A DNA stretch of 64,000 nucleotides, taken from positions 87,874-151,873 of the forward strand of contig QJZC01000011.1 of assembly GCA_003247575.1 (NCBI GenBank), written 5' to 3'. The DNA comes from Pseudomonadota bacterium (lineage in GTDB: Bacteria > Myxococcota_A > UBA9160 > SZUA-336). Below are positions 1 through 64,000 of the stretch, piece by piece. Within the stretch, counting starts at the first letter, position 1. Each line of letters begins with the position of its first letter. A program made the position numbers and the translations under genes. Under the pieces are notes generated by a model, which searched no databases, had not been told where the DNA came from, and saw only the letters and a program-made list of their open reading frames with translations.

Positions 1-398
1 CTCGGTGCAGCGATGTCGATGCCGTCGTGGTTTGCGCCCCAGCGTCGCCCGAACCGGCTCGAGACCTGGCCCCGAACGGGCCAGCGCATCCGCGTGCGGC
101 TGGACGAAGGCTGCCAGCGCCCGCGACTTGCGACCCCGCTTGGGGGACGCGCATTGCGGAACTCGGGTACGCGCAGCCGGTCGCCCACGTAGATCTTCGA
201 GGCGTTCTGCAAGCGATTGACGCGTGCGATTGCATCGACCGTCGTACCGTAGCGGCGTGCGATCTCCCACACGGTCTCTCCGGCCGCCACCACGTGGACT
301 CGGCTCCAGCGTGGCGCACGCGCAGACGTTCCCGCACACCCGTTCGCGAAAGCGATCAGGAACAGCAGCACACAGCAGGCGCCGAGCGTGCGCTTCAG
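1..398 (-). CDS. LysM domain / M23 (LytM-type) metallopeptidase lipoprotein, N-terminal part only (gene continues past the left edge)
   Basis: Reverse-strand reading frame, absent from the ORF track because there is no stop in the window. It reads LKRTLGACCVLLFLIAFANGC (signal peptide with lipobox Cys), then VAAGETVWEIARRYGTTVDAIARVNRLQNASKIYVGDRLRVP (LysM), then WPVRGQVSSRFGRRWGANHDGIDIAAP (M23 HxGxD). Start uncertain: there is no ATG; CTG at 398-396 overlaps the DedA stop (CTGA), and GTG at 461-459 is the alternative. Confidence 0.7.
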   Translation of the reverse strand, partial: MKRTLGACCVLLFLIAFANGCAGTSARAPRWSRVHVVAAGETVWEIARRYGTTVDAIARVNRLQNASKIYVGDRLRVPEFRNARPPSGVASRGRWQPSSSRTRMRWPVRGQVSSRFGRRWGANHDGIDIAAP

Positions 399-1054
399 GC
401 TCCGGAGGCGGTAGTGGCCTTCCGTCGATGCAAGAAGATGTACAGAGCGATCAGCAGACACGCTCCCCCCAGCACGTACCCAGTGGCTTCGCGGAGCAAA
501 CGACGCCAGAGCTCGTCGTTGTTCCCAGCAACGTATCCTACCCAGACCAACACTGTGCTCCAAAGCCCGGAGCCCAACGCGGTGTATGCGAAGAAGCGTA
601 GGACCGGCATGCGCGCGAGCCCCGCGGGCACCGAGATCAGCTGACGGATCCCAGGAATCAGGCGCCCAACCAGAGTCGTTATCTCCCCGTGGCGCGCGAA
701 GTACCGCTCGGCCGCGTCGAATTGCTCGCGCTTCAAGAAGAAGTACCCCCCGATGCGTTCGAGGATCGGGCGTCCGAGCCAGATCGCGAGAGCGTAGTTC
801 AGGGCTGCACCCAGCAGACTGCCGAGAATTCCGCACGCCACGGCAAGGGGTCCCGACATCTCGCCGCGCGCAGCGAGCATTCCGGCGGGGATCATTGCCA
901 CTTCGCTCGGGAACGGGAAGATCGAGCTCTCGATGGTCATCATGACGACGATACCGCCGTATCCCCAGTCGCGGACCAGATCTACGACCCAGTCCACCGC
1001 TGCAGCGAGGAAGGCTCCGATGCCCCCCATTGCTCCCTCGGCCCCTGCGCTCAC
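395..1054 (-). CDS. DedA / SNARE-associated family inner-membrane protein
   Basis: Track ORF 395..1111. Motifs seen: ESSIFPFPSEV...GILGSLLGAALNYALAIWLGRP...FFLKREQFDAAERYFARHGEITTLVGRLIPGIRQLISVPAG. I prefer GTG at 1054, preceded by GGAGGAGG. ATG at 1111 or 1030 is also possible. Confidence 0.8.
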   Translation of the reverse strand: MSAGAEGAMGGIGAFLAAAVDWVVDLVRDWGYGGIVVMMTIESSIFPFPSEVAMIPAGMLAARGEMSGPLAVACGILGSLLGAALNYALAIWLGRPILERIGGYFFLKREQFDAAERYFARHGEITTLVGRLIPGIRQLISVPAGLARMPVLRFFAYTALGSGLWSTVLVWVGYVAGNNDELWRRLLREATGYVLGGACLLIALYIFLHRRKATTASGA

Positions 1055-1150
1055 GCGTCCTCCTCCCGATGAATTCCGACCTTCCAGAGGCATCTTAGCC
1101 CACATGGGCATTGCCGCGCCGATCGGTACGCTATACTCCGCGACCTCTGT

Positions 1151-1227
1151 CGGGGCGTAGCGCAGCTTGGTAGCGCGTCTGAATGGGGTTCAGAAGGTCC
1201 CCGGTTCAAATCCGGGCGCCCCGACCA
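1151..1227 (+). tRNA. tRNA-Pro, anticodon GGG
   Basis: Full cloverleaf by hand. Acceptor CGGGGCG/CGCCCCG, D arm GCGC/GCGC, anticodon stem TCTGA/TCAGA with loop AT-GGG-GT, T arm CCCGG-TTCAAAT-CCGGG, and encoded CCA. Confidence 0.95.
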
Positions 1228-1354
1228 CGATTCCCCTTCCCGGTCGCGTCCCTCTCTGTCTTCAGGGTCTCCAAGTGGCTTGTGCTGGCCCCGGACCACG
1301 GCGAACGAGCGCGGCTACGCTGCTGGCCTCAGGGACACTCGCTAAGCTGACCTC

Positions 1355-1885
1355 ATGTCCAAGCTTCTGCTCAGCTTGATGCGTCACGCGAGTGCGCTCG
1401 TGGACTCCAAGGATCACGAGCGCAAGCTCAGCCCAGTCGGACATCAAGAGAGCCGTTCGGCCGGGCTCGAACTTGCCAAGGTAGGGCTGGATCGCGTGCT
1501 CTGCTCCACGGCTTTGCGGGCAGCCGAGACCTGCGAGGAGGTCTGCGGGCAGCTCGAGCACCAGCCGGCAATTGAATTCGAGCGAGGGCTCTACCTGGCC
1601 GAGCCGGACATCATCTTCGAACGCCTGAGTGAGCTTCCGCTGGGGGCGGAACACGTACTGGTCATCGCGCACAACCCCGGCGTGCAGCAGCTGGCCTGGG
1701 ACCTTGCGGCCGGTTCTAGCTTGCGGGCTCAGCTGCGGGCGGGAATGCCTCCCGCGACGCTCGTGCACTTCGAGGGCGAAGCTTCCGATTGGTCCGAGCT
1801 GCGTTCGACTCAGCTTCGGCCGCTCTGGCTCTGGTCGCCCGGCGCGGGCTCCCCGGTGCACGCGATGGAGTCGGAACGCGGCTGA
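1355..1885 (+). CDS. sixA: SixA-like phosphohistidine phosphatase (histidine phosphatase superfamily branch 1)
   Basis: 176 aa. Has the LMRHA catalytic RH motif at the N-terminus, then ...R.LS..G...LDRVLCSTALRAAET...VLVIAHNPG. Size and layout match SixA. Confidence 0.7.
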   Translation: MSKLLLSLMRHASALVDSKDHERKLSPVGHQESRSAGLELAKVGLDRVLCSTALRAAETCEEVCGQLEHQPAIEFERGLYLAEPDIIFERLSELPLGAEHVLVIAHNPGVQQLAWDLAAGSSLRAQLRAGMPPATLVHFEGEASDWSELRSTQLRPLWLWSPGAGSPVHAMESERG

Positions 1886-1919
1886 CCGCGCTTCCGCCCC
1901 AGCCGGCTCGGCTGCGCGT

Positions 1920-2309
1920 CTAAAGGCCGGAGCTACCGAGAATCTGATGGGTGATCGAGACCAGCTGGTCGCCGCCCATCGGTTTCTCCAGCACATCGAA
2001 GGCCAGGCCGTCGTTTGCCGCGCCCTCCAGCTCGCTCAGGAACTCGCGGTAGAACGCAGTCACGACGTAGATCGGAACGTCGATGCCCTGTTCGCGAATC
2101 GCCCGGAGCGTCTCGACGCCGTTGAGCCCTGGCATCTTCAGATCGAGGAAGATGAGGTCATAACGTTGTGAGGCGAGGCGGGCCAGGCCTGCTTCCCCAG
2201 ACTCGGCGTCGTGGACCGTATAAGGTTGTCCCTCGAAGGCAAGCTGAAACGACTTGCGCACTCCCGCATCATCGTCCACTACAAGTACCGACTTCCTGCT
2301 CATGAGCAT
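1920..2309 (-). CDS. Single-domain CheY-like response regulator
   Basis: 129 aa. VLVVDDD acidic pocket, phospho-acceptor in DLIFLDLKMPGLNG, VVTAF, and LEKP lysine. Confidence 0.9.
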   Translation of the reverse strand: MLMSRKSVLVVDDDAGVRKSFQLAFEGQPYTVHDAESGEAGLARLASQRYDLIFLDLKMPGLNGVETLRAIREQGIDVPIYVVTAFYREFLSELEGAANDGLAFDVLEKPMGGDQLVSITHQILGSSGL

Positions 2310-2348
2310 CTCTCCCTATGCGCACCCCTCGAACGGGTCTTGCGCACC

Positions 2349-2975
2349 TTACCAACGCACCTCTGCGGGATCCCACAGCCGTTCGATCCGAGCCTCGTCG
2401 ACGCCGACGAGTTGCTGGCGCGGTTCTGATCCCATGCGCACGAGCGTCGGAGTGGCGCGCACCTCGTCGAAGCGGGCGCGGTTCGGCTGCGTCAGGATGT
2501 CGATCACCTCGAGCTCGAACTGTCCTTGCATCGCGGAATCGAGCATCGTGCGGACTCGATGGGCGCACGACTGCGCATAGCGTCCCCGGCCCGTCAGATA
2601 CAGCTTGAAGAGCCGAGAGGGACGCTCCCAGATGACCGCGTCGACCAGCCAGCGGACGGTCTCGATCCGAACCGGTGGCGCCAGTACCTCGAACCAGATC
2701 GGAACGTCTGACGGGATCTCGTGATCCTGCGCAGGAACCACGTAGATGGGTGCGGTCCGTGCGACCGCTCTGAGAGCGTGAAGCGCCGAGGACAAATTGT
2801 CCCCGCATTCGGCGTAGGCGACGACGACCACGCCAGCTCCATGCTGGCCGATCTCATCGATGCCCTGCTCGATGGTGCCGCAGGAGCGGAGGGAAGTCTT
2901 CGCAGCTGTCAGGGCCTTCTCGAAGGTTTGGATCAGCTCGGAATCTTGGGCGATCAGAACGAGGTCTCGGTTCAC
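2349..2975 (-). CDS. Pseudo-receiver domain fused to a KaiB-fold domain
   Basis: C-terminal ~90 aa (about 2349-2618) aligns by eye with KaiB: FKLYLTG...FELEVIDILTQPNRARFDEVRATPTLVRM...PRQQLVGV. The N-terminal ~118 aa has a receiver-like beta/alpha pattern, but the phospho-acceptor position reads VVVAYAECGD with no Asp. The GTG start overlaps the kinase stop (GTGA at 2972-2975). Confidence 0.85.
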   Translation of the reverse strand: MNRDLVLIAQDSELIQTFEKALTAAKTSLRSCGTIEQGIDEIGQHGAGVVVVAYAECGDNLSSALHALRAVARTAPIYVVPAQDHEIPSDVPIWFEVLAPPVRIETVRWLVDAVIWERPSRLFKLYLTGRGRYAQSCAHRVRTMLDSAMQGQFELEVIDILTQPNRARFDEVRATPTLVRMGSEPRQQLVGVDEARIERLWDPAEVRW

Positions 2976-4513
2976 CTTGGCTCTCCCGACGGACTAGAGT
3001 GACCTAGGGGTAGTGTAACCCGGAATCGCGCGCCAAAGTCGGCAAGTGAGTTTCCCGTCAGGGTCCCGCCGTGAGCCCGCACGATTCCCTGGGAGATGGA
3101 CAGGCCGAGGCCGGTGCCCGACCCGACAGGTTTCGTCGTGAAGAATGGGTCGAAGATGCGATTCTCGGTAGTTGGATCGATACCGCCGCCATTGTCGGAG
3201 ACCGTGAGCTCCATCTGGGCACCGTCGGAGCGGAGCGCGATCGTCAGCTTTGGATCGCGGTCCTCCACGCTGCGCAACGAGTCCAGGGCATTCGAGACCA
3301 GGTTGACCACGACTTGCTCGATCCCGTCGGCGGATATGCACACTAGCGGGAGATCGGGATCGACCATCAGGTCGAGCGTCACCTCTTCGCGTCTCATTTG
3401 ATAGGAGAACAGGTTGCACACCCTGGAAACGATCTGGGCGAGATCCTGAGGACTCTCCTGTCCACTGAGCGAGGCACCGGTGTGCGAGAAGTCCAGCAGG
3501 CCGCGCACGATGCGCGCGCAGCGTGCAGCTTCTCGCTCGATGTCGTGCAAGATGGGCAAGCGCGCGTCACCGTCGTCGGTTCGCTTGGCACAGTATTGCG
3601 CGAAGGTGCCGATGCTCATGATCGGGTTGTTGAGTTCGTGCGCGACCCCGGCCACCGTGCGGCCCAGGGCTGTCATCTTCTCTGCATGGATCAGCTGGGC
3701 CTGCGAGGCCTCCAGCTCGGAGAGCGCATCCCGGAGCTTCGACTCGGCGAGCTTTCGAGAGCGCAAGTCGGATAGGATTCCCGTGAAATAGATCTCGCCG
3801 CGGTCCTTCACCTCGCTGACGGAGAGCTGAATGGGTATGCATGATCCACTGGCGCACTGAGCCAGTACCTCGCGACCACGGCCGATGATCCTGGGCTGTT
3901 GGGTTTCCAGGTAGCGGCGGACATAGGCATCGTGCGCTGCCGCGTGTGGCTCGGGCATGAGCATGGAGACGTGAGACCCGATCAGCTGTTCGCGCGTGTA
4001 TCCGAGCAGCGATTCGACCGCATCGTTTGCGGACAACATCGTTCCATCGGCACGCATCGTGATCACACCGTCGACCAAGGTCTGCAAAATCGACTCGAGG
4101 AGCGCGCTCGAGCGCGTGTCCTGCTCGGAGCGCTGCAGCGCAGCTCGTGCGGTGATCAGCGGCTCGACCAGCTGGTGCACGCGCTCGCGTTGCGCGGCTG
4201 TCAGAGGAGCTGGCTCGTGCCGCCAGAGGACCACCAGGAATGGCGTGTCCGGCGATGGCTCGATGGGGATCTGCGCCTCGTGGAGATGGCCCTCCTCTCG
4301 GAGAGCGGGATTGCCTCTATCGTCAGGTCTCTGTGGCGGGGTTAGTTCGCCCAAACTCCATCCCGTAGGGCTCCGCTGCGAGGCGTACGCGCACCGATAG
4401 GCGTTCGAGGCGGTCTCGTACTCCGCGAGCGCACAGGCGTCTGCGTCCAACAGCTCGCAGATCAACGCGGCGATCCGCTGACAGTCCTGCAGATGTCGTT
4501 TCGTGAGTTCCAA
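2972..4513 (-). CDS. PAS-domain sensor histidine kinase (cytoplasmic; GAF-like N-terminus)
   Basis: PAS ([34 protein letters not shown]), H-box [11 protein letters not shown], and N/G boxes (NLVSNALDS; DNGGGI; GSGTGLGLS). Track ORF reaches 4822, but residues 1-103 are Arg/Ser-rich and look non-coding. I prefer TTG at 4513 behind GGAGCGGAG. Confidence 0.85.
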
Positions 4514-5055
4514 TCGTCTCCGCTCCTGCCTGGCCCAGGGGGCACCGTACCTGCCCCGCCAGCATAGACAGCCCTGGCGCTTGCGAAAAGCCCCCAGGTG
4601 AGTGTCCCCCAGGAGACGGCTCGCGCTGGTGCTCCTGGGTCCGGCAAGCCTAGGCGGCAGCCGAATGGCAGCACGGGCATGAAGTCGGGGGCGAATTGCC
4701 ACGCCCCTTGCGGCTCTCCGGGATAGAGAGCACTTTGCCCCTCGCGTCGATTGCCAGGATCGATGCGCGTTCAGGTTCGAGGTCGACACCTGCGCTCTGG
4801 CGCTAACCGGTGTCTGCTTCATACGGAGTCACTCTGCAGGTGAGGTGGGCTCCTACTCCACTGAACGGACTGACCCGTCGATTCACGAGGGCTCGAGCGG
4901 CTTCGTAATGACCACTCGGTCGTTCCCTCATTCTGATTGTCCAGCCATACAACACGACTGGACCGATCGGCTCGTATCGCCGCCGATCGGTTCGTGCATG
5001 CGTACTCGACGAGCCCTCATTCGCGCTGACGAGTGAGAGCTCAGGAGGTTGACTC

Positions 5056-7551
5056 GTGCGTGTGAGAGCTCCTTCAGGTATCCGGAAGCAGGCGAGAGTG
5101 CGCGGAGCGTTCGTCGTCGCACTCTGCTCGGTCGCGTGCGTGATCAGTGGGCCCGCTGGCCTCACATTCGCTGACGAGCCCAGCAACCGTGTACGCGTGG
5201 AGGACGAGAAGACAGCGGCACCGGGGCGAGTTCGTCCTGCTCCATCCAACGAGGGATTGGAGTCGATCACGGTGACGGCTCGCAAGCGGCCCGAGAGCGT
5301 CGATCGGGTTCCCGTGTCGATCTCGGTCCTGACCGACCAGGATCTGGCGGAGCGAACGGTGCGTCGAACCGCAGATCTCGACGCTCCCAATCTCGAGATC
5401 GCAAACACGATTGGTTTCGCAAATAGTGCGCGCGTCGCGCTGCGAGGCGTGGGGCAGTTCGACGTCGCGCCCACGACGGACCCGGGAGTCGGCATCTACT
5501 TCGATGGAGTGTACCTGGCTCGGGCACAGTCGGGGCTGCTCGCGCTCGCAGACCTGCAGAGGGTAGAAGTGGTTCGCGGCCCGCAGGGAACGGTGTTCGG
5601 AAAGAACACCATCGGGGGCGCGATCAACTTGATCACCGCCAAGCCCGAGTTCGACTTCGGTGGAAGAGCCGTGTTGCGCTATGGAGATTTCGATGAGATC
5701 GAGACCCGTCTCGCGCTCAACGTTCCGCTTGTCTCCGAACGTGCTGCTGTGCGCCTGAGCCTCGCGACTGCGACCCACGATGGCTATCAGAAGAACGTCG
5801 GCGGCGGCGGTGACGGAGACGACGAGAAGCTTCTCAGTGGGCGGATTCAGCTGCGGCTCGTGCCGAGAGCAAACGTCGAAGTGCTCGTCGCGGCCGACCT
5901 CGCGATCGAGGACAAGGAGCCTCAGCCAGCCACATGCATTCCCGTGACGGGCATCGGAGCCCCATCGACGCTCCTCGGAACGATCGATTTTTTCAACAGT
6001 CTCTTCGTTCCTGGGGGGTCGCTGAATGCGCCCCGCTTCGCAGCGCAGTGTGCGCAACGGGCTCGGCACGAGGAGCGCCGACGCTTTCGTTCGGACATCC
6101 CATTCACGAAGGACGATCAGACGTCATTCGGCGGCTCGGTCACCATCCTTTGGGATCTCGACGACCGTAGCACGCTGACTTCGATCTCCTCGAGCCGGGG
6201 TTTTCGGACGCGGGCAGGGGTCGATCTGGATGGGACCGAGTTTCCGCTCACGGTGGCGACGAGCCCTGACTCACTCGAACAGGATCAGATGAGCCAGGAG
6301 TTCCAGTTTGCATCGAGTACTCTGAGTGGACGTCTGCGCTACCTGCTTGGCTTGTACGGTTTTCGTGAGAAGGTAGCCAACTCGTCGTTGGGGCCGGACG
6401 GACCCGGCGTGTCGATCGCGACGCTGAGCGATCCCTCCTCGATTCAGGGCTTCGAGCTGCGCCCCTTCGCGCTGGTGCGAAACAAGTTTCGCACGGGAAG
6501 TCTGAGCTACGCGGCGTTCGGTCAGGTGACCTTCGACGTCTCGCCCACGCTCGAGGCGACTGTAGGGTTGCGCTTCTCGCACGAGCGAAAGCGATTCTTT
6601 CGGCGGGGTGTCGTCACTCGCTCGGGGGTCTCGCTCTCCTTGTTCGATCCGGTCGCGGCCGCGAGCCTCGATGGCCTCGCCGCGGAGCTCGTTCCGGCTC
6701 CAGTCGGGACGCTGATCGCGAGTGTGGATCGTGCGAAGCGATTCAGCGACTTCACTCCTTCCGCGAGTCTCACCTATAGCTTGAGCGATGACCTGCTCGC
6801 CTACCTGAGCTTCAGCACCGGATTCAAGAGCGGGGGCTTCGATGGCCGCGAGGTCAACGATGCTCCCGAGGTCGATCCCGAGCACCTGACGACCTACGAG
6901 ATCGGCTTCAAGGGCGATGCCCTGGATGGGCGTCTGCGCTTCAGCGCGGCTGCCTTCTACAGCGTCTATCGCGACGTGCAGCTCACGGTAACGACTGGGA
7001 ACGTTGCAAACCCGACCGATGTGCTGAATGCCGGGAGAGCGATCATCCGCGGCGGAGAGGTGGAGCTCGCGGTGCTGCCTCTGGAAAACTTACGGCTCGT
7101 TGGCGCGCTCGGTGTGCTCAGTACGAAGTACGATCGGTTTTCCGATCGCATCGTGGATACGAGCGGGCCCGCGCCCGTCGTGATCCCGGTCGATCGCGAC
7201 AACCTCGACCTTCCCTTTTCGCCAAACTACACCTTGAGTCTGTCGGCCCTCTACTCGGTCCCGACTGAATGGGGGACCCTACGCATGGGTGCGGAGTGGC
7301 AGCACAAGGGCGCGCAGTCGCTCGACGTGCTCAATACGGAGCAGCTCAGGCAGGGAAAGCGCGGCGAGCTCAGTGTGCGCATCGGAGTTGCGTCGAGAGA
7401 CGAGCGGGTCGAAGTCTCGCTGTACGGGCGCAACCTGCTCGACCGGGACTATCAAGTGAGCGGTTTCGAGCAGACGTCTGCGAATGGCTTCGTAGGCCGC
7501 TTTCAGGGGCCTCCGCGTAGCTATGGGGTCGAGCTCCAGGTTCGCTTCTGA
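5056..7551 (+). CDS. TonB-dependent receptor (TBDR-1)
   Basis: 831 aa. GTG start 7 nt after AGGAGG, signal peptide, plug region (ITVTARKRPESVDRVPVSISVL...RVEVVRGPQGTVFGKNTIGGAINLI), a long beta-barrel, and C-terminal ...YGVELQVRF ending in Phe. Confidence 0.9.
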   Translation: MRVRAPSGIRKQARVRGAFVVALCSVACVISGPAGLTFADEPSNRVRVEDEKTAAPGRVRPAPSNEGLESITVTARKRPESVDRVPVSISVLTDQDLAERTVRRTADLDAPNLEIANTIGFANSARVALRGVGQFDVAPTTDPGVGIYFDGVYLARAQSGLLALADLQRVEVVRGPQGTVFGKNTIGGAINLITAKPEFDFGGRAVLRYGDFDEIETRLALNVPLVSERAAVRLSLATATHDGYQKNVGGGGDGDDEKLLSGRIQLRLVPRANVEVLVAADLAIEDKEPQPATCIPVTGIGAPSTLLGTIDFFNSLFVPGGSLNAPRFAAQCAQRARHEERRRFRSDIPFTKDDQTSFGGSVTILWDLDDRSTLTSISSSRGFRTRAGVDLDGTEFPLTVATSPDSLEQDQMSQEFQFASSTLSGRLRYLLGLYGFREKVANSSLGPDGPGVSIATLSDPSSIQGFELRPFALVRNKFRTGSLSYAAFGQVTFDVSPTLEATVGLRFSHERKRFFRRGVVTRSGVSLSLFDPVAAASLDGLAAELVPAPVGTLIASVDRAKRFSDFTPSASLTYSLSDDLLAYLSFSTGFKSGGFDGREVNDAPEVDPEHLTTYEIGFKGDALDGRLRFSAAAFYSVYRDVQLTVTTGNVANPTDVLNAGRAIIRGGEVELAVLPLENLRLVGALGVLSTKYDRFSDRIVDTSGPAPVVIPVDRDNLDLPFSPNYTLSLSALYSVPTEWGTLRMGAEWQHKGAQSLDVLNTEQLRQGKRGELSVRIGVASRDERVEVSLYGRNLLDRDYQVSGFEQTSANGFVGRFQGPPRSYGVELQVRF

Positions 7552-7675
7552 GCGAGATCGATCGTCGGACCTGTCGTGCCCCGCGCTGATGGGCGGTGGG
7601 GTACCACCGCGAGAGATCCGAGCGAGCCGAGGAATGCAGGTCGTCTAGACACGTACGGGTGTATCGCGTCCTCGC

Positions 7676-7692
7676 GGGACAGATAGTGTCCC
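7676..7692. promoter_or_regulatory. Perfect inverted repeat GGGACA-N5-TGTCCC, candidate operator upstream of the TetR gene
   Basis: GGGACAGATAGTGTCCC lies in the 300-nt gap between TBDR-1 and the TetR gene, about 160 nt upstream of the TetR start. Size and symmetry are typical of TetR-family operators. No binding evidence. Confidence 0.3.
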
Positions 7693-7852
7693 AATTCCTC
7701 CAGGACACCGGGCCAATGCGCAAGCTTGCTCTAGTGGCCCGCCCGCGGCCTGCCGCGCAATTGTCAGCAACTTGGTCATGTGATCAACTCGATTGTGAGA
7801 GATCGGGTGGGGAATTGATCGCAGATGCTGAATACCGAAGCCATATCGTGAC

Positions 7853-8689
7853 GTGATGAAGAGTGCAGAGGTCGAGACCAAGAACAATAAGCGAGCGGCC
7901 GCGACGTGCGCATTTTGCGGGGAGCCGATCGAGGTACCGCCCGGTCCGGGCCGCCGTCCGCGCTACTGTCGTCCCTCTCACCGACAGCGTGCCTATGAGG
8001 AACGACGACTGAATCGCGCGCGCCAAGCGGGCATGGTGCGGTCGACTCGCAGCGCGGCCCCCGACCTTCCACCCGTCGCGAAGTCGGGGGATCCGAAGCG
8101 TCGCATTGCGGCGGCTGCGCGCGCCCTGCTCGCGGAGTGCGGGCTCGAGGGGACCACGATGCGCGCGATCGCCGACCGTGCAGGGGTTGCCTACGGCACC
8201 GTGAGCTACCACTGCGGCACCAAGGAGGAGCTCCTGATTCAGGTGCTCCAGACCGAGGGCTGCAAGCTGCAGCGAGATGCCGAACGTACCTGGGAGATCC
8301 CAGATCTGAGCTCTCGACGGAGATCGCTGACCGAGGAGATGCGCACGCGCGTCGAACGCCAACCCGAGGTGTTCAAGCTGCGCTTCGAGATGTTTGCCCT
8401 GGCGCTGCGCAATGAGCCCTACCGAAGCGAGGTGGCGAAGTTGCTCCAGAGTGCGAGGGCATCCGTCGGCGAGTCACTCGTAAAAGCTGGATTTCGGGAC
8501 GAGGACAGTCTGCGCCTCGCGCCGCTGGTTCTCGCAGCCATTGATGGACTTGCGCTCCAGGCGCTCGTCGATCCGGACTTCGATCACTCGGCAGCGCACG
8601 GTCTACTGACTCTCCTCTTGGGGCAATTCCGTCGTGTACGGGAGAGTGCAACGGACCGCGCGGGACGCACGGGCGAGCAGGACGCCTAG
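7853..8689 (+). CDS. TetR-family transcriptional regulator with N-terminal zinc-ribbon-like extension
   Basis: TetR HTH: RIAAAARALLAECGLEGTTMRAIADRAGVAYGTVSYHCGTKEELL. The N-terminal 60 aa contain CAFC-x16-CRPSH followed by RQRAYEERR. Confidence 0.85.
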   Translation: MMKSAEVETKNNKRAAATCAFCGEPIEVPPGPGRRPRYCRPSHRQRAYEERRLNRARQAGMVRSTRSAAPDLPPVAKSGDPKRRIAAAARALLAECGLEGTTMRAIADRAGVAYGTVSYHCGTKEELLIQVLQTEGCKLQRDAERTWEIPDLSSRRRSLTEEMRTRVERQPEVFKLRFEMFALALRNEPYRSEVAKLLQSARASVGESLVKAGFRDEDSLRLAPLVLAAIDGLALQALVDPDFDHSAAHGLLTLLLGQFRRVRESATDRAGRTGEQDA

Positions 8690-8758
8690 CGGCAGAGAAA
8701 GCGCTCGCCGCATGGCGAGCGCCCGTCTTCTCGGTTGCTTGCGAGGTCTGGAGGGACC

Positions 8759-11194
8759 ATGAGTCGAGGAAAGATGTTCTACGTCCGTGTAGCGAGCGCA
8801 TTCGCGCTCGCTGCGAGTCTCTGGGCGGGCGCCTTGGGTGTCCCTCGCGACAGCGCCAATCACGGGCCGCGCCGTCAGCTGAGCCCAGCCGCGCAGGTGG
8901 CGACCCTCACGGGTGCGCAGGAGCTGCGTCGCGCGTATCGCGAATGGGTGGCGGTCCACGAGCGACGCGGAGGGGATCGCCGCATCCAGTTGCAGCTGGG
9001 TCGTTCGGGACAGGTCGATCACGCCCCGGGACGAGAGGGGAATCCCCTCGGTGTCGCAGAAGTGGATCTGGTCGAAGGAGCCTTCGAGATCGAGGTTCGA
9101 GATCTCGACGCGGGGTTCGAATACACCGCCTGGGTGCTCGACAATCAGCCGGGACCGGGCAACAGCTTGCTACCGGATCGGTCGGATCGCTACCTCGAGT
9201 TGGGGTCGTTGGCCGAGACTGCCGGTGTGTGGCGGCTCCAGCGCTCGCTCGGATCCGAGCCATTCTCCGACCTGAGCGTTGATGCGCTCTTGATCGCGCG
9301 CGCAGGTGCACATCCTGCAGACGGAGTCGTGATGTCCGGTGCGCCCGATCTGTTCCAGCGGATCTACTCGGCCACGCGTAGCGAGGCAAGCCTGGCTGCG
9401 AGCGAATACGTCGAGATCGCTGCCTGGGCAGACGAGCGCCGCGATGCACCAGGCAGCTGGTTCGGAATCGCGACCGCGCGGGCAGCGCGAAAGAATCCCC
9501 CACAAGGGATCGTCGTAGATGCGGACGTGCTGATCGACGAGCTCGTGGCACTCGGTGCGGATGTCTTCATCAATGAGGACTTCGAGGGCAATGGGCGCAC
9601 ATGCGAGACGTGCCACGACTTTCTCAACAACAATACGATCGACCCGCCCTTCATTGCTCGGCTGCCGGACAACGATCCCCTCTTCATCGCGGAACAGATT
9701 CCTGGGCTTGCAAGCGATGGTACGAACTTGGGCGCCCTCGACGTTCCGGAGATCCTGCGGGCGACGGCGCTGATCGGCATCTCGGAGGACGGAGTCGACA
9801 AGCCGAGTGTCAATCGATCGGTCCCGCACCTGAAGGGGCTGCGGCAAACGTTCGGACCGCCGGTGGGCGTCTTCCGCGACTTCTCCGATGCGAACCCTGC
9901 GCCGTTTCCCCTTCCTCCGGCGGGCTCCGATCCTGCGGTTCGTATGGGTCTGACGCTCGACAACGCGAGCGTGCCACCCTTCGATCGCGGTGGCTTTGGT
10001 GGCGACCTGAGTTTCGAGCCCGAGCTCGGTCTCTTCGGGCGCATCCGCGATGCCGTGCCAGGGGCAGTCTTCCTGCTCTTCACGAAGACCCTGGATCGGC
10101 AGATCGGGGTCGATTTTCGCCTTCCCACGGATTTGGAGGCCGACGCGGTTACCGCGTTCTACTTCACGCTCGGGCGGAGCTCCGATCTCGAGCTTCCGAT
10201 TCCGCTGTCCGATCCCATCGCGGCTCGCGGTCAGCTTACCTTTATGAACGACGGCGGCGCGACGAATGGACGTGCGCCCGGACAAGCTCAGGTAATCCCA
10301 CTGCTGGATGAGTTCGGAAATCCGATTGGGGCCGGCAAGTGCAACGTCTGCCACTTCAATGCGGGTGCTCTCGCGAACCCTGTGGCCTTCAGAGACGTGG
10401 AGCGTGTATTCGCGGAGCAGCTCGGAGTTGCCCCCGATCAGGCGCCCCGCATCGGCCTAGCCAACATGAACTTCGAGACGGGAGCGGAGCGCCTCACGTC
10501 GCAACCAGCCGACATCGTCGCCGGATCGAAGAAAGCGCGCGATGCGGGCTTCGGCCGGGTCCCACAGGGAACCTCGCTCGGGCCAGACGCGGCGCCCTGC
10601 CGCGGCGGACTCGGGGGCTTCGGGGGTACGGTCGTGCTGGACTTTCCTGGGGCGGATCCACCGATTCGGGCGGGCGACTGCAGCGAGGCGTTCAGCACTC
10701 AGCCTCTGATCGAGGCGGCGGACACGCCTCCGTTCTTTCACAACAATGCGGTCACGACCATCGAGACGGCCGTGTCCTTCTACAACAGCGATGCTTTCAA
10801 CGGTTCGCAGGGCGCGCGCATTCTCGGGGCGATCACTGGCACGAACGGAATTCGCCTCGAGGCGACAGACGTGCAGGCGATTGCGGGCTTCTTGCGTGCG
10901 ATCAATGCGCTCGACAACATCGCCGCGGCGACCTCGCTGTTGCAGGCCACCCAGGGCCAGAGTGGAGCGGTGTTCCGACAGCTCGTCGACGGTGCACTCG
11001 CCGAGATCGTCGATGCGATCGACATTCTCGAGGGTGCCTTCATCAACCCTGCCGCGTCCCGACGCCTTCGCGATGCGCGCGTCGCGCTCGAGGGGGTACG
11101 ATCAAGTGCGGAGAGCGCAGTGGCGGGCTCCACGGCTCTACAGGTCGCCCTGGCTGCACTGTTGGACGCACGCGAGGAGATCTCACCGAGCTGA
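8759..11194 (+). CDS. Secreted di-haem cytochrome c, CCP/MauG-like core with novel N-terminal domain (paralogue A)
   Basis: Signal peptide. CxxCH at 9602-9616 (CETCH) and 10340-10354 (CNVCH). CCP-like distal segment: FSTQPLIEAADTPPFFHNNAVTTIETAVSFYNS...VQAIAGFLRAINALDNI. ATG at 8759 follows GGAGGG. Paralogous to 11270-13714 and 56737-58767. Confidence 0.8.
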   Translation: MSRGKMFYVRVASAFALAASLWAGALGVPRDSANHGPRRQLSPAAQVATLTGAQELRRAYREWVAVHERRGGDRRIQLQLGRSGQVDHAPGREGNPLGVAEVDLVEGAFEIEVRDLDAGFEYTAWVLDNQPGPGNSLLPDRSDRYLELGSLAETAGVWRLQRSLGSEPFSDLSVDALLIARAGAHPADGVVMSGAPDLFQRIYSATRSEASLAASEYVEIAAWADERRDAPGSWFGIATARAARKNPPQGIVVDADVLIDELVALGADVFINEDFEGNGRTCETCHDFLNNNTIDPPFIARLPDNDPLFIAEQIPGLASDGTNLGALDVPEILRATALIGISEDGVDKPSVNRSVPHLKGLRQTFGPPVGVFRDFSDANPAPFPLPPAGSDPAVRMGLTLDNASVPPFDRGGFGGDLSFEPELGLFGRIRDAVPGAVFLLFTKTLDRQIGVDFRLPTDLEADAVTAFYFTLGRSSDLELPIPLSDPIAARGQLTFMNDGGATNGRAPGQAQVIPLLDEFGNPIGAGKCNVCHFNAGALANPVAFRDVERVFAEQLGVAPDQAPRIGLANMNFETGAERLTSQPADIVAGSKKARDAGFGRVPQGTSLGPDAAPCRGGLGGFGGTVVLDFPGADPPIRAGDCSEAFSTQPLIEAADTPPFFHNNAVTTIETAVSFYNSDAFNGSQGARILGAITGTNGIRLEATDVQAIAGFLRAINALDNIAAATSLLQATQGQSGAVFRQLVDGALAEIVDAIDILEGAFINPAASRRLRDARVALEGVRSSAESAVAGSTALQVALAALLDAREEISPS

Positions 11195-11269
11195 CCTTCG
11201 ATCCTTGCCTTGCTCGCGAGGTCGAGGAACTCGGAGGCTCCGGTGCAGTGTGCTGAAATGGAGGGTCGC

Positions 11270-13714
11270 ATGAGACGACTGCGAATGGTTGCTAGGGTCG
11301 GAGTCCTGTCTGCCGGATTGCTCGCGTTCGGCGGGGGGGGTGTGTGGATCGCGCGCGACTCCGCCGCGCCCGTGCCGAGCGACGTGAGGGCCGTTGCGGC
11401 AGGAATGGTCGGTGCACCCCGGTTGCGTGCGGCCTACGCGAACTGGTCGCGAGCGCACGAGGCGCGTGGTGGAGATCGTCGAGTCGAGATCGTGCTCGGA
11501 CGATCCGATCCGCACACGCTTGCGGATAGGGTACAGCTGGGAGTCCTCCGACTCGACCTGGTCGACGGAGTCGTCGAGGCGACTCTCCCTGGACCGCTGG
11601 ACGAGGCTGATGGCTACGTCCTGTGGCTGGTAGACAATCCGACTTCCCCAGACAATGGGCTGAGCGCAGATGTGGGCGACCGCTTCCTGGAGGTTGGGCG
11701 TTTCGAGCCCCGAGGAACCGGCTACGCGCTGCAGGCGGAACTCGGGACACGGGCGTTCGAGCGATTTCAGGTCGATGGCGCTCTCGTGGTTCCGGCGGAC
11801 GGCGACCCGACTGGCCGTGTATCGATGGGGGGGGCTCCCGACCTGTTTCAACGAATCTACACGTCGGTGCGGACTCCCGAGCTGTTCGCCGAGAGTGATT
11901 ATGCCGATCTGCTCAGCGAAGATGCGACCAGCTTCGGGATCGGCGTGCGCCCAGCGATGGCTGCCCGGAAGCCGAATCCGGATCGGACGGTCGTCGACGT
12001 CGATGTCCTGCTCGATCGCTTGATCGCACGCGGTGCAGACCTGTTCATCAACGAGACCTTCGATGGCAACGGTCGGACCTGCTCGACGTGTCACAGCCTT
12101 GCGAACAATCTGACGTTGAATCCCGGCTTCATCGCCGGCCTGTCCGACCAGGATCCACTCTTCATTACAGAGCAGATCCCCGAACTCGCGAGCGACGGAG
12201 TCAAGCCCGGAGCTCTCGACGTGCCGGAGATCCTACGAGCCACGGGCCTTGTTGGAATCCCAGGGCCCGACACCGTCGCGAACCCGGCGATCAATCGGTC
12301 GGTGACGCATCTTCGGGGGCTGCGAGCGACGGTGGTGCCGCCGGCACCGGTGGTCGCACCGTTCGGTCCCGAGAACCCGGCGCCCTTCCCTCTCCCCGAC
12401 GGACCGCCGTCCGGCACTGTCATGGGGATCACGGTAGACAACGCGACGGTGCCGCCGTTCGAGCGCGCCGGGTTCGGCGGTGACCTGGCGTTCGTGCCCC
12501 AGAATGGCCGCTTCGGACGAGCGCGAGACGCGGTCCCAGGCGCGACCGCGCTGCTGCTCACGCGGTCTCTCGCGCGCGTGCCCGGTGTGGACTTCCGCAT
12601 GCCAACCGACTTGGAGACCGATGCGGTCGCGGCCTTCTTCTTCTCGCTCGGGCGGAGTGCTGACATCGAGCTTCCGATCCCGCTGTCGGATCCGATCGCG
12701 CGCCGCGGTCAGGCCGTCTTCATGAACGACGGAGGCGCACTGAATGGAAATCAACCGGGAAATGCATCGGTGGTTCCGCAAGTAGACGACTTCGGAAATC
12801 GGATTGGCGCCGGAAAGTGCAACATCTGCCACTTCAACGCAGGTGCACTTACGAATCCAGTCGTGTTCGCATCGGTGGAGCCCGCCTTTGCAAGCATGCT
12901 CGGGATTCCGCGCGATCAATTTCCCTCGCTCGGGCTGCGAAACATGAACTTCGAGACTGGCGTCGAGCGACTCTCCTCGCAGCCGGCCAATGTAGTTGCG
13001 GCAGACAAGAAAGGTCGAGATGCAGGCTTCGGCGTGGTTCCACATACACCGGGTGGAAGCGCGAGTTCATCGGGCTGTGCCAATGGGAGGGGCGGATTCG
13101 GCACCCTTGTAATGGTTCCCTTCCCAGGGGCGGATCCGCCGGACGTGGTCGGAGACTGTATCGAGGCATTCAATACTCAGCCGTTGGTGGAAGTCGCCGA
13201 TACTCCCCCCTTCTTCCACAACAACGCCGTCAGTACGGTCGAGATGGCGGTCGAGTTCTACAATACCGATGCCTTCAATCAGTCTGCGGCTGCACGACTG
13301 CTGGGTGCGGTCACCGGGACGAATGGGATTCGGCTCGAGGCGACGGAGGTGCAGGCGATTGCCTCGTTCCTGCGCGCGATCAATGCGCTCGACAATATTC
13401 GAGAGGCGCGTGAGAACCTGCTCGCAGCGTTTCGAGTGGGCTCTCGACCGGACGTGGAGCAGCAGCTCATCGCCAATGCAACGATGCAGATTGACGATGC
13501 GATCCAGGTTCTGTCGGCTGCAGGCGTGAACACTCGGGCCGTCGATCGCCTGCTCGATGTTCGTGCTGGGCTGCAGCGCGCAGGAGTCGCCGATGAGCGA
13601 CGAGGCGTCTTCTCGCGATTCCGACGACTCGATCGAAGGCCGAGATTCGTAGAGGTCGTGCGCGCTCTGGCCGGACTGGATCGGGCTCGCCAGAGCATCT
13701 CCCCGAGTCGCTGA
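11270..13714 (+). CDS. Secreted di-haem cytochrome c, CCP/MauG-like core (paralogue B, tandem to A)
   Basis: CxxCH at 12080-12094 (CSTCH) and 12818-12832 (CNICH). Collinear with paralogue A along its whole length: DLFINETFDGNGRTC, NRSVTHLRGL, NMNFETGVERLSSQPA, ADTPPFFHNNAVSTVEMAVEFYNT. ATG at 11270 follows GGAGGG. Confidence 0.8.
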   Translation: MRRLRMVARVGVLSAGLLAFGGGGVWIARDSAAPVPSDVRAVAAGMVGAPRLRAAYANWSRAHEARGGDRRVEIVLGRSDPHTLADRVQLGVLRLDLVDGVVEATLPGPLDEADGYVLWLVDNPTSPDNGLSADVGDRFLEVGRFEPRGTGYALQAELGTRAFERFQVDGALVVPADGDPTGRVSMGGAPDLFQRIYTSVRTPELFAESDYADLLSEDATSFGIGVRPAMAARKPNPDRTVVDVDVLLDRLIARGADLFINETFDGNGRTCSTCHSLANNLTLNPGFIAGLSDQDPLFITEQIPELASDGVKPGALDVPEILRATGLVGIPGPDTVANPAINRSVTHLRGLRATVVPPAPVVAPFGPENPAPFPLPDGPPSGTVMGITVDNATVPPFERAGFGGDLAFVPQNGRFGRARDAVPGATALLLTRSLARVPGVDFRMPTDLETDAVAAFFFSLGRSADIELPIPLSDPIARRGQAVFMNDGGALNGNQPGNASVVPQVDDFGNRIGAGKCNICHFNAGALTNPVVFASVEPAFASMLGIPRDQFPSLGLRNMNFETGVERLSSQPANVVAADKKGRDAGFGVVPHTPGGSASSSGCANGRGGFGTLVMVPFPGADPPDVVGDCIEAFNTQPLVEVADTPPFFHNNAVSTVEMAVEFYNTDAFNQSAAARLLGAVTGTNGIRLEATEVQAIASFLRAINALDNIREARENLLAAFRVGSRPDVEQQLIANATMQIDDAIQVLSAAGVNTRAVDRLLDVRAGLQRAGVADERRGVFSRFRRLDRRPRFVEVVRALAGLDRARQSISPSR

Positions 13715-13733
13715 TCCGGGGGGCGGGTCCGAA

Positions 13734-13769
13734 GCTGGTGCCTCGCGCTCCGTGGCGCGAGGCACCAGC
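13734..13769. terminator. Perfect 15-bp GC-rich hairpin between convergent genes (probable bidirectional terminator)
   Basis: GCTGGTGCCTCGCGC-tccgtg-GCGCGAGGCACCAGC, 20 nt after the stop at 13714 and 34 nt after the convergent stop at 13803. No U-tract. Confidence 0.55.
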
Positions 13770-13802
13770 CAGATCGGTCTTGGGCTGCGGGTTGCGGGTT
13801 GC

Positions 13803-16800
13803 CTAGTTCGTCTGCTCCCAGAAGACCAGGTCTACGGGCTTCACCATCTGTTTGGGGCCCGTCTTCTTACCGATCCCCCCGTCGGAGGTCTGCAAGATGA
13901 CCTCCGTCACATCTTCTTCCGGAGGATCGTCAGGACCGGGGGTTTTGCCCTTTTTGGTCTTGGTCGCGACTCTCGGTGCCGACGGCAGACCGGATCCGAC
14001 CCGCAGAACGCGCGAGGAGTCCGAAGTCGCCGTCGGGCTGGTGAAGAAGCCGGCACCATCCTTGATGGAGAAGATGTAGAGCATCGCATCGCCGCGTACC
14101 TCGCACATCGAGGTCGACGTGCCCAAGTCGGGTACGTAGCTGGCCGTGACCAGGTATCCCGTGAGCGCCAAGGAGTCCGTGATGAACTTCTCGTTCGCGG
14201 CTCCGACCAGATAGAATCCGAGGTCGGTCTTGTCTGGATCGGACGAGCTTCCGTTCAGCAAGGAGAGGTCCGACAGGTCGTAGGGCGTGCTCGAGAATGC
14301 CCCGGACCCGGTCGGCTTCGGGTCGGCGATCACGTAGAAGTGGTTCGCATCGACCGCGGGATCATTCGCGTAGGTCAGGTTGGTTCGCTCGCCCGTACCG
14401 AGGGCGAGCACCAGCTTGCCGTTGGCGTACGCAGCCGCCGGTGGATAGAAGAAGCTGCGCCGATGTCCGTTGCTTGCGGTGGGGGCCACGAAGAAGCGGT
14501 CGACCGGCCACACGCTGGTGGGAACGCGGCCTGACGAGTTCTTCGCGCCGACGGCGGAGAGGTCCCACTTCCAGAGCTGGCCTCCCGTGTCGCCGATGTA
14601 GAGCACGTCGGCGAAGCCGTCGAAGTCGAGATCGAGAACAGCAGGCTCGCTCGGGAACGCGTACTTCATCTCGGCGAGGATCGTGCTCGAAGAATCATAG
14701 GACGCTCGAGCCAGCACCTTGCCTGTGGCCAACGAGACGATGAAGATTCCCTTGCTGTCGTCTACCCAGTTGGAGTCGTTCGGATCGGAGAGGAAGTTGG
14801 TCGCGCTGGGATCGCCCTGCTGAGAGTAGCCCGCTCCGAAGATGGCGACCCATTCCTCCCTGCAATCGCCCGGAGCCGCGGGCGTGACCGCTCCATCGCC
14901 GTCGGGGATGCCGCAGTAGTCAGCGCCGAAGCCTCCCTTGAGCTTTACGCGCGTGATGACGGCCTTGGACCACGTGTTTCCGAGCGGCTCGGCCGGATCG
15001 GAGAACTCCCACAGCAGGCGCGGATAGGGACCGTGGGCGCCGCCGGTGGCGTCTGGGTCCGTGATGTCGAGCGCCAGATAGCCTTTGCCGCCCTCGCGCA
15101 TGCCGACGACCAGCGCCGTCGTCCACTCGAGCGGGTCCTTGGCCGTTTTTCCAGCGCTCGAGGGTAGCCATGCGTCAGCCACGACGGGAACCCCATCGAC
15201 GAAGAATGGCTTGGCCGTATATTGCTTCAGGGAGGGGAGCGAATCGAGTAGGAAGCCAGGAACGTACCCGAAGCGTTCCAGGCCGGTCCCAATGTCGTAG
15301 TACTCGGTCTCCGTGACAGTAGGGGTACTCGGATCGTCTCCGCTCTTGATCTGGCCCGCATCGAAGGCGTGCAGCATGCCGTCGTTCGCACCCGCGTAGA
15401 TCACCCTGTCCCTCTTGGAGTACCGGGACAGGAACGCATTCGTGTCGTTGATCGGGCCGTAGCCCTGTTCTGTGACTCGGTTGAACGGAGGTGGGCCGAT
15501 CACGGTCGGGCTCGAATGAAAGATGTCCCCCAGTACGATCTCTCGCCTCTCAGTCACGATACCATCGGCGTCCTCGTCGAACCCATCGTTTCCCTCGACG
15601 TAGCCGACGATCGCATCGGTCAGCGCTTCGGCGTTTGCGAACGGGCCTGTCGGTAGCGATGGGTAGTTCGGGAGATCGGTGTCCTGTAGGCCGACGTCGG
15701 CGGCAAAGATGCTACCGGTTTCGAAGACGTCTCGCGTCGTGCCGCGAGTGTAGAAGAGATTCCGTGGATTGTTGGGATCTGCAAGAGTCTCACTCGCGTC
15801 CCAGAAGTACGTGTTGCGAGGCTCGATGAACTTTCCCGTGACTGCGTCCAGCGCGTTCTTGCCATCCTTTCCGATGATGTCGGCGTTGTCGTCGAGCCGG
15901 TAGGCCTGAAGATGACCCTGGTAGATCTGGCCGCGAGGTCGTGGCTCGAAGTAGGCAGTGTAGAAGCCATTGCCGGAGCCGGACTGAGAGGTGGGAACCG
16001 CGGCGGCCGTGAAGCTTCCCCCGCGCAGGACGATGTCTTCGAGCGAAGACCGGAGTTGTGTGGCTAGATCGCTCGCGGTACTCGCGGAGAAGTACTGGCC
16101 ATCGCCATTGGTGGCCGTATCCTGCAGAAGCTTGGAGTCGAGAGCGAAGCCGATCGTGTACGTCACGATGTTCTGTTTGCCCGGCATCACCGAATTGGCG
16201 ACGAGGTCCTCCTTGTTCAGATAGGCCGCCACGTCGTCCAGGGTGTCATTCAGGTCGGATGAGTTGTTCTTGTTCGAGTCCTTGTCGTAGTCCTCGCCGA
16301 ACGTATCCAGGAACGCCGAGCCGTGGTGGTCGTTGGCGTCATTGTAGGGATCACCGTCGGTCAGGATGATGATGTAGTTGGCTCGACAGAGGACGTCGGG
16401 GTCGAGCGGACTCGGTGGGGGGGAGCCGGTGGTCCCGCCGTCGGTCGTGTTGCGATTGTAGACCTTGTAGGTTCCCAGGCCATTCCCGCCAGCGGGGTTC
16501 GCGTAGTTGCCCACGTAGTAGCGCCCTACGTCGACCAGTGCTTCACTGAGCGGAGTCGAGGTGCTCGCAGTGACCTTGTCGCTTCGAAGTGTGGTCAGGA
16601 GAGTGTTCGTATTTCCGTCTGCGATGGGTTCGATGACGTAGCCGCCGTTGGAGACACCCAGCTTGCTCGTGTGCAGTCCAGCGATCCCGAAGCGGATCTT
16701 CTGGTCGATCGTGCCGTCGGGTCGGACGGGATTCATTTCCTTGATCAGGTCCTTCAGGACTCGTTTCGCCGCGATCTTGCGCGTCTCGGTCGGCATGGGC

Positions 16801-17390
16801 TTCGGGAACTTTCCGGTTGCCGCGAGCTCCTTCATGAACCAGTGAATGTAGTTTGGGGACCAGTACGTGGATTCGTTGGGTTCGTCGATGATGGACGAGT
16901 CGCTCGGATCGACGTCGTCTGCATTGTCGATGTCAGGGAGCGTGATGGAGAGGTCACCCCAGAAGTTCTTTTTACACTTGAACTCTGAGGGAGTGTCGCC
17001 GCATCCGTCGATGAAGTCGTCGAAGTTGCAGGTGATCTCGTCGCCCGCTCGAAGCACGTATGGATCGCCTAGCAAGGTGTATCCCGCGAGGTCGTTCTCC
17101 GGGCACACGTTGTCCGTCCTGCCAGAGCCCGGGCACTGCCCGACAACCTTCTTTGCCAACACCTTGATGTCGCAGGGTGAGTCGGTGTCATGGAACTTCT
17201 TGGGATCGAAGTCCGCGTGCCAGAGAGCGTGCTGCATCGACCCAGAGGTATCGAAGAGAACCATGACGTTCGGGGCCGCGCCATTCTGATCGGCGAGGAG
17301 CCGCAGGTCGGGATCTGTCGTCTGAGCGAGAATCATGCCGGGTAGGCAACTCAGTAGCACTGCTCCCAGGACCCATCTTGCGCTGCGCAT
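13803..17390 (-). CDS. pilY1: PilY1-like type IV pilus tip-associated adhesin with N-terminal vWA domain
   Basis: Signal peptide MRSARWVLGAVLLSCLPGMILA. vWA MIDAS VLFDTSGSM and IIILTDGDP. PilY1 signature VIYAGANDGMLHAFDAG. C-terminal propeller region with LDLDFDGFADVLYIGDTGGQLWKWDL. Track ORF starts at 17501; I prefer ATG at 17390. Confidence 0.85.
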   Translation of the reverse strand: MRSARWVLGAVLLSCLPGMILAQTTDPDLRLLADQNGAAPNVMVLFDTSGSMQHALWHADFDPKKFHDTDSPCDIKVLAKKVVGQCPGSGRTDNVCPENDLAGYTLLGDPYVLRAGDEITCNFDDFIDGCGDTPSEFKCKKNFWGDLSITLPDIDNADDVDPSDSSIIDEPNESTYWSPNYIHWFMKELAATGKFPKPMPTETRKIAAKRVLKDLIKEMNPVRPDGTIDQKIRFGIAGLHTSKLGVSNGGYVIEPIADGNTNTLLTTLRSDKVTASTSTPLSEALVDVGRYYVGNYANPAGGNGLGTYKVYNRNTTDGGTTGSPPPSPLDPDVLCRANYIIILTDGDPYNDANDHHGSAFLDTFGEDYDKDSNKNNSSDLNDTLDDVAAYLNKEDLVANSVMPGKQNIVTYTIGFALDSKLLQDTATNGDGQYFSASTASDLATQLRSSLEDIVLRGGSFTAAAVPTSQSGSGNGFYTAYFEPRPRGQIYQGHLQAYRLDDNADIIGKDGKNALDAVTGKFIEPRNTYFWDASETLADPNNPRNLFYTRGTTRDVFETGSIFAADVGLQDTDLPNYPSLPTGPFANAEALTDAIVGYVEGNDGFDEDADGIVTERREIVLGDIFHSSPTVIGPPPFNRVTEQGYGPINDTNAFLSRYSKRDRVIYAGANDGMLHAFDAGQIKSGDDPSTPTVTETEYYDIGTGLERFGYVPGFLLDSLPSLKQYTAKPFFVDGVPVVADAWLPSSAGKTAKDPLEWTTALVVGMREGGKGYLALDITDPDATGGAHGPYPRLLWEFSDPAEPLGNTWSKAVITRVKLKGGFGADYCGIPDGDGAVTPAAPGDCREEWVAIFGAGYSQQGDPSATNFLSDPNDSNWVDDSKGIFIVSLATGKVLARASYDSSSTILAEMKYAFPSEPAVLDLDFDGFADVLYIGDTGGQLWKWDLSAVGAKNSSGRVPTSVWPVDRFFVAPTASNGHRRSFFYPPAAAYANGKLVLALGTGERTNLTYANDPAVDANHFYVIADPKPTGSGAFSSTPYDLSDLSLLNGSSSDPDKTDLGFYLVGAANEKFITDSLALTGYLVTASYVPDLGTSTSMCEVRGDAMLYIFSIKDGAGFFTSPTATSDSSRVLRVGSGLPSAPRVATKTKKGKTPGPDDPPEEDVTEVILQTSDGGIGKKTGPKQMVKPVDLVFWEQTN

Positions 17391-17576
17391 TTTGCTCGAA
17401 CCTCCGATCGCGGATTCGTCCCTCGGGGCAGCATTGAGCAATGCGCATGCCAGCGTGGGCTCGAGGCGAAACGCGTGGAAACGAGCGCTTCTGGGGTCCA
17501 ACCGGGTCAGACTCGGCTAAAGTACGCAACCGTTGCTGGAGCCGGAAAAGTTTTCTCGAGTGGAGAGAATCCGTCC

Positions 17577-18797
17577 TCAGGCTTCGTTCGGATAGTAGAG
17601 GAGCTCGACGGTCAGTGAGTCACGCATGCCGGCGGGTGCTGTGACTGCGATCTCCTCCGCCGCGAGCGGGCGGCCCGGGGTGAGCTCAGGGGCGTGGCCT
17701 TCGAGGCAAAGGACGTTCGGATCGTCGTCTGCGCCGGTGTAGGTCGCGACTCGATCGTCGAACTGGAGCTGAATCCGCAGGTCCGCGCCATTGCGCGTCG
17801 TGGCGGAGGTGCACTCGATCCACTTCGGCAGGTAGAAGTGCCCCGCTTGCGAGATCCTGGCCTTGCGTGGGTCTCCAGTCGCTGCGGCCGTTACGCAGAT
17901 CGAGAGGGTGTGAGGCAGGCGGAAGAAGCGGCTCGGATGCTTGCTGGTGACGAGCCGCTCGAACTCGTCCACCGCGAGGGGTCCGTTCCCGAAGCGCCCT
18001 CTGTAGTAGGGCGGGGATGCCGGTACGCCTGCGGGCAGTGCGCGGGAGGTGCGGTCGAAGTAGCTGCCCGTATCGGACAGGGAATCACCGAGGGTAATGA
18101 CCCGGCGGACGGGTCGTGACGTGGTCTGGTGCGAGAAGCTCTCTGCGGCAGCTGCTCCGAAGGCGCGCGCTACCCCTCGCTCTAGATGCAGCCCGTCGAA
18201 GAACAGCCAGCCGCTGGCGCTTTCGCCTGCAGGGAGTCCGAGGTCGACCCAGCTGTCGGACACGTTGGTGTATTTGGCGAGCATGTCGTCGAAGACCCTG
18301 TGCATGTCGACGGGGACCAACTCCAGATCGGGGTGCTCCGACTCGAACCGAGCGAGCATCTCCGCGAGGCGATGGTTGTGGAGAGAGGCAAGCTCGTCGA
18401 GAGTCGCTCGGGCCTGCGGGGGGAGTGTGGACAGCACAGGGAAGAAGCCGAGGGCAAAGAGATTGGGCACGACGAATCGGCGCGCACCGAGGGCCAGGTA
18501 GAGGCGCGAGAGAACCGAGTGGAGCTCCCCGACCGGGACGGACGGATCTCGTTCGCCGGCGAGATAGCTGTTTGCTCCGGCCCACACCCAGAAGACGTCG
18601 TCGTCCCCGGCGACGTCGGCCAAGGTGTGTACGGCGAGGTGGAGCTGTTGAGCGAGGCCGCCGGTGTCGAGGCCGACGGCCTGGAGCGCCAGGGTCGTCG
18701 TGGGCTGAAAGCGATCTACGAGATTCAGGGCGCCAGTGGTCGCGCCCGAGACGGCGAAATTCACGTCGCTCCGGATGGGACGTAGGTTTCGAGACAT
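17577..18797 (-). CDS. SGNH/GDSL-family hydrolase with permuted block order plus a C-terminal ~115-aa unknown domain
   Basis: Block III NFAVSGATT (~18758). Block V FFDGLHL (~18197). Block I VITLGDSLSDTG (~18089). Block II GRFGNGP (~17999). No signal peptide seen. Start uncertain (18797 or 18854). Confidence 0.7.
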   Translation of the reverse strand: MSRNLRPIRSDVNFAVSGATTGALNLVDRFQPTTTLALQAVGLDTGGLAQQLHLAVHTLADVAGDDDVFWVWAGANSYLAGERDPSVPVGELHSVLSRLYLALGARRFVVPNLFALGFFPVLSTLPPQARATLDELASLHNHRLAEMLARFESEHPDLELVPVDMHRVFDDMLAKYTNVSDSWVDLGLPAGESASGWLFFDGLHLERGVARAFGAAAAESFSHQTTSRPVRRVITLGDSLSDTGSYFDRTSRALPAGVPASPPYYRGRFGNGPLAVDEFERLVTSKHPSRFFRLPHTLSICVTAAATGDPRKARISQAGHFYLPKWIECTSATTRNGADLRIQLQFDDRVATYTGADDDPNVLCLEGHAPELTPGRPLAAEEIAVTAPAGMRDSLTVELLYYPNEA

Positions 18798-19269
18798 CGC
18801 GCGACGCTCCTCGAGTTCGACTGGACCTGATCGCGATGCATGAGCCCGACTCACGTGGGGTGCTTTCGCAGAGTACGCGCTTGGCGGCGACCTGGGGGCT
18901 CATATCACGGGCGGTGTTGGAAGTCGGAATAGTGGCTCAATTGGCCGATTCACTCGTCCCAATAAGGCATTTTTCGATCGGGCACACGTGATTCCGGCTA
19001 GCTTCTCGCGCGACCGGTCGATCGAAACTGTCTCGGGAGCATCACCAACGGACCTCGCACGAGAGTGTCAGGCAGGAAGACAGGGTGCAGCCGAAGGAGC
19101 GGATCTTCGACCGTAAATAGGAATAACCGAATTTTCATTTTCCATCGTATAGCGACATAACATAGTGTTGAACGATGAGTTGTGAGGTTGCCCTCGGAGA
19201 CGGGCCTCCGAGCGCTGCCTGATTCGAGCATCACTCGCTCGGAGAACCGAACCGAGAGGAGACGGTGGC

Positions 19270-21987
19270 GTGCGGCGGTGGAACTTCGGATGGATTGGTG
19301 GGTTGGCACTCAGCGTGGCTTGGGTCGGTACGTCGCTGGCGGATGAAGCAAGCTCGGAGGCGGTCGAGGCCGCTCAGGTAGATTCTACGGCGGCTGCGGA
19401 TGATGCGGAGCCAGAGCGCGATGTCCGCGAGGTGGAGCGGCTCCCAGAGGATTCGATCGAAGAGATTCGGATCACGGGGCGTCGCCGCGACGAGACGATC
19501 CAGCAAGCGCCGGTCTCGGTCACCGCATTCGATGGTCTCGACTTGGAGGATCTCGAGGTCACCGACGTCAAAGAGCTCGCACGTTTCGTACCGAATCTCC
19601 AGCTCGATGAAGCCGCTGCGACGCAGAATGCGGCTCGCGTATTCCTGCGGGGCATCGGGAACGACGACCCGATCATCACCGACGAAGGCGGGGTCGGCAT
19701 TACGGTAGACGACGTCTTCCTGCCGCGCGCAGCCGGTACTCTCCTATCCATCTCCGACGTCGAGCGCATCGAGGTGCTCGCGGGTCCCCAGGCCACCCTC
19801 TACGGAAAGAACACGGTGGGCGGGCTGGTCCGCTACCTGACCAAGAAGCCGGAGTGGGACTTCAACGGGCGGGCTTCGCTGCGCGTCGGGAATTTCGATC
19901 AGGTGACGAGCCGCTTCATGCTGAACGTCCCACTGATCTCGGATCGGCTCGCGATGCGGCTGAATGTCGGCGCCAACTACAACGAAGGGCTCTTCGACAA
20001 CAAGGGCCCCGGACGAGATCGGACACTGCAGTCCCGCGGGCAGCAGGCTCAAGTCCAGCTGCGTCTTCAAGCCAGCGAGACCACCGAGGTCTTGCTCAAG
20101 GGCTACTACACGAACAGCCCCAATTCGGGCTTCGTGGCAAAGTGCAAGCTGACGGCTGGACTCGCGCTCAACAGGGTCGACGGGCGTCTCTTCGGAACCA
20201 ACGCGACCGGACCCGGGACACGCGGTGACTTCGCCGAGGAGTGTGCACGCGATCGCGCGCTCGATTCCGACGAGTTCAGGAGTGATGCCTCGACGGAAGA
20301 CGAGCTGCAGACGACGGGGACCTCGCTGCACGTGAGCTACGAGTCCTCGCCGTCGTTCGCCTTCCGATCCATCACGGCCTGGAATCGCAACGAGACCAGC
20401 AGCCGCTTCGACTTCGATGCGACCCGGCTCCCCATCTCGCAATCCCTGGACACGGACAAGAACGAGTCGATCCAGGACTCCATAAGCCAAGAGTTCAACT
20501 TCTCTGGTCTGGCGATGGACGGTCGCCTGAACTGGGTCGGTGGGTTCTTCGGGCTCGTCGAGAAGAACCAGGACAGCGAGCGACAGACCTCGGACCTGCC
20601 GACCTTCCTCGACCCCGAGGAATTCCGTTTCGCCGACCTCGCGAACGCGCGCGTAGTTGGGTCGGACGCTGCGATCGGGGCGATCGGAACGACCGACATC
20701 GGACTGAGGGCGCTCGAACCGGGCCTGCTCGAGGCCACCGGCGCGATCGAGGTGGCGCCCGGAATCTTCCTACCTGGAGCACCGCTGGCCTTCGAGGAGC
20801 TCCCCCTGCGTCTAACGAATGGGGCGGGCGACTGCATTGCCGGAACGGACCAGACCGTTCGGTTCCTCGCCGACTTCAGCGATCTGGTGATGGACTCGCC
20901 TGTGGACCTGAGTGCAGTCCCCGTGACGGCTCCGAGTTGTCGGCGCGAGTTCTCGAGCATTCAAACGGAGGGGTTCCTCAAGTCGAACGTGACGAGCTAT
21001 GCGGCCTATGGCCAGGTGGGCTTCGACATCGCGCCCGGATTGACGTTCGAGGCTGGAGCGCGTTACACGCACGAGCGCAAGCGCGTGGCCCGTTTCGAGC
21101 GCGTCCTCGACTCCAGCATTCCTCTGGTGCGCGAGCCGGCGACGATTGCGCGCGGCTTCGCGACCAGCACCTTCGAGTTTTCCGAGCGCTTCGGGCGCTT
21201 CTCGCCTTCCGCCAGCCTGCGCTACCAGCCGACCGAGGATCTCAATCTGTATGCGTTGTGGGGGCGCGGCTTCAAGAGTGGCGGCTTCAATGGGCGTGGA
21301 GTCGGCGATGCGAGCGAGCTGATCAGCTACGGGCCCGAGAAGGTCACCAGCTACGAGGTCGGCTTCAAGTCGCGCTGGTTCCAGCGTAGACTGACCCTCA
21401 ATGGCTCGCTGTTCAGCACGAACTACGACGACATTCAGCTGGTGAACATCCAGATCAATCAGACCTCGGGACGCATCATCGTTGTGACCGACAACGCCGG
21501 CAAGGCGCGCATCAACGGAGCCGAGCTGAATCTCGTCGCCTTGCCGCCGATCGATGGTCTGACGATTCGCGCCAATGGCGGCATCACCGTGGGGCGCTAC
21601 ACGAAGGTCAAGCCAAGCCGCGATGGACTGCTGCAGCTGGTCAATCCGAACGGTCGCCTGACGGGAACGCCAACTTACACGGGCAGTGTTTCGGTGACGT
21701 ACCGCGTTCCGCTCGGAAGCCTCGGGGATCTGACCAGCACGTTCAGCTGGTCGCATCAGGGGAAGAAGGCGAACAATCCCCAGAACACAGAGTTCTCGAA
21801 CAAGGTGGGCCTCCTGAGTGGCCGTGTCGCCTTGGAGCTGGCGGATGGAAAGACGCGAATCGCGGCCTTCGGAAGCAATATCCTGGATCGCGAGTACGTA
21901 GCCAACTCACTGGATATCGCGCGGCAGACGCTGCAATTCTTCGGTCCCCCCCGGCAGTTCGGAATCGAGCTCATCCGGGAGTTCTGA
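19270..21987 (+). CDS. TonB-dependent receptor (TBDR-2)
   Basis: 905 aa. GTG start after GAGGAGA, signal peptide ending SLADEA, plug (IRITGRRRDETIQQAPVSVTAF...RIEVLAGPQATLYGKNTVGGLVRYLT), and terminal ...FGIELIREF. Confidence 0.9.
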   Translation: MRRWNFGWIGGLALSVAWVGTSLADEASSEAVEAAQVDSTAAADDAEPERDVREVERLPEDSIEEIRITGRRRDETIQQAPVSVTAFDGLDLEDLEVTDVKELARFVPNLQLDEAAATQNAARVFLRGIGNDDPIITDEGGVGITVDDVFLPRAAGTLLSISDVERIEVLAGPQATLYGKNTVGGLVRYLTKKPEWDFNGRASLRVGNFDQVTSRFMLNVPLISDRLAMRLNVGANYNEGLFDNKGPGRDRTLQSRGQQAQVQLRLQASETTEVLLKGYYTNSPNSGFVAKCKLTAGLALNRVDGRLFGTNATGPGTRGDFAEECARDRALDSDEFRSDASTEDELQTTGTSLHVSYESSPSFAFRSITAWNRNETSSRFDFDATRLPISQSLDTDKNESIQDSISQEFNFSGLAMDGRLNWVGGFFGLVEKNQDSERQTSDLPTFLDPEEFRFADLANARVVGSDAAIGAIGTTDIGLRALEPGLLEATGAIEVAPGIFLPGAPLAFEELPLRLTNGAGDCIAGTDQTVRFLADFSDLVMDSPVDLSAVPVTAPSCRREFSSIQTEGFLKSNVTSYAAYGQVGFDIAPGLTFEAGARYTHERKRVARFERVLDSSIPLVREPATIARGFATSTFEFSERFGRFSPSASLRYQPTEDLNLYALWGRGFKSGGFNGRGVGDASELISYGPEKVTSYEVGFKSRWFQRRLTLNGSLFSTNYDDIQLVNIQINQTSGRIIVVTDNAGKARINGAELNLVALPPIDGLTIRANGGITVGRYTKVKPSRDGLLQLVNPNGRLTGTPTYTGSVSVTYRVPLGSLGDLTSTFSWSHQGKKANNPQNTEFSNKVGLLSGRVALELADGKTRIAAFGSNILDREYVANSLDIARQTLQFFGPPRQFGIELIREF

Positions 21988-22030
21988 ACGCCGAGCGTCC
22001 GGCGAAGGGCGCGGATGGGAACCTTGCTCC

Positions 22031-22067
22031 AGGGCCGGGGCTGACCGATACGGTCGGCCTCGGCCCT
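22031..22067 (+). terminator. Imperfect 17-bp hairpin after TBDR-2 (possible terminator)
   Basis: AGGGCCGGGGCTGACCG-ata-CGGTCGGCCTCGGCCCT with two mismatches, followed by tcgtcttgtt. Lies 44 nt after the stop. Confidence 0.4.
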
Positions 22068-22297
22068 TCGTCTTGTTGCACTTGCCGTCCTGTCCCCAAC
22101 TGGGGGCATTCAGCGAGCCGGAGTCGCGGGACACTCCTCTGGCGAAGCGAGTCTTCAAGTGCGGGGCGGCGCTCAAAAGCGGGCAAGTTTCATGATCCTC
22201 AGGAGTCATGCCCGCAGAAAGTGCCCTTCCGCAGAGATCAACTGCTGGGCGCTGGTGCGCGCTTCGCCGCGTCAGCGTCGCGAGAGGTCTGAGTACT

Positions 22298-25261
22298 ATG
22301 CGATGGAGGAAGTCCCTCACGCTGTTCGTCGCCGCGGTGCTGCCAGCACTGGCATGTGATGTCCAACAGCCACAGACGCCGCAGGCGGACGTCCGAGATG
22401 GATTCATCAACTTCGAGACGATTCCGACGCGGGCCGTCGCGATTTCGGACGATGGCGCGCGGCTCTTTGCCCTGAATGTGCCCGACGGGCGTTTGTCGAT
22501 CTTCGACGTCACCCCCACGGGCCCGGCGCTTCGCGCCGAGGTTCCCGTCGGGATGGACCCGGTTGCGCTCGCGATCCGAAACGAGAACGAAGTCTGGGTA
22601 GTCAATCACCTGTCGGATAGCGTGAGCATCGTCGACGTCGGAGCCCAGCCCCCACGCGTCTCGCGAACCCTGCTCGTAGGGGACGAGCCGCGTGACATCG
22701 TGTTTGCGGGTCCTGGCCGCAGCCGCGCGTTCATTTCTGCTGCGCGCCGAGGCCAGAACCACCCTGACGACACCGTCAACGAAACTCAGGTTCCGGGAGT
22801 AGGAAGAGCCGACGTTTGGGTGTTCGATAGCAACGATCTCGGTCCGAGTCTGGGCGGCGTTCCGCTCACGATCGTGACGCTCTTTGCCGACAAGCCAGGG
22901 GCGCTGGCCGCGACCCCGGATGGCAGCCAGGTGTACGTGTCGATCTTCACGTCGGGCAATGGATCGACGGTCATCGGCGACTCGGCCATCTGCGGGCCAA
23001 CGGGCCCTGCGGGAACAGGCCAGTTCTCCGATCAGGAAGATGGTCCGTGCGCACTCGAGAACGGTGCGACCGCACCCGGTGGGGTGCCTGCACCGAACCG
23101 TGGGTTGGCCGATGGCACGCGGAATCCGCGAACGGGCATCATCGCCACCTTGGACCGCTCGACGGGAGCCTGGCTCGATGTGCTGGGCCGGGATCATTCC
23201 GCCGCGGTACCCTTCGAGTTTCCGGACAACGACGTCTTCCGCATCGACGCGGACGCGAACCCGCCGGTCGAGATTGGGGTCTACCAGGCGGTGAGTACCC
23301 TGAACTTCAACCTCGCCTTCCATCCGACCAATGGGCGGGCGTATCTCGCGACGATCGATGCGATCAACCGCAATCGCTTCCTCTCGGCTCCAGGCGGCGT
23401 TGGCGGCAGTCCGCCACTCGGACCGAATCCACAGGGGCCAGGTGCGCTGACGGCGGATCCCATCACCGGCGAGACACTCCGGGGTCATCTCTACGAGTCG
23501 AAGATCGCGATCCTCGAGCCGAACGGCGACTTCCGCACTCGCCATCTGAACAAGCACATCGACTACGAGGCCTTCCCTACCCCGCCCGGGACCCTGGAGC
23601 GCAGTGTCGCGAATCCGCAGGGAGTGGTCTTCTCGGAAGACGGCGAGACCCTGTTCGTAGCCGCGTTGGGCTCGAATCAGATCGTGCCGTTCTCTCGGGT
23701 CGAGCTCGAGAACGATACCTTCGAGCCCGATGCTTCGACGCACATCCAGCTGATGGGAGACGGCGGGCCGAGCGACATGGTGCTCGACCCATCGGACGCG
23801 AACCGCATGTTCGTGTACAAGCGCTTCGACAATGCGATCGCGGTCGTCGACATCGCAGCGCGTCGTGAGATCGGTAGCGTGCCCTTGTTCAACCCGGAGC
23901 CCGATGCGGTCCGGGTGGGTCGCAAGTTCTTCTACGATGCGACGCGCACTTCGGACAATGGAGAGGCCAACTGCAACGTCTGCCATCCTGCTGCAGACAA
24001 GGACGACCTGGCCTGGAACATCGCGATCCCCTTCCTGCCTAGCCAGCCGAATCCAAACACGTTCGTTGCGGGGCTGACCTTGGGTATCAACGGCGGTATG
24101 CCCACGGTCGAGTTCAATCCGCTCAAGGGACCGATGACCGTGTTGACCTTGCGCGGTATCAAGGACTCGGGGCCCCTGCTCTGGCGCGGAGACATGACCA
24201 ACGCCGTCGATCCACTCGACGAACGTACCAACTTCCTGACCTTTGGAATCGCCTTCGACGCTCTGAACGGGCGAACTGGAGGAATCCCGGAGGCCGACTT
24301 GCAAGTCTTTGCCAACTGGGCCATGACCCTCGTGCCACCGCCGAATCCCCATCGACCGCTCGACAACAGCTTGACTCCGTCCCAGGAGGCGGGTCGCGGG
24401 ATCTTCACCAACCAGGGCACGGGCGCGACCGGTCCGACGGACGTGATCTTCCAGTGCAACAGCTGCCATGCTCTGAATCGCGGGCTCGGCCAGTTCGGCG
24501 CGGGAGGACAGATGTCGCTGGAGGGGGAGACCCAGTTCTTCAAGGTGCCGCAGCTGCGCACTGTGTATGACAAGGTCGGGATGTTCGGGCACACCTTTGG
24601 CGACAACGGCGATGCCCGCAACCTCGGTGGACCGCGTGTGGATGTAGGGCCGCAGATTCGAACGACTGGAACCCTGCACGATGGCTCTGCGGCGGGAGCG
24701 GACGAGTTCCTGACGGCGGGAGTCTTTCAGCTCACCGCAGACGAGCTACGCCAGGTCGTGGATTTCACCTATGCATTCGAGAGCAATGTCGCTCCCATCG
24801 TGGGACAACAGGTGACTCTACGGCCAGAGAGCGGTCCCGACGTTGCTGCGCGCATCGAGTTGATGGAGCAGCGGGCGGGAGTCCGCTTCATCATGTCGGG
24901 GCCGGTGGAAGCCACGGAGTGTGATCTCGTCGTCAAGGGCGTGATCGGCGGTCAGCCGCGTGGCTTCCTCTTCGACCCGAGCTCGGAGACCTATCTCGCT
25001 GACACCGGAGAGTCGATTCCCAGCGGTGCGCTCAAGGATCTCGCGAACGTCGACGGTCAGGCGCTGACGTTCACCTGCGTCTATCCAGGGGGAGGCGTGC
25101 GCGTCGGCATCGATCGGGATCTCGACGGCATTCTGGATGGAGGTGCGCCGGCGCCGGCCGGTGGAGGTCCCGTGCAGCCTCCCGTCGGAGGGGCCCCCGG
25201 GGGAACGGGCAATCCCCTGCTGGACTTTCTGGGCAACCTGTTCGCGGGGTTGTTCGGATAG
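22298..25261 (+). CDS. Lipoprotein: beta-propeller domain fused to a di-haem CCP-like domain
   Basis: MRWRKSLTLFVAAVLPALAC is a lipobox. N-terminal half has YVTN/YncE-like blade repeats (LFALNVPDGRLSIFDV; VWVVNHLSDSVSIVDV; LFVAALGSNQIVPF; MFVYKRFDNAIAVVDI). CxxCH at 23972-23986 (CNVCH) and 24455-24469 (CNSCH). Near the end: a DRDLDGILDGG Ca-binding-like motif, a Gly/Pro linker and a hydrophobic tail LLDFLGNLFAGLFG. Confidence 0.8.
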   Translation: MRWRKSLTLFVAAVLPALACDVQQPQTPQADVRDGFINFETIPTRAVAISDDGARLFALNVPDGRLSIFDVTPTGPALRAEVPVGMDPVALAIRNENEVWVVNHLSDSVSIVDVGAQPPRVSRTLLVGDEPRDIVFAGPGRSRAFISAARRGQNHPDDTVNETQVPGVGRADVWVFDSNDLGPSLGGVPLTIVTLFADKPGALAATPDGSQVYVSIFTSGNGSTVIGDSAICGPTGPAGTGQFSDQEDGPCALENGATAPGGVPAPNRGLADGTRNPRTGIIATLDRSTGAWLDVLGRDHSAAVPFEFPDNDVFRIDADANPPVEIGVYQAVSTLNFNLAFHPTNGRAYLATIDAINRNRFLSAPGGVGGSPPLGPNPQGPGALTADPITGETLRGHLYESKIAILEPNGDFRTRHLNKHIDYEAFPTPPGTLERSVANPQGVVFSEDGETLFVAALGSNQIVPFSRVELENDTFEPDASTHIQLMGDGGPSDMVLDPSDANRMFVYKRFDNAIAVVDIAARREIGSVPLFNPEPDAVRVGRKFFYDATRTSDNGEANCNVCHPAADKDDLAWNIAIPFLPSQPNPNTFVAGLTLGINGGMPTVEFNPLKGPMTVLTLRGIKDSGPLLWRGDMTNAVDPLDERTNFLTFGIAFDALNGRTGGIPEADLQVFANWAMTLVPPPNPHRPLDNSLTPSQEAGRGIFTNQGTGATGPTDVIFQCNSCHALNRGLGQFGAGGQMSLEGETQFFKVPQLRTVYDKVGMFGHTFGDNGDARNLGGPRVDVGPQIRTTGTLHDGSAAGADEFLTAGVFQLTADELRQVVDFTYAFESNVAPIVGQQVTLRPESGPDVAARIELMEQRAGVRFIMSGPVEATECDLVVKGVIGGQPRGFLFDPSSETYLADTGESIPSGALKDLANVDGQALTFTCVYPGGGVRVGIDRDLDGILDGGAPAPAGGGPVQPPVGGAPGGTGNPLLDFLGNLFAGLFG

Positions 25262-25328
25262 TCGAAGCGGTGCCTGGCTGGAGGCCGAGGAGCTCCGCCG
25301 CCTCAACCTCGGCACTCTGAGGTATGCG

Positions 25329-28300
25329 GTGGGTCCCGTGCGGGTGCACGGGGCCCACCGCAGAGGCTCCGCACAGAGCCTGGCTCGAAGTGCTGCTTGG
25401 CTCAGGCTGCTCGTGTCTGTCGCCGATGGGTGGGTGGGAGCATTCGTGTTCGAGCCCGAAGGATTTGCCATCAAGGAGCGGATTCGCTCCGAGAGCCATC
25501 GGGACGTGTATCTCGCGTGCCGGGAGTGCGATCAAGCCGAGGCCGTCGTTTCGGTCTATTGGCGCCATGAGAGCTCCGATGCCCGTGCTGAGCGCAGGAG
25601 CGAGGAGCAGGCCGTCGCAGCCTGTGCCGGGCCCCACGTGCCGGAGATTCTGGGGACGGGTGGCGAGCGCGAGGCGGAGTGGATCGCACTCCGTCGAGAG
25701 CCGAGTCTGCCTCTCTCTCAGTGGGTGCGGTCCAGTCCTCCCTCCATAGCGGCATTCCTGAACGTCGCCGAGCAGCTGGCAAGTGTGCTCGTTCGCGTTC
25801 ACGCTGCGCGTCTGATCCATCGCGAGATCGCCCCAGAGAATCTCGCGATCGACCCGGACACGCTCGAGACGAGCTGGTTCGACTTCTCTCGGGCGCGCTC
25901 CCTCGGTGCGGAGCGTGAAGGCTTTGTGCGTGCAACGGACAGAAGGGATCCACGCTCCGCGTATATCTCGCCGGAGCAGAGTGGTCGGATGAATCGGGGG
26001 GTCGATTCCCGTAGCGACCTCTACTCGCTCGGTGCCACGCTCTACTGGGTTCTGCTCGGTCAGCGCACCTTTCCCGTCGAGGATGGACTCGCGTTCATTC
26101 ATGCGCTCCTGGCTCGTACGCCCGAGCGACCGTCATGCGTACGGGAAGATGTGCCCGAGCCGGTGTCGTGCATGCTGCTCAAGCTGCTTAGCAAGGAGCC
26201 GGCAGACCGCTACCAATCTGCCCGCTCGCTCTGCGAGGACCTCGGAAGCCTACGCGAGGAGCTCTACAGGGAAGGCGCTCTCAGGCATCACTTTCAGCTC
26301 GCAAGGGGTGATGCACCGCTCGAGCCACACTTTCCACCGAAGCTGTACGCTCGGGAGAACGAAGCCGAGATGCTGCGCGCCCAGTGGACCGCGACGCGCC
26401 GCGGAGAGACGCGATTGGTGCTGATCTCCGGTGAGTCCGGCACTGGGAAGTCTGCGCTGGTCGGCGAGCTGGGTCCGACGATCGCGGCTTGCGGAGGTTA
26501 TCTCGCCGTAGGCAAGTTCGATACCTCCCATGACCAACCCTATGTAGCGTGGAGTGCGGCGATCGGCTCCTACGCGCAGCAGCTGCTGACCGGCACGGAT
26601 GCTGAGGTCGATCGCGCGAAACGTGAGATCCTCGAGGGAACGGGCAGTCTGGCACGCATCTTGACCGATCTCGTTCCGGATCTCCGGTTCGTGCTCGGAG
26701 AGCTTCCCCCTGTTCCCGCTCTCGGATCGACCGAAACGCGCTCGCGGATCACGCTGGCACTCAAGCGGCTGCTGCTTGCGTGTGCGACACCGGCGCACCC
26801 ATTCGTTCTCTTCCTGGACGATTTGCAATGGGGTGACGCAGCAAGTCTGAGCGTGCTCGACGACCTGCTCGAGGAGGCCGCCGACGCGGCATTGCTGATC
26901 GTTGCCGCCTATCGGTCCGACGCGGCCGCGACGAATCATCGTCTCTCCGGGGTGCTCGAGCGCATCTCGAGAAGTCCGAGGCACGGCTGTACGCTGCATC
27001 TCGGCGCGTTGCCCGAAGATGCGATCGCGCGCATGCTCGCGGATGCCTTCGGCTCCAGCGAGGCCGACGTCTGCCTGCTGGCTCGCCAGATAGGTCGAAA
27101 GACTGCCGGGCTTCCGCTCCTGATCCGGCAAATGGTGAGTCACATGCATTGTCGTGGACTGATCGCGTATCGCGATGGAGCGTGGCGAGCGGATACGGGG
27201 GCGGCGTCTACGGTCGAGCTTCCTCAGGGTGCAATCGTCCTGCTCGTGGCGAAGCTGCGGCAGCTCGATACAGACGCCCGCCAGTTGATCTCGCTGGCAA
27301 GCTGCATCGGGAATACTTTCGACCGTGGCTTGCTGGCGGAGCTCGCGCCACTTCCGCAAGGAAGGATCGAGCGTGCTCTGCATGGACTCATCGACGCAGG
27401 CCTGGTCGAAACCAGCACGGCGGGCCTGCGATTTGCGCACGATCGAATTCGGGAGTCGGCCCAGCTACTGCTCTCCAGCGAGGAGCGACATCGTCTGCAC
27501 TACGAAATCGCCATGCTGCTCAACCGGCGACCCGAGCCGGAGCGCGAGGTGCGCTTGCTGGAGATCGCAGATCACCTGAGCACCGGCGTGCAAGGCATTC
27601 CGGCGTCGGGGCTCCCAGATGCGATCCAGCTGCTGGCGGAGGCTGGTCGGAGCGCACTGCGCGCGGGTGCACCGGCCACGGCAGATCGGCACCTCACGAC
27701 CGCGGGAGCACTGTTACTCGAAGCCTCATCGGGGGAGGGACCCAATCTGCTCGACGACACGTTCAGCCGTGAGCTCCTCTTCTCGCGGGTCGAAGCTGCC
27801 CTCCTCTGTTCTTCCTTGGATCGCGCTTTGCAGTTGGTCCAGTCTCTGTTGGAGCAGCCGCTCACGTTGATGGATCGGGCACGGGCGCAGATGCGCTGTA
27901 CACAGATCCTTGCCCTTACGCGGCCGGTGGCGAGCTCGGCGAGCCACCTTCTGGATGCACTCGCCGAGCTGGGGATGAAGTGGCCGATGCGCCCGTCACG
28001 TCTGCGCACCGTCTTGGCCGTTCTTCGTTTGAGCATCGAGCTGCGCGTCCGCGGCCTGGACGCAGTGTCGAGAGCTTGCGAAGTGCCGGATCCACGTCGG
28101 ATGGCCGCGCTTCTACTCCTCTCGCAGGGTGCGGCCACACTCGGTCGTCTGGATGTGAACCTCGCCACGTTGGTCTCGTGCTGGGCGAACACGATGAACC
28201 TTCGCTTCGGTCACACCGGTAGACCTCTGTATACACTCGCCACGTTCGGTGTGCAGCTGTTCTTGGTGCTCGGCGACGTCGCCATGGCACAGCGAATCTT

Positions 28301-29243
28301 CACACTGGTGCGAGCAGGCTTGCACGGGGATCTCGTGTATGGCCCGCGAATGATCGCCTTGATCGAGACCACGGTCTCTCCATTTCTGGCCCCGCGGCGC
28401 AATGCAGCTGCATCTGCCAGGGCGACGATCGAGGCGATGCTCGAGGTCGGCGACCTAGAGTTCGCAAACTACACGCGCTTTCTGGTTGCTCTGTACCTGG
28501 CGCTTTCGGGCGAGCGGATTGGGACGATCGATGCCCAGCTCCATTCCGTCACGGCGCTCATACGCAAAGCGGCGCATCGGTATGCCGAGCCCGAGCTGTG
28601 CCATCGACTCTACCGCCTGCTCGCCGCGGATGGGCCGCCGGCCGAGCTCTCGGCGGTGCTCGGAAGGATCGATGACGCTCTCGCCGATGCGTCCGAGTCC
28701 TCTGTGCTCTTCGTGAGTAGCATGCGCCTGATGGTCCTCTGTGTGTTCGGGCACTTCGAGCTGGCGGTCGCCGAGTCGGAACGCGTTGCGCCGCAGCTCT
28801 TCCAGGCCACCCCGTACGTGCATATCGTCGACCACTGCTTCTTCAGCGGCCTGGCCGCCGGAGTGCTCGCTGACGCCGCAGTTGGCTCCGATCGCCGAAG
28901 GCTGCGACGGATGTTGCGTTTGCAGCTCGCGCGCATGCGTCGCTGGGCGCGTCGGGGGCCGGACTTCGAGCACATGGAGTGCTTCCTGAGTGCGGAAGTC
29001 ATGCGCGTGCGCAGACGCTTCGACAGTGCCCTCAAGCTGTATATGCGCTCCAGCGAGCTCGCCTTCGCATGTGGCTACGTTCACCACGCCGGGCTGGCCA
29101 GCGAGCGGCGTGCGAGTCTGCTGGCCGAGCTGCGGAGACGTCCGGAGGCCAGCGTGGCGCTGCATGAGGCGCGGCGAGCGTACGAGAGCTGGGGATGCGC
29201 TGCCAAGCTTCGGCAGATCGACGTCCAGGACGCCATGCGCTGA
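25329..29243 (+). CDS. STAND-type protein: degenerate Ser/Thr kinase-like domain + AAA (AAA_16-like) ATPase + helical/TPR-like C-terminal region
   Basis: Kinase fold markers HREIAPENLAI (25818...), DFS, YISPEQ, DLYSLGATLYWVL. Walker A GESGTGKS (26430-26453). Walker B FVLFLDDLQWGD. About 800 aa of helical repeats follow. Track ORF starts at 25137 inside the upstream gene; the true start is probably a GTG near 25329-25344. Confidence 0.8.
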   Translation: MGPVRVHGAHRRGSAQSLARSAAWLRLLVSVADGWVGAFVFEPEGFAIKERIRSESHRDVYLACRECDQAEAVVSVYWRHESSDARAERRSEEQAVAACAGPHVPEILGTGGEREAEWIALRREPSLPLSQWVRSSPPSIAAFLNVAEQLASVLVRVHAARLIHREIAPENLAIDPDTLETSWFDFSRARSLGAEREGFVRATDRRDPRSAYISPEQSGRMNRGVDSRSDLYSLGATLYWVLLGQRTFPVEDGLAFIHALLARTPERPSCVREDVPEPVSCMLLKLLSKEPADRYQSARSLCEDLGSLREELYREGALRHHFQLARGDAPLEPHFPPKLYARENEAEMLRAQWTATRRGETRLVLISGESGTGKSALVGELGPTIAACGGYLAVGKFDTSHDQPYVAWSAAIGSYAQQLLTGTDAEVDRAKREILEGTGSLARILTDLVPDLRFVLGELPPVPALGSTETRSRITLALKRLLLACATPAHPFVLFLDDLQWGDAASLSVLDDLLEEAADAALLIVAAYRSDAAATNHRLSGVLERISRSPRHGCTLHLGALPEDAIARMLADAFGSSEADVCLLARQIGRKTAGLPLLIRQMVSHMHCRGLIAYRDGAWRADTGAASTVELPQGAIVLLVAKLRQLDTDARQLISLASCIGNTFDRGLLAELAPLPQGRIERALHGLIDAGLVETSTAGLRFAHDRIRESAQLLLSSEERHRLHYEIAMLLNRRPEPEREVRLLEIADHLSTGVQGIPASGLPDAIQLLAEAGRSALRAGAPATADRHLTTAGALLLEASSGEGPNLLDDTFSRELLFSRVEAALLCSSLDRALQLVQSLLEQPLTLMDRARAQMRCTQILALTRPVASSASHLLDALAELGMKWPMRPSRLRTVLAVLRLSIELRVRGLDAVSRACEVPDPRRMAALLLLSQGAATLGRLDVNLATLVSCWANTMNLRFGHTGRPLYTLATFGVQLFLVLGDVAMAQRIFTLVRAGLHGDLVYGPRMIALIETTVSPFLAPRRNAAASARATIEAMLEVGDLEFANYTRFLVALYLALSGERIGTIDAQLHSVTALIRKAAHRYAEPELCHRLYRLLAADGPPAELSAVLGRIDDALADASESSVLFVSSMRLMVLCVFGHFELAVAESERVAPQLFQATPYVHIVDHCFFSGLAAGVLADAAVGSDRRRLRRMLRLQLARMRRWARRGPDFEHMECFLSAEVMRVRRRFDSALKLYMRSSELAFACGYVHHAGLASERRASLLAELRRRPEASVALHEARRAYESWGCAAKLRQIDVQDAMR

Positions 29244-29684
29244 GTCGGCCCTCGGTCTTCGCTCCTCGACCCGTTCGGCCGGATGTGAGTGCCGTCACTT
29301 GCCATCGGCGGGCGCGTCTCTACCTTCTCTGCCCTCATGAGTCATGCTGAGTCAGGCGCGACGCGCGCCGCCAAGCAGGACGCTCGCTCGACCCGCCAGG
29401 GATCGAGCACGCGTCGGGGGCAACCGGGTGGCTGTCCCTGGCTGAAATCGCCCGCAGGGCGACGCCGCCCGCGGGTCGCTCGTCCTGTCCAGTCCAGGGG
29501 GAGAGCTCGCGTGACGGGTGCCCTCGAGGAGCAACCGGCGCAGCGCTGCCGGTAACGGGAAACGGGCAACGGAGATCGCGCGCCGACGCGCCCCTTAGTG
29601 AAGTCACTGCAGTCGTGGCCTGTGGCAGTCGTGATGGGGCACGAGCGTCGAGCTCGCGAACCTAGCATCGGCACGGAGTCTTTC

Positions 29685-31211
29685 ATGTGGACGTTCGGGT
29701 GGACGTGGAAGCTCGGGTGGATCTCCCTGGGCGTAGTGATAGCTGCGCTCGGGGGGCCGACGAGCGCGGTATGGGCAGACGAGCGGGTGGTCGAGCCCTT
29801 CGATCGCGCGCGCCTCATCGAGCATGCTCGGCGGCTCGCGGAGCAGCGCTATGAGCTCGTGGAGATTCCGGCGGAGAGCCCGCTCAGCAAGCTCGGCTAC
29901 GATCAATATCGAGCCATCCGCTTTCCGCGTAGCTCGGCGATCTGGAAGAGTCAGGATCGAGGCTTCGTCCTCGATCTGCTCCCGCCCGGCTTCTTGTTTC
30001 GCACGCCGGTGCGCTTGAATCTCGTGTCAGCGGGTGTCGCGAGGAGCGTGCTCTTCTCGTCGGATCTGTTCGAGTACGGTCTGGATACCGAATCGGTGCG
30101 AGAGCTTCTGGCTCCGAACTATTCGGGGTTTCGAGTTGCGTATCCCATCAACCGCGAGGATGTGTTCGACGAGTTCCTCGTCTTCCAGGGCGCGAGTTAC
30201 TTTCGCGCCGTCGGACGCGAGAACCGCTACGGAGTGTCCGCGCGAGGGCTTGCGATCGACACCGCCGCGCAAGGTGGAGAAGAGTTTCCCGTCTTCCGTG
30301 AGTTCTGGGTGGAACGTCCGCGCAGGGGGGCGCAGAGCGTTCGAATCCATGCGCTGCTCGACAGTCCGTCGGTGACGGGGGCGTACGTGTTCACGGCTAC
30401 GCCAGGCCTTCCCACGGTCATCGACGTCGAGGTCGCGCTCTTCGCGCGGCGCGAGCTGCAGTCGGTCGGACTCGCTCCGCTGACCTCGATGTTCCTGTTC
30501 GATGCGACGAACGCGCGGCGCTTCGATGACTATCGGCCCGCGGTGGCCGATTCCGATGGCCTCGCCATCGCGATGGGCAATGGTGAGCGGATCTGGCGTC
30601 CCCTGGCGAATCCTCGCCTGCTCCAGGTTTCGTCGTTCAGTGGCGACGGAGTTCGGGGCTTCGGTTTGTGTCAGCGCAAGCGACGCTTCGAAGATTTCGA
30701 GGACGACGAGGCCCGCTACGAGCTGCGGCCGTCCCTCTGGATCGAGCCTCGTGGGGACTGGGGTGCAGGTAGGGTCGAGCTCGTCGAGATTCCCACCCTG
30801 CAAGAGATTCACGACAACATCGTCGCGTATTTCAAGCCAGAGAAGCGTCTCGCGCGCGGGGAGCGTCTGGACTTCGGCTACCGCATGTTCTGGGGGAACC
30901 ACGCGCCACGCGAAGCAGCACTCGCGCGCGTGGTTGCGACACGGGTCGGTCGCGTGGGCGACTCTGGCGCGCGGCGGTTCGTGGTCGACTTCGCGGCTGC
31001 CTCGGTGCCCAGCGATCTGCGGATCGTCCTCACGAGCTCGAGCGGTCGGGTTCGCGAGTCCCATGGATCCGAGGTCGCGGCTACCGGGGCGTATCGAGTG
31101 GCCTTCGAGTTCGAGCCCGAGGGCTCGGATCCCGCCGAGCTGCGGTTGGTCTTGCTCAAGAAGGACGGAGAGAGTTGGGCGGAGACATGGCTTTACCGAT
31201 GGACTCGTTGA
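29685..31211 (+). CDS. opgG: Periplasmic glucan biosynthesis protein OpgG (MdoG)
   Basis: Signal peptide from ATG 29685. Motifs: YDQYRAIRF, FRVAYPINREDVFDEFLVFQGASYFRAVGRENRYGVSARGLAIDT, GEEFPVFREFWVERP. Confidence 0.9.
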   Translation: MWTFGWTWKLGWISLGVVIAALGGPTSAVWADERVVEPFDRARLIEHARRLAEQRYELVEIPAESPLSKLGYDQYRAIRFPRSSAIWKSQDRGFVLDLLPPGFLFRTPVRLNLVSAGVARSVLFSSDLFEYGLDTESVRELLAPNYSGFRVAYPINREDVFDEFLVFQGASYFRAVGRENRYGVSARGLAIDTAAQGGEEFPVFREFWVERPRRGAQSVRIHALLDSPSVTGAYVFTATPGLPTVIDVEVALFARRELQSVGLAPLTSMFLFDATNARRFDDYRPAVADSDGLAIAMGNGERIWRPLANPRLLQVSSFSGDGVRGFGLCQRKRRFEDFEDDEARYELRPSLWIEPRGDWGAGRVELVEIPTLQEIHDNIVAYFKPEKRLARGERLDFGYRMFWGNHAPREAALARVVATRVGRVGDSGARRFVVDFAAASVPSDLRIVLTSSSGRVRESHGSEVAATGAYRVAFEFEPEGSDPAELRLVLLKKDGESWAETWLYRWTR

Positions 31212-33319
31212 TACCGGTTTCGGGTGCGGTGCCGGAGCTCGCACCGCTCTCGATGCCGACACAGAGTTTCGAGGCTCGCGTTCCCGGCCGTGCGCTCGCG
31301 CGTACGGCGACCACGCGGATCGCCCGCGGAATCTGTATCTCGGGCACCCTCGCGCTCACGGCCTACGCGGGACACGAGATGTGGCGAATCGTATCGCCGG
31401 CGCGTGTGACCGGACTGCAGTGGGCGCTGGTGGCCCTGTTCACAGTCACGTTTGCGTGGATCGCCTTGGCGGCGTCGAGCGCCTTGGCCGGAGTGCTTCT
31501 GGGGGGGCGTATGCGGCGGCCGTTCCGACCGGATGCGCAATCGAGTGGAGGTCCGTCGGGCTCGCGGACCGCCTTGATCATGCCGGTCTACAACGAAGAT
31601 CCAGCTCGTACCTGCGCTGCGCTGCGTGCCATTGCGCTAGGGCTCGACGAGCGGGGTGCCGCTGCGGGATTCGAAATCTTCGTCCTTTCCGACAGCAACG
31701 ACTCCGAGCTGTTCCTGCGTGAGACCGCGGCGATGAGCTATCTGCGTGAAGCCTTGGCGACCACGATGCCCGTCTGGTACCGGCATCGCCGCCAGAATTC
31801 CGGGCGCAAGGCCGGCAACGTGCGCGACTTCGTCGAGCGCTGGGGAGCGCGCTACGACTACATGGTCGTGCTCGACGCCGACAGTCTCATGAGCGGGAGT
31901 ACGATCCTGGAGCTGGTACGCGACTTGGACGAGGACCCGCGCTGTGCGCTCGTTCAGACCGTTCCGAGGCTGCATCGCGCCGACACCTTCTTCGGGCGCC
32001 TACAGCAGTTCGCGAGCGCGATCTACGGACCCGTGGTTGCCCGCGGCGTCGCCTGCTGGCAGGGGAGCGACGGAAACTATTGGGGCCACAACGCGATCCT
32101 GCGCGTAGACGCCTTCGCGGCCTCGGCGGGATTGCCCGTGCTCGCGGGGCGGAAGCCGTTTGGCGGCGACATCCTTTCGCATGACTTCGTCGAGGCGGCA
32201 CTATTGCGCCGCGCGGGGTGGGGTGTCCGCATGCGACCGGACCTCGGCGGGTCGTGGGAGGAGAGCCCACCGACATTGCACGAAGTCTCGGTGCGTGATC
32301 GGCGTTGGGCGCAGGGGAACCTACAGCATCTCGGACTGCTTCGGAGCAAGGGACTGGCAGCCGCAAGTCGGGCGCACTTCCTGATCGGGGTCATGAGCTA
32401 CGCGGCCTCACCGCTCTGGCTCTGCCTGGTGACGATCGGGTTGCTGCTGACCGTGCAGGTGGCTACGACGGAGCCTCGGTACTTCGGGTCCGAGCCGACC
32501 TTGTTCCCGCATTGGCCGGTATTCGACTCGCGCCGAATGGTGCGACTGTTCGAGTTGACCTTGGTGGTGCTCATGATCCCGAAGCTGATCGGAATCCTCC
32601 GGGCATTGCTCGTTCCGTCGCTGCGCCGAGGGGTCGGAGCGTTGCGCCTGGTAGCCGGAGCGGTCGTGGAGACGATCTTCTCGGCGTTGTACGCGCCCAT
32701 CTTCATGCTGACCCAGAGCCGGCAGCTGATCGAGATCCTGCTGGGGCGAGACTCCGGGTGGAGGCCGCAGCAACGCACGCAGCAGAGAGAAGGCTGGCGC
32801 TGTCTATTCGTGCGGTATGCCTGGCACATGTCCTTGGGCTGGAGCGTGGCTGTCGGAGTGCAGGCGATCTCTCCTAGGATGGTCGTCTGGATCGCCCCCA
32901 CCTTGCTCGGAGCGATGCTGGCGGTCCCACTGGCCCGTCTCGCAGCCAGCCGCCGACTGGCGCGCGTCTGTAGATTTGTGGGACTGCTGGCCGTTTCGGA
33001 CGAGCGGGTACCGAGCCGCGAAGTATTGGAGCAAGATCGGATGCGCGTGCTCGTGGACGTGGAGCTGTCCGAGCTGAGCTGGAACGCTCTCCTCCACAAC
33101 GAAAAATTCCGCGCGCGACACGTGGATTGGCTCGCCGACCCGCCCAAGCCGGAACGCGCGCTTCCCGACACGTTGCGCGCCACTGCCGAGCTCAAGATCC
33201 GCGAGGCGGCGAACGCCGGTGAAGCACTCGAGTGGATGTCGGAGGCCGAGAAGATCGCCGTCCTCGATGATGCTCGACTCCTGGAGTCACTCGCGCGAGC
33301 CGGAGCCGAGACTGCGTAG
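31187..33319 (+). CDS. opgH: Glucans biosynthesis glucosyltransferase OpgH (MdoH)
   Basis: GT2 core: LIMPVYNEDP, VLSDSND, RRQNSGRKAGNVRDF, YMVVLDADSLM, YWGHNAILRV, ILSHDFVEAALLRRAGW, RDRRWAQGNLQH, flanked by TM segments. Overlaps the opgG stop. Start could be 31175, 31187 or 31199. Confidence 0.9.
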   Translation: MALPMDSLIPVSGAVPELAPLSMPTQSFEARVPGRALARTATTRIARGICISGTLALTAYAGHEMWRIVSPARVTGLQWALVALFTVTFAWIALAASSALAGVLLGGRMRRPFRPDAQSSGGPSGSRTALIMPVYNEDPARTCAALRAIALGLDERGAAAGFEIFVLSDSNDSELFLRETAAMSYLREALATTMPVWYRHRRQNSGRKAGNVRDFVERWGARYDYMVVLDADSLMSGSTILELVRDLDEDPRCALVQTVPRLHRADTFFGRLQQFASAIYGPVVARGVACWQGSDGNYWGHNAILRVDAFAASAGLPVLAGRKPFGGDILSHDFVEAALLRRAGWGVRMRPDLGGSWEESPPTLHEVSVRDRRWAQGNLQHLGLLRSKGLAAASRAHFLIGVMSYAASPLWLCLVTIGLLLTVQVATTEPRYFGSEPTLFPHWPVFDSRRMVRLFELTLVVLMIPKLIGILRALLVPSLRRGVGALRLVAGAVVETIFSALYAPIFMLTQSRQLIEILLGRDSGWRPQQRTQQREGWRCLFVRYAWHMSLGWSVAVGVQAISPRMVVWIAPTLLGAMLAVPLARLAASRRLARVCRFVGLLAVSDERVPSREVLEQDRMRVLVDVELSELSWNALLHNEKFRARHVDWLADPPKPERALPDTLRATAELKIREAANAGEALEWMSEAEKIAVLDDARLLESLARAGAETA

Positions 33320-33539
33320 AAGGGAGCTCTGCGCCGACATGGTGGAATCGCCCTACGGGAGTTGCTGGCGGTAAGACCGAGGAGCGAGGGGAAGCAACCC
33401 ATACCGCGCGTTCTTCCTCCTCTATCGGAGCGTGCACGGGACGGGCTACGATCCAACCTTGTGGTTCGGTCGCGCGGGCGGGGCTTGCGCATCCGTAGAT
33501 TCGACTTCTTCACATCCGGCTAGGCAACAAGGAGGCTCC

Positions 33540-34409
33540 ATGACCCAAGACCGTCGCACTCGTGCCGCGGGACTGCGTCCCATCGCCGAGGTCGAAGAGC
33601 TACTCGCCTCGAAGCCGCTTACTGGGCTACAGAAGCACTTGGTGGCGTTCATCGACGTCGCGCGCAGCCGCGAGCTCGAGAGGCTCGTCATCACGGAGGC
33701 GTCCACGGCGGAGCTGCTGCGCGCGCTCGGAGTCGGGACCGTGATCGGGGCAAGGCTCATGGTCGCTGCACTCGCCCGAATTCAGAAGACCGACGGAGAG
33801 GTAGAGTTCGCTCGCGTGCACGAGGGTATTCGCGCTGATCTCGCAGGCCCGAACGCGCATACCGGGATCTACCGGGTCGAAGCGACGACCGAGAGCGATA
33901 TCGGTGAGATCGATCCAGACGCCGCAGCCTCCTTCTGGCTCGAGGTGACGCGCGGGAAGCGGTACCTCACGGGGGAGGATCTCGATCTGTTCGTGCGAGG
34001 TGAATCGTTGCTCAGTCTGGGGCTCGTTCGCTTCCACAAGGTGGGTCGCGTGATCAATCGCTTCGAGTTCCAGCTCTTCTTCGATGTCGCGGCGCAGGTC
34101 AGTGGAGCCGGGAAGCGGGTGCTGACCGAGGACCGCTTCCTCAGCTTTCTCGATGGCTCGATCTGGCGGGACCTCGCCGAGGCTCGCCGGGAGGACCGCT
34201 TGTACGTCGCACCGCCACCTCGGGAAGCCGCCACGCAGCGTGTGGCGGAGTACATCCGTCAGCGGGCGGACGGCAACCAGGAGGGGGATTCCGGTCCGAA
34301 TCTCGAGATCGACGAGAAGCGCTCCTTGCGCGAGCAACGGCGTACCAAGTTGATTCTGCCCGTGCTCCTGCAGCCCATGGCCGACCTTCTCGATCTGGGC
34401 TTCCGCTAG
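33540..34409 (+). CDS. Hypothetical protein (289 aa), no recognised domain
   Basis: ATG at 33540 lies 5 nt after AAGGAGG. GC3-rich frame. No family recognised by eye. Confidence 0.6.
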   Translation: MTQDRRTRAAGLRPIAEVEELLASKPLTGLQKHLVAFIDVARSRELERLVITEASTAELLRALGVGTVIGARLMVAALARIQKTDGEVEFARVHEGIRADLAGPNAHTGIYRVEATTESDIGEIDPDAAASFWLEVTRGKRYLTGEDLDLFVRGESLLSLGLVRFHKVGRVINRFEFQLFFDVAAQVSGAGKRVLTEDRFLSFLDGSIWRDLAEARREDRLYVAPPPREAATQRVAEYIRQRADGNQEGDSGPNLEIDEKRSLREQRRTKLILPVLLQPMADLLDLGFR

Positions 34410-34701
34410 CTGCTCTCGGTCTCTGCTGGCTGGCCGAGCCGGGGTAGTTCTTCTGCGAGCCGCGTACACCGAGTCTGCGCCTCCGGTGCAGCGGTCTGTG
34501 GCCTGCTGTCTCGCACCGGAGGCTCGTTTCGACAAGGGCCGCCAATCTGCGCAGATACCGGAATGGGGCTTTCGGTGGAGGCGGCCTTGGGCCTCGATCG
34601 GGCTTGAAGTGTGCCCTTCGCTCGTGCAAGCTCAGCCCGTGTCTCGACAGTCGAGATTCCCGGGCTGACTAGACGTCAGGCTGACCAGACGGAGAGGACG
34701 G

Positions 34702-36228
34702 ATGCAGAGGAGCGTTCGGCGCGGCGGCATGACCGCGAGTCGCTCTCGTGCGCGGGCGCGCGTGGTTTCGCCGGCCGCGACCCCGTCCAACTGGCACGTC
34801 TCGCCCGCAGTAGACCTTTTGGGCTACGCCTTCAGCTGGGCCTTCGTGGCGATCCCAGCCTTTCTGGTTCTACCTTCGGAAGGCTATGGCGCACTGCTCG
34901 TGTACGCGGTCACGATCCTGCTGATCGATCTGCATCGCCACTACACACTGCCCTATGTATATCTCGACGGCCACGTTCGGCAAAGCTACCCGGTGCGCTT
35001 CTATGTGATCCCACTGTTGTTCCTAGTGCTCTGGACGCAGACTCCCGGTTGGGCGAGCAGCTACCGCGTCGTCGGAGGCTCGGCGGGCGTTGCGATGGCC
35101 GCCTGGCTATGGGTCAGTATCCAGCTCGTTCGACAGGATCGAGGGGGGACGTTTCAGCGGCGCGTGGCCATCCCGATGTATCTCGGAGGGATGGCGCTGG
35201 CCGCAACGGCAACCGTGGCGCAGGGCTCGCTGCTGTCGGGGGGGGGAGCGCTTGCGCAGGGCTGGGGCTGGCTCGCGGCCGCGGTCGGCGTCTCGTTCGC
35301 TCTGCACCGTCTCGTCTCTCAGGATGAGCCCGGCGACGCAGCTTCGGGGGCGCGTACGCACTGGATGTTCCCGGTGGGCACGAGCGTGCTCGCGCTACTC
35401 ACCTTGATTCCGGCCGTCCGCAGTTCAGAGCTTCCCGTGCGCGCCCCTACGAGCCTGCTCTACCTGACGTTCGCCCTCTGGCAGACCTACCACGTGCTGA
35501 TGCAGAAGTACGGGATTCTGCGCATCTACAGTGCAAAGTCTGGGCAGTCCGAGAAGGTGCCCGGCTGGGTGGACCGGCTCTTGATCTTCAGCATCGTGGC
35601 TCCGTTCCTGATCTGGGCCGGAGGCTCGCAGCTCGAGATGGTGAAGCTGCTTCTCGACCGGAACGCGGACTCCGCGGCCGTCCTGATCCCTCCGCTGTCG
35701 TTTCTGGGCCGGCACTTCGTGGGCTTCATGGCAGTGGGCTGCGGCTTCCTCGCCATCTGCGTCGGAGTCTTCGCCTGGTACGAGTGGAAGGTGCACGGCC
35801 TCCGCAATGCTCCGCGGCTGTGGTTCGCCCTCGGAACCCTGGGCCTCTACGCGAGCCTGTTCCCGCTCGGCGTGGTGAATGCATACGTCGTCTTCGCCAC
35901 CGGTCATGCGATCGAGTACATGGTGTTCATCTGGGCCTTCCAGCGCCGTCGCTATGCGTCCGACGGCTTCCAGGACGTGACCTTGAGCCGGCTGCTCAGG
36001 CGTCCGCTCCTGTTCTATCTGAGCTTTACGCTGATCATCACCTCGGTGGTCCTCTACGGGCGCTACGGTACCGAGATTCCAGGGCTGCAGTCGCTGCCTG
36101 CTACGATCTTCGGGGAGACCCCTCGCACCTGGATCATCTGGTATACGCTCTACCAAGGGGTGCTTCACTTCTACTACGACGGTTTCCTGTGGAAGCTGCG
36201 TCGCCCGGCGCTGCGCGCCCAGATGTAG
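34702..36228 (+). CDS. Polytopic membrane protein of unknown function (~500 aa)
   Basis: Many hydrophobic segments. Recurrent His-containing motifs: HRHYTLPYVYLD, WQTYHVLMQKYGILRIY, GHAIEYMVFIWAFQRR, VLHFYYDGFLWKLRRP. No family recognised. Confidence 0.65.
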   Translation: MQRSVRRGGMTASRSRARARVVSPAATPSNWHVSPAVDLLGYAFSWAFVAIPAFLVLPSEGYGALLVYAVTILLIDLHRHYTLPYVYLDGHVRQSYPVRFYVIPLLFLVLWTQTPGWASSYRVVGGSAGVAMAAWLWVSIQLVRQDRGGTFQRRVAIPMYLGGMALAATATVAQGSLLSGGGALAQGWGWLAAAVGVSFALHRLVSQDEPGDAASGARTHWMFPVGTSVLALLTLIPAVRSSELPVRAPTSLLYLTFALWQTYHVLMQKYGILRIYSAKSGQSEKVPGWVDRLLIFSIVAPFLIWAGGSQLEMVKLLLDRNADSAAVLIPPLSFLGRHFVGFMAVGCGFLAICVGVFAWYEWKVHGLRNAPRLWFALGTLGLYASLFPLGVVNAYVVFATGHAIEYMVFIWAFQRRRYASDGFQDVTLSRLLRRPLLFYLSFTLIITSVVLYGRYGTEIPGLQSLPATIFGETPRTWIIWYTLYQGVLHFYYDGFLWKLRRPALRAQM

Positions 36229-36251
36229 AGGTTGCGTCCTCCGGACGCGGA

Positions 36252-37544
36252 TCACTCCAACAGGTGCTGGATCTCGTCCTCCAGGGCCTGGAGATCGAGG
36301 CGATTCAGAAAGTTCGAATAGGCCATCCAAGAGGTCAGCCCCGCTGGCTGTTCGAGCTGCGGTGGCAGATGGAGCCCATCCGTCACCAGCCCACGCCGGT
36401 GCAGCGCGACGAGGTCGGGAATGTCTGCCAGCGCGAGCTTTCCGCAGAAGAGCAGTCGGACGCGGTCTAGAGCTCCGCGACGGACTGCGAGCCGGATGAA
36501 GTTGTAGATCTCGACGAACCCCCGGCTATAGGCGAGATCCTTGGTGAAGGGACCTCCATCGGGAGTGCTGCCTCGATACACACGGACGCAGGTCGGATAC
36601 GCCTCTTCCGCGCTACGGCCTTCCTCGCGCAGACGCTCGAAGGCGTCGAGAAAGGTTGCGCCGGCCTCGGCCCAGTGGATGGCCCGGATCCGATCGGTGA
36701 CACGCCGCAGCCTGCGAGGATGGGCACTGAAGGAGATGAGCTCCATGAAGAGTGCGAGCCCTTCTTGCGTGATGGTGGTCGACGGAGTTCCCTTGGCGAG
36801 AAACGTGCACCAGGGCTGTGCCTGGCCGGATAGGGTCGTGCCCACGTGGACCCACCCTTCGTGCACCTCGAGCACGCGCAGGTCGGTCGAGCGAAACTTG
36901 GCGGTGGCGCGGAGCTTGATGTAGTCGGACCCTGCTGCGGCATCTGCCACGATCCCGTCGTCGAGCCGGACGCGCACGTGCATGCCACTGGAGCCGAAGA
37001 AATCGTCCAGGCGCTCCTGGAGAACGCGTACGCCATCGATCGCGGGGATCGAAGGCGTTTCGGCCTCGTAGAAAGCCGACTCGTCGAGCTTCCGCAGCAC
37101 GGCGTCGAGCATCGAGGCGAGCTCGAGCAGGGACGGACCCCCCGTGTGGAAGGGATCACTTGCGCGCCCGAAGAGCTGGGCCGACACCTCGTGGAAGTGC
37201 GGAGTCCCGCGTGCTTCCAGCATCTCGAGAACCAGCAGATACTCGCGGCACATGCGAGACATCAGGCGCCCAGCTGGATCGGAAGCTCCCAGATCGGAGT
37301 CGATCTCGAGCAAGAGCGCTTCGAGAGTGTCCCGCGACGCTCCGAGCTTCTCCGCTAGGGGGCGCGCCATGTAGTAGGCGCGATCGACGCAAGGCAGCGC
37401 ACGGAACTGATTCCGAAAGAACTCCTCGCGCACCGCGTCGTCCCATTTGATGGCGTCCAGGATCCGAATGGGTCCCTGTGCGGTGACCAGGCGATCCGAG
37501 AGACTGCGGACCCTGGCAGCGTATTCCTGTTCGTGTGGCTCCAC
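36252..37544 (-). CDS. QEGLA-motif protein (DUF1704 / flavohemoglobin expression-modulating, carboxypeptidase-like family)
   Basis: 430 aa. Contains the eponymous ITQEGLALFMELISF motif and LEVHEGWVHVGT. Confidence 0.8.
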   Translation of the reverse strand: MEPHEQEYAARVRSLSDRLVTAQGPIRILDAIKWDDAVREEFFRNQFRALPCVDRAYYMARPLAEKLGASRDTLEALLLEIDSDLGASDPAGRLMSRMCREYLLVLEMLEARGTPHFHEVSAQLFGRASDPFHTGGPSLLELASMLDAVLRKLDESAFYEAETPSIPAIDGVRVLQERLDDFFGSSGMHVRVRLDDGIVADAAAGSDYIKLRATAKFRSTDLRVLEVHEGWVHVGTTLSGQAQPWCTFLAKGTPSTTITQEGLALFMELISFSAHPRRLRRVTDRIRAIHWAEAGATFLDAFERLREEGRSAEEAYPTCVRVYRGSTPDGGPFTKDLAYSRGFVEIYNFIRLAVRRGALDRVRLLFCGKLALADIPDLVALHRRGLVTDGLHLPPQLEQPAGLTSWMAYSNFLNRLDLQALEDEIQHLLE

Positions 37545-37786
37545 GTCGAGAGTGTACGCGCTTCGAGCATTCGAACCACTCGCGCACAGAAAATGCTCGC
37601 GAAGACATTACTGCGGCGCGACTGGATTCCTCTGGGTCCCGGTACCCAGGGGAGATGTCGCGCGATATATTGGCCCCCAGAGCGCGCCGTATGTGAGCTG
37701 CGGGCCGGTTCCGAGCTCTCCGTTGGTGTTGTTCGCGGAGCCTGACTCCCCCTAGCAAGCGTGTGTCCGCCTCGGAGGTCCACTCG

Positions 37787-38554
37787 ATGAGCGAGTTCTT
37801 CACGCCCGAGAACGCGATCGCCCTGCTCACCCTGACGGGGCTCGAGATCGTCCTCGGAATCGACAACATTGTCTTCATCTCGATACTGACGCAGCGACTT
37901 CCTCGCGAGCAGCAGCAGACGGCGCGCACGCTCGGCCTCTGGCTGGCGATGTTCATGCGCATCGGACTCGTTCTCGCGATCGGCTGGGTCGTCGGTCTGG
38001 TGGAGCCCCTGTTCGTGGTCCTCGGTCGCGAGGTCTCCGGGCGCGACCTCATCCTGATCGGCGGCGGGCTCTTCCTCGTAGCCAAAGCGACGTACGAGAT
38101 TCACGACAAGCTCGAGGGTGCGGAGCATCCAGATGGCGCGGCCGCGGCGACGGCAACCTTCGTCAACACCGTCACGCAGATCGTACTGCTCGATGCCGTA
38201 TTCAGCCTCGACTCCGTGATCACCGCCGTTGGAATGGTCGAGGAGATCGCGATCATGATCGCGGCGGTGGTGGTCGCCGTCGGTGTGATGATTCTTGCTT
38301 CGGGAGCCATCAGTCGCTTCATCGAGCGGCGGCCGACGATGAAGATTCTGGCGCTATCGTTCCTGATCTTGATCGGTGTGGTGTTGGTCGTCGAGGGCTT
38401 CGGCGGACACGTGGCCAAGGGATACATCTACTTTGCTATGGGATTCTCTCTGTCGGTCGAGCTCATCAACCAGAGGATCCGGAAGCACGGGCCGCCCCCC
38501 TCTCCTGTCCATCTGCGTGGGACCGGCGCGAGGGCGCTCCCGCTCGACGGCTGA
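37787..38554 (+). CDS. TerC-family integral membrane protein
   Basis: MSEFFTPENAIALLTLTGLEIVLGIDNIVFISIL...LLDAVFSLDSVITAVGM...FLILIGVVLVVEG is a typical TerC duplicated motif. Track ORF starts at 37763. Confidence 0.85.
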   Translation: MSEFFTPENAIALLTLTGLEIVLGIDNIVFISILTQRLPREQQQTARTLGLWLAMFMRIGLVLAIGWVVGLVEPLFVVLGREVSGRDLILIGGGLFLVAKATYEIHDKLEGAEHPDGAAAATATFVNTVTQIVLLDAVFSLDSVITAVGMVEEIAIMIAAVVVAVGVMILASGAISRFIERRPTMKILALSFLILIGVVLVVEGFGGHVAKGYIYFAMGFSLSVELINQRIRKHGPPPSPVHLRGTGARALPLDG

Positions 38555-38565
38555 GACGAGCTCCC

Positions 38566-39258
38566 TCACGAAGGCTCGAGACAGCGACGCTCGAGTAGCG
38601 CGAGGGCCGCCGCGAATGCTCGCGGCGCGCGCTCGGTGCAGGCGACCGCACGGATCTGCTCCCACCATGGGGGGGCTGCTTCGACTGTGTCCGACAGTAG
38701 CAGCCGAGCGGAAGCGCGGGCGAAGTCGGCCGCGTAGTCGACCGGACGCAAGTCCGTCTCGCAGTAGTAGACCCACGGATCGGTCAGCCGGGAGTAACTC
38801 GCGGACTGGACGCCCTGTGCAGCTTGGAACTGCTCGAGCGACGCCGGAGCGCGCCCGAAGTCGGGAACGGCTCCACCCCCGTGAAGACCTCGTCCCGCAA
38901 GCAGCAACGTGCAGGAGATGTGCTCCGGACGAGCCCCCGAGAGAAGCAGCGCGACATAGGCTCCCGCCCCGCTGCCCACCAGCGCGATGCGGTCGCCGAT
39001 CTCGCGAAGTGCCAGGTCGGCATCCGCGACCCAGAGCTCGGGGTAGTAGCCACCTCCGGTGATGTGTCCCGACCTTCCATGACCCGAGAAGTCGAGCGCA
39101 TACACGGCACCGCCCCAGCTCCGCCAGTCGTTGGGCCACTCCGCTGCGTGGCTTCCGAGCGCATGCAAGAGCAGCAGCGGCAGTGGGGCAGCGCCGGAGG
39201 ACTCGCGCTTGAGCTCGTGAAGTTCGAGTGCTACGCGCCCATGACGCAGCTCGGTCAC
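38566..39258 (-). CDS. Alpha/beta hydrolase fold protein
   Basis: LLLLHALGSHAAEW...ALDFSGHGRSG...IALVGSGAGAYVALLLS. The GTG start overlaps the upstream stop (GTGA at 39255-39258). The upstream part of the 597-aa track ORF is antisense to the next gene. Confidence 0.7.
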   Translation of the reverse strand: MTELRHGRVALELHELKRESSGAAPLPLLLLHALGSHAAEWPNDWRSWGGAVYALDFSGHGRSGHITGGGYYPELWVADADLALREIGDRIALVGSGAGAYVALLLSGARPEHISCTLLLAGRGLHGGGAVPDFGRAPASLEQFQAAQGVQSASYSRLTDPWVYYCETDLRPVDYAADFARASARLLLSDTVEAAPPWWEQIRAVACTERAPRAFAAALALLERRCLEPS

Positions 39259-40214
39259 GAGCGCTCGAGGAAGTCGAGCATCAAACGGGCCGTTTCGCGC
39301 GGCTGTTCGATGTGCACGAAGTGGCCGGCTCCCTCGACTTGGGCACGCTCCAGATTCGGGACGTACGAGAGCCGTTGCTCGAGAAGCGCTTCGGGAAGTG
39401 GCCCCCAGGTATCGAGCTCCGAGCCTACGATCGCGAGCATCGGAGCGGACAGCTGTTGCCACCCCGGGGCGATCCACTCGGGCTTGAACGGGCCGAAGCC
39501 TCCAGCCGCACACAGCGGATCCACCTTCCAACGCCAGCCATCGCTGCTGCGGGTCGCGCCGTGGTAGCTGAAATAGCGCAACCATGCGGACGACAGCCTC
39601 GGGTTCTGCTGCTGGCGGCGTTCGACGAGTTCGTCCAAGGTCGCGTACGCACGCCAGCGATCGCGCGAGCCCGCAGTTCGGCGTCGATCGAGATACTGGG
39701 CGCAATGCTCTGCATGACTCAGAGTCTCGGTCGCGGGCGCGCCAGGGCGGGGAAAGCCACGTGCATCCGGAGGACCGAATCCGTCGATGTTTACGATCTG
39801 GCGGACCCGGTCGGACGCACGCACCGCCGCCTCGGTCGCCTGACCTCCCCCCTTGCTGTGGCCGATCACGTGCGCTTTGCGGTCGAGTTCGCGCAATACG
39901 TTGCAGAGGTCGAAAACATCCGCCAGCCAGGGGTAGCTGGCTGCCCAGCCAGAGTCTCCGTGTCCTCGTGCGTCTACTGAGATGACACGAAAGTAGCGTG
40001 CGAGCTCTCCGGCGATGAGGTCGAAGCTCCGCGCGTGATCGAACATCCCGTGGGCCATCACGACGGGGAACGCTTCTGGATCTCCCCACTCGTGCAGCCG
40101 CAGCCGAATTCCGTTCGAAAGCAAGGTGCGATGACGCTCCGGCGCTACACATCCTGGGTAGGACTCGCAAGGGGCTGCCGGAGGAGCGGAGGACATGATC
40201 GAGCAAAGTACCAC
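39255..40214 (-). CDS. Alpha/beta hydrolase
   Basis: VVMAHGMFDHARSF, VISVDARGHGDSG, nucleophile elbow VIGHSKGG, and C-terminal GAGHFVHIEQP. Confidence 0.8.
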   Translation of the reverse strand: MVLCSIMSSAPPAAPCESYPGCVAPERHRTLLSNGIRLRLHEWGDPEAFPVVMAHGMFDHARSFDLIAGELARYFRVISVDARGHGDSGWAASYPWLADVFDLCNVLRELDRKAHVIGHSKGGGQATEAAVRASDRVRQIVNIDGFGPPDARGFPRPGAPATETLSHAEHCAQYLDRRRTAGSRDRWRAYATLDELVERRQQQNPRLSSAWLRYFSYHGATRSSDGWRWKVDPLCAAGGFGPFKPEWIAPGWQQLSAPMLAIVGSELDTWGPLPEALLEQRLSYVPNLERAQVEGAGHFVHIEQPRETARLMLDFLERS

Positions 40215-40309
40215 AATGGCACCACTCGGCTCTCGCGGCGACGGCGAGTCCGAGCAGCTGAGCGAGCGATGAGGGCGGCGGTCCGTGCGACTGGATTTCG
40301 AACCGGGGC

Positions 40310-41575
40310 TCAGTGCTCGTCGTCAGCGGACAGCTCGTCCTCGTCGGGCTGAATTCCAATCAGGTCCAGGAGCTCCTCGTACAGATCCTCTTCCGGTGCG
40401 GGCTCGAGTGCGAGACCCGCGTCCGAGGTCATTCCGATCCGGAACAGATCCAGTGGGCGGGTCGAGGCGAGGACACGGTGGGTCGGCTCGCTGCGCTGGG
40501 TCGAGAGCTCTCGGAGTCCCTGGTCGATCCCGCGAATCGCCTTCCGCAGGGCTTTGGGCAAGCTTTCGGGGGCCGAGAGGTCCAGCTGGTCCGCGATTGC
40601 GATGGTATTCGCCACCGCCAGCACGTTGCCGAGCACGTCTCCGGCGAGCTCGGGCTCGAGCTCACGCAGCGCCCGCGCGACCAGGCTCCCCCGGACTGCC
40701 CGCGGAAGGCTCGAGAGGGGTGGCTGGACACGATCGGGGCGTCCAGCACCTGCCCCGACTTCGAGTGTCTGGGCTTGCTCTACCGCGAGTGGCCGGTACG
40801 CCTCCATCGCCTGGTCGCGTTCCGGAAACCCGAGATCGGCCATGCGACCGTCTCGCCAGCGAAGCGCGTAGTCGGCGGTTTCGTAGGGGTCCTCGTAGGT
40901 GACTCCGTGTATGAGCTGCCAGTAGCGCTTGGGACTCTCGGAGATCAGTACACAAAAGATGTGCCGAATTCGCTCACGATCTCCGACTGCACGCGGGCGG
41001 TAGAAGACGACCCCGTCCTCCGTGTAGTGACCGTAGGGCTCGACCATGGGATCTGCGACGACGATGTCTGCCATGTCGCGCAGTGCGAGGACCCACGTCT
41101 CGGTGTCGAACTCGTGCAATGATCGGAGCAGCGCATCGCCTCCTGCAAGGATGAGCGCATCCGTCCACTCGCGGAACTTGCGTAGCTGAAGCTCCGATCG
41201 GCTCCAGCAGTCGATGTCGATGCACGCCACTCTTTGCTCAGGCGTCGAGTGTGCCAGCAGCCAGGCGGCATCTTCGAAGCCGGTCGCTCGAATCGTCTGG
41301 AGCAGTTCGACTTCGGGCATTCGGAGCACGACCTCTTCCGGCTCCTCCAAGAGATCCATCAGCACACCGCGCTGGTGTGGGCGCAGTTGAAGGCACGCGA
41401 CGGCGCGCTTGGTCGGTGACAGTGCGTTCAAGAGCGAGCGCGCTGTGCTTGGCTCATGCTCGGCGAGCCGTAAGAGCTCGGGACCACTCGCTCTGTCTGT
41501 CGCACCGTCAATCGTTCCATGGATCGACCCGTGCGCTCGCGTGACCGTCGCCTTCCGTTCGACTGATTCGGTCAT
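40310..41575 (-). CDS. Conserved hypothetical acidic helical-repeat protein (possibly DUF6178-like)
   Basis: Start at MTESVERK (41575). Helical repeat segments and an acidic tail EEDLYEELLDLIGIQPDEDELSADDEH. The family assignment is only a recollection. Confidence 0.65.
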   Translation of the reverse strand: MTESVERKATVTRAHGSIHGTIDGATDRASGPELLRLAEHEPSTARSLLNALSPTKRAVACLQLRPHQRGVLMDLLEEPEEVVLRMPEVELLQTIRATGFEDAAWLLAHSTPEQRVACIDIDCWSRSELQLRKFREWTDALILAGGDALLRSLHEFDTETWVLALRDMADIVVADPMVEPYGHYTEDGVVFYRPRAVGDRERIRHIFCVLISESPKRYWQLIHGVTYEDPYETADYALRWRDGRMADLGFPERDQAMEAYRPLAVEQAQTLEVGAGAGRPDRVQPPLSSLPRAVRGSLVARALRELEPELAGDVLGNVLAVANTIAIADQLDLSAPESLPKALRKAIRGIDQGLRELSTQRSEPTHRVLASTRPLDLFRIGMTSDAGLALEPAPEEDLYEELLDLIGIQPDEDELSADDEH

Positions 41576-41731
41576 GTCGTCGCGCTCCAGACCCTGTGGT
41601 CGGGCAGAATACACTGGCCATGGGATGCCCGAGTAGAATAATTTGGAGCCGCATGCGTCCGGCACGAGATCTCATCCGTAGCAGCTGCGCACCGCCACCG
41701 ACACCGCCACCGACAAGCGAGGGAGCTCCAC

Positions 41732-42610
41732 ATGTGCGACGAGTTTACCGTCCAAGACAACGAAGAATACCTGAAGAACGCCGAGGGGCTCACGCGACGT
41801 GAGTTCGGCGCGCTCGCAGCTGGGGTGGGACTCTCGATCGTGCTGCCTCGAGCAGCGAATGCGCTTGCGGTGGTCGAATCCGACGTGGAGATCAGCACGC
41901 CGGACGGAACGGCCGACTGCTATTTCGTGCACCCCAGCGAGGGACGCCATCCTGGGGTGATCGTGTGGCCGGACATTTTGGGCCTGCGGCCTGCATTCCG
42001 CATGATGGGGAAGCGCCTCGCCGAGTCCGGGTACTCCGTGCTCGTCGTCAACCCTTTCTATCGGGGCGCAAAGGCCCCCATCATCGAGGAGGGGCAGAGC
42101 TTCCAGGACCCCAAGGTGCGGGAGAAGATCGGTCCGCTCTATCGTCAGCTCGGCCCGGACACGCATGCCACGGATGCCAAGGCTTTCGTGAGCTGGATCG
42201 ATCTGCAGTCGCCGGTGGATACGTCCCGCAAGATCGGCACCACTGGGTACTGCATGGGTGGCCCCATCGTCATGCGAACAGCGGCGACGGTGCCGGAGCG
42301 CGTCGGTGGTGCGGCGACATTCCACGGAGGAGGACTCGTGACCGACGACGAGAACAGCCCGCATCAGCTGATTCCGAAGATGAAAGCGAGCTTCCTGATC
42401 GCGATCGCTGCCAACGACGACGAGAGGCAGCCCGATGCGAAGACGGTACTCAAGGAGAGCTACGACAAGGCTGGACTCGCTGCCGAGATCGAGGTCTACG
42501 CAGGTGCGATGCACGGCTGGTGTCCGCCCGACTCGAGGGTATACAACGAAGCTCAGGCCGAGAAGGCGTGGGGACGGCTGTTGGAACTCTTCGGCAAGGC
42601 GCTCGCCTAG
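41732..42610 (+). CDS. Dienelactone hydrolase family protein with twin-arginine (Tat) signal
   Basis: LTRREFGALAAGVGLSIVLPRAANA is a Tat signal. DLH-like core: GVIVWPDILGLRP, GYSVLVVNPFYR, nucleophile GTTGYCMGG, and C-terminal GAMHGW. Confidence 0.8.
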   Translation: MCDEFTVQDNEEYLKNAEGLTRREFGALAAGVGLSIVLPRAANALAVVESDVEISTPDGTADCYFVHPSEGRHPGVIVWPDILGLRPAFRMMGKRLAESGYSVLVVNPFYRGAKAPIIEEGQSFQDPKVREKIGPLYRQLGPDTHATDAKAFVSWIDLQSPVDTSRKIGTTGYCMGGPIVMRTAATVPERVGGAATFHGGGLVTDDENSPHQLIPKMKASFLIAIAANDDERQPDAKTVLKESYDKAGLAAEIEVYAGAMHGWCPPDSRVYNEAQAEKAWGRLLELFGKALA

Positions 42611-42682
42611 CCCTGCGAGACACGACCGGCGCGGCGGGCTGGAGTGCTGCCTTCTCGAGCGCAGGCTCGGGAAGGGCGCGCT

Positions 42683-44464
42683 CTACTGCGTCTTCAGGAA
42701 TTCGATCAATGCCCAACGCTCGCGATCTGCCAGGCCGCGCCCGACTCTGCCCTCGCCTACGGGGCCGTCGGAAAACTCGTGCCCTGCGTTCGAGTTGCCG
42801 GGCTGGGTCGTATCGAGTTCGAAACCTCCGTCGATCGCGCGGGTGACATAGCCGACGCGAGCCGGGTCGAATTCGATGCTCCCGAGCCAGAAGCGCACGG
42901 GACGCTCGTTTACCGGAAGCAGAAGTGAGTACAGGTCCGGGATCGACCCATTGTGCAGGTACGGGGGCGTAGCCCAGATCCCGTTGAGCGGGCGAGCCTT
43001 GTACTGAAGGGGTGCTCGAATGTCGTTGGGCCGGTAACCGTTCATGCGCACGCGATCGGATTCCGAGATTTCGTTCTCGTCATACCAGCGTTCGACGACT
43101 CTCTCGGTGACGTCCGCGAGTGCAGGCGCAAAGGCGACGATGCGTGCGGGTGCTGCGACGTCCGGGGTGGTGGAGTCCTTGGCTGACCCGAGTCGTGCGA
43201 GGTCCACCTCTCGCGAGCGCATGAGCTGCGCATGCCGAGGGTCGGTGCCCACGGCTTCGAGATCGACCATTCGAACACGCAGATACTGGCGCCCGTAGTC
43301 ATCGGGCGAGGTGAAGTACGGCTCGCGGAGTTCTCGCATCTCCTGGCTATCGACGGGCGGTAGGTGGCAGGACTGACATAGTTCTGTGTATAGTTTTCTG
43401 CCCTCCTGTGCGAGTTCGCGGTCGATGGAGCCGAGCACCTCCTCCGGCCATCCGGGTGCGCGCAGGCCCTGCCAGGGACTGGAGCCCGCGAGTTGCTCCT
43501 CGAGTGCGTACAGGTTCTCGACACGGACGTTCGAGCGATAGAGCTCACTCTCGGGGCCGACGAGATTGACCAACGCCGTGACGCCCAAGGCTTCGCCGCT
43601 GTTCCTGACCATGGGTTGCCGGATCGATCCGTTGTACTGAACCCAGTCGAACCACGCCGCGTCCCAGACGTGGGGATAGGCAACCGGAGCCCTCAGCGGT
43701 CGGTAGTTCCTGGCGTCGAAACGCCGAGCGAACACGGTATTGGCGATCCGTCCGATCGCGTCGAGTCGCCCGAATCCTTCGGCCACGGAGTCCTCCGTGC
43801 GTACGCCCGCCTCCTCGCGCGCCGTTCTCGAGTCCGAGAGTAGCTGGCTCAGGGCACCCGACAGCGCCTCTCGGTCGCTCGCAGCCGCCTCGGCCCCCAG
43901 TACGCGAGCGGAGAAGCGAGCGAGACGCCCTGGAACGTAGTAGGTGTAGGCGAGCGCTAGTCCGAGTGAGGCGCGGAACTTCCCAGTGTCGATCATCGCT
44001 GCGCCCCCCTCGATGATCATGCTGGCTCCGCGATAGGTGATTCGTCCGGTGTGGCAGGCCGCGCAGGTGAAGCCGACGATGTCCCTAGTCTCGCCCGAAA
44101 TCGGATCGACGGCCTCGGGGTCACGTGCGAATCCGATCGGGAGTCCATCCGGATTCTGCGGGCTGGTGGGGCTTGGGATGAAGCCGAACCGGGAGAGGTA
44201 CTCGGGCTCGATGAAGAGCGGAACTTCGGAAAGCGAGAGACGCGGCTGCTCGAGGGAGATGAGCCATGTGTACGGAATTCCGAAGGTCGATGTTCCCTGT
44301 GTAAGATGGTGGAAGCGTGCGGCCTGATCTGGCGTCCACGCTTGGTCGAGGGTGATGCTGCGCTCCGCGGATGGCGGAGGCGGAACTTCCGGCGCCAGGA
44401 GCCCACATCCGGCAGTGCTCCACAGAAGTGCGAAACTCAGCAACCGTACGGCGGATGCGGACAC
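42683..44464 (-). CDS. Di-haem cytochrome c lipoprotein (di-haem CCP-like family, distinct from paralogues A-C)
   Basis: Lipobox LLWSTAGC. CxxCH encoded at 44051-44065 (CAACH) and 43364-43378 (CQSCH). Also WATPPYLHNGSIPDLYSLLLP...RPVRFWLGS. Confidence 0.8.
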   Translation of the reverse strand: MSASAVRLLSFALLWSTAGCGLLAPEVPPPPSAERSITLDQAWTPDQAARFHHLTQGTSTFGIPYTWLISLEQPRLSLSEVPLFIEPEYLSRFGFIPSPTSPQNPDGLPIGFARDPEAVDPISGETRDIVGFTCAACHTGRITYRGASMIIEGGAAMIDTGKFRASLGLALAYTYYVPGRLARFSARVLGAEAAASDREALSGALSQLLSDSRTAREEAGVRTEDSVAEGFGRLDAIGRIANTVFARRFDARNYRPLRAPVAYPHVWDAAWFDWVQYNGSIRQPMVRNSGEALGVTALVNLVGPESELYRSNVRVENLYALEEQLAGSSPWQGLRAPGWPEEVLGSIDRELAQEGRKLYTELCQSCHLPPVDSQEMRELREPYFTSPDDYGRQYLRVRMVDLEAVGTDPRHAQLMRSREVDLARLGSAKDSTTPDVAAPARIVAFAPALADVTERVVERWYDENEISESDRVRMNGYRPNDIRAPLQYKARPLNGIWATPPYLHNGSIPDLYSLLLPVNERPVRFWLGSIEFDPARVGYVTRAIDGGFELDTTQPGNSNAGHEFSDGPVGEGRVGRGLADRERWALIEFLKTQ

Positions 44465-44545
44465 TCGACCTCCTTACGTTTTCAGGCGCGGGTACCTGCC
44501 ACGCACCACGAGGCACGTCGCGCCTCGCACTCGTCTCAGCTGAGC

Positions 44546-46078
44546 CTAGGACAGCAAGCGGTGGGCGCCCAGGACGCTCTCGCGGATCGGCACACCGAAT
44601 GGACAAGCCCCGTTGCAGGGAGCGCTGCAGCTCGTACACACGTCGCCTCTAGGTGAGAGTTCAGAGTAGAGCCGCATCGCTTCCTTTTGTTCTCCGTAAT
44701 CCTCGAAGTACATGCGGTGGCGGAGAACGTCGTGGATCTGGAGCTGCTCGGGGCAGGCGGACAGACACTCGCCACAGTGCTGGAAGCAATGCTTCCCCGC
44801 GATCGCGCGATCGTACTTCTCGAGCAGAGCCGTGTCGCCTGCCAACGGGGTCTGGCCCGAGGCGGCCAGGTACTCGTCCACGTGCTCTGGCTTGCGAAAC
44901 GAGATGACCAGGGAGGAGACTTTGGGGTTGCTGAGAACCCAGCGAAACGCGGCCTGGGGGTAGGAGCGACGCTCCGCCTGTGCGAGCTCGAGCAAGCCCT
45001 CGTGTCGCGCGCCCTTGAGCGTCTTCATCGCAACGATCCCGATGTCCAACGCGGCGGCGCGATCGATGATCTGGGTCAGTCGCGGCCATGCGCCGTAGTG
45101 GTACGCCAGCATCATGACGTCGAAGCGCTCGCTGTCGAGGGCCGCAGTGGCCACCTCCTCCAACCTCGGGGTATGCGTGGACACCCCGAGGAAGCGTGCC
45201 TTGCCCTGCTCTCGCAGCCGGTCGAATGCTTCGTGGACGTTCTCATCGAGAAGCCTGTCTACGGAGTTGCATGAATGGATGTGGACCAGGTCCACGTGAT
45301 CGGTTTGAAGGCGTTTCAGGCTCGCTTCGACGACGGCCATGTACTCGGCCACCTTTGAGCCCGCGGGCAGATGCCCACGTGGAGTACAGAACTTCGTGGC
45401 CAAAAACACCTGGTCACGGCGTCCGCGCATCGCACGACCGAGTGCGGTCTCGGATCCCGAAGCCGAGTAGTCGGGAGCCGTATCGAAGTAGTTCACTCCG
45501 CGGTCGAGCGCCGCGCGCGCGAGCTCCTCCCCGCCGCTCTCGGGCCGGATTGCGGCCGAGCCGAGTGAGATGTCGGAGACCTCCACGTTGGTCCGGCCGA
45601 GTCGGCGGTAGCTGCGGATCCGCGCGTCCTTCCATTGCGGACTCTGGGTCGGACTATCGAGCGGAGTTCTGGCTCCGAGCGCGGAGCCCGTGCGCACGAG
45701 CCAGCCGAGGTTGCTGCCTGCGACTGCCGCTGCAGCACCGACGGCGCCGCCGGCGGTGGTTCCCGCGACTCGAATCAGGAACCGCCGTCGATCGAGCTCT
45801 GTCCCGTCGGCCGTCGGCGACGAGCGTCGTGAGCGAGCGAGCGCCCATCTGCGGGTCAGCAGGAACGCAGACAGCAGCGCCATCGCGGTGGCGCCGACCG
45901 GGAGCAACACCTGAGGCGCGGATGCGAGCACGCCTTCCATGCGGGCGCCGATCATCGGGCCGACCCAAAGATACGCCAGCGCGAGGGTCGCGATCCACGC
46001 GGCGAGTGCTGCGAATCCGGAAGGGGCGCCGGGGCTGCCCTCGGAACCAGGAGACTGGTCGGGGTGTACCTCGCTCAT
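44546..46078 (-). CDS. Aldo/keto reductase with C-terminal 2x[4Fe-4S]-type Cys clusters and N-terminal TM + Tat-like region
   Basis: AKR core: RRLGRTNVEVSDISLGS, GVNYFDTAPDYSASGSE. C-terminal CFQHCGECLSACP and CTSCSAPCNGACP. DRRRFLIRVAGTTAGGAVGAAAAVAG is preceded by two hydrophobic helices. ATG at 46078 follows GAGGAGG. Confidence 0.8.
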   Translation of the reverse strand: MSEVHPDQSPGSEGSPGAPSGFAALAAWIATLALAYLWVGPMIGARMEGVLASAPQVLLPVGATAMALLSAFLLTRRWALARSRRSSPTADGTELDRRRFLIRVAGTTAGGAVGAAAAVAGSNLGWLVRTGSALGARTPLDSPTQSPQWKDARIRSYRRLGRTNVEVSDISLGSAAIRPESGGEELARAALDRGVNYFDTAPDYSASGSETALGRAMRGRRDQVFLATKFCTPRGHLPAGSKVAEYMAVVEASLKRLQTDHVDLVHIHSCNSVDRLLDENVHEAFDRLREQGKARFLGVSTHTPRLEEVATAALDSERFDVMMLAYHYGAWPRLTQIIDRAAALDIGIVAMKTLKGARHEGLLELAQAERRSYPQAAFRWVLSNPKVSSLVISFRKPEHVDEYLAASGQTPLAGDTALLEKYDRAIAGKHCFQHCGECLSACPEQLQIHDVLRHRMYFEDYGEQKEAMRLYSELSPRGDVCTSCSAPCNGACPFGVPIRESVLGAHRLLS

Positions 46079-46224
46079 GCCGGACCTCCTCGTGCCGTGG
46101 TCGCGCTCGATCGACGTCTTGCGCGCTACACTACCACCCGACGGCCCGGGCATGGTGGCCGAGTGCTGGGCCGTGGCCAAGGTGACGACCGAGGGCGCTG
46201 CTCGCCGTGGAACGCGCGAGGTTG

Positions 46225-46653
46225 CTAGATCGCGGGCACGATGGCGCTGAGCGGAATCGCGCGGAAGATGCGGCGAGCGCCCTCTAGAACGGTCTGTACC
46301 GCATTCGCGAGGGTCTCCCCGACGGATGCATCGTCATCCTTCGCGCAGGGATCCTTGGATTCGAGAGGTTGAGCAGGAGGAGGTGATGCCACCCGGTCGC
46401 GTTCGACCCCGACAGGGGTACGCTCCACGCCGAGTTGGGGCCGCGCGCCGATCAACCGATCCCGAATGCACTTGCTCCGCTCGTCGACTAGCGTGCGTTC
46501 GACACCGAGCTGACCCTGCACGATTCCCACTCCCCCGCGCGCGGGCGCTGGGGCGGTATCCGAGGACTGTGCGTCTACTTGTAGAGGAAGCAACACGGCC
46601 GAGGCGAGCAGGAGTGCGTTCAGATTCGCGGCCAGCGATCGGCGATGTCCCAT
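46225..46653 (-). CDS. Small secreted hypothetical protein (142 aa)
   Basis: Signal peptide LNALLLASAVLLPLQVDAQ. Internal repeat QLGVERT(L/P)V. Same direction as, and just upstream of, the AKR gene. No homology recognised. Confidence 0.45.
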   Translation of the reverse strand: MGHRRSLAANLNALLLASAVLLPLQVDAQSSDTAPAPARGGVGIVQGQLGVERTLVDERSKCIRDRLIGARPQLGVERTPVGVERDRVASPPPAQPLESKDPCAKDDDASVGETLANAVQTVLEGARRIFRAIPLSAIVPAI

Positions 46654-46914
46654 GCTCTCTCTTCGTCCGCGCTTAGCCGACGCCTGAGTGGCGCGGGTGG
46701 CGTGCTGTGACGCTCAGTGCCCTCGGAGCAGGTCCCGAGGAGCGAAGCGGGTCTCGTGACGGGCATTCAGAGGAATCGGAAGGTCGTGGGGGGGAGATGC
46801 TCATGGGAGAGTCCCCCGTGGTACGCTGCCTGCGGCCCTCGAGAGCCCGCGCCAGACCCGCACATTGGCTGGGTGCGCTCTCGGTCGAGGGTGAGGTCTT
46901 CAGGGAGGATCGAT

Positions 46915-47319
46915 GTGCTAAAGCTTGCCAAGGTTCTCGGGATCGTCGCGCTGGGCTATGTGCTGCTCGTCGTGGGGTTCGAATCGTTGATCGGCTACTT
47001 CCAACCGAGCGGGGAGACGACGCTCGTCATCTACACCGAGGACCCTGCCGGCGATGTCGCGCAGCGCGTGGTCGCGCGCCTGGACACGGAAGGTCAGCTG
47101 TACGTAGCGGCCAATCACTGGCCCCGGGGCTGGTATCGACGCGCGCTCGCGAATCCTTCCGTACGTGCGCTCGTCGACGGCGAGATGCGCGACTTCCTCG
47201 CGGTACCGATCCGCGATGACGAACACGACCGCGTCGAGTCTGCGCATCGACTTGGCTTCATCTTCCGAATTCTTACGGGATTTCCGCCTCGATACTTCTT
47301 GCGCCTCGACCCGCGCTGA
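46915..47319 (+). CDS. Membrane-anchored DUF385 / PNPOx-like (deazaflavin-dependent nitroreductase-like) family protein
   Basis: GTG at 46915 lies 5 nt after GGGAGGA. N-terminal TM helix, then TLVIYTEDPAGDVAQRVVARLDTEGQLYVAANHWPRGWYRRALANPSVRALVDG, which resembles the DUF385 pattern. Confidence 0.55.
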   Translation: MLKLAKVLGIVALGYVLLVVGFESLIGYFQPSGETTLVIYTEDPAGDVAQRVVARLDTEGQLYVAANHWPRGWYRRALANPSVRALVDGEMRDFLAVPIRDDEHDRVESAHRLGFIFRILTGFPPRYFLRLDPR

Positions 47320-47384
47320 GCCGTCCGACGCTAGGTCGTGAGCTCTCGCTCGGACGCAGCGGCTGCTGCGGGCGACTGATCGAA

Positions 47385-49277
47385 CTAGGCGGTCGAGTGT
47401 CGCTGGTTCAGCGACCAGGAGACCCGGGAGAGGAACTCGTCGAGCGAGAAGGGCTTGTGGAGAAGCGGGTAGCCAATGATCTCACCGCCCTCTTCAGATC
47501 TACCCTCGAGTGATTCGGGACTCGAGTACCCCGTCATGAAGAGCACGCAGAGCTCTTGATCGCTCTCTTTTTCGAGACGACGCACGAATTCGATCCCGTC
47601 CATGTTGGGCATACGCAGGTCCGCCACGACTAGATCGAAGCACTCAACACCTCGCTCCTTTGCTCTGCAGAGGCCCTCCGCTCCATCGGCTGCCTCGGTC
47701 ACGTCGTATCCAGCCTTCTGGAGTGCCCGCGCGAGGACACGGCGCAGGGACGCTTGGTCGTCGACGAGCAGAATGGACCCAGAGCATTCCTCGAGGGTCG
47801 TCGTCTGTGGGCGTTCCGACGTCTCGATCGCCTGTGGCTCGACACATGGCAGGCGAATGGAGATCGTCGTTCCCTCTCGAGGCGCCGACTTTACTTGAAT
47901 AGAGCCGCCGCTCTGCGAGATCGTCCCGTGCACCATGGCCATTCCAAGGCCTGTCCCCTGCCCTTCGGCCTTGGTCGTGAAGAACGGCTCGAAGATTCGT
48001 TCTCGCGTGGGCTCGTCCATACCTTCGCCGTTGTCCGCCACGCGCACCAGCACCGATCCGTGTATGTGCCGGTCGCCTCTGGGCACGGCGGGACGCGCTT
48101 CGTCGTCCATTTCGGCCTGCTGCGTGTCTTCCCAGCACACATCGACAGCGATCCGACCACGCTCGGTCCCGGTCGCTGCGATGGCCTGACGAGCGTTGAG
48201 TACGAGGTTGGCCATCACCTGCTCGAGCTTGGCCCGATCTGCGCGGATCGGTGCGAGTGATCGTGCGATCGTGATCTTTAGCTCGATCGCGGGGCCCGTG
48301 AGCCCCTTGAGCATGGGCGTGAGCTGTTTGACCACGTCCCCGACGTCGAGCAGCTCAGGCTTCAGGATCTGGCGACGACCGAACGCGAGGAGCTGCCCCG
48401 TCAGATCTGCGGCGCGCTGCGTTGCATCGGTCACTCCCTTGAGTGACTCCAGCTGGGACTTCGTCGTGAGCTCTCCGCGCAACAGCTCGGCATACGACAG
48501 GATCACCGTGAGCATGTTGTTGAAGTCGTGAGCGACGCCACCCGCTAGGCGGCCGATTGCGTCGAGCCTCTGCGCCTGCTCGAGCCTTGCCTCGAGGGCT
48601 CGCCGATCGGCTTCGACTCGCTCGGTGGCTTGCAGCTGGGAGCGGTAGGCAAAGTGGATGAGCCCGAAGGCAGCTGGTAGAGCGATCCCCGTGAAGAGTG
48701 CGAGCCCAAGCAGCCAGGGCCTAGAGGTGGCACCATGGTCGGCGGCCAAAGCCTCCGCAGGGATATGTACGCCGATCAGCCCACCGAGCTCCGAAGAGTA
48801 GGAGAACGAGACCACCTGGTGCTCACCCGCCGACGAAATATCCTCGCCGGTCCAGTCTGCCTTTGCATCCAGCAAGTCGCCGATCGTTGGCGCGCTCGGG
48901 CTCGGTGTCGTGGCGAGGGATTGCCGCGAAAAGTCTCTCCCGACTCGTTCCGGCGATTGGGTATGAATGCCCAACTCCCCGTCTCCCCGTATGAAGCAGA
49001 GAAAGCGGCCGAGCTTTGCCACGCCGAGCTGATCCCATGCGCTCAGCACCGCTCGAGTGGAGGGAGACTCGGGTGTCGCTCGGTGAAGCTCCTCGGCGAG
49101 ACGGCGCACCGCGTGGCTGAGGATCTCGTTGGACTGCTGAGCCTCTCGCGTCACGGCGCGCGTACTCGCGCGGTAGGCGCTCGCTCCTACGATGACTGCG
49201 AACACGATGACGAGTAGGAGCAGGGTGCCGGCGATACGAGTGACGCGATGCTGAGACACGGCGCGGCGGTTCGGCAT
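47385..49277 (-). CDS. Hybrid sensor histidine kinase (two TM helices, periplasmic sensor, HisKA-HATPase, C-terminal receiver)
   Basis: H-box [16 protein letters not shown] boxes [24 protein letters not shown]. Receiver ILLVDDQ...[14 protein letters not shown]...LHKP. ATG at 49277 follows GAGGTGGGA. Confidence 0.85.
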
Positions 49278-49588
49278 TCCCACCTCGGCTGTCCTTTCCT
49301 TCGGGGCAAGCCTTCGGGGCTTCGGGGCAAGCACTCTCAGGGCAAGCACTCTCGTGGGCAGGTTGACGTTCGGCGAACTCGTTGGCGGTAGACGGATCCG
49401 AGCTCTGCGCGTGCGACGTCAACGCTTTTCGATCTTAGAGGATTTCGCGGAAAAGAGTAGCTAGTTGTGCGTCGAGCGATCTTCTTCTGGGCCGTCGATG
49501 ACCGCGTCGCGAGAAAGTCGTGGGCCGCGGCTGATGGTGCCCCGGTGGCTGGCTCTGTAGCAAGTGACGCGACGGGGCCGCCCCCTCG

Positions 49589-52500
49589 TCACTCGAACCC
49601 TACGCTGCGGGACGCCAGAGTCAGATCGCGAGCCACGGATTCGATCACGTCGATCAGGTGACGCACGGATTCCTCCGACCGGCGAGAGCCTGATACATAG
49701 AGCAAGGAACGCGCCCGCGTGAGCGCTGAGTAGAGTGGCCGTGCGAGGACACGCCCCTGACGGGTCACGAAGCCGTCGACTCCAGGAACACAGATGATCT
49801 CCGCTTCGTATCCCTTGAAGGAGTGTGCCGTCGTGACGACGAGTGTGTCCTCGGCCTCGGAGAACGTGCCGCTGCGTTGCTCGCGGACGATCACCGAGAG
49901 CGACTCGAGGGCTGGTCGGAGTTGGTGGATCAACTGCACGCGAAAGGGCGTGCCGTTCGCAAGGATGGGAATTCGACTCGGTGCGACGCCCTCGCGCCCT
50001 ATCCAGTGAACCAGTATCTCCGTCAAGGCACTCAGCTCGGCTGTCAGTGTGTCGAAGATCCGCACGCTCGGAGTGGGACCGTGCGCCTGGGCGAAGTCCG
50101 CTCGCCACCAAGAGCGCGTGTGGATGCGATCCGAAACGATCTGGCCGCGCGCTACTCGTTCCGCATGATCTGGGTCGGGGGACAGGTCCTCGAGCCGATC
50201 CAGCACGTTGAGCGCGAATTCGGCGATCGGTCGTGTACCCCGGAAGCTCTGGTCGAGCACTGCCGAGCGTCCGCGCATGTCGAGCCCGAGGCTGGACCAG
50301 CGCGGTGTGCCACGCCCGTAGATGTTCTGCGCATTGTCGTACAAGATGTGGATGGGTCGGTGAGTCGGTTGGGCCGGTGATCTGGCCGGCAGTAGGAATG
50401 CGCAGAGTTCCAGCACGCTCGGCCCGAGGTCTTGTGCCTCGTCTACGAAGGCGGCCGTTGCGAGGGGCGCGACGCGGCGCCGTCTCAACGTCTCGAGAAG
50501 GCGTTCGGCGCGCGCCTCGATGGCGTAGCGATCCAGATCCGTGAGCGTGATCGAGAAACGCGATGCGAGGAATTGGAGCCAGTCGGGGACGTGCCACAGA
50601 TCTACGTAGTCCCAAGGGAACGCGCGGCTGGATTCCAGCCGGCGCCACTGAGTCTCGACGAGATCGACGATCAGGTGCCCGAGTGAGCGGTTCCCATAGA
50701 GAATCCAGAATCGCTCGTGCGATGAGGCTCGCGGCGTTCCGCTGCGGGGTGGGGTGGCGGAGCGGACTGCCTGAGCCAGCCATGCGGCCAACAGAAAGGT
50801 CTTCCCGCTCCCAGCGACACCGCGCACGAGCCGCGGTCCCCCATCGAGTCGGAGCCTGGCGAGACGCTCCTGTTCCGCACTGGGAACCGCCCGGAGGCGA
50901 GTGCGTTCCTCGAGCTGAGCGCCCAGTGTGGCCGGGTCTCTCCGCAGCCGCTCGCTGGGTACGTGGCGAACGTGCGCTTGCACCACACGCCAGACTCCGC
51001 GCTGCAGGACCCTGGGCGCGAGCAGGGTCGCGAGCGGCGACAAGTAGGGCTCGCGCATCTCGTCGCGGCTCGATACGACGACCAACAGATCGCGTGCACG
51101 GCTAATTCCGACGTTCACGAGGCGCTGCCACTCGCGGTGAGGCCACGAGGTGCTGCTTGCGTGCACGGTGTCGAAGATCACGAATCTCGCCTCGGAGCCC
51201 TGCTGCCTGTGCAAGGTGGATGCAGTCCAGTTAGAGGTTCGTGTCGCCAGCTGCGGCCGCGCGGACCCCGGGATGCGCGGATCGCGGCCGGGTCCGTGGT
51301 GTCCTCGTCGAGCACGTACCAGAGGGCACGCGGTTGACCCTGCAGCGGCGGATCGAGGTCGTGCCAGTCCAGAGTCTCGCGAACGACGACCTTGCGGCTG
51401 TCCTGCAGCTGGTCTGCATAGAGATAGCGTGAGACGACCCTACGAATCTCCGGGAGCATGCGGTGCTGCTCGCGGAGGAACTGAACTCCGGGTCGCCCGG
51501 CATCCTCGATGTCGAGATGGCCGAGTGCGCTCTCGGACAGCCAACGTGCCTGGTGCGAGGGCAACAGCCGCGCGACTCGGGAAATGGGGGCCAGCTGCCG
51601 GGGGTCTCCGACCAGGAGGAATCGGTTCGCGGCGAGCAGGCTCAGCGCCGCTGCCGCCGCTCGCGAGACCAGGCCGGCTTCGTCGAGAATCACCGTATGA
51701 AAGGGAGCTTGCTGCTGCTCCAGGGCCAGCGCGACCGCCGGATCCTGGAGCATGCGCAGGGCCGCAAAACAGGTGCAGGCGACGAGCCGGTACCTGCGCT
51801 CCAGCATTGGCGCCAGGGTGTTCCCTTGAAGGTGTCGAACGAGCTGCCGAGCGCGCCGAAGCAGTCGGGCCCTCTCGACGCCGACCGAATCGGGCTCCCG
51901 GCCTAGCTTCCGAAGAGCGCGTCCTACCTCGAGGACCGCTCCGTCGGTCGCCCGGTTCGTCGGCGAGACCAGCAGCACGCGCTCCGACGGCTGTCCGCGG
52001 AGCCGTTCTGCGACGCCGTTTCCGATCGTATAGGTCTTTCCGGTCCCCGGAGGGCCCCAGAGGATGCTCCATGCATGGTTCCAGAGCCCGCTAGGCTCGG
52101 GCGCGCGGCCACTAACGGCAGCCCCGAGACCTCTGGCCTGGCGCCACCTTGCGCTGCTCGCAGGGCAGCACAGAGACGTTCCTGGATCGGGCTCTCGGGC
52201 GCCGTTCCGTAGACGGCGTCGAGAGCGGCCAGGAAGTCGAACGGGTGAGCGATCAGCTCGCCAGGGGTCGGTTCGAGCTCGGGATCTGGGCCGTCGACGT
52301 AGATCGCGTTGGCGAGCTCGTCTACCTGGAGAACCTCGCCCTGCCAGGCGCGTTCCTTCTCTGGGCCCCAGATCGCGATCTCGTGGAGGTCGTCCCGGCC
52401 AGTCGGAACGGACGTGAGGTGAGCAGGTAGGCCGGGGCAGTGCTGCACGACGCGGGCGCCTTCCCAGGTCCAGTCTGCGTCGGGGAGCCGCTCGACCTCG

Positions 52501-52661
52501 AGACGGTACAGTCCAGGCTCGGCAGTGACTGCGTGCACGGCGGTGCACGCGAGCTTCTGCGGCCGCTCGCTTGCCCGGCGTTCGTCGGCGATCGCGTGCG
52601 CCACCTCACGGAGCTGCGCGAGCTCGCCCTTGGAGAGGCTCAGGGGACGCGTTCTCGGCAT
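49589..52661 (-). pseudogene. Tandem SF1 helicase gene split over three reading frames (N-terminal domain + Upf1/DNA2-like AAA_11/AAA_12 core + UvrD-like helicase)
   Basis: Frame 1 (52661 to ~52100) is the N-terminal domain. Frame 2 (~52110 to ~51250) carries LWGPPGTGKTYT, VILDEAG, LVGDPRQLAP, REQHRM. Frame 3 (~51250 to 49589) carries TLHRQQGSEARFVIFD, LVNVGISRARDLLVVV, then a second helicase (VRGVAGSGKTFLL, AFVDEAQDL, HSFKGYEAEI, LYSALTRARSLLYV). Outside these stretches each frame turns into Arg/Ser-rich sequence. The largest intact ORF segment is 49589..51214. Confidence 0.7.
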
Positions 52662-52712
52662 TCGTCGAGCGTATAGGGCGGTGAGGCTGCCCGAAAGCCG
52701 CGAGCGTGGAGT

Positions 52713-54062
52713 TCAGGGAGCGGACGGCTTCGCGCGGGAACCCGTGCGACGAAACGAGATCTGATGCTGCCGGTAGAACGCGCGCGCTTCCTCATGACCT
52801 TGCATGGCGGCTCGGGTCAGCCAGAGCCGACTCTCCCGGGGATCGGGCTGCACTCCAGTTCCCGAGGTATAGAGTTTTCCGAGCCAGAATTGAGCGTCGG
52901 GCTCCCCTTCGATCGCCGCCTGCCGGTAGAGCGCGACGGCGCGCGCGAGATCGCGCTCGGTCCCCACTCCCGCTTCGTAGAGCCGCCCGAGCCAGTAGCG
53001 TGCGTGTGCGTGACCGTGCTGCACCGCTTGTTCGAGCCACTTGTGAGCGTCTGCCGCAGCTTCGTCCGCGACCGGCGTGCGCAGGCCGTCGATGAGCAGA
53101 TAACCGATGCGCGCTTCGGCCTGCGCGAGGCCGCCGGTCGCGGCGGTGCGGTAGAGCTCCATCGCTCGCGCTCGGTCGGCGGGAACTCCAAGGCCTGCAT
53201 CGTAGAGCTGAGCCGTGCTGTACGAGGCACGCACCAGACCGCTGGCTCGGGCCCGCTCGAACCAGCGAAGTGCAGCTGTGTAGTCCTGCTCGACGCCCCA
53301 GCCTTCCACGTGGAGTCGGCCGAGCAGCTCCTGAGACCGTGGGTCTCCGTTCGAGGCGAGCTTCTGCACGACCGTCGCTCCGGCCGCGTACTCCCCGTTC
53401 CAGATCGCGAGCTGTGCCCTTCGAAAGGCTGGGGATTCACCCTTGGACGGCTCGCGCAGCTTCAGCTCGAGCTGCCCGATCCGCCTCACCCAGTGCGTGC
53501 GCTCCTCCTCGTCGAGCTCTCTGCCCCTGCGTGCGTACGTGATCGTGTGCGTCCCGGTCTCGCCTGCGATCAGCCGCATCAGGCTGTGCTGAGCGGGTTG
53601 TCCCACGCAGCCTGTGTGCCACCATTCGTAAAGCAGGTCGCCGGGGCGGCTCGGCAGGTCGCGGCTCTGCAAAGTTGGGCACTGCGCCCGCATCGAGTCG
53701 AGAAGCGCCTGCTTCGCGTTGGTCAGATCGAAGCGGCTGCGGCCGAAGGTGACGTTCCAGGCGAGCAGCTGCGTCCAGTTCGAGAGGTCTTCGTTCGGTG
53801 GGACGAACTCCTTGCGCGCATAGGACGGACTCACTCCTCGGAACGCGACGTGCCAGTCTGCAGCCGGCAGATCGAACTCTATCGACTCCGGCGGATCTTC
53901 GTACTCTGCTCCCGTCATCGCCTCGCAAGCGAGCGCGCGCGACGGTGCCCCAGCCAGCACCAAGGCCGCAAGCAACACTCTGCAGAGTCGCCCGGACCGA
54001 AACGGATCCTCCGACCTGGCGCGATGTGCTCGGTCCTTGGCCAATTTCAGCATGTGGTTCAC
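52713..54062 (-). CDS. Sel1-repeat (SLR/TPR-like) lipoprotein
   Basis: Signal/lipobox LLAALVLAGAPSRALAC. C-terminal half has at least 5 Sel1 repeats: LGRLHVEGWGVEQDYTAALRWFERAR; AQLYDAGLGVPADRARAMELYRTAA; YWLGRLYEAGVGTERDLARAVALYRQAA; FWLGKLYTSGTGVQPDPRESRLWLTRAA. Confidence 0.8.
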   Translation of the reverse strand: MNHMLKLAKDRAHRARSEDPFRSGRLCRVLLAALVLAGAPSRALACEAMTGAEYEDPPESIEFDLPAADWHVAFRGVSPSYARKEFVPPNEDLSNWTQLLAWNVTFGRSRFDLTNAKQALLDSMRAQCPTLQSRDLPSRPGDLLYEWWHTGCVGQPAQHSLMRLIAGETGTHTITYARRGRELDEEERTHWVRRIGQLELKLREPSKGESPAFRRAQLAIWNGEYAAGATVVQKLASNGDPRSQELLGRLHVEGWGVEQDYTAALRWFERARASGLVRASYSTAQLYDAGLGVPADRARAMELYRTAATGGLAQAEARIGYLLIDGLRTPVADEAAADAHKWLEQAVQHGHAHARYWLGRLYEAGVGTERDLARAVALYRQAAIEGEPDAQFWLGKLYTSGTGVQPDPRESRLWLTRAAMQGHEEARAFYRQHQISFRRTGSRAKPSAP

Positions 54063-54262
54063 CGCGCCCTCACCTCATTTCCATTTCGGGAGTCGTTGCC
54101 AGCTCGGGTGTCGTCGCCGCCTCGAGAGATCCGACTGCGGAGTCCGGATCCCCAGAATGCCACGCTTCCAGGCGTGTTCCCAGCGCCGTGCTGCCCCTGC
54201 AGGCGTTCAGTGTGTCTTGGAGCTGTGCACTCTCGCCTCGCGGCGCGGGCTTGTCGTCCTTA

Positions 54263-54278
54263 AATGATAATTGCTAAC
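54263..54278. promoter_or_regulatory. Fur-box-like sequence upstream of the Met-rich beta-helix gene
   Basis: AATGATAATTGCTAAC sits in a local AT-rich patch. There are 12/19 matches to GATAATGATAATCATTATC, including a perfect AATGATAAT core, ~150 nt upstream of ATG 54429. Confidence 0.3.
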
Positions 54279-54428
54279 CAATGAGTTTCGGCTGCGATCT
54301 TCAGGTGCTAAGCCGATGTCCGCCAAATAACCGCATGGCGATCCGCCGCAGGCATATGCAATTCGGCTCGTTGCGACTAGACTCTCGGTGCTCGCCGCCG
54401 TATGTGGCGGCGTGGATAGGAGAAGCAA

Positions 54429-55526
54429 ATGAAACGACAAGTAGAAATGCTCCGGACGGCAACGGCTGCCGCTGCGCTACTTCTGGCTCCGGCGCTCGCA
54501 TCCGCGAACCATCCGGTCTTGGTCGAGGGTGAGCTCGATTTCGATGGCGACGGGGTCGTCGGTCTAACCGAGGATGACGACGGGGATGCGGTCTTCGGCA
54601 GCATCAACCGCGCGCTTGGCGCAGCTCCCGCGATCGGCCAGAACGGTACGGTCGTCATCGTCACCTCCGGGCGCTTCCCAGAGGTGGTCACAATCACAGG
54701 CCAGGTCACACTCGAGGCCGCACCCGGCGTAGACGCACAGATCGACGCGTTCCTCGTCCCGGCCGATGCGCGCCTGAACGAGTTTCCGACTGCTCAGGCA
54801 GATCCCTTCGCCCTGCAGGCGCGTCCCGGAATCATCATCAACGCGCCACCCAGCCGCCACGTAATTATTCGGAACGTGGGGATCGTGAACTGGACCGATG
54901 GGATCATCATCCAGGGTCAATCGAACGTGTTGCTCGAGAACGTTCGCTCCGAGCACAACATCAGCAACGGGATCAACATCCAAGACCAGGCGGTCGTTAC
55001 GATCAAGAACTCCCAGGTGACCGCGAACGGGTTCCGCCTGAATCCGCGTACGGGTGATTTCCCGGGGGTTGTAGCGCCGACGCCGGGGCTGGGCATCAGT
55101 CTGGGTGCGCAGACGGTGACCGCGATCCGCGACTCCACCATCACCGGCAACTTCCTAGCAGGAATCGCTGCCGCTGCGGGTGCGCGCCTCTCGCTGAGCG
55201 ATTCCCTCGTGTTCGGGAACAACCGTGTTGCTCAGCTCGGTGTGCCGACTCCTCCGCCTCCGATGATGGACGACATGATGATGATGCCCGACGACGGCGG
55301 CATGATGATGATGGACGACGGCGGTGCCATGATGGACGACGGCGGTGCCATGATGGACGACGGCGGTGCCATGATGGACGACGGCGGTGCCATGATGGAT
55401 GACGGCGGTGCCATGATGGACGATGCCCCGGCGACGGACGACGGAGACGGTACCGTGTCGCTGACCGCGGATGACAGTCCAGGTGCTCGGTTGCGGGCGA
55501 TCCTGAGTCGCTTGTTCCAGGACTGA
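54429..55526 (+). CDS. Secreted right-handed beta-helix (PbH1/NosD-like) protein with C-terminal Met/Asp-rich repeat region
   Basis: Signal peptide ...LLLAPALASA. Beta-helix turns: VIIRNVGIVNWTDGIIIQGQSNVLLENVRSEHNISNGINIQDQAVVTIKNSQVTANG. C-terminus: PPPPMMDDMMMMPDDGGMMMMDDGGAMM(DDGGAMM)x4. Confidence 0.8.
   Translation: MKRQVEMLRTATAAAALLLAPALASANHPVLVEGELDFDGDGVVGLTEDDDGDAVFGSINRALGAAPAIGQNGTVVIVTSGRFPEVVTITGQVTLEAAPGVDAQIDAFLVPADARLNEFPTAQADPFALQARPGIIINAPPSRHVIIRNVGIVNWTDGIIIQGQSNVLLENVRSEHNISNGINIQDQAVVTIKNSQVTANGFRLNPRTGDFPGVVAPTPGLGISLGAQTVTAIRDSTITGNFLAGIAAAAGARLSLSDSLVFGNNRVAQLGVPTPPPPMMDDMMMMPDDGGMMMMDDGGAMMDDGGAMMDDGGAMMDDGGAMMDDGGAMMDDAPATDDGDGTVSLTADDSPGARLRAILSRLFQD
55314..55418 (+). 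repeat. Tandem 21-nt coding repeat, 5 copies (GACGACGGCGGTGCCATGATG = DDGGAMM)
   Basis: Five head-to-tail copies at 55314, 55335, 55356, 55377 and 55398. The only difference is one synonymous C>T in copy 5. A degenerate copy encoding PDDGGMMMM precedes them. Confidence 0.95.
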
Positions 55527-55574
55527 CCGACGCCTTATAGGCTTGTGTCCCGCGCACCGCACGGTGCGCGATGC

Positions 55575-55605
55575 GCAGTCCAAGCACGCCCCGTTCGCAC
55601 TGCGA
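55575..55605 (+). terminator. Hairpin after the Met-rich gene (probable terminator)
   Basis: CACGCCCCG...CGGGGCGTG, a 9-bp GC stem with further partial inner pairing, followed by ttgctttgcg. Confidence 0.5.
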
Positions 55606-55685
55606 GCGGGGCGTGTTGCTTTGCGTGTGTGCAGGAGCCCGTCGTAGTCGCGAGGGCTCGGTGGGTTCTTGGAGGGAGCTTCAGT

Positions 55686-56381
55686 TCAGTCCAGCTCTGG
55701 GGCCGGCAAGTTTGGTGAGTATGCCGTGTCGTTGGGCCCAGAGGAACGATTGCCCGTCAGCAGTTCAGCCAGGCTGTCCTGGGTCGCCAGGTCGAGCGAG
55801 TCGAATCGCACGGCGTAGGAGCCAGCCGCGGTCCGCCGAACCACTGTTGCCGGTAGATCGAAGCCGGCGAGCTTTCCCTTGACGACGAGCGTCAAGATCA
55901 GCGATGCCCCGATCTCGGTTCGTACGCGCGTGTCCGAGAGCTGGGCCCCCGTCATCGAGATATCGCGAATGATTCCGCTGTCGCAGAGGTTTGCCGACTC
56001 GACGGCGACCGGGATCACCGACGGCACGCGCGGAGAGACCACCTCGACTCCATGGCTTGCGATCTCACGTCGCTCGAGCTGGCGCACGAAGCGAACGTAG
56101 TCTGCTGGTGGAGCGAGCAGATCGAGCTTGAAGCCGTCCACGGTATCCGAACGTCGGCCACGCCAGCGCACTTTCCCGTCAATGGCGATCGTCGTGGCAT
56201 TGGCTTCGAGTCTGACGCGGACGGAGTCTCCGAGAGGCGGGAGCTGACCCGTGCGTACGAATGCCCCCGTTTCCGACACATTGGTGAGCCAGCCCGTGCC
56301 TCGCACGCTCGCCGCGTGAAACGTCACAGGCTTTAGCTCGCCTTGGAGCCGGGCGGATTTTGCATCGAAGGCGACGGCCAT
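55686..56381 (-). CDS. Tandem PilZ-domain protein
   Basis: Two (D/N)xSxxG motifs: LTNVSETGAFV and IRDISMTGAQL. Beta-barrel-like context. An RxxxR motif is not evident after ATG 56381. The region 56382-56597 of the track ORF has low GC3 and looks non-coding. Confidence 0.7.
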   Translation of the reverse strand: MAVAFDAKSARLQGELKPVTFHAASVRGTGWLTNVSETGAFVRTGQLPPLGDSVRVRLEANATTIAIDGKVRWRGRRSDTVDGFKLDLLAPPADYVRFVRQLERREIASHGVEVVSPRVPSVIPVAVESANLCDSGIIRDISMTGAQLSDTRVRTEIGASLILTLVVKGKLAGFDLPATVVRRTAAGSYAVRFDSLDLATQDSLAELLTGNRSSGPNDTAYSPNLPAPELD

Positions 56382-56736
56382 CGTACGGCGCTTCGGTGCA
56401 GTCTGCCTGATTCTTGAGCTCCTATCAGAAGCTGGTGGAAACGAGCCCAGATCGGACAGGACTGGCCCGCAAAGATTTCCATACATCTGTTTGTGTAGCG
56501 TGGAAGGGGCAAGTTTACGCTCGCTGTAGCAAGTTGAGGTGAAAAGCGAATTCCTGGTGCTCTGGATGCGACTACACTGTCGTTCCGTTATGTGCAACGG
56601 AGCGGGACTTACGCTGCATCGACACGCTTCGCCGTGTGCGAATAGACTAGAGGTACGTCTAGACGGTATTTCAACTCTCTATGAGACGAACCCTCACACT
56701 GTGAAGTGTTCGCATGGCGGGAGGCAGAGGGATCGA

Positions 56737-58767
56737 ATGCGTCGAAAAACGATCGTAGGAATTTCGCTAGGCTTTTTGGCTTCTGGTCTGGCGATCCAGA
56801 TTCAGATGGAAGGTGGTGCACTGGAATCAAGGCAAGATCCGCGTGTACGCGCATATGCGTTGACGGGTGCTCCGAAGGTCAAGCAGGCCTATCAAGCTTG
56901 GGTAACCGCTCACGAGGAACGCGGGGGTGACCGGAACATACGCTTGGCGCTCAGATACAACAGGGGACTATCGGTCGAGTTTACGGAAGCCAGCGGAACA
57001 GCTGAGCTCGATCTCATCGATGGATGGATTGCGATTCGCGTGAGTGGGCTCCCCGCCGGTGAGTTCGATGCCTGGATGGTAGACAATCGTCCAGGCGCTG
57101 GTGCCTCTGTGCGCCCTCAGCCGAGCGATGTTCGGATTCATCTCGGTAAGCTGCGGCAGGTCGATGGTGTCGCCGTGCTCGAGGCGGATCTCGAGCGCGA
57201 TCTCATCGATCAGGTGCAGGCGGACCTCATCGTGATTGCGCGAGAGGGTGCAGGTAGCGAGGCGGGGCTCCTCTACGGAGCTTCTCCGCTGTTTCAGCGG
57301 ATGTACACGGCGTTGAGTAATCCGTCTCTGCTTTCGGTGAGCGACTTCGTTCCTCGCTTGGAGCAGGTCGATCGGTCTTTGTTCGGCGAGAAATCCGCAC
57401 TGGCCGGAGAAATCGTTGTCGATCCCGATGTCGTATTCGATGCGTTGGTTGCCCAGGGTGCCGACCTGTTCATCAACGAAACATTCGAGGGGAATGGCCG
57501 CACGTGTGCAACCTGCCACCCACTCGATCAGAATACCCAGCTAACAGTTAGTCAAATCGCAGCTCTACCGGACAACGATCCTCTGTTCGCAGCTGAGTTC
57601 ATTCCGGCGCTCGCCTTCACTCCAGCTGGCCCCAAGTTCGAGGTTCCCGTGCTGATGCGCCGCTTGGCACTGATCGTCGAGAATCAGGATGGAGATGACA
57701 ATCTGGCCAACAAGTTCAATATGCGAAGCATTCCGCACACGCTGGGTCTTAGCACCTCGCTGACTCCAAACCCAGGGGATCTAACCACGACGCCCCCGAA
57801 TCAGAGGACGGGCTGGAGCGGTGATGGCGCTCCAGGGAACGGTACTCTGCGTGACTTTGCGACGGGCGCAGTCACGCAGCATTTCCCGCTCACGCTCGGT
57901 CGGGACGAAGAAGCGGGAGATTTTCGTTTGCCCACGGACCCGGAACTGAACGCAATGGAGGCATTTCAGCTGTCTCTCGGGCGGAGCGTCGATCCAGTTC
58001 TCCCCCTGCCCTTGTTGGATCCGATCGTCGCGAAGGGCCAGATGATCTTCATGAGCTCCGCAGCTCGCTGCAACGGTTGCCACAACAATGCGAGCGCCAA
58101 CGTGTCCTCGGGAACGAACCGGAACTTCAACACGGGTGTGGAGAATCAGGTGGACCGCCCCATCTTGGTCGTTCTCCAGGCGCTCGGACTCGACCTGACT
58201 CCGGGCTTCCCCGAGAACTTGTTTCCGCGCGATGGCGGATTCGGAGCCAGTCCCGGAGATCCGGTCGCCGGCTTCGGCAACGGGACGTTCAATACCCCCC
58301 CGCTCGTCGAGGCCGCCGACACGGGCCCCTTCTTTCACGACAATCAAGTGCGTACGATCGAGGGTGCTGTGGCCTTCTACAACAGCACCGCGTTCGCGAG
58401 CTCACCGTCGGGCACGCCTGCGATCGATTTGCAGCCGACCCAGATCGAGGCCATCGCAGCGTTCCTGCGGGTACTCAATTCGCTCGAGAACATTCGCGCC
58501 AGTCGCGATCTCGCGGTGACCTTGCAGGGACTCACACCGCCCGATCGGATCTTCGTGGGGCCTGCGCTGCTTCTCCAGGCGCGCGAGGAGATCGACGACG
58601 CGATCCGGGTCCTGAGTGAGGTAGACCTGCATCCGGGAGCCGTGGCCGATCTGGCGGCCGCACGGGCTTTGATTCCCAACTCTCCCGTCGGAACAGCGAT
58701 CCAGCCGAGCAATGCGAGCGCCATCATCGCCCTGCTCGATTCCGCGAGGGCACAGATGCGTTCGTAG
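56737..58767 (+). CDS. Secreted di-haem cytochrome c, CCP/MauG-like core (paralogue C)
   Basis: ATG at 56737 follows GGGAGG. CxxCH at 57505-57519 (CATCH) and 58069-58083 (CNGCH). Shares with A and B: WVTAHEERGGDR, DLFINETFEGNGRTC, ALPDNDPLFAAEFIP, FNTPPLVEAADTGPFFHDNQVRTIEGAVAFYNS, IEAIAAFLRVLNSLENI. Confidence 0.8.
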   Translation: MRRKTIVGISLGFLASGLAIQIQMEGGALESRQDPRVRAYALTGAPKVKQAYQAWVTAHEERGGDRNIRLALRYNRGLSVEFTEASGTAELDLIDGWIAIRVSGLPAGEFDAWMVDNRPGAGASVRPQPSDVRIHLGKLRQVDGVAVLEADLERDLIDQVQADLIVIAREGAGSEAGLLYGASPLFQRMYTALSNPSLLSVSDFVPRLEQVDRSLFGEKSALAGEIVVDPDVVFDALVAQGADLFINETFEGNGRTCATCHPLDQNTQLTVSQIAALPDNDPLFAAEFIPALAFTPAGPKFEVPVLMRRLALIVENQDGDDNLANKFNMRSIPHTLGLSTSLTPNPGDLTTTPPNQRTGWSGDGAPGNGTLRDFATGAVTQHFPLTLGRDEEAGDFRLPTDPELNAMEAFQLSLGRSVDPVLPLPLLDPIVAKGQMIFMSSAARCNGCHNNASANVSSGTNRNFNTGVENQVDRPILVVLQALGLDLTPGFPENLFPRDGGFGASPGDPVAGFGNGTFNTPPLVEAADTGPFFHDNQVRTIEGAVAFYNSTAFASSPSGTPAIDLQPTQIEAIAAFLRVLNSLENIRASRDLAVTLQGLTPPDRIFVGPALLLQAREEIDDAIRVLSEVDLHPGAVADLAAARALIPNSPVGTAIQPSNASAIIALLDSARAQMRS

Positions 58768-58786
58768 GGTTTCGTTCGCAAAGGAC

Positions 58787-58821
58787 GAGGGGCATCGAGT
58801 CGTCGCGACTCGATGCCCCTC
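58787..58821. terminator. Perfect 16-bp hairpin between convergent paralogue C and TBDR-3 (probable bidirectional terminator)
   Basis: GAGGGGCATCGAGTCG-tcg-CGACTCGATGCCCCTC, 20 nt after the stop at 58767. Confidence 0.6.
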
Positions 58822-58869
58822 TGAGAGTTTGGGCCCGCCGGAGTGCTCCGACGGGTGGTCTGTGTAGGC

Positions 58870-61359
58870 CTAGAAGGTGCGCTCCGCCGAGAACTGCCAG
58901 GTTCTACCGCGAGCGAAGGTCGCCTCTACGACGCCTGCGAGCGGCACATTCGCCCCGCTGACGACGTAGGTGCGATCGGTCAGGTTCCGTCCCGACAGAA
59001 CCAGGCGCCATTTTCCATCGAGCGATTCCCACGCGAGAGACGCGTCATAGAGGTTCAGCTGCTCCTCGGAGAGCGCGGGCGTGTTGAACGCGTCATTCTC
59101 CACGTCAGAGCGGAAGGACCACCCGAACTGTGCGATTGCGATGCCCATGTTCCCGAGATCCAGCTCGTAGTTCAGAGCCGCTGAGGCCGAAAGGCGTGGG
59201 GTGTTGACGAACTCGTTTCCGCGCGCCACCCCGGTGCGGAACGAGTCGATCTCGGCATACTCGGCGTCGGTGACCCCCAAGCCGAAGTCGATGCGCATCT
59301 GGGGGAGTGGCACGAGCTGACCCTCGAGCTCCAGCCCCCGAATCTGCGCCTCGCCCGCATTGGCGAGAATGGGAGCGATGCCGTCGGCGACGGCGATCTG
59401 GAGATCGTCGTAGTCGGTGAAGAAGGCGGCGCTCGAGAGACGGAGGCGCCCATCCAGCATCGTCGCCTTCAGGCCGACCTCGTAGACACGAGCGGTCTCC
59501 TTTTCGAACTTGGGAGCGGTGGCGCGGGGCGGGAAGATCCGCTGCTGGAAGCCTCCGCCCTTGAATCCCTCGCTATACGAAGCGTAGGTCATGAGATCGT
59601 CGTTCCAGAAGTAGGCCAGGCTTACGTGCGGCGAAAACGCGCGATCGCGATTCGTCGACTTGTTCTCGGCCAGGACCAGATCGGCGCCCGCCTGGAAGGC
59701 GGGGTCTGGGATTGGAGCGAGGGCGAAGGTCGGAGGCATCGGCGCCACGAAGCCCACCAGGATCTGCTGACGCTGGGTGTCGAAGACCTTCTTCTCGTAG
59801 CTGTAGCGGGCCCCGGCGGTCAGCTGCAGCTTATCGGTCAGCGAATACGTCGCCTGTCCGAATGCGGCCGAGCCCTGGTTGCGGAACTTGCCGCCACTGA
59901 TCAGAGCACCCGGGAGGAAGTCGACGATGTCCTTGTTGTCTCCGTTCTCCAGGAAGTAATAGGTCCCGACGGTGTAGTTGAGGCGACCGTCGCTGGTGCG
60001 GCCAGACAGCTGGAGCTCGTGGCTCGTCTGATCGGAGTCGAAGTCGTTCACGTCCTGAAGGATCGGGAGCGGGCTGTGGTCCAGATCGAGATTGAAGAAG
60101 GAGTCCAGCCGCCGATAGCTCGAGATCGACTTCAGGCTCATGGTGTCGCTCAGCTCCCAATCGAACGTCGCGCTTCCTCCCCATACGTCGAGCTCCGACT
60201 TCGGCTGCAGAGGCTTGCTCGCAGCGGAGTTCACCTCGGGGCGGTTGGCAACGAATCCGCCAGAGGTGGCGAACGGCCCATTCAGAAAGCTCGCGCGCAG
60301 CCCGCTCAGCACCTGAGCCTGGCACGCGGCGTTCGCCGGTCCGGGGACCAGACGGCACGTATCGAAGATCAGGCCTCCGACAAAGGACTGCGTCGGGGCG
60401 CCCGTCGGATCCGGGGGACCCACAGGATTGAGATCGACCAGAACGCTGGCTGCGGAGCCCTGGCGCTCGCGCGTCACGTCACCGCGCAGTGTGAGCGAGA
60501 GTGCGTCGCTCAGCAACCACTCGACAGTTCCGCGGGCTGCCCAGCTGTCCTCGTCGCCGGTGTCGGAGAGCCGTCCGGTGCGATCCTTGACGTAGCCATC
60601 CTGCTTGGTTCGAACGAAGGACCACCGGGTGAGCACGGTCTCGCTCACAGGAGCGTTCAACGTGCCCTCCCAGCGGCTCAACGAGTCCGTCCCAAAGGTC
60701 AGGCGCGCACTCCCGCCGAGCTCCGAGTCGGGGCGCTTCGAGACGACGTTGATCGCTCCACCGATGGTGTTCCGTCCGAACAACGTGCCCTGGGGCCCGC
60801 GCAACACCTCGATGCGCTCTGGATCGACCAAGTCGAGAACATTGCCGATGCTGCGGGCCAGGTAGACGCCGTCCACGTACACGCCAACGCCGGGGTCCGT
60901 CGCGAGTGCGAACTCGGACGAGCCGATGCCGCGAATGTAGATGGACGAACTCGAGCTGCTTCCGGTGAGTGGGGCGGACGTGTCGAAGATCAGGTTCGGC
61001 GTGATATCGGCGACCTGCGACAGATCCGTGACCTGGTAGTTGTTGAGAGAGTTCGCCGTCAGGGCGGTCACCGAGACAGGTGTGTCCTGCAGGCGCTCGG
61101 CGCGCTTGCGCGCGGTGACGACGATCTCCTCGACGCCCGGCTCCGATGCGGTGGCCTTCTCAGCCGCGGCGTCCTCCGCTCGGGTTGCGGTCGGCAGGAT
61201 CCAGAGCCCGGCGGTCAGGCACAGGAGGAGCTGTCGCGTGAGTCGATTCGGGAAGCGAAGTGTTCCACACCGAGTGGATCCTCCCGGGTTGGCGTCCAAT
61301 GAACGACCGGCTGAGCAAATCATATGCAGAAGGGCCTCTTCTAGAATTTGGAGCTTCAC
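58870..61359 (-). CDS. TonB-dependent receptor (TBDR-3)
   Basis: Signal peptide ...LLLCLTAGLWILPTATRA. Plug: EIVVTARKRAERLQDTPVSVTAL...RIEVLRGPQGTLFGRNTIGGAINVVS. Terminal ...WQFSAERTF. Start uncertain: GTG 61359 or ATG 61323; the first codons have low GC3. Confidence 0.85.
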   Translation of the reverse strand: MKLQILEEALLHMICSAGRSLDANPGGSTRCGTLRFPNRLTRQLLLCLTAGLWILPTATRAEDAAAEKATASEPGVEEIVVTARKRAERLQDTPVSVTALTANSLNNYQVTDLSQVADITPNLIFDTSAPLTGSSSSSSIYIRGIGSSEFALATDPGVGVYVDGVYLARSIGNVLDLVDPERIEVLRGPQGTLFGRNTIGGAINVVSKRPDSELGGSARLTFGTDSLSRWEGTLNAPVSETVLTRWSFVRTKQDGYVKDRTGRLSDTGDEDSWAARGTVEWLLSDALSLTLRGDVTRERQGSAASVLVDLNPVGPPDPTGAPTQSFVGGLIFDTCRLVPGPANAACQAQVLSGLRASFLNGPFATSGGFVANRPEVNSAASKPLQPKSELDVWGGSATFDWELSDTMSLKSISSYRRLDSFFNLDLDHSPLPILQDVNDFDSDQTSHELQLSGRTSDGRLNYTVGTYYFLENGDNKDIVDFLPGALISGGKFRNQGSAAFGQATYSLTDKLQLTAGARYSYEKKVFDTQRQQILVGFVAPMPPTFALAPIPDPAFQAGADLVLAENKSTNRDRAFSPHVSLAYFWNDDLMTYASYSEGFKGGGFQQRIFPPRATAPKFEKETARVYEVGLKATMLDGRLRLSSAAFFTDYDDLQIAVADGIAPILANAGEAQIRGLELEGQLVPLPQMRIDFGLGVTDAEYAEIDSFRTGVARGNEFVNTPRLSASAALNYELDLGNMGIAIAQFGWSFRSDVENDAFNTPALSEEQLNLYDASLAWESLDGKWRLVLSGRNLTDRTYVVSGANVPLAGVVEATFARGRTWQFSAERTF

Positions 61360-61402
61360 TGACTGAGTTGGATAACTCTTTTAACAGCATCACGCTCACA
61401 GG

Positions 61403-61420
61403 ATAAGTGCAACAACTTAT
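61403..61420. promoter_or_regulatory. Inverted repeat ATAAGT-N6-ACTTAT in the AT-rich patch upstream of TBDR-3
   Basis: GGATAAGTGCAACAACTTATTCC (61401-61423) lies 40-100 nt upstream of the candidate TBDR-3 starts. Its ends, GATAA...TTAT(T)C, resemble metalloregulator boxes. Confidence 0.3.
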
Positions 61421-61645
61421 TCCATTCTCGACTCAAAGGTTTGAGCGGGCGAGATGCAGGTGATGAGCGGAGTTCGAGCTAGGCTGGCGACGGTCCGGCG
61501 ACTTGGCGCACCCGAAGAGAAACTCCCGCTTGCGCAACTCTCGACTGGCTAGATTTTATTACTGAGTAACAATTGATTCCAGAGAGCGGTCTAGGCCTTG
61601 TTCGGGCCCTGCTGCAGCGGCAACGGCTGCGCAGCCTGTGCGGAC

Positions 61646-62329
61646 TCAGTCGGTGGACCAGATACGCAGCATCTGATTGCCATTGCGCTGGAACTCGTAC
61701 TCCACGCGCTGGATTTCGTGGTGAATCCCGCGAGCGGACAGCCAGGCGCACACCGGGTCCACGCGCGTAGAGCGTTCCCCGTTCACGTCCAAGAGGGGGA
61801 ACAGGCGAATCTCCCGTGCGACCTCTAGCAGGGCGGCGATGCCTTCCAGGTGGAAGGCGAGCGGCAACTGACGTGAGTAGAGGAACAGAAGATGGGAACA
61901 AAGCGCTAGATCGAAGTGTCCGATTGCGGGGAGATCCGGCAGCGCGCCCGCGACATAGCGACCCTCGACGAAACCTTGAGGGAAGTCCTCCAGGAACTCG
62001 AGCATCGCCTGCATCCTCACGGCCCCGAGCGCCTCGACAGACGGGATCTCCCTCCATACGAAGCGGTGCTGTTCGCGCTCCGTCTGAGTCATTACCTCTT
62101 CGAACGTCTCGTCGATGCGCTTGCGGATCTGATCGGTCGAGAGCTCGTAGAGCGGATCTACGGAGAGCACCGAGTACCCACGTCGAGTCATCTCGGCGTT
62201 GAAGCTCGCGGGTCCGTCGCCGCAGCCGAGAATGCGGAGCTTCTGCTCGTCCTCCGTCAACGAGAACATCCGGCAGTACTCGACGAAGGAGCGACCCCAG
62301 GGGACGACCTCGTTGTAGAAGAAGGCCAT
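61646..62329 (-). CDS. Class I SAM-dependent methyltransferase
   Basis: 227 aa. Motif I LRILGCGDGPASF, then SVLSVDPLY, and post-I/II elements FDLALCSHLLF. Confidence 0.75.
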   Translation of the reverse strand: MAFFYNEVVPWGRSFVEYCRMFSLTEDEQKLRILGCGDGPASFNAEMTRRGYSVLSVDPLYELSTDQIRKRIDETFEEVMTQTEREQHRFVWREIPSVEALGAVRMQAMLEFLEDFPQGFVEGRYVAGALPDLPAIGHFDLALCSHLLFLYSRQLPLAFHLEGIAALLEVAREIRLFPLLDVNGERSTRVDPVCAWLSARGIHHEIQRVEYEFQRNGNQMLRIWSTD

Positions 62330-62442
62330 GGCTCAGCCTCGCACATTCGGGTGGTGGCAGGGCGGCCGAATGGTACGGAGATCTCCAGTGGCATGCCAGT
62401 AGAGCGGCAAGCTCGGGTGCAGAGCGAAACCACCGGGATGCA

Positions 62443-63300
62443 TCAGTGCACGCGGCGGGCCTTCGCGCGGAGCGCATCGAGTGTCGGAGCGGCGGAGTGA
62501 GAGAGCTCGGGGTCTCCGATTCGCCGAACGTATGTCTCGAGATCGGCGAGTGCGGCGCCATAGCATTCGAGGCGTGCGAAGATCCAGCCGCGCTCGCGAA
62601 GCTCGCCCACGGCCTGAGGGAGCACTTGAAGGATGCGATCGGAACATCCGAGCGCCGCGATCCAATCTTGCTGTTGCATGTAGATCTGCTTCAAGTTGCT
62701 GAGCATCCGCCCGAGAATCAGGCGCGGAGGGGTTGGGCGTAGATGCCGAGGCTCGAGCCGTGCTGAAGCGCCGGCAGCGCGCTGGAGCAGAGCCTGGCAG
62801 GCCATGTGATCGAGGCACCGCTGATCGAATGGATCGAGCAGGGTCGGGGGCTCGGCTCGCGTGCGGACGATGAAGTGGCCAGGCAGGCCGACACCGACCA
62901 GCGGTAGGTCGATCCGCTTCGCGACCTCGAGCAGGACCAGCGACAAGGTAATGGGTATCCCACGACGTCGGTCGAGCACCTCGTTCAGCATGCTGTTGCG
63001 CGGGTCGTAGTAGTCCTCGCGGTTTCCTCTGAAGCCGTGGCGAGAGTTCAACCACTGCATGAGGGCCAGGCTCCGCTCGGAAGCGGTCATCCCGCCGCCG
63101 GCTTCTCGCGCGAACTCCGCGGCCAGCCCATCGAGCCTTGCCAGATAGCCATCGACGTTTAGACCAGGCGCCGCTTCAGCGGCGATCCACAGCGCTGCGC
63201 GCCCCAGATCCACGCTGCCGTCGCCTTCGCCGAGCGCGCGATCGAGCTCGCTTCGCGCATGCTGTGTACTCGGGTCTCGCTCGGGCACGGGATGCGTCAT
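62443..63300 (-). CDS. SirB1-like protein (transglutaminase-like N-terminal domain + TPR-like C-terminus; UPF0162)
   Basis: FRGNREDYYDPRNSMLNEVLDRRRGIPITLSLVLLEVAKRIDLPLVGVGLPGHFIV is typical of the SirB1 N-terminal domain, followed by helical repeats. ATG at 63300; the track ORF starts at GTG 63309. Confidence 0.75.
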   Translation of the reverse strand: MTHPVPERDPSTQHARSELDRALGEGDGSVDLGRAALWIAAEAAPGLNVDGYLARLDGLAAEFAREAGGGMTASERSLALMQWLNSRHGFRGNREDYYDPRNSMLNEVLDRRRGIPITLSLVLLEVAKRIDLPLVGVGLPGHFIVRTRAEPPTLLDPFDQRCLDHMACQALLQRAAGASARLEPRHLRPTPPRLILGRMLSNLKQIYMQQQDWIAALGCSDRILQVLPQAVGELRERGWIFARLECYGAALADLETYVRRIGDPELSHSAAPTLDALRAKARRVH

Positions 63301-63670
63301 GGCGGGCACTATAGCCTAGTGTCCTGCGGCTGAAACGCGGCGCCTATTGGACGCAGGATCCTCGCCGAGTGATCGAGCGAGGGGCTCCCCGGGATCCCTG
63401 TGAAGCCCCGAAGACCCGGAGGTCGACCAGGCTACCTAGTACAAAATCGAGGAAGGACGGCGCGCGGATCACTCGGGATGTAGGGATTTCCATTCGCTTT
63501 TAGCGAGCGCCGGCTCCGGCCCCTGTGATTCTACGGGGCTGGGTGGTAGAGTACCGGCCGTCGCTCCCTCGGCATGCTGAGCTCCAGGGACCTGAGTACT
63601 CCTCGACGGAAAGTGTTTGTCGAGTCAGGCGCTTCTCGAAGTCAGGCGTTGCTCGAAGGGCTAGGAGACC

Positions 63671-64000
63671 GTGATCGAGGCTCTCGCAGACCGGATCGCA
63701 CGCGCGGTTCAGACGTGTCGGGGATGCGAGCTCAATCGAGTTCTCATCCTGCCCGATGCCATCAAGCTGCCGGGCTCGGAACAACTCCACTCCCTCCAGG
63801 AACTCGACCGCGCGGTGGCAATGCAGTTCGAGAATCCGAATCGCGTCTGCTTCGGCCTCGTCTTGGTGTTCGCCGGGGGAGTCGTCGCATCGATGCGCTC
63901 AGAGGACCGCGCGTGGGGACATTTGATCGAGGTCCTCGACCGTCATCCGCGCAAGATCTTGCGCTCGAACGAGTGGATGCTGTGCCTGCTCGGTAGTCGC
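63671..64000 (+). CDS. Hypothetical protein, N-terminal 110 codons (continues past the right edge)
   Basis: Not in the track because there is no stop in the window. GTG at 63671 comes right after an in-frame TAG and AGGAGA. The frame is open for 110 codons with ~80% GC3, unlike the overlapping track ORFs. No family recognised. Confidence 0.5.
   Translation, partial: MIEALADRIARAVQTCRGCELNRVLILPDAIKLPGSEQLHSLQELDRAVAMQFENPNRVCFGLVLVFAGGVVASMRSEDRAWGHLIEVLDRHPRKILRSNEWMLCLLGSR

Follow-up and report, generated by a model that had tools for sequence, protein, structure and literature searches.

A His-free Met/Asp heptad array on an exported beta-helix protein as a possible Cu(I)-capturing tail

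Disordered segments rich in methionine are increasingly recognized in copper handling, as in CueO, PcoB and Ctr1. To our knowledge, the carriers described so far are oxidases, barrels or transporters, and most of the segments include His, as do many copper motifs of the bacterial periplasm; in some CopB proteins, Met-rich motifs recur in tandem. Among periplasmic right-handed beta-helix proteins, NosD is part of the nitrous-oxide reductase maturation machinery, and the epimerase AlgG is encoded with the TPR/Sel1-like protein AlgK. The Met-rich domain of CueO recruits Cu+ through multiple weak Met contacts, and its Cu5 substrate copper site is formed by Met355, Met441, Asp439 and Asp360 (PMC11494321). 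The disordered His/Met region of PcoB is required for copper efflux, and its His residues are essential (PMC12509749). A redox role is described for MrpX of Azospira suillum, a periplasmic Met-rich peptide that acts with an MsrP-type reductase as a sacrificial hypochlorite sink (PMC4436054).

The window analyzed here is a stretch of 64,000 nucleotides from a 5.8-Mb MAG (74% complete, 68 contigs) that derives from a hydrothermal-vent sample. It contains a real gene, preceded by a GGAGAAG ribosome-binding site 5 nt 5' of the ATG, that encodes a 365-residue exported beta-helix protein (P0001) of an unstudied family. Its features are as follows.

54429–55526, + strand: gene for the exported beta-helix protein P0001 (ORF list and translation, Pfam Beta_helix, >150 homologues)
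54429–54506, + strand: Sec signal peptide, residues 1–26, with the SPase I site A-S-A at its end (sequence; 115/115 scorable homologues)
54507–54581, + strand: mature N-terminal signature Asn27-His28-Pro29-VLVEGE, then an acidic loop D37-F-D-G-D-G...E48-D-x-D51 (columns invariant or at least 90% conserved in the 120-sequence alignment A1)
54516–55238, + strand: right-handed parallel beta-helix core, residues 30–270 (AF2 beta-strand ladder, pLDDT mostly >90)
55263–55424, + strand: Met/Asp-rich, His-free segment, residues 279–332 (composition; AF2 pLDDT 45–55; most Met-dense frame of the genome)
55314–55418, + strand: five in-frame 21-nt tandem units, each DDGGAMM (TRF; unit-by-unit listing; 51-nt cycle unitigs in runs X1 and X3)
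55425–55478, + strand: acidic spacer APATDDGDGTVSLTADDS, residues 333–350 (sequence; low pLDDT)
55479–55517, + strand: C-terminal amphipathic helix PGARLRAILSRLF, residues 351–363 (AF2 helix, pLDDT ~82; C-termini of P0002–P0004)

The N terminus, MKRQVEMLRTATAAAALLLAPALASA followed by NHP, is a classical Sec/SPase I signal, and all 115 scorable homologues place an [A/V/S]-x-A cleavage site directly before N-H-[P/S/A]. The mature chain continues into the acidic loop, whose DxDGDG motif is calcium-loop-like. Columns that are invariant or at least 90% conserved in A1 comprise N27, H28, P29, E33, G34, D37, D39, G40, D41, G42, E48, D49 and D51 in this region, and N154, W155, P217, P219 and G220 (NWT and PxPG motifs) in the core. 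The “NHP” family is accordingly defined by an SPase I site followed by N-H-[P/S/A]-VLVEGE, the DxDGDG...ED.D loop, and core NWT and PxPG, all of which P0001 possesses. Members of this uncharacterized family were found in metagenomes and MAGs only, and we know of no study of the scaffold. Metagenome loci were recovered with the clade alignment as query, single-protein query patterns being over-specific (zero matches). The gene was found in 0 of 40 sampled genomes of the same family and class as the host, which leaves no physiology to borrow from relatives; within the host MAG, family gene copies lie on contigs C24 and C18.

AlphaFold2 predicts residues 30–270 as a confident beta-helix, and Pfam Beta_helix (PF13229) matches residues 141–267 with 40.9 bits (cut-off 25.9), placing the protein in the superfamily. 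Foldseek searches with the core returned generic beta-helix enzymes alone (Pel9A, AlgE4, AlgG; E ~1e-3, TM ~0.3). P0001 is similar in size to NosD, and ~40% of family members have a weak precomputed match to the NosD profile PF05048. P0001 itself, at 16.8 bits, falls short of the 23.6-bit cut-off, and no NosD appears among the Foldseek or PDB-profile matches; the NosD comparison made in the preliminary description thus amounts to a generic resemblance. No nosZ, nosF, nosY or nosL was seen among the annotated neighbors in the window or at loci L001, L098, L099 and L007. Identity as an AlgG-type mannuronan C5-epimerase was likewise rejected (Foldseek E ~2e-3, TM 0.31, 12% identity), the DPHD motif being absent and no alg genes lying nearby. 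The arrangement is nonetheless reminiscent of AlgG/AlgK, in that a periplasmic beta-helix is encoded with a Sel1-like protein and both are among the weak structural matches, but P0001 differs in having neither DPHD nor an operon for alginate or another exopolysaccharide, at identities of 10–14%.

Beyond the core, the tail reads PTPPPP-MMDDMMMMPDDGGMMMM-(DDGGAMM)x5-DDAPATDDGDG. Residues 279–332 are 37% Met and 30% Asp; with Pro278 included, the 55 residues comprise 20 Met, 16 Asp and 12 Gly and contain neither His nor Cys. AF2 pLDDT of 45–55 predicts disorder throughout this segment. Among 41,244 stop-to-stop frames, the tail holds the Met density record of the genome (7 Met per 12 residues). 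MxxM spacing and an MMMM block occur within residues 279–295, and the five repeat units place MM pairs five residues apart. Four of the five 21-nt units are identical, and the fifth carries a synonymous GAC>GAT change; Tandem Repeats Finder reports 55308–55423, period 21, 5.5 copies, 97% matches. The preliminary description had reported an exported beta-helix protein with this tail, encoded by a recently expanded in-frame repeat, and translation, repeat analysis, Pfam and structure prediction all bear this out. Matches to the tail alone (P0196, P0197, P0204, P0212 and others) are low-complexity repeats with no relation to it, among them eukaryote-like MMDDGWW and PDGG lipoprotein repeats, and they say nothing about its function. 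An RTX-type calcium-binding beta-roll was also rejected, as the nonapeptide GGxGxDxUx is absent from a tail with a period of 7 residues (21 nt, DDGGAMM) that is predicted to be disordered. Other Met-rich copper proteins were sought in this genome and none was found, the sole find being a (PM)7 linker in a secreted protein of contig C66 that is unrelated to P0001.

In public runs, the locus is represented by Logan unitig fragments at 2–4x that break within the array, and the count of five units is as assembled. A 51-nt unitig inside the array was recovered from two independent studies (X1 and X3). This length equals 21 + 30, as a perfect 21-nt repeat gives at k = 31, indicating that the perfect array is real and contains at least ~2.5 units.

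The closest likeness to the tail is the CueO segment, which is also periplasmic, Met-dense and flexible, and the DDGGAMM units share with Cu5 a ligand set of Met plus Asp. However, the CueO segment is an internal insert above an oxidase active site, whereas the P0001 tail is C-terminal on a beta-helix, is built of perfect tandem repeats and is accompanied by neither a cupredoxin domain nor a catalytic copper center. PcoB/CopB and Ctr1 resemble P0001 in bearing disordered terminal extensions on envelope proteins, with changes in sequence and length tolerated while ligand residues are kept (PMC12509749). In contrast to the His plus Met of those regions, tails of the P0001 clade are 0.0% His, and their carrier is a soluble beta-helix rather than a beta-barrel or transporter. 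MrpX is likewise exported, Met-rich and probably unstructured, but it is a small stand-alone peptide encoded with an MsrP-type reductase, and no such reductase is linked to P0001.

Met-rich, His-free tails are confined to the 37-member clade that contains P0001 (support 100/98): tails with at least 4 Met per 12 residues occur in 11 of its 37 rows and in 0 of the 82 other rows, and, within the clade, the tree requires such tails to have been gained or lost at least 6 times. The repeat unit differs by lineage, being DDGGAMM x5 in P0001, NGGAM in P0029 and APGAM x ~20 in P0122, with PM/PAPM in P0008, P0009 and P0121 and MMMM blocks in P0002–P0004. Clade tails average 9.9% Met (9.1% without P0001), compared with 0.5% in tails of the remaining family and ~1% in cores. 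Many clade members have Pro/Ala/Thr-rich tails that resemble simple linkers. Short repeats slip in frame, lengthening and shortening the tail, and its sequence is replaced between lineages while Met-richness is kept. That different lineages use different Met-containing units points to selection for Met content rather than for any one sequence. Methionine has a single, AT-rich codon, and its enrichment in DNA of ~65% G+C would accordingly exceed what slippage bias alone provides.

The genes and sites flanking the beta-helix gene are as follows.

52713–54062, − strand: Sel1-repeat partner, 449 aa, exported, divergent from the beta-helix gene (Pfam Sel1; adjacent homologues; alignment A2; AF2 and Foldseek)
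54263–54271, no strand assigned: Fur-box-like core AATGATAAT in the divergent promoter region, 12/19 match (unique in the window; 0.03 expected by chance)
55686–56597, − strand: protein with two PilZ domains, convergent (Pfam PilZ; BLASTP to paralogue E = 4e-40)

The conserved neighbor of the beta-helix gene is the Sel1-repeat protein, with which it forms a two-gene module. A Sel1-protein gene adjoins the beta-helix gene in 6 of 9 informative clade loci, full-length homologues of the partner being adjacent at L001, L098, L099/L100 and L107, with the in-genome paralogue at L007. The mature chain of the partner begins at Cys (CEAM...), and the protein is probably a lipoprotein, with a non-canonical lipobox. 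Its N-terminal alpha/beta domain has conserved QC...EWWH[S/T]GC...AQH motifs, and only 3 database proteins with this domain were found; AF2 confidence for the domain is moderate (pLDDT ~75–88), and Foldseek matches are dominated by the Sel1 repeats. The C-terminal helix of the beta-helix protein keeps the pattern L..L..LF.N/D in the four closest proteins. Docking of this helix into the Sel1 partner was considered, a proposal weakened by P0017-type proteins, which keep the partner and lack the helix.

No copper gene lies next to the beta-helix gene within the window, and searches of 53900–55800 found no sigma-70-like promoter, intrinsic terminator or Rfam element. The preliminary description had drawn positional support for metal capture from the Fur-box-like site and from TonB receptor and di-haem genes 1.2 kb downstream, and neither argument held. 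The AATGATAAT half-site, although unique in the window, is absent upstream of both the orthologue (L001) and the in-genome paralogue (L007), and Fur regulation was rejected on this ground. The PilZ gene intervenes on the opposite strand before the TonB receptor/di-haem module, which neighbors the beta-helix gene at no other clade locus, so that a functional link was rejected as well. The metal-capture proposal itself survives, with Cu(I) as the best single reading, on the strength of Met content across the clade and of metal genes near relatives. At L001, the closest relative (77% identity), a heavy-metal RND system with an HMBD/CusB/CzcB adaptor, ACR_tran pump and OEP lies 1.1 kb away. Periplasmic Cu,Zn-SOD (SodC) is encoded alongside the Sel1 partner in two subclades (L099/L100 and L107). 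More distant members, at ~10 GTDB and ~8 marine metagenome loci, lie in or near DUF4331-TPR-HupE_UreJ_2-NicO-TonB-receptor clusters, with gaps of 74–210 nt at some loci; searches found no literature on DUF4331, or on HupE with TonB-dependent, TPR or nickel terms.

We favor, at a probability of roughly 0.4, the reading of the tail as a disordered array that captures Cu(I). The beta-helix protein would be Sec-exported to the envelope as a compact core with a disordered tail and a short C-terminal amphipathic helix, and would work together with the cognate Sel1-repeat protein encoded alongside. The tail would present thioether (plus carboxylate) ligands in a multivalent array of low affinity, catching soft cations in the periplasm, chiefly Cu(I) and perhaps Ag(I), and captured cations may then be buffered or passed to a partner. 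Such capture would be akin to copper recruitment by the CueO Met-rich domain and by the disordered regions of PcoB/CopB and Ctr1. The signal peptide, beta-helix core and disordered tail that this reading calls for are all found in P0001. It is further supported by the copper chemistry described for CueO and PcoB, and by two observations: Met content, rather than sequence, is kept across the clade, and relatives lie near Cus-like efflux genes, SodC and HupE/NicO/TonB-receptor clusters. Several points argue against Cu(I) capture. The window has no adjacent copper gene; gene links in relatives are by proximity, heterogeneous and missing at many loci, and the Cus-like operon of L001 is convergent with the beta-helix gene and not co-transcribed with it. 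Uptake clusters of distant relatives suggest Ni/Co-type transporters, and those relatives lack Met tails. Within the tail, classical MxM/MxxM spacing is limited to the proximal part, MM pairs being five apart in the repeats, and His is absent. An oxidative-stress role would account for SodC adjacency just as well, and the absence of the gene from the 40 sampled genomes removes any physiological analogy.

Two alternatives are that the tail is a plain flexible spacer or that its Met residues scavenge oxidants. As a spacer, it would tether the beta-helix to the C-terminal helix or to a partner, with no ligand role for Met; the core may then act on a polysaccharide or other envelope polymer with Sel1 as scaffold, as in AlgG/AlgK, possibly under c-di-GMP (PilZ) control. 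By fold and by profile, the core is indeed most like polysaccharide-active beta-helices (Pel9A, AlgE4, AlgG), and the Sel1 partner repeats match AlgK among other Sel1 proteins. Genes for double-PilZ proteins lie near both module copies in the genome, the paralogue (38% identical) being 2.7 kb from the second copy on contig C18. The family gene at L028 is flanked by glycosyltransferase and acyltransferase genes, L032 being similar by gene layout alone, and the linker-like tails of many clade members and the free variation of tail length and sequence also fit. However, the fold matches are weak and generic, the AlgG DPHD motif is missing, and genes for making or exporting polysaccharides are absent from the flanks of the window gene, L001, L098 and L099. 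A neutral linker in high-G+C DNA would moreover be expected to be rich in Ala, Gly, Pro or Arg, not to reach ~10–37% Met repeatedly and independently. We consider the spacer unlikely, though a serious contender.

Rather improbable is a sacrificial oxidant sink, in which exposed tail Met residues would scavenge hypochlorite, peroxide or other oxidants and the resulting methionine sulfoxide would be regenerated by a periplasmic reductase. MrpX provides a precedent (PMC4436054), the tail is predicted to be disordered and solvent-exposed at 37% Met, its lack of His and Cys implies purely thioether chemistry, and SodC, an oxidative-stress enzyme, stands beside the module in two subclades. Yet no locus with annotated neighbors has a methionine sulfoxide reductase gene, and the single match in the genome to Oxidored_molyb (MsrP-type, PF00174) is on contig C16, apart from the gene copies on C24 and C18. 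MrpX is moreover small, stand-alone and co-transcribed with its reductase, whereas here the tail is attached to a conserved folded domain, of which tail-less versions occur, and a redox role leaves the regular Asp pairs unexplained. Finally, it is highly improbable that the five-unit array is an assembly artefact (chimeric, or with fewer or more true units): the MAG is incomplete and fragmented and the public unitigs are short and break in the array, but at 105–116 nt the array is below common Illumina read length and spannable by reads, the frame runs intact into the conserved C-terminal helix, the 51-nt cycle unitigs of two independent studies attest a perfect repeat, related proteins have comparable repeat tails, and at most the copy number, not the finding itself, would change.

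Cu(I) capture by the tail may also be one part of a wider scheme, in which the whole “NHP” family is an unrecognized class of periplasmic metal-relay proteins, with the N-terminal site, partners, service to uptake, SOD and efflux systems, and the clade-specific tail acting jointly; as a whole this is quite doubtful. The invariant free Asn-His-(Pro) N terminus would be an amino-terminal Xaa-His site for Cu(II)/Ni(II), and TPR/Sel1 proteins would be the partners. The relay would serve TonB-receptor/HupE/NicO uptake in certain phyla, whereas in other phyla it would help to metallate Cu,Zn-SOD or feed Cus-type efflux. The P0001 clade would have gained a Cu(I) “fishing line” made of tandem repeats with thioether ligands only, its evolution proceeding by slippage.

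If the tail is instead a redox sink or a spacer, it is a modest curiosity. As a copper ligand array, P0001 would extend the theme of Met-rich segments to a His-free Met/Asp heptad array on an unstudied beta-helix scaffold, and the independent rebuilding of the tail from different Met repeats provides a natural experiment in which composition, not sequence, appears to be what is needed. The analysis also defines a family with an invariant Asn-His-Pro mature N terminus, seen here in metagenomes and MAGs only, and a two-gene beta-helix/Sel1 module whose Sel1 protein bears a Cys/His-motif domain. Judging by its neighbors (SodC, a Cus-like pump, and HupE/NicO/TonB receptors), this module may belong to an unexplored pathway that moves metals through the periplasm of uncultured bacteria from soils, sediments and vents.

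The open reading frame at window positions 54429–55526 (+), the focal gene, is the sole long protein-like frame at its locus, carries a GGAGAAG ribosome-binding site, and encodes an exported protein of 365 residues, of which residues 1–26 form a Sec signal peptide ending in A-S-A. Pfam detected Beta_helix at residues 141–267 (40.9 bits; cut-off 25.9), and an NCBIfam search of the protein returned no match. A NosD identity was rejected (Pfam NosD 16.8 bits, under the cut-off of 23.6). Following a PTPPPP linker, the tail reads MMDDMMMMPDDGGMMMM(DDGGAMM)x5DDAPATDDGDG; translation, TRF (21-nt period, 5.5 copies, 97% matches), and unit-by-unit reading reproduced exactly the sequence and repeat given in the preliminary description. 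The Met-rich stretch of 55 residues contains 20 Met, 16 Asp, and 12 Gly with no His or Cys, and the tail ranks first for Met density among the frames of the 5.8-Mb genome. Second is an uncharacterised secreted protein whose linker reads (PM)7 (contig C66:65723–67066, −). Two G+C-rich hairpins lie 3′ of the focal stop codon (55550–55615), the first being CGCGCACCG-CAC-GGTGCGCG and the second CGCCCCG...CGGGGCG, then TGTTGCTTTG; a simple terminator scan called neither. Features within the focal gene are as follows.

54507–54515, +, mature N terminus Asn-His-Pro, shared by aligned homologues as Asn-His-Pro/Ser/Ala and followed by a DxDGDG acidic loop
55314–55418, +, five in-frame 21-nt units; the first four are the same, and the last departs from them by a synonymous GAC>GAT

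An AlphaFold2 model, with 120 homologues as input, placed a confident beta-helix at residues 30–270, predicted disorder at 280–345 (pLDDT 45–55), and a C-terminal helix at 351–363 (pLDDT ∼82). Against the PDB, Foldseek matched nothing more specific than right-handed beta-helices of a generic kind, namely pectate lyase Pel9A, a pectin methylesterase, AlgE4, and AlgG (E ∼1e-3, TM ∼0.3, identity 10–14%), and the best match in a profile search of PDB sequences had E = 0.005. Since these matches are weak and generic, the core is a separate, unstudied branch of the beta-helix superfamily. More than 150 metagenome homologues (250–400 aa) align with the focal protein in the core alone, and scanning all 1.84 billion cluster representatives yielded 79 with E ≤ 1e-10, including a few tail-only low-complexity matches. 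In GTDB, sampled at one genome per species, 93 relatives were found and 80 loci kept, nearly all from MAGs, in Acidobacteriota (Pyrinomonadaceae, Blastocatellia), Gammaproteobacteria, Chthoniobacterales, Actinomycetota, and Planctomycetota; among 40 genomes sampled from the family and class to which the window belongs, none had the focal gene. The window's genome carries two copies of the beta-helix gene. Several MAGs, mostly of Acidobacteriota, have two or three family genes in tandem, with three copies each at loci L064 and L069 and two each at L017, L031, L038, L041, L054, L057, and L059. An HlyD-type adaptor gene lies 68–107 nt downstream of the tandem genes in L038, L041, and L054, and DUF4394 genes lie upstream of family genes in L041 and L016.

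In the 120-sequence family alignment, the head of the protein (A, then NHPVLVEGE-DFDGDG--G--ED-D) is invariant or near-invariant. An [A/V/S]-x-A signal-peptidase site immediately precedes N-H-[P/S/A] in 115 of 115 scorable proteins, so Asn-His is the predicted start of every mature family protein. Peptides with an unblocked N terminus and His as their second residue chelate Cu(II) or Ni(II). As a lead, the Asn-His start may therefore act as an amino-terminal Xaa-His metal site, and the acidic loop behind it as a calcium loop.

All 11 Met-tailed proteins (at least four Met in 12 residues) fell within a single 37-row clade of a maximum-likelihood tree of core sequences (support 100/98), compared with 0 of 82 other rows, and the tree requires no fewer than six gains or losses of the tail inside that clade. 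The repeats differ among the proteins.

Focal protein: DDGGAMM x5
P0002–P0004: MMMM/MDD blocks
P0021, P0029: NGGAM repeats
P0122: APGAM x ∼20
P0008, P0009, P0023, P0121: PM/PAPM

The in-genome paralogue ends in PMMMNGGM. Met content is 9.9% in clade tails, 0.5% in non-clade tails, and ∼1% in cores, and His content of clade tails is 0.0%. The tail repeats are dynamic: lineages have repeatedly rebuilt Met-rich, His-free tails out of different repeats in G+C-rich DNA that disfavours ATG, which argues that Met content is under selection. The near-perfect focal array is the youngest of these expansions.

The beta-helix genes of this clade have a conserved partner, a Sel1-repeat protein, adjacent in six of nine clade loci with usable flanks.

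Window 52713–54062, −, Sel1 partner of the focal gene
L001 6012–7331, Sel1 partner, 50% identity
L098, Sel1 partner, 59% identity over a fragment
L099/L100 (L099 7015–8190), Sel1 partner, 43% identity
L107, Sel1 partner, 46% identity
L007 10313–11737, Sel1 partner beside the in-genome paralogue, 41% identity
The L007 pair (9124–11737; contig C18:118600–121200) is a second whole module in the window's genome, with 54% (beta-helix) and 41% (Sel1) identity to the first.

A PilZ x2 protein is encoded near both beta-helix copies in this genome. The mature partner begins at Cys (CEAM; non-canonical lipobox) and has a rare N-terminal alpha/beta domain of ∼190 aa, for which a word search found only three database proteins. 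The conserved motifs of this domain (QC, EWWH[S/T]GC, and AQH) could form a disulfide or metal site.

Copper-related genes occur near the Met-tailed clade. At L001, a heavy-metal RND efflux system (HMBD/CusB/CzcB adaptor, pump, OEP) lies 1.1 kb from the beta-helix gene, convergent to it, and a periplasmic Cu,Zn-SOD gene adjoins the module in two separate subclades and two gene orders. Distant, tail-less members instead lie with Ni/Co-type transporters, in DUF4331-TPR-[gene]-HupE_UreJ_2-(NicO)-TonB-receptor clusters (∼10 GTDB loci, several phyla) with some intergenic gaps of just 74–210 nt; the cluster recurs in Acidobacteriota, Gammaproteobacteria, and Chthoniobacterales MAGs, and ∼8 marine contigs have DUF4331 at 2.2–2.5 kb upstream.

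L099 4919–5491; L100 271–843; L107 about 1479–2030: periplasmic Cu,Zn-SOD genes
L004 499–10890; also L027, L039, L020, L025, L026, L002, L015, L021: TPR, NicO-like, DUF4331, beta-helix, HupE_UreJ_2, and TonB-receptor cluster

The literature search found no paper mentioning DUF4331, and this cluster is apparently undescribed. At many other family loci the neighbours are unrelated, so the metal theme is recurrent, not universal, and its flavour depends on the branch. Directly downstream of the Met-tailed orthologue at L098 is a large OmpR-type/AAA_16/TPR regulator gene (2060–5221), a position held at L104 by a hybrid histidine kinase gene.

A metal-capturing role, as proposed initially, remains plausible, but its positional arguments fail. 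The core half-site of the Fur-box-like sequence, AATGATAAT, occurs once in the window and is absent upstream of both the 77%-identical orthologue (L001) and the paralogue; an opposite-strand PilZ gene separates the focal gene from the TonB receptor/di-haem module, an adjacency not seen at other clade loci. The best-supported reading, at a probability of roughly 0.4, is that the disordered tail would offer Cu(I) a multivalent set of weak ligands, both thioethers and carboxylates, capturing or buffering copper and then putatively handing it on to a partner. Export, tail disorder, the dynamics of the repeat, selection for Met, and the pairing with the Sel1 protein are shown; metal binding, the identity of the metal, and its transfer are inferred. 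In CueO, multiple methionines of the Met-rich domain aid Cu+ recruitment, and the Cu5 site is Met2Asp2 (PMC11494321); the disordered region of PcoB is needed for copper efflux and tolerates changes in sequence and length (PMC12509749). Rather unlikely is a tail acting as a spacer on a polysaccharide-directed, AlgG/AlgK-like beta-helix/Sel1 pair. Less likely again is an MrpX-like oxidant sink (PMC4436054), with which the SodC adjacency is compatible but for which no linked reductase gene was seen. An assembly artefact, very improbable, would affect repeat copy number only.

A Met-rich tail for copper recruitment, as the preferred reading has it, is a known kind of device. New here are a His-free, perfectly repeated Met/Asp heptad, a Met-rich tail borne by a beta-helix scaffold, and a family, on which the literature search found no paper, with a two-gene beta-helix/Sel1 module without prior description.
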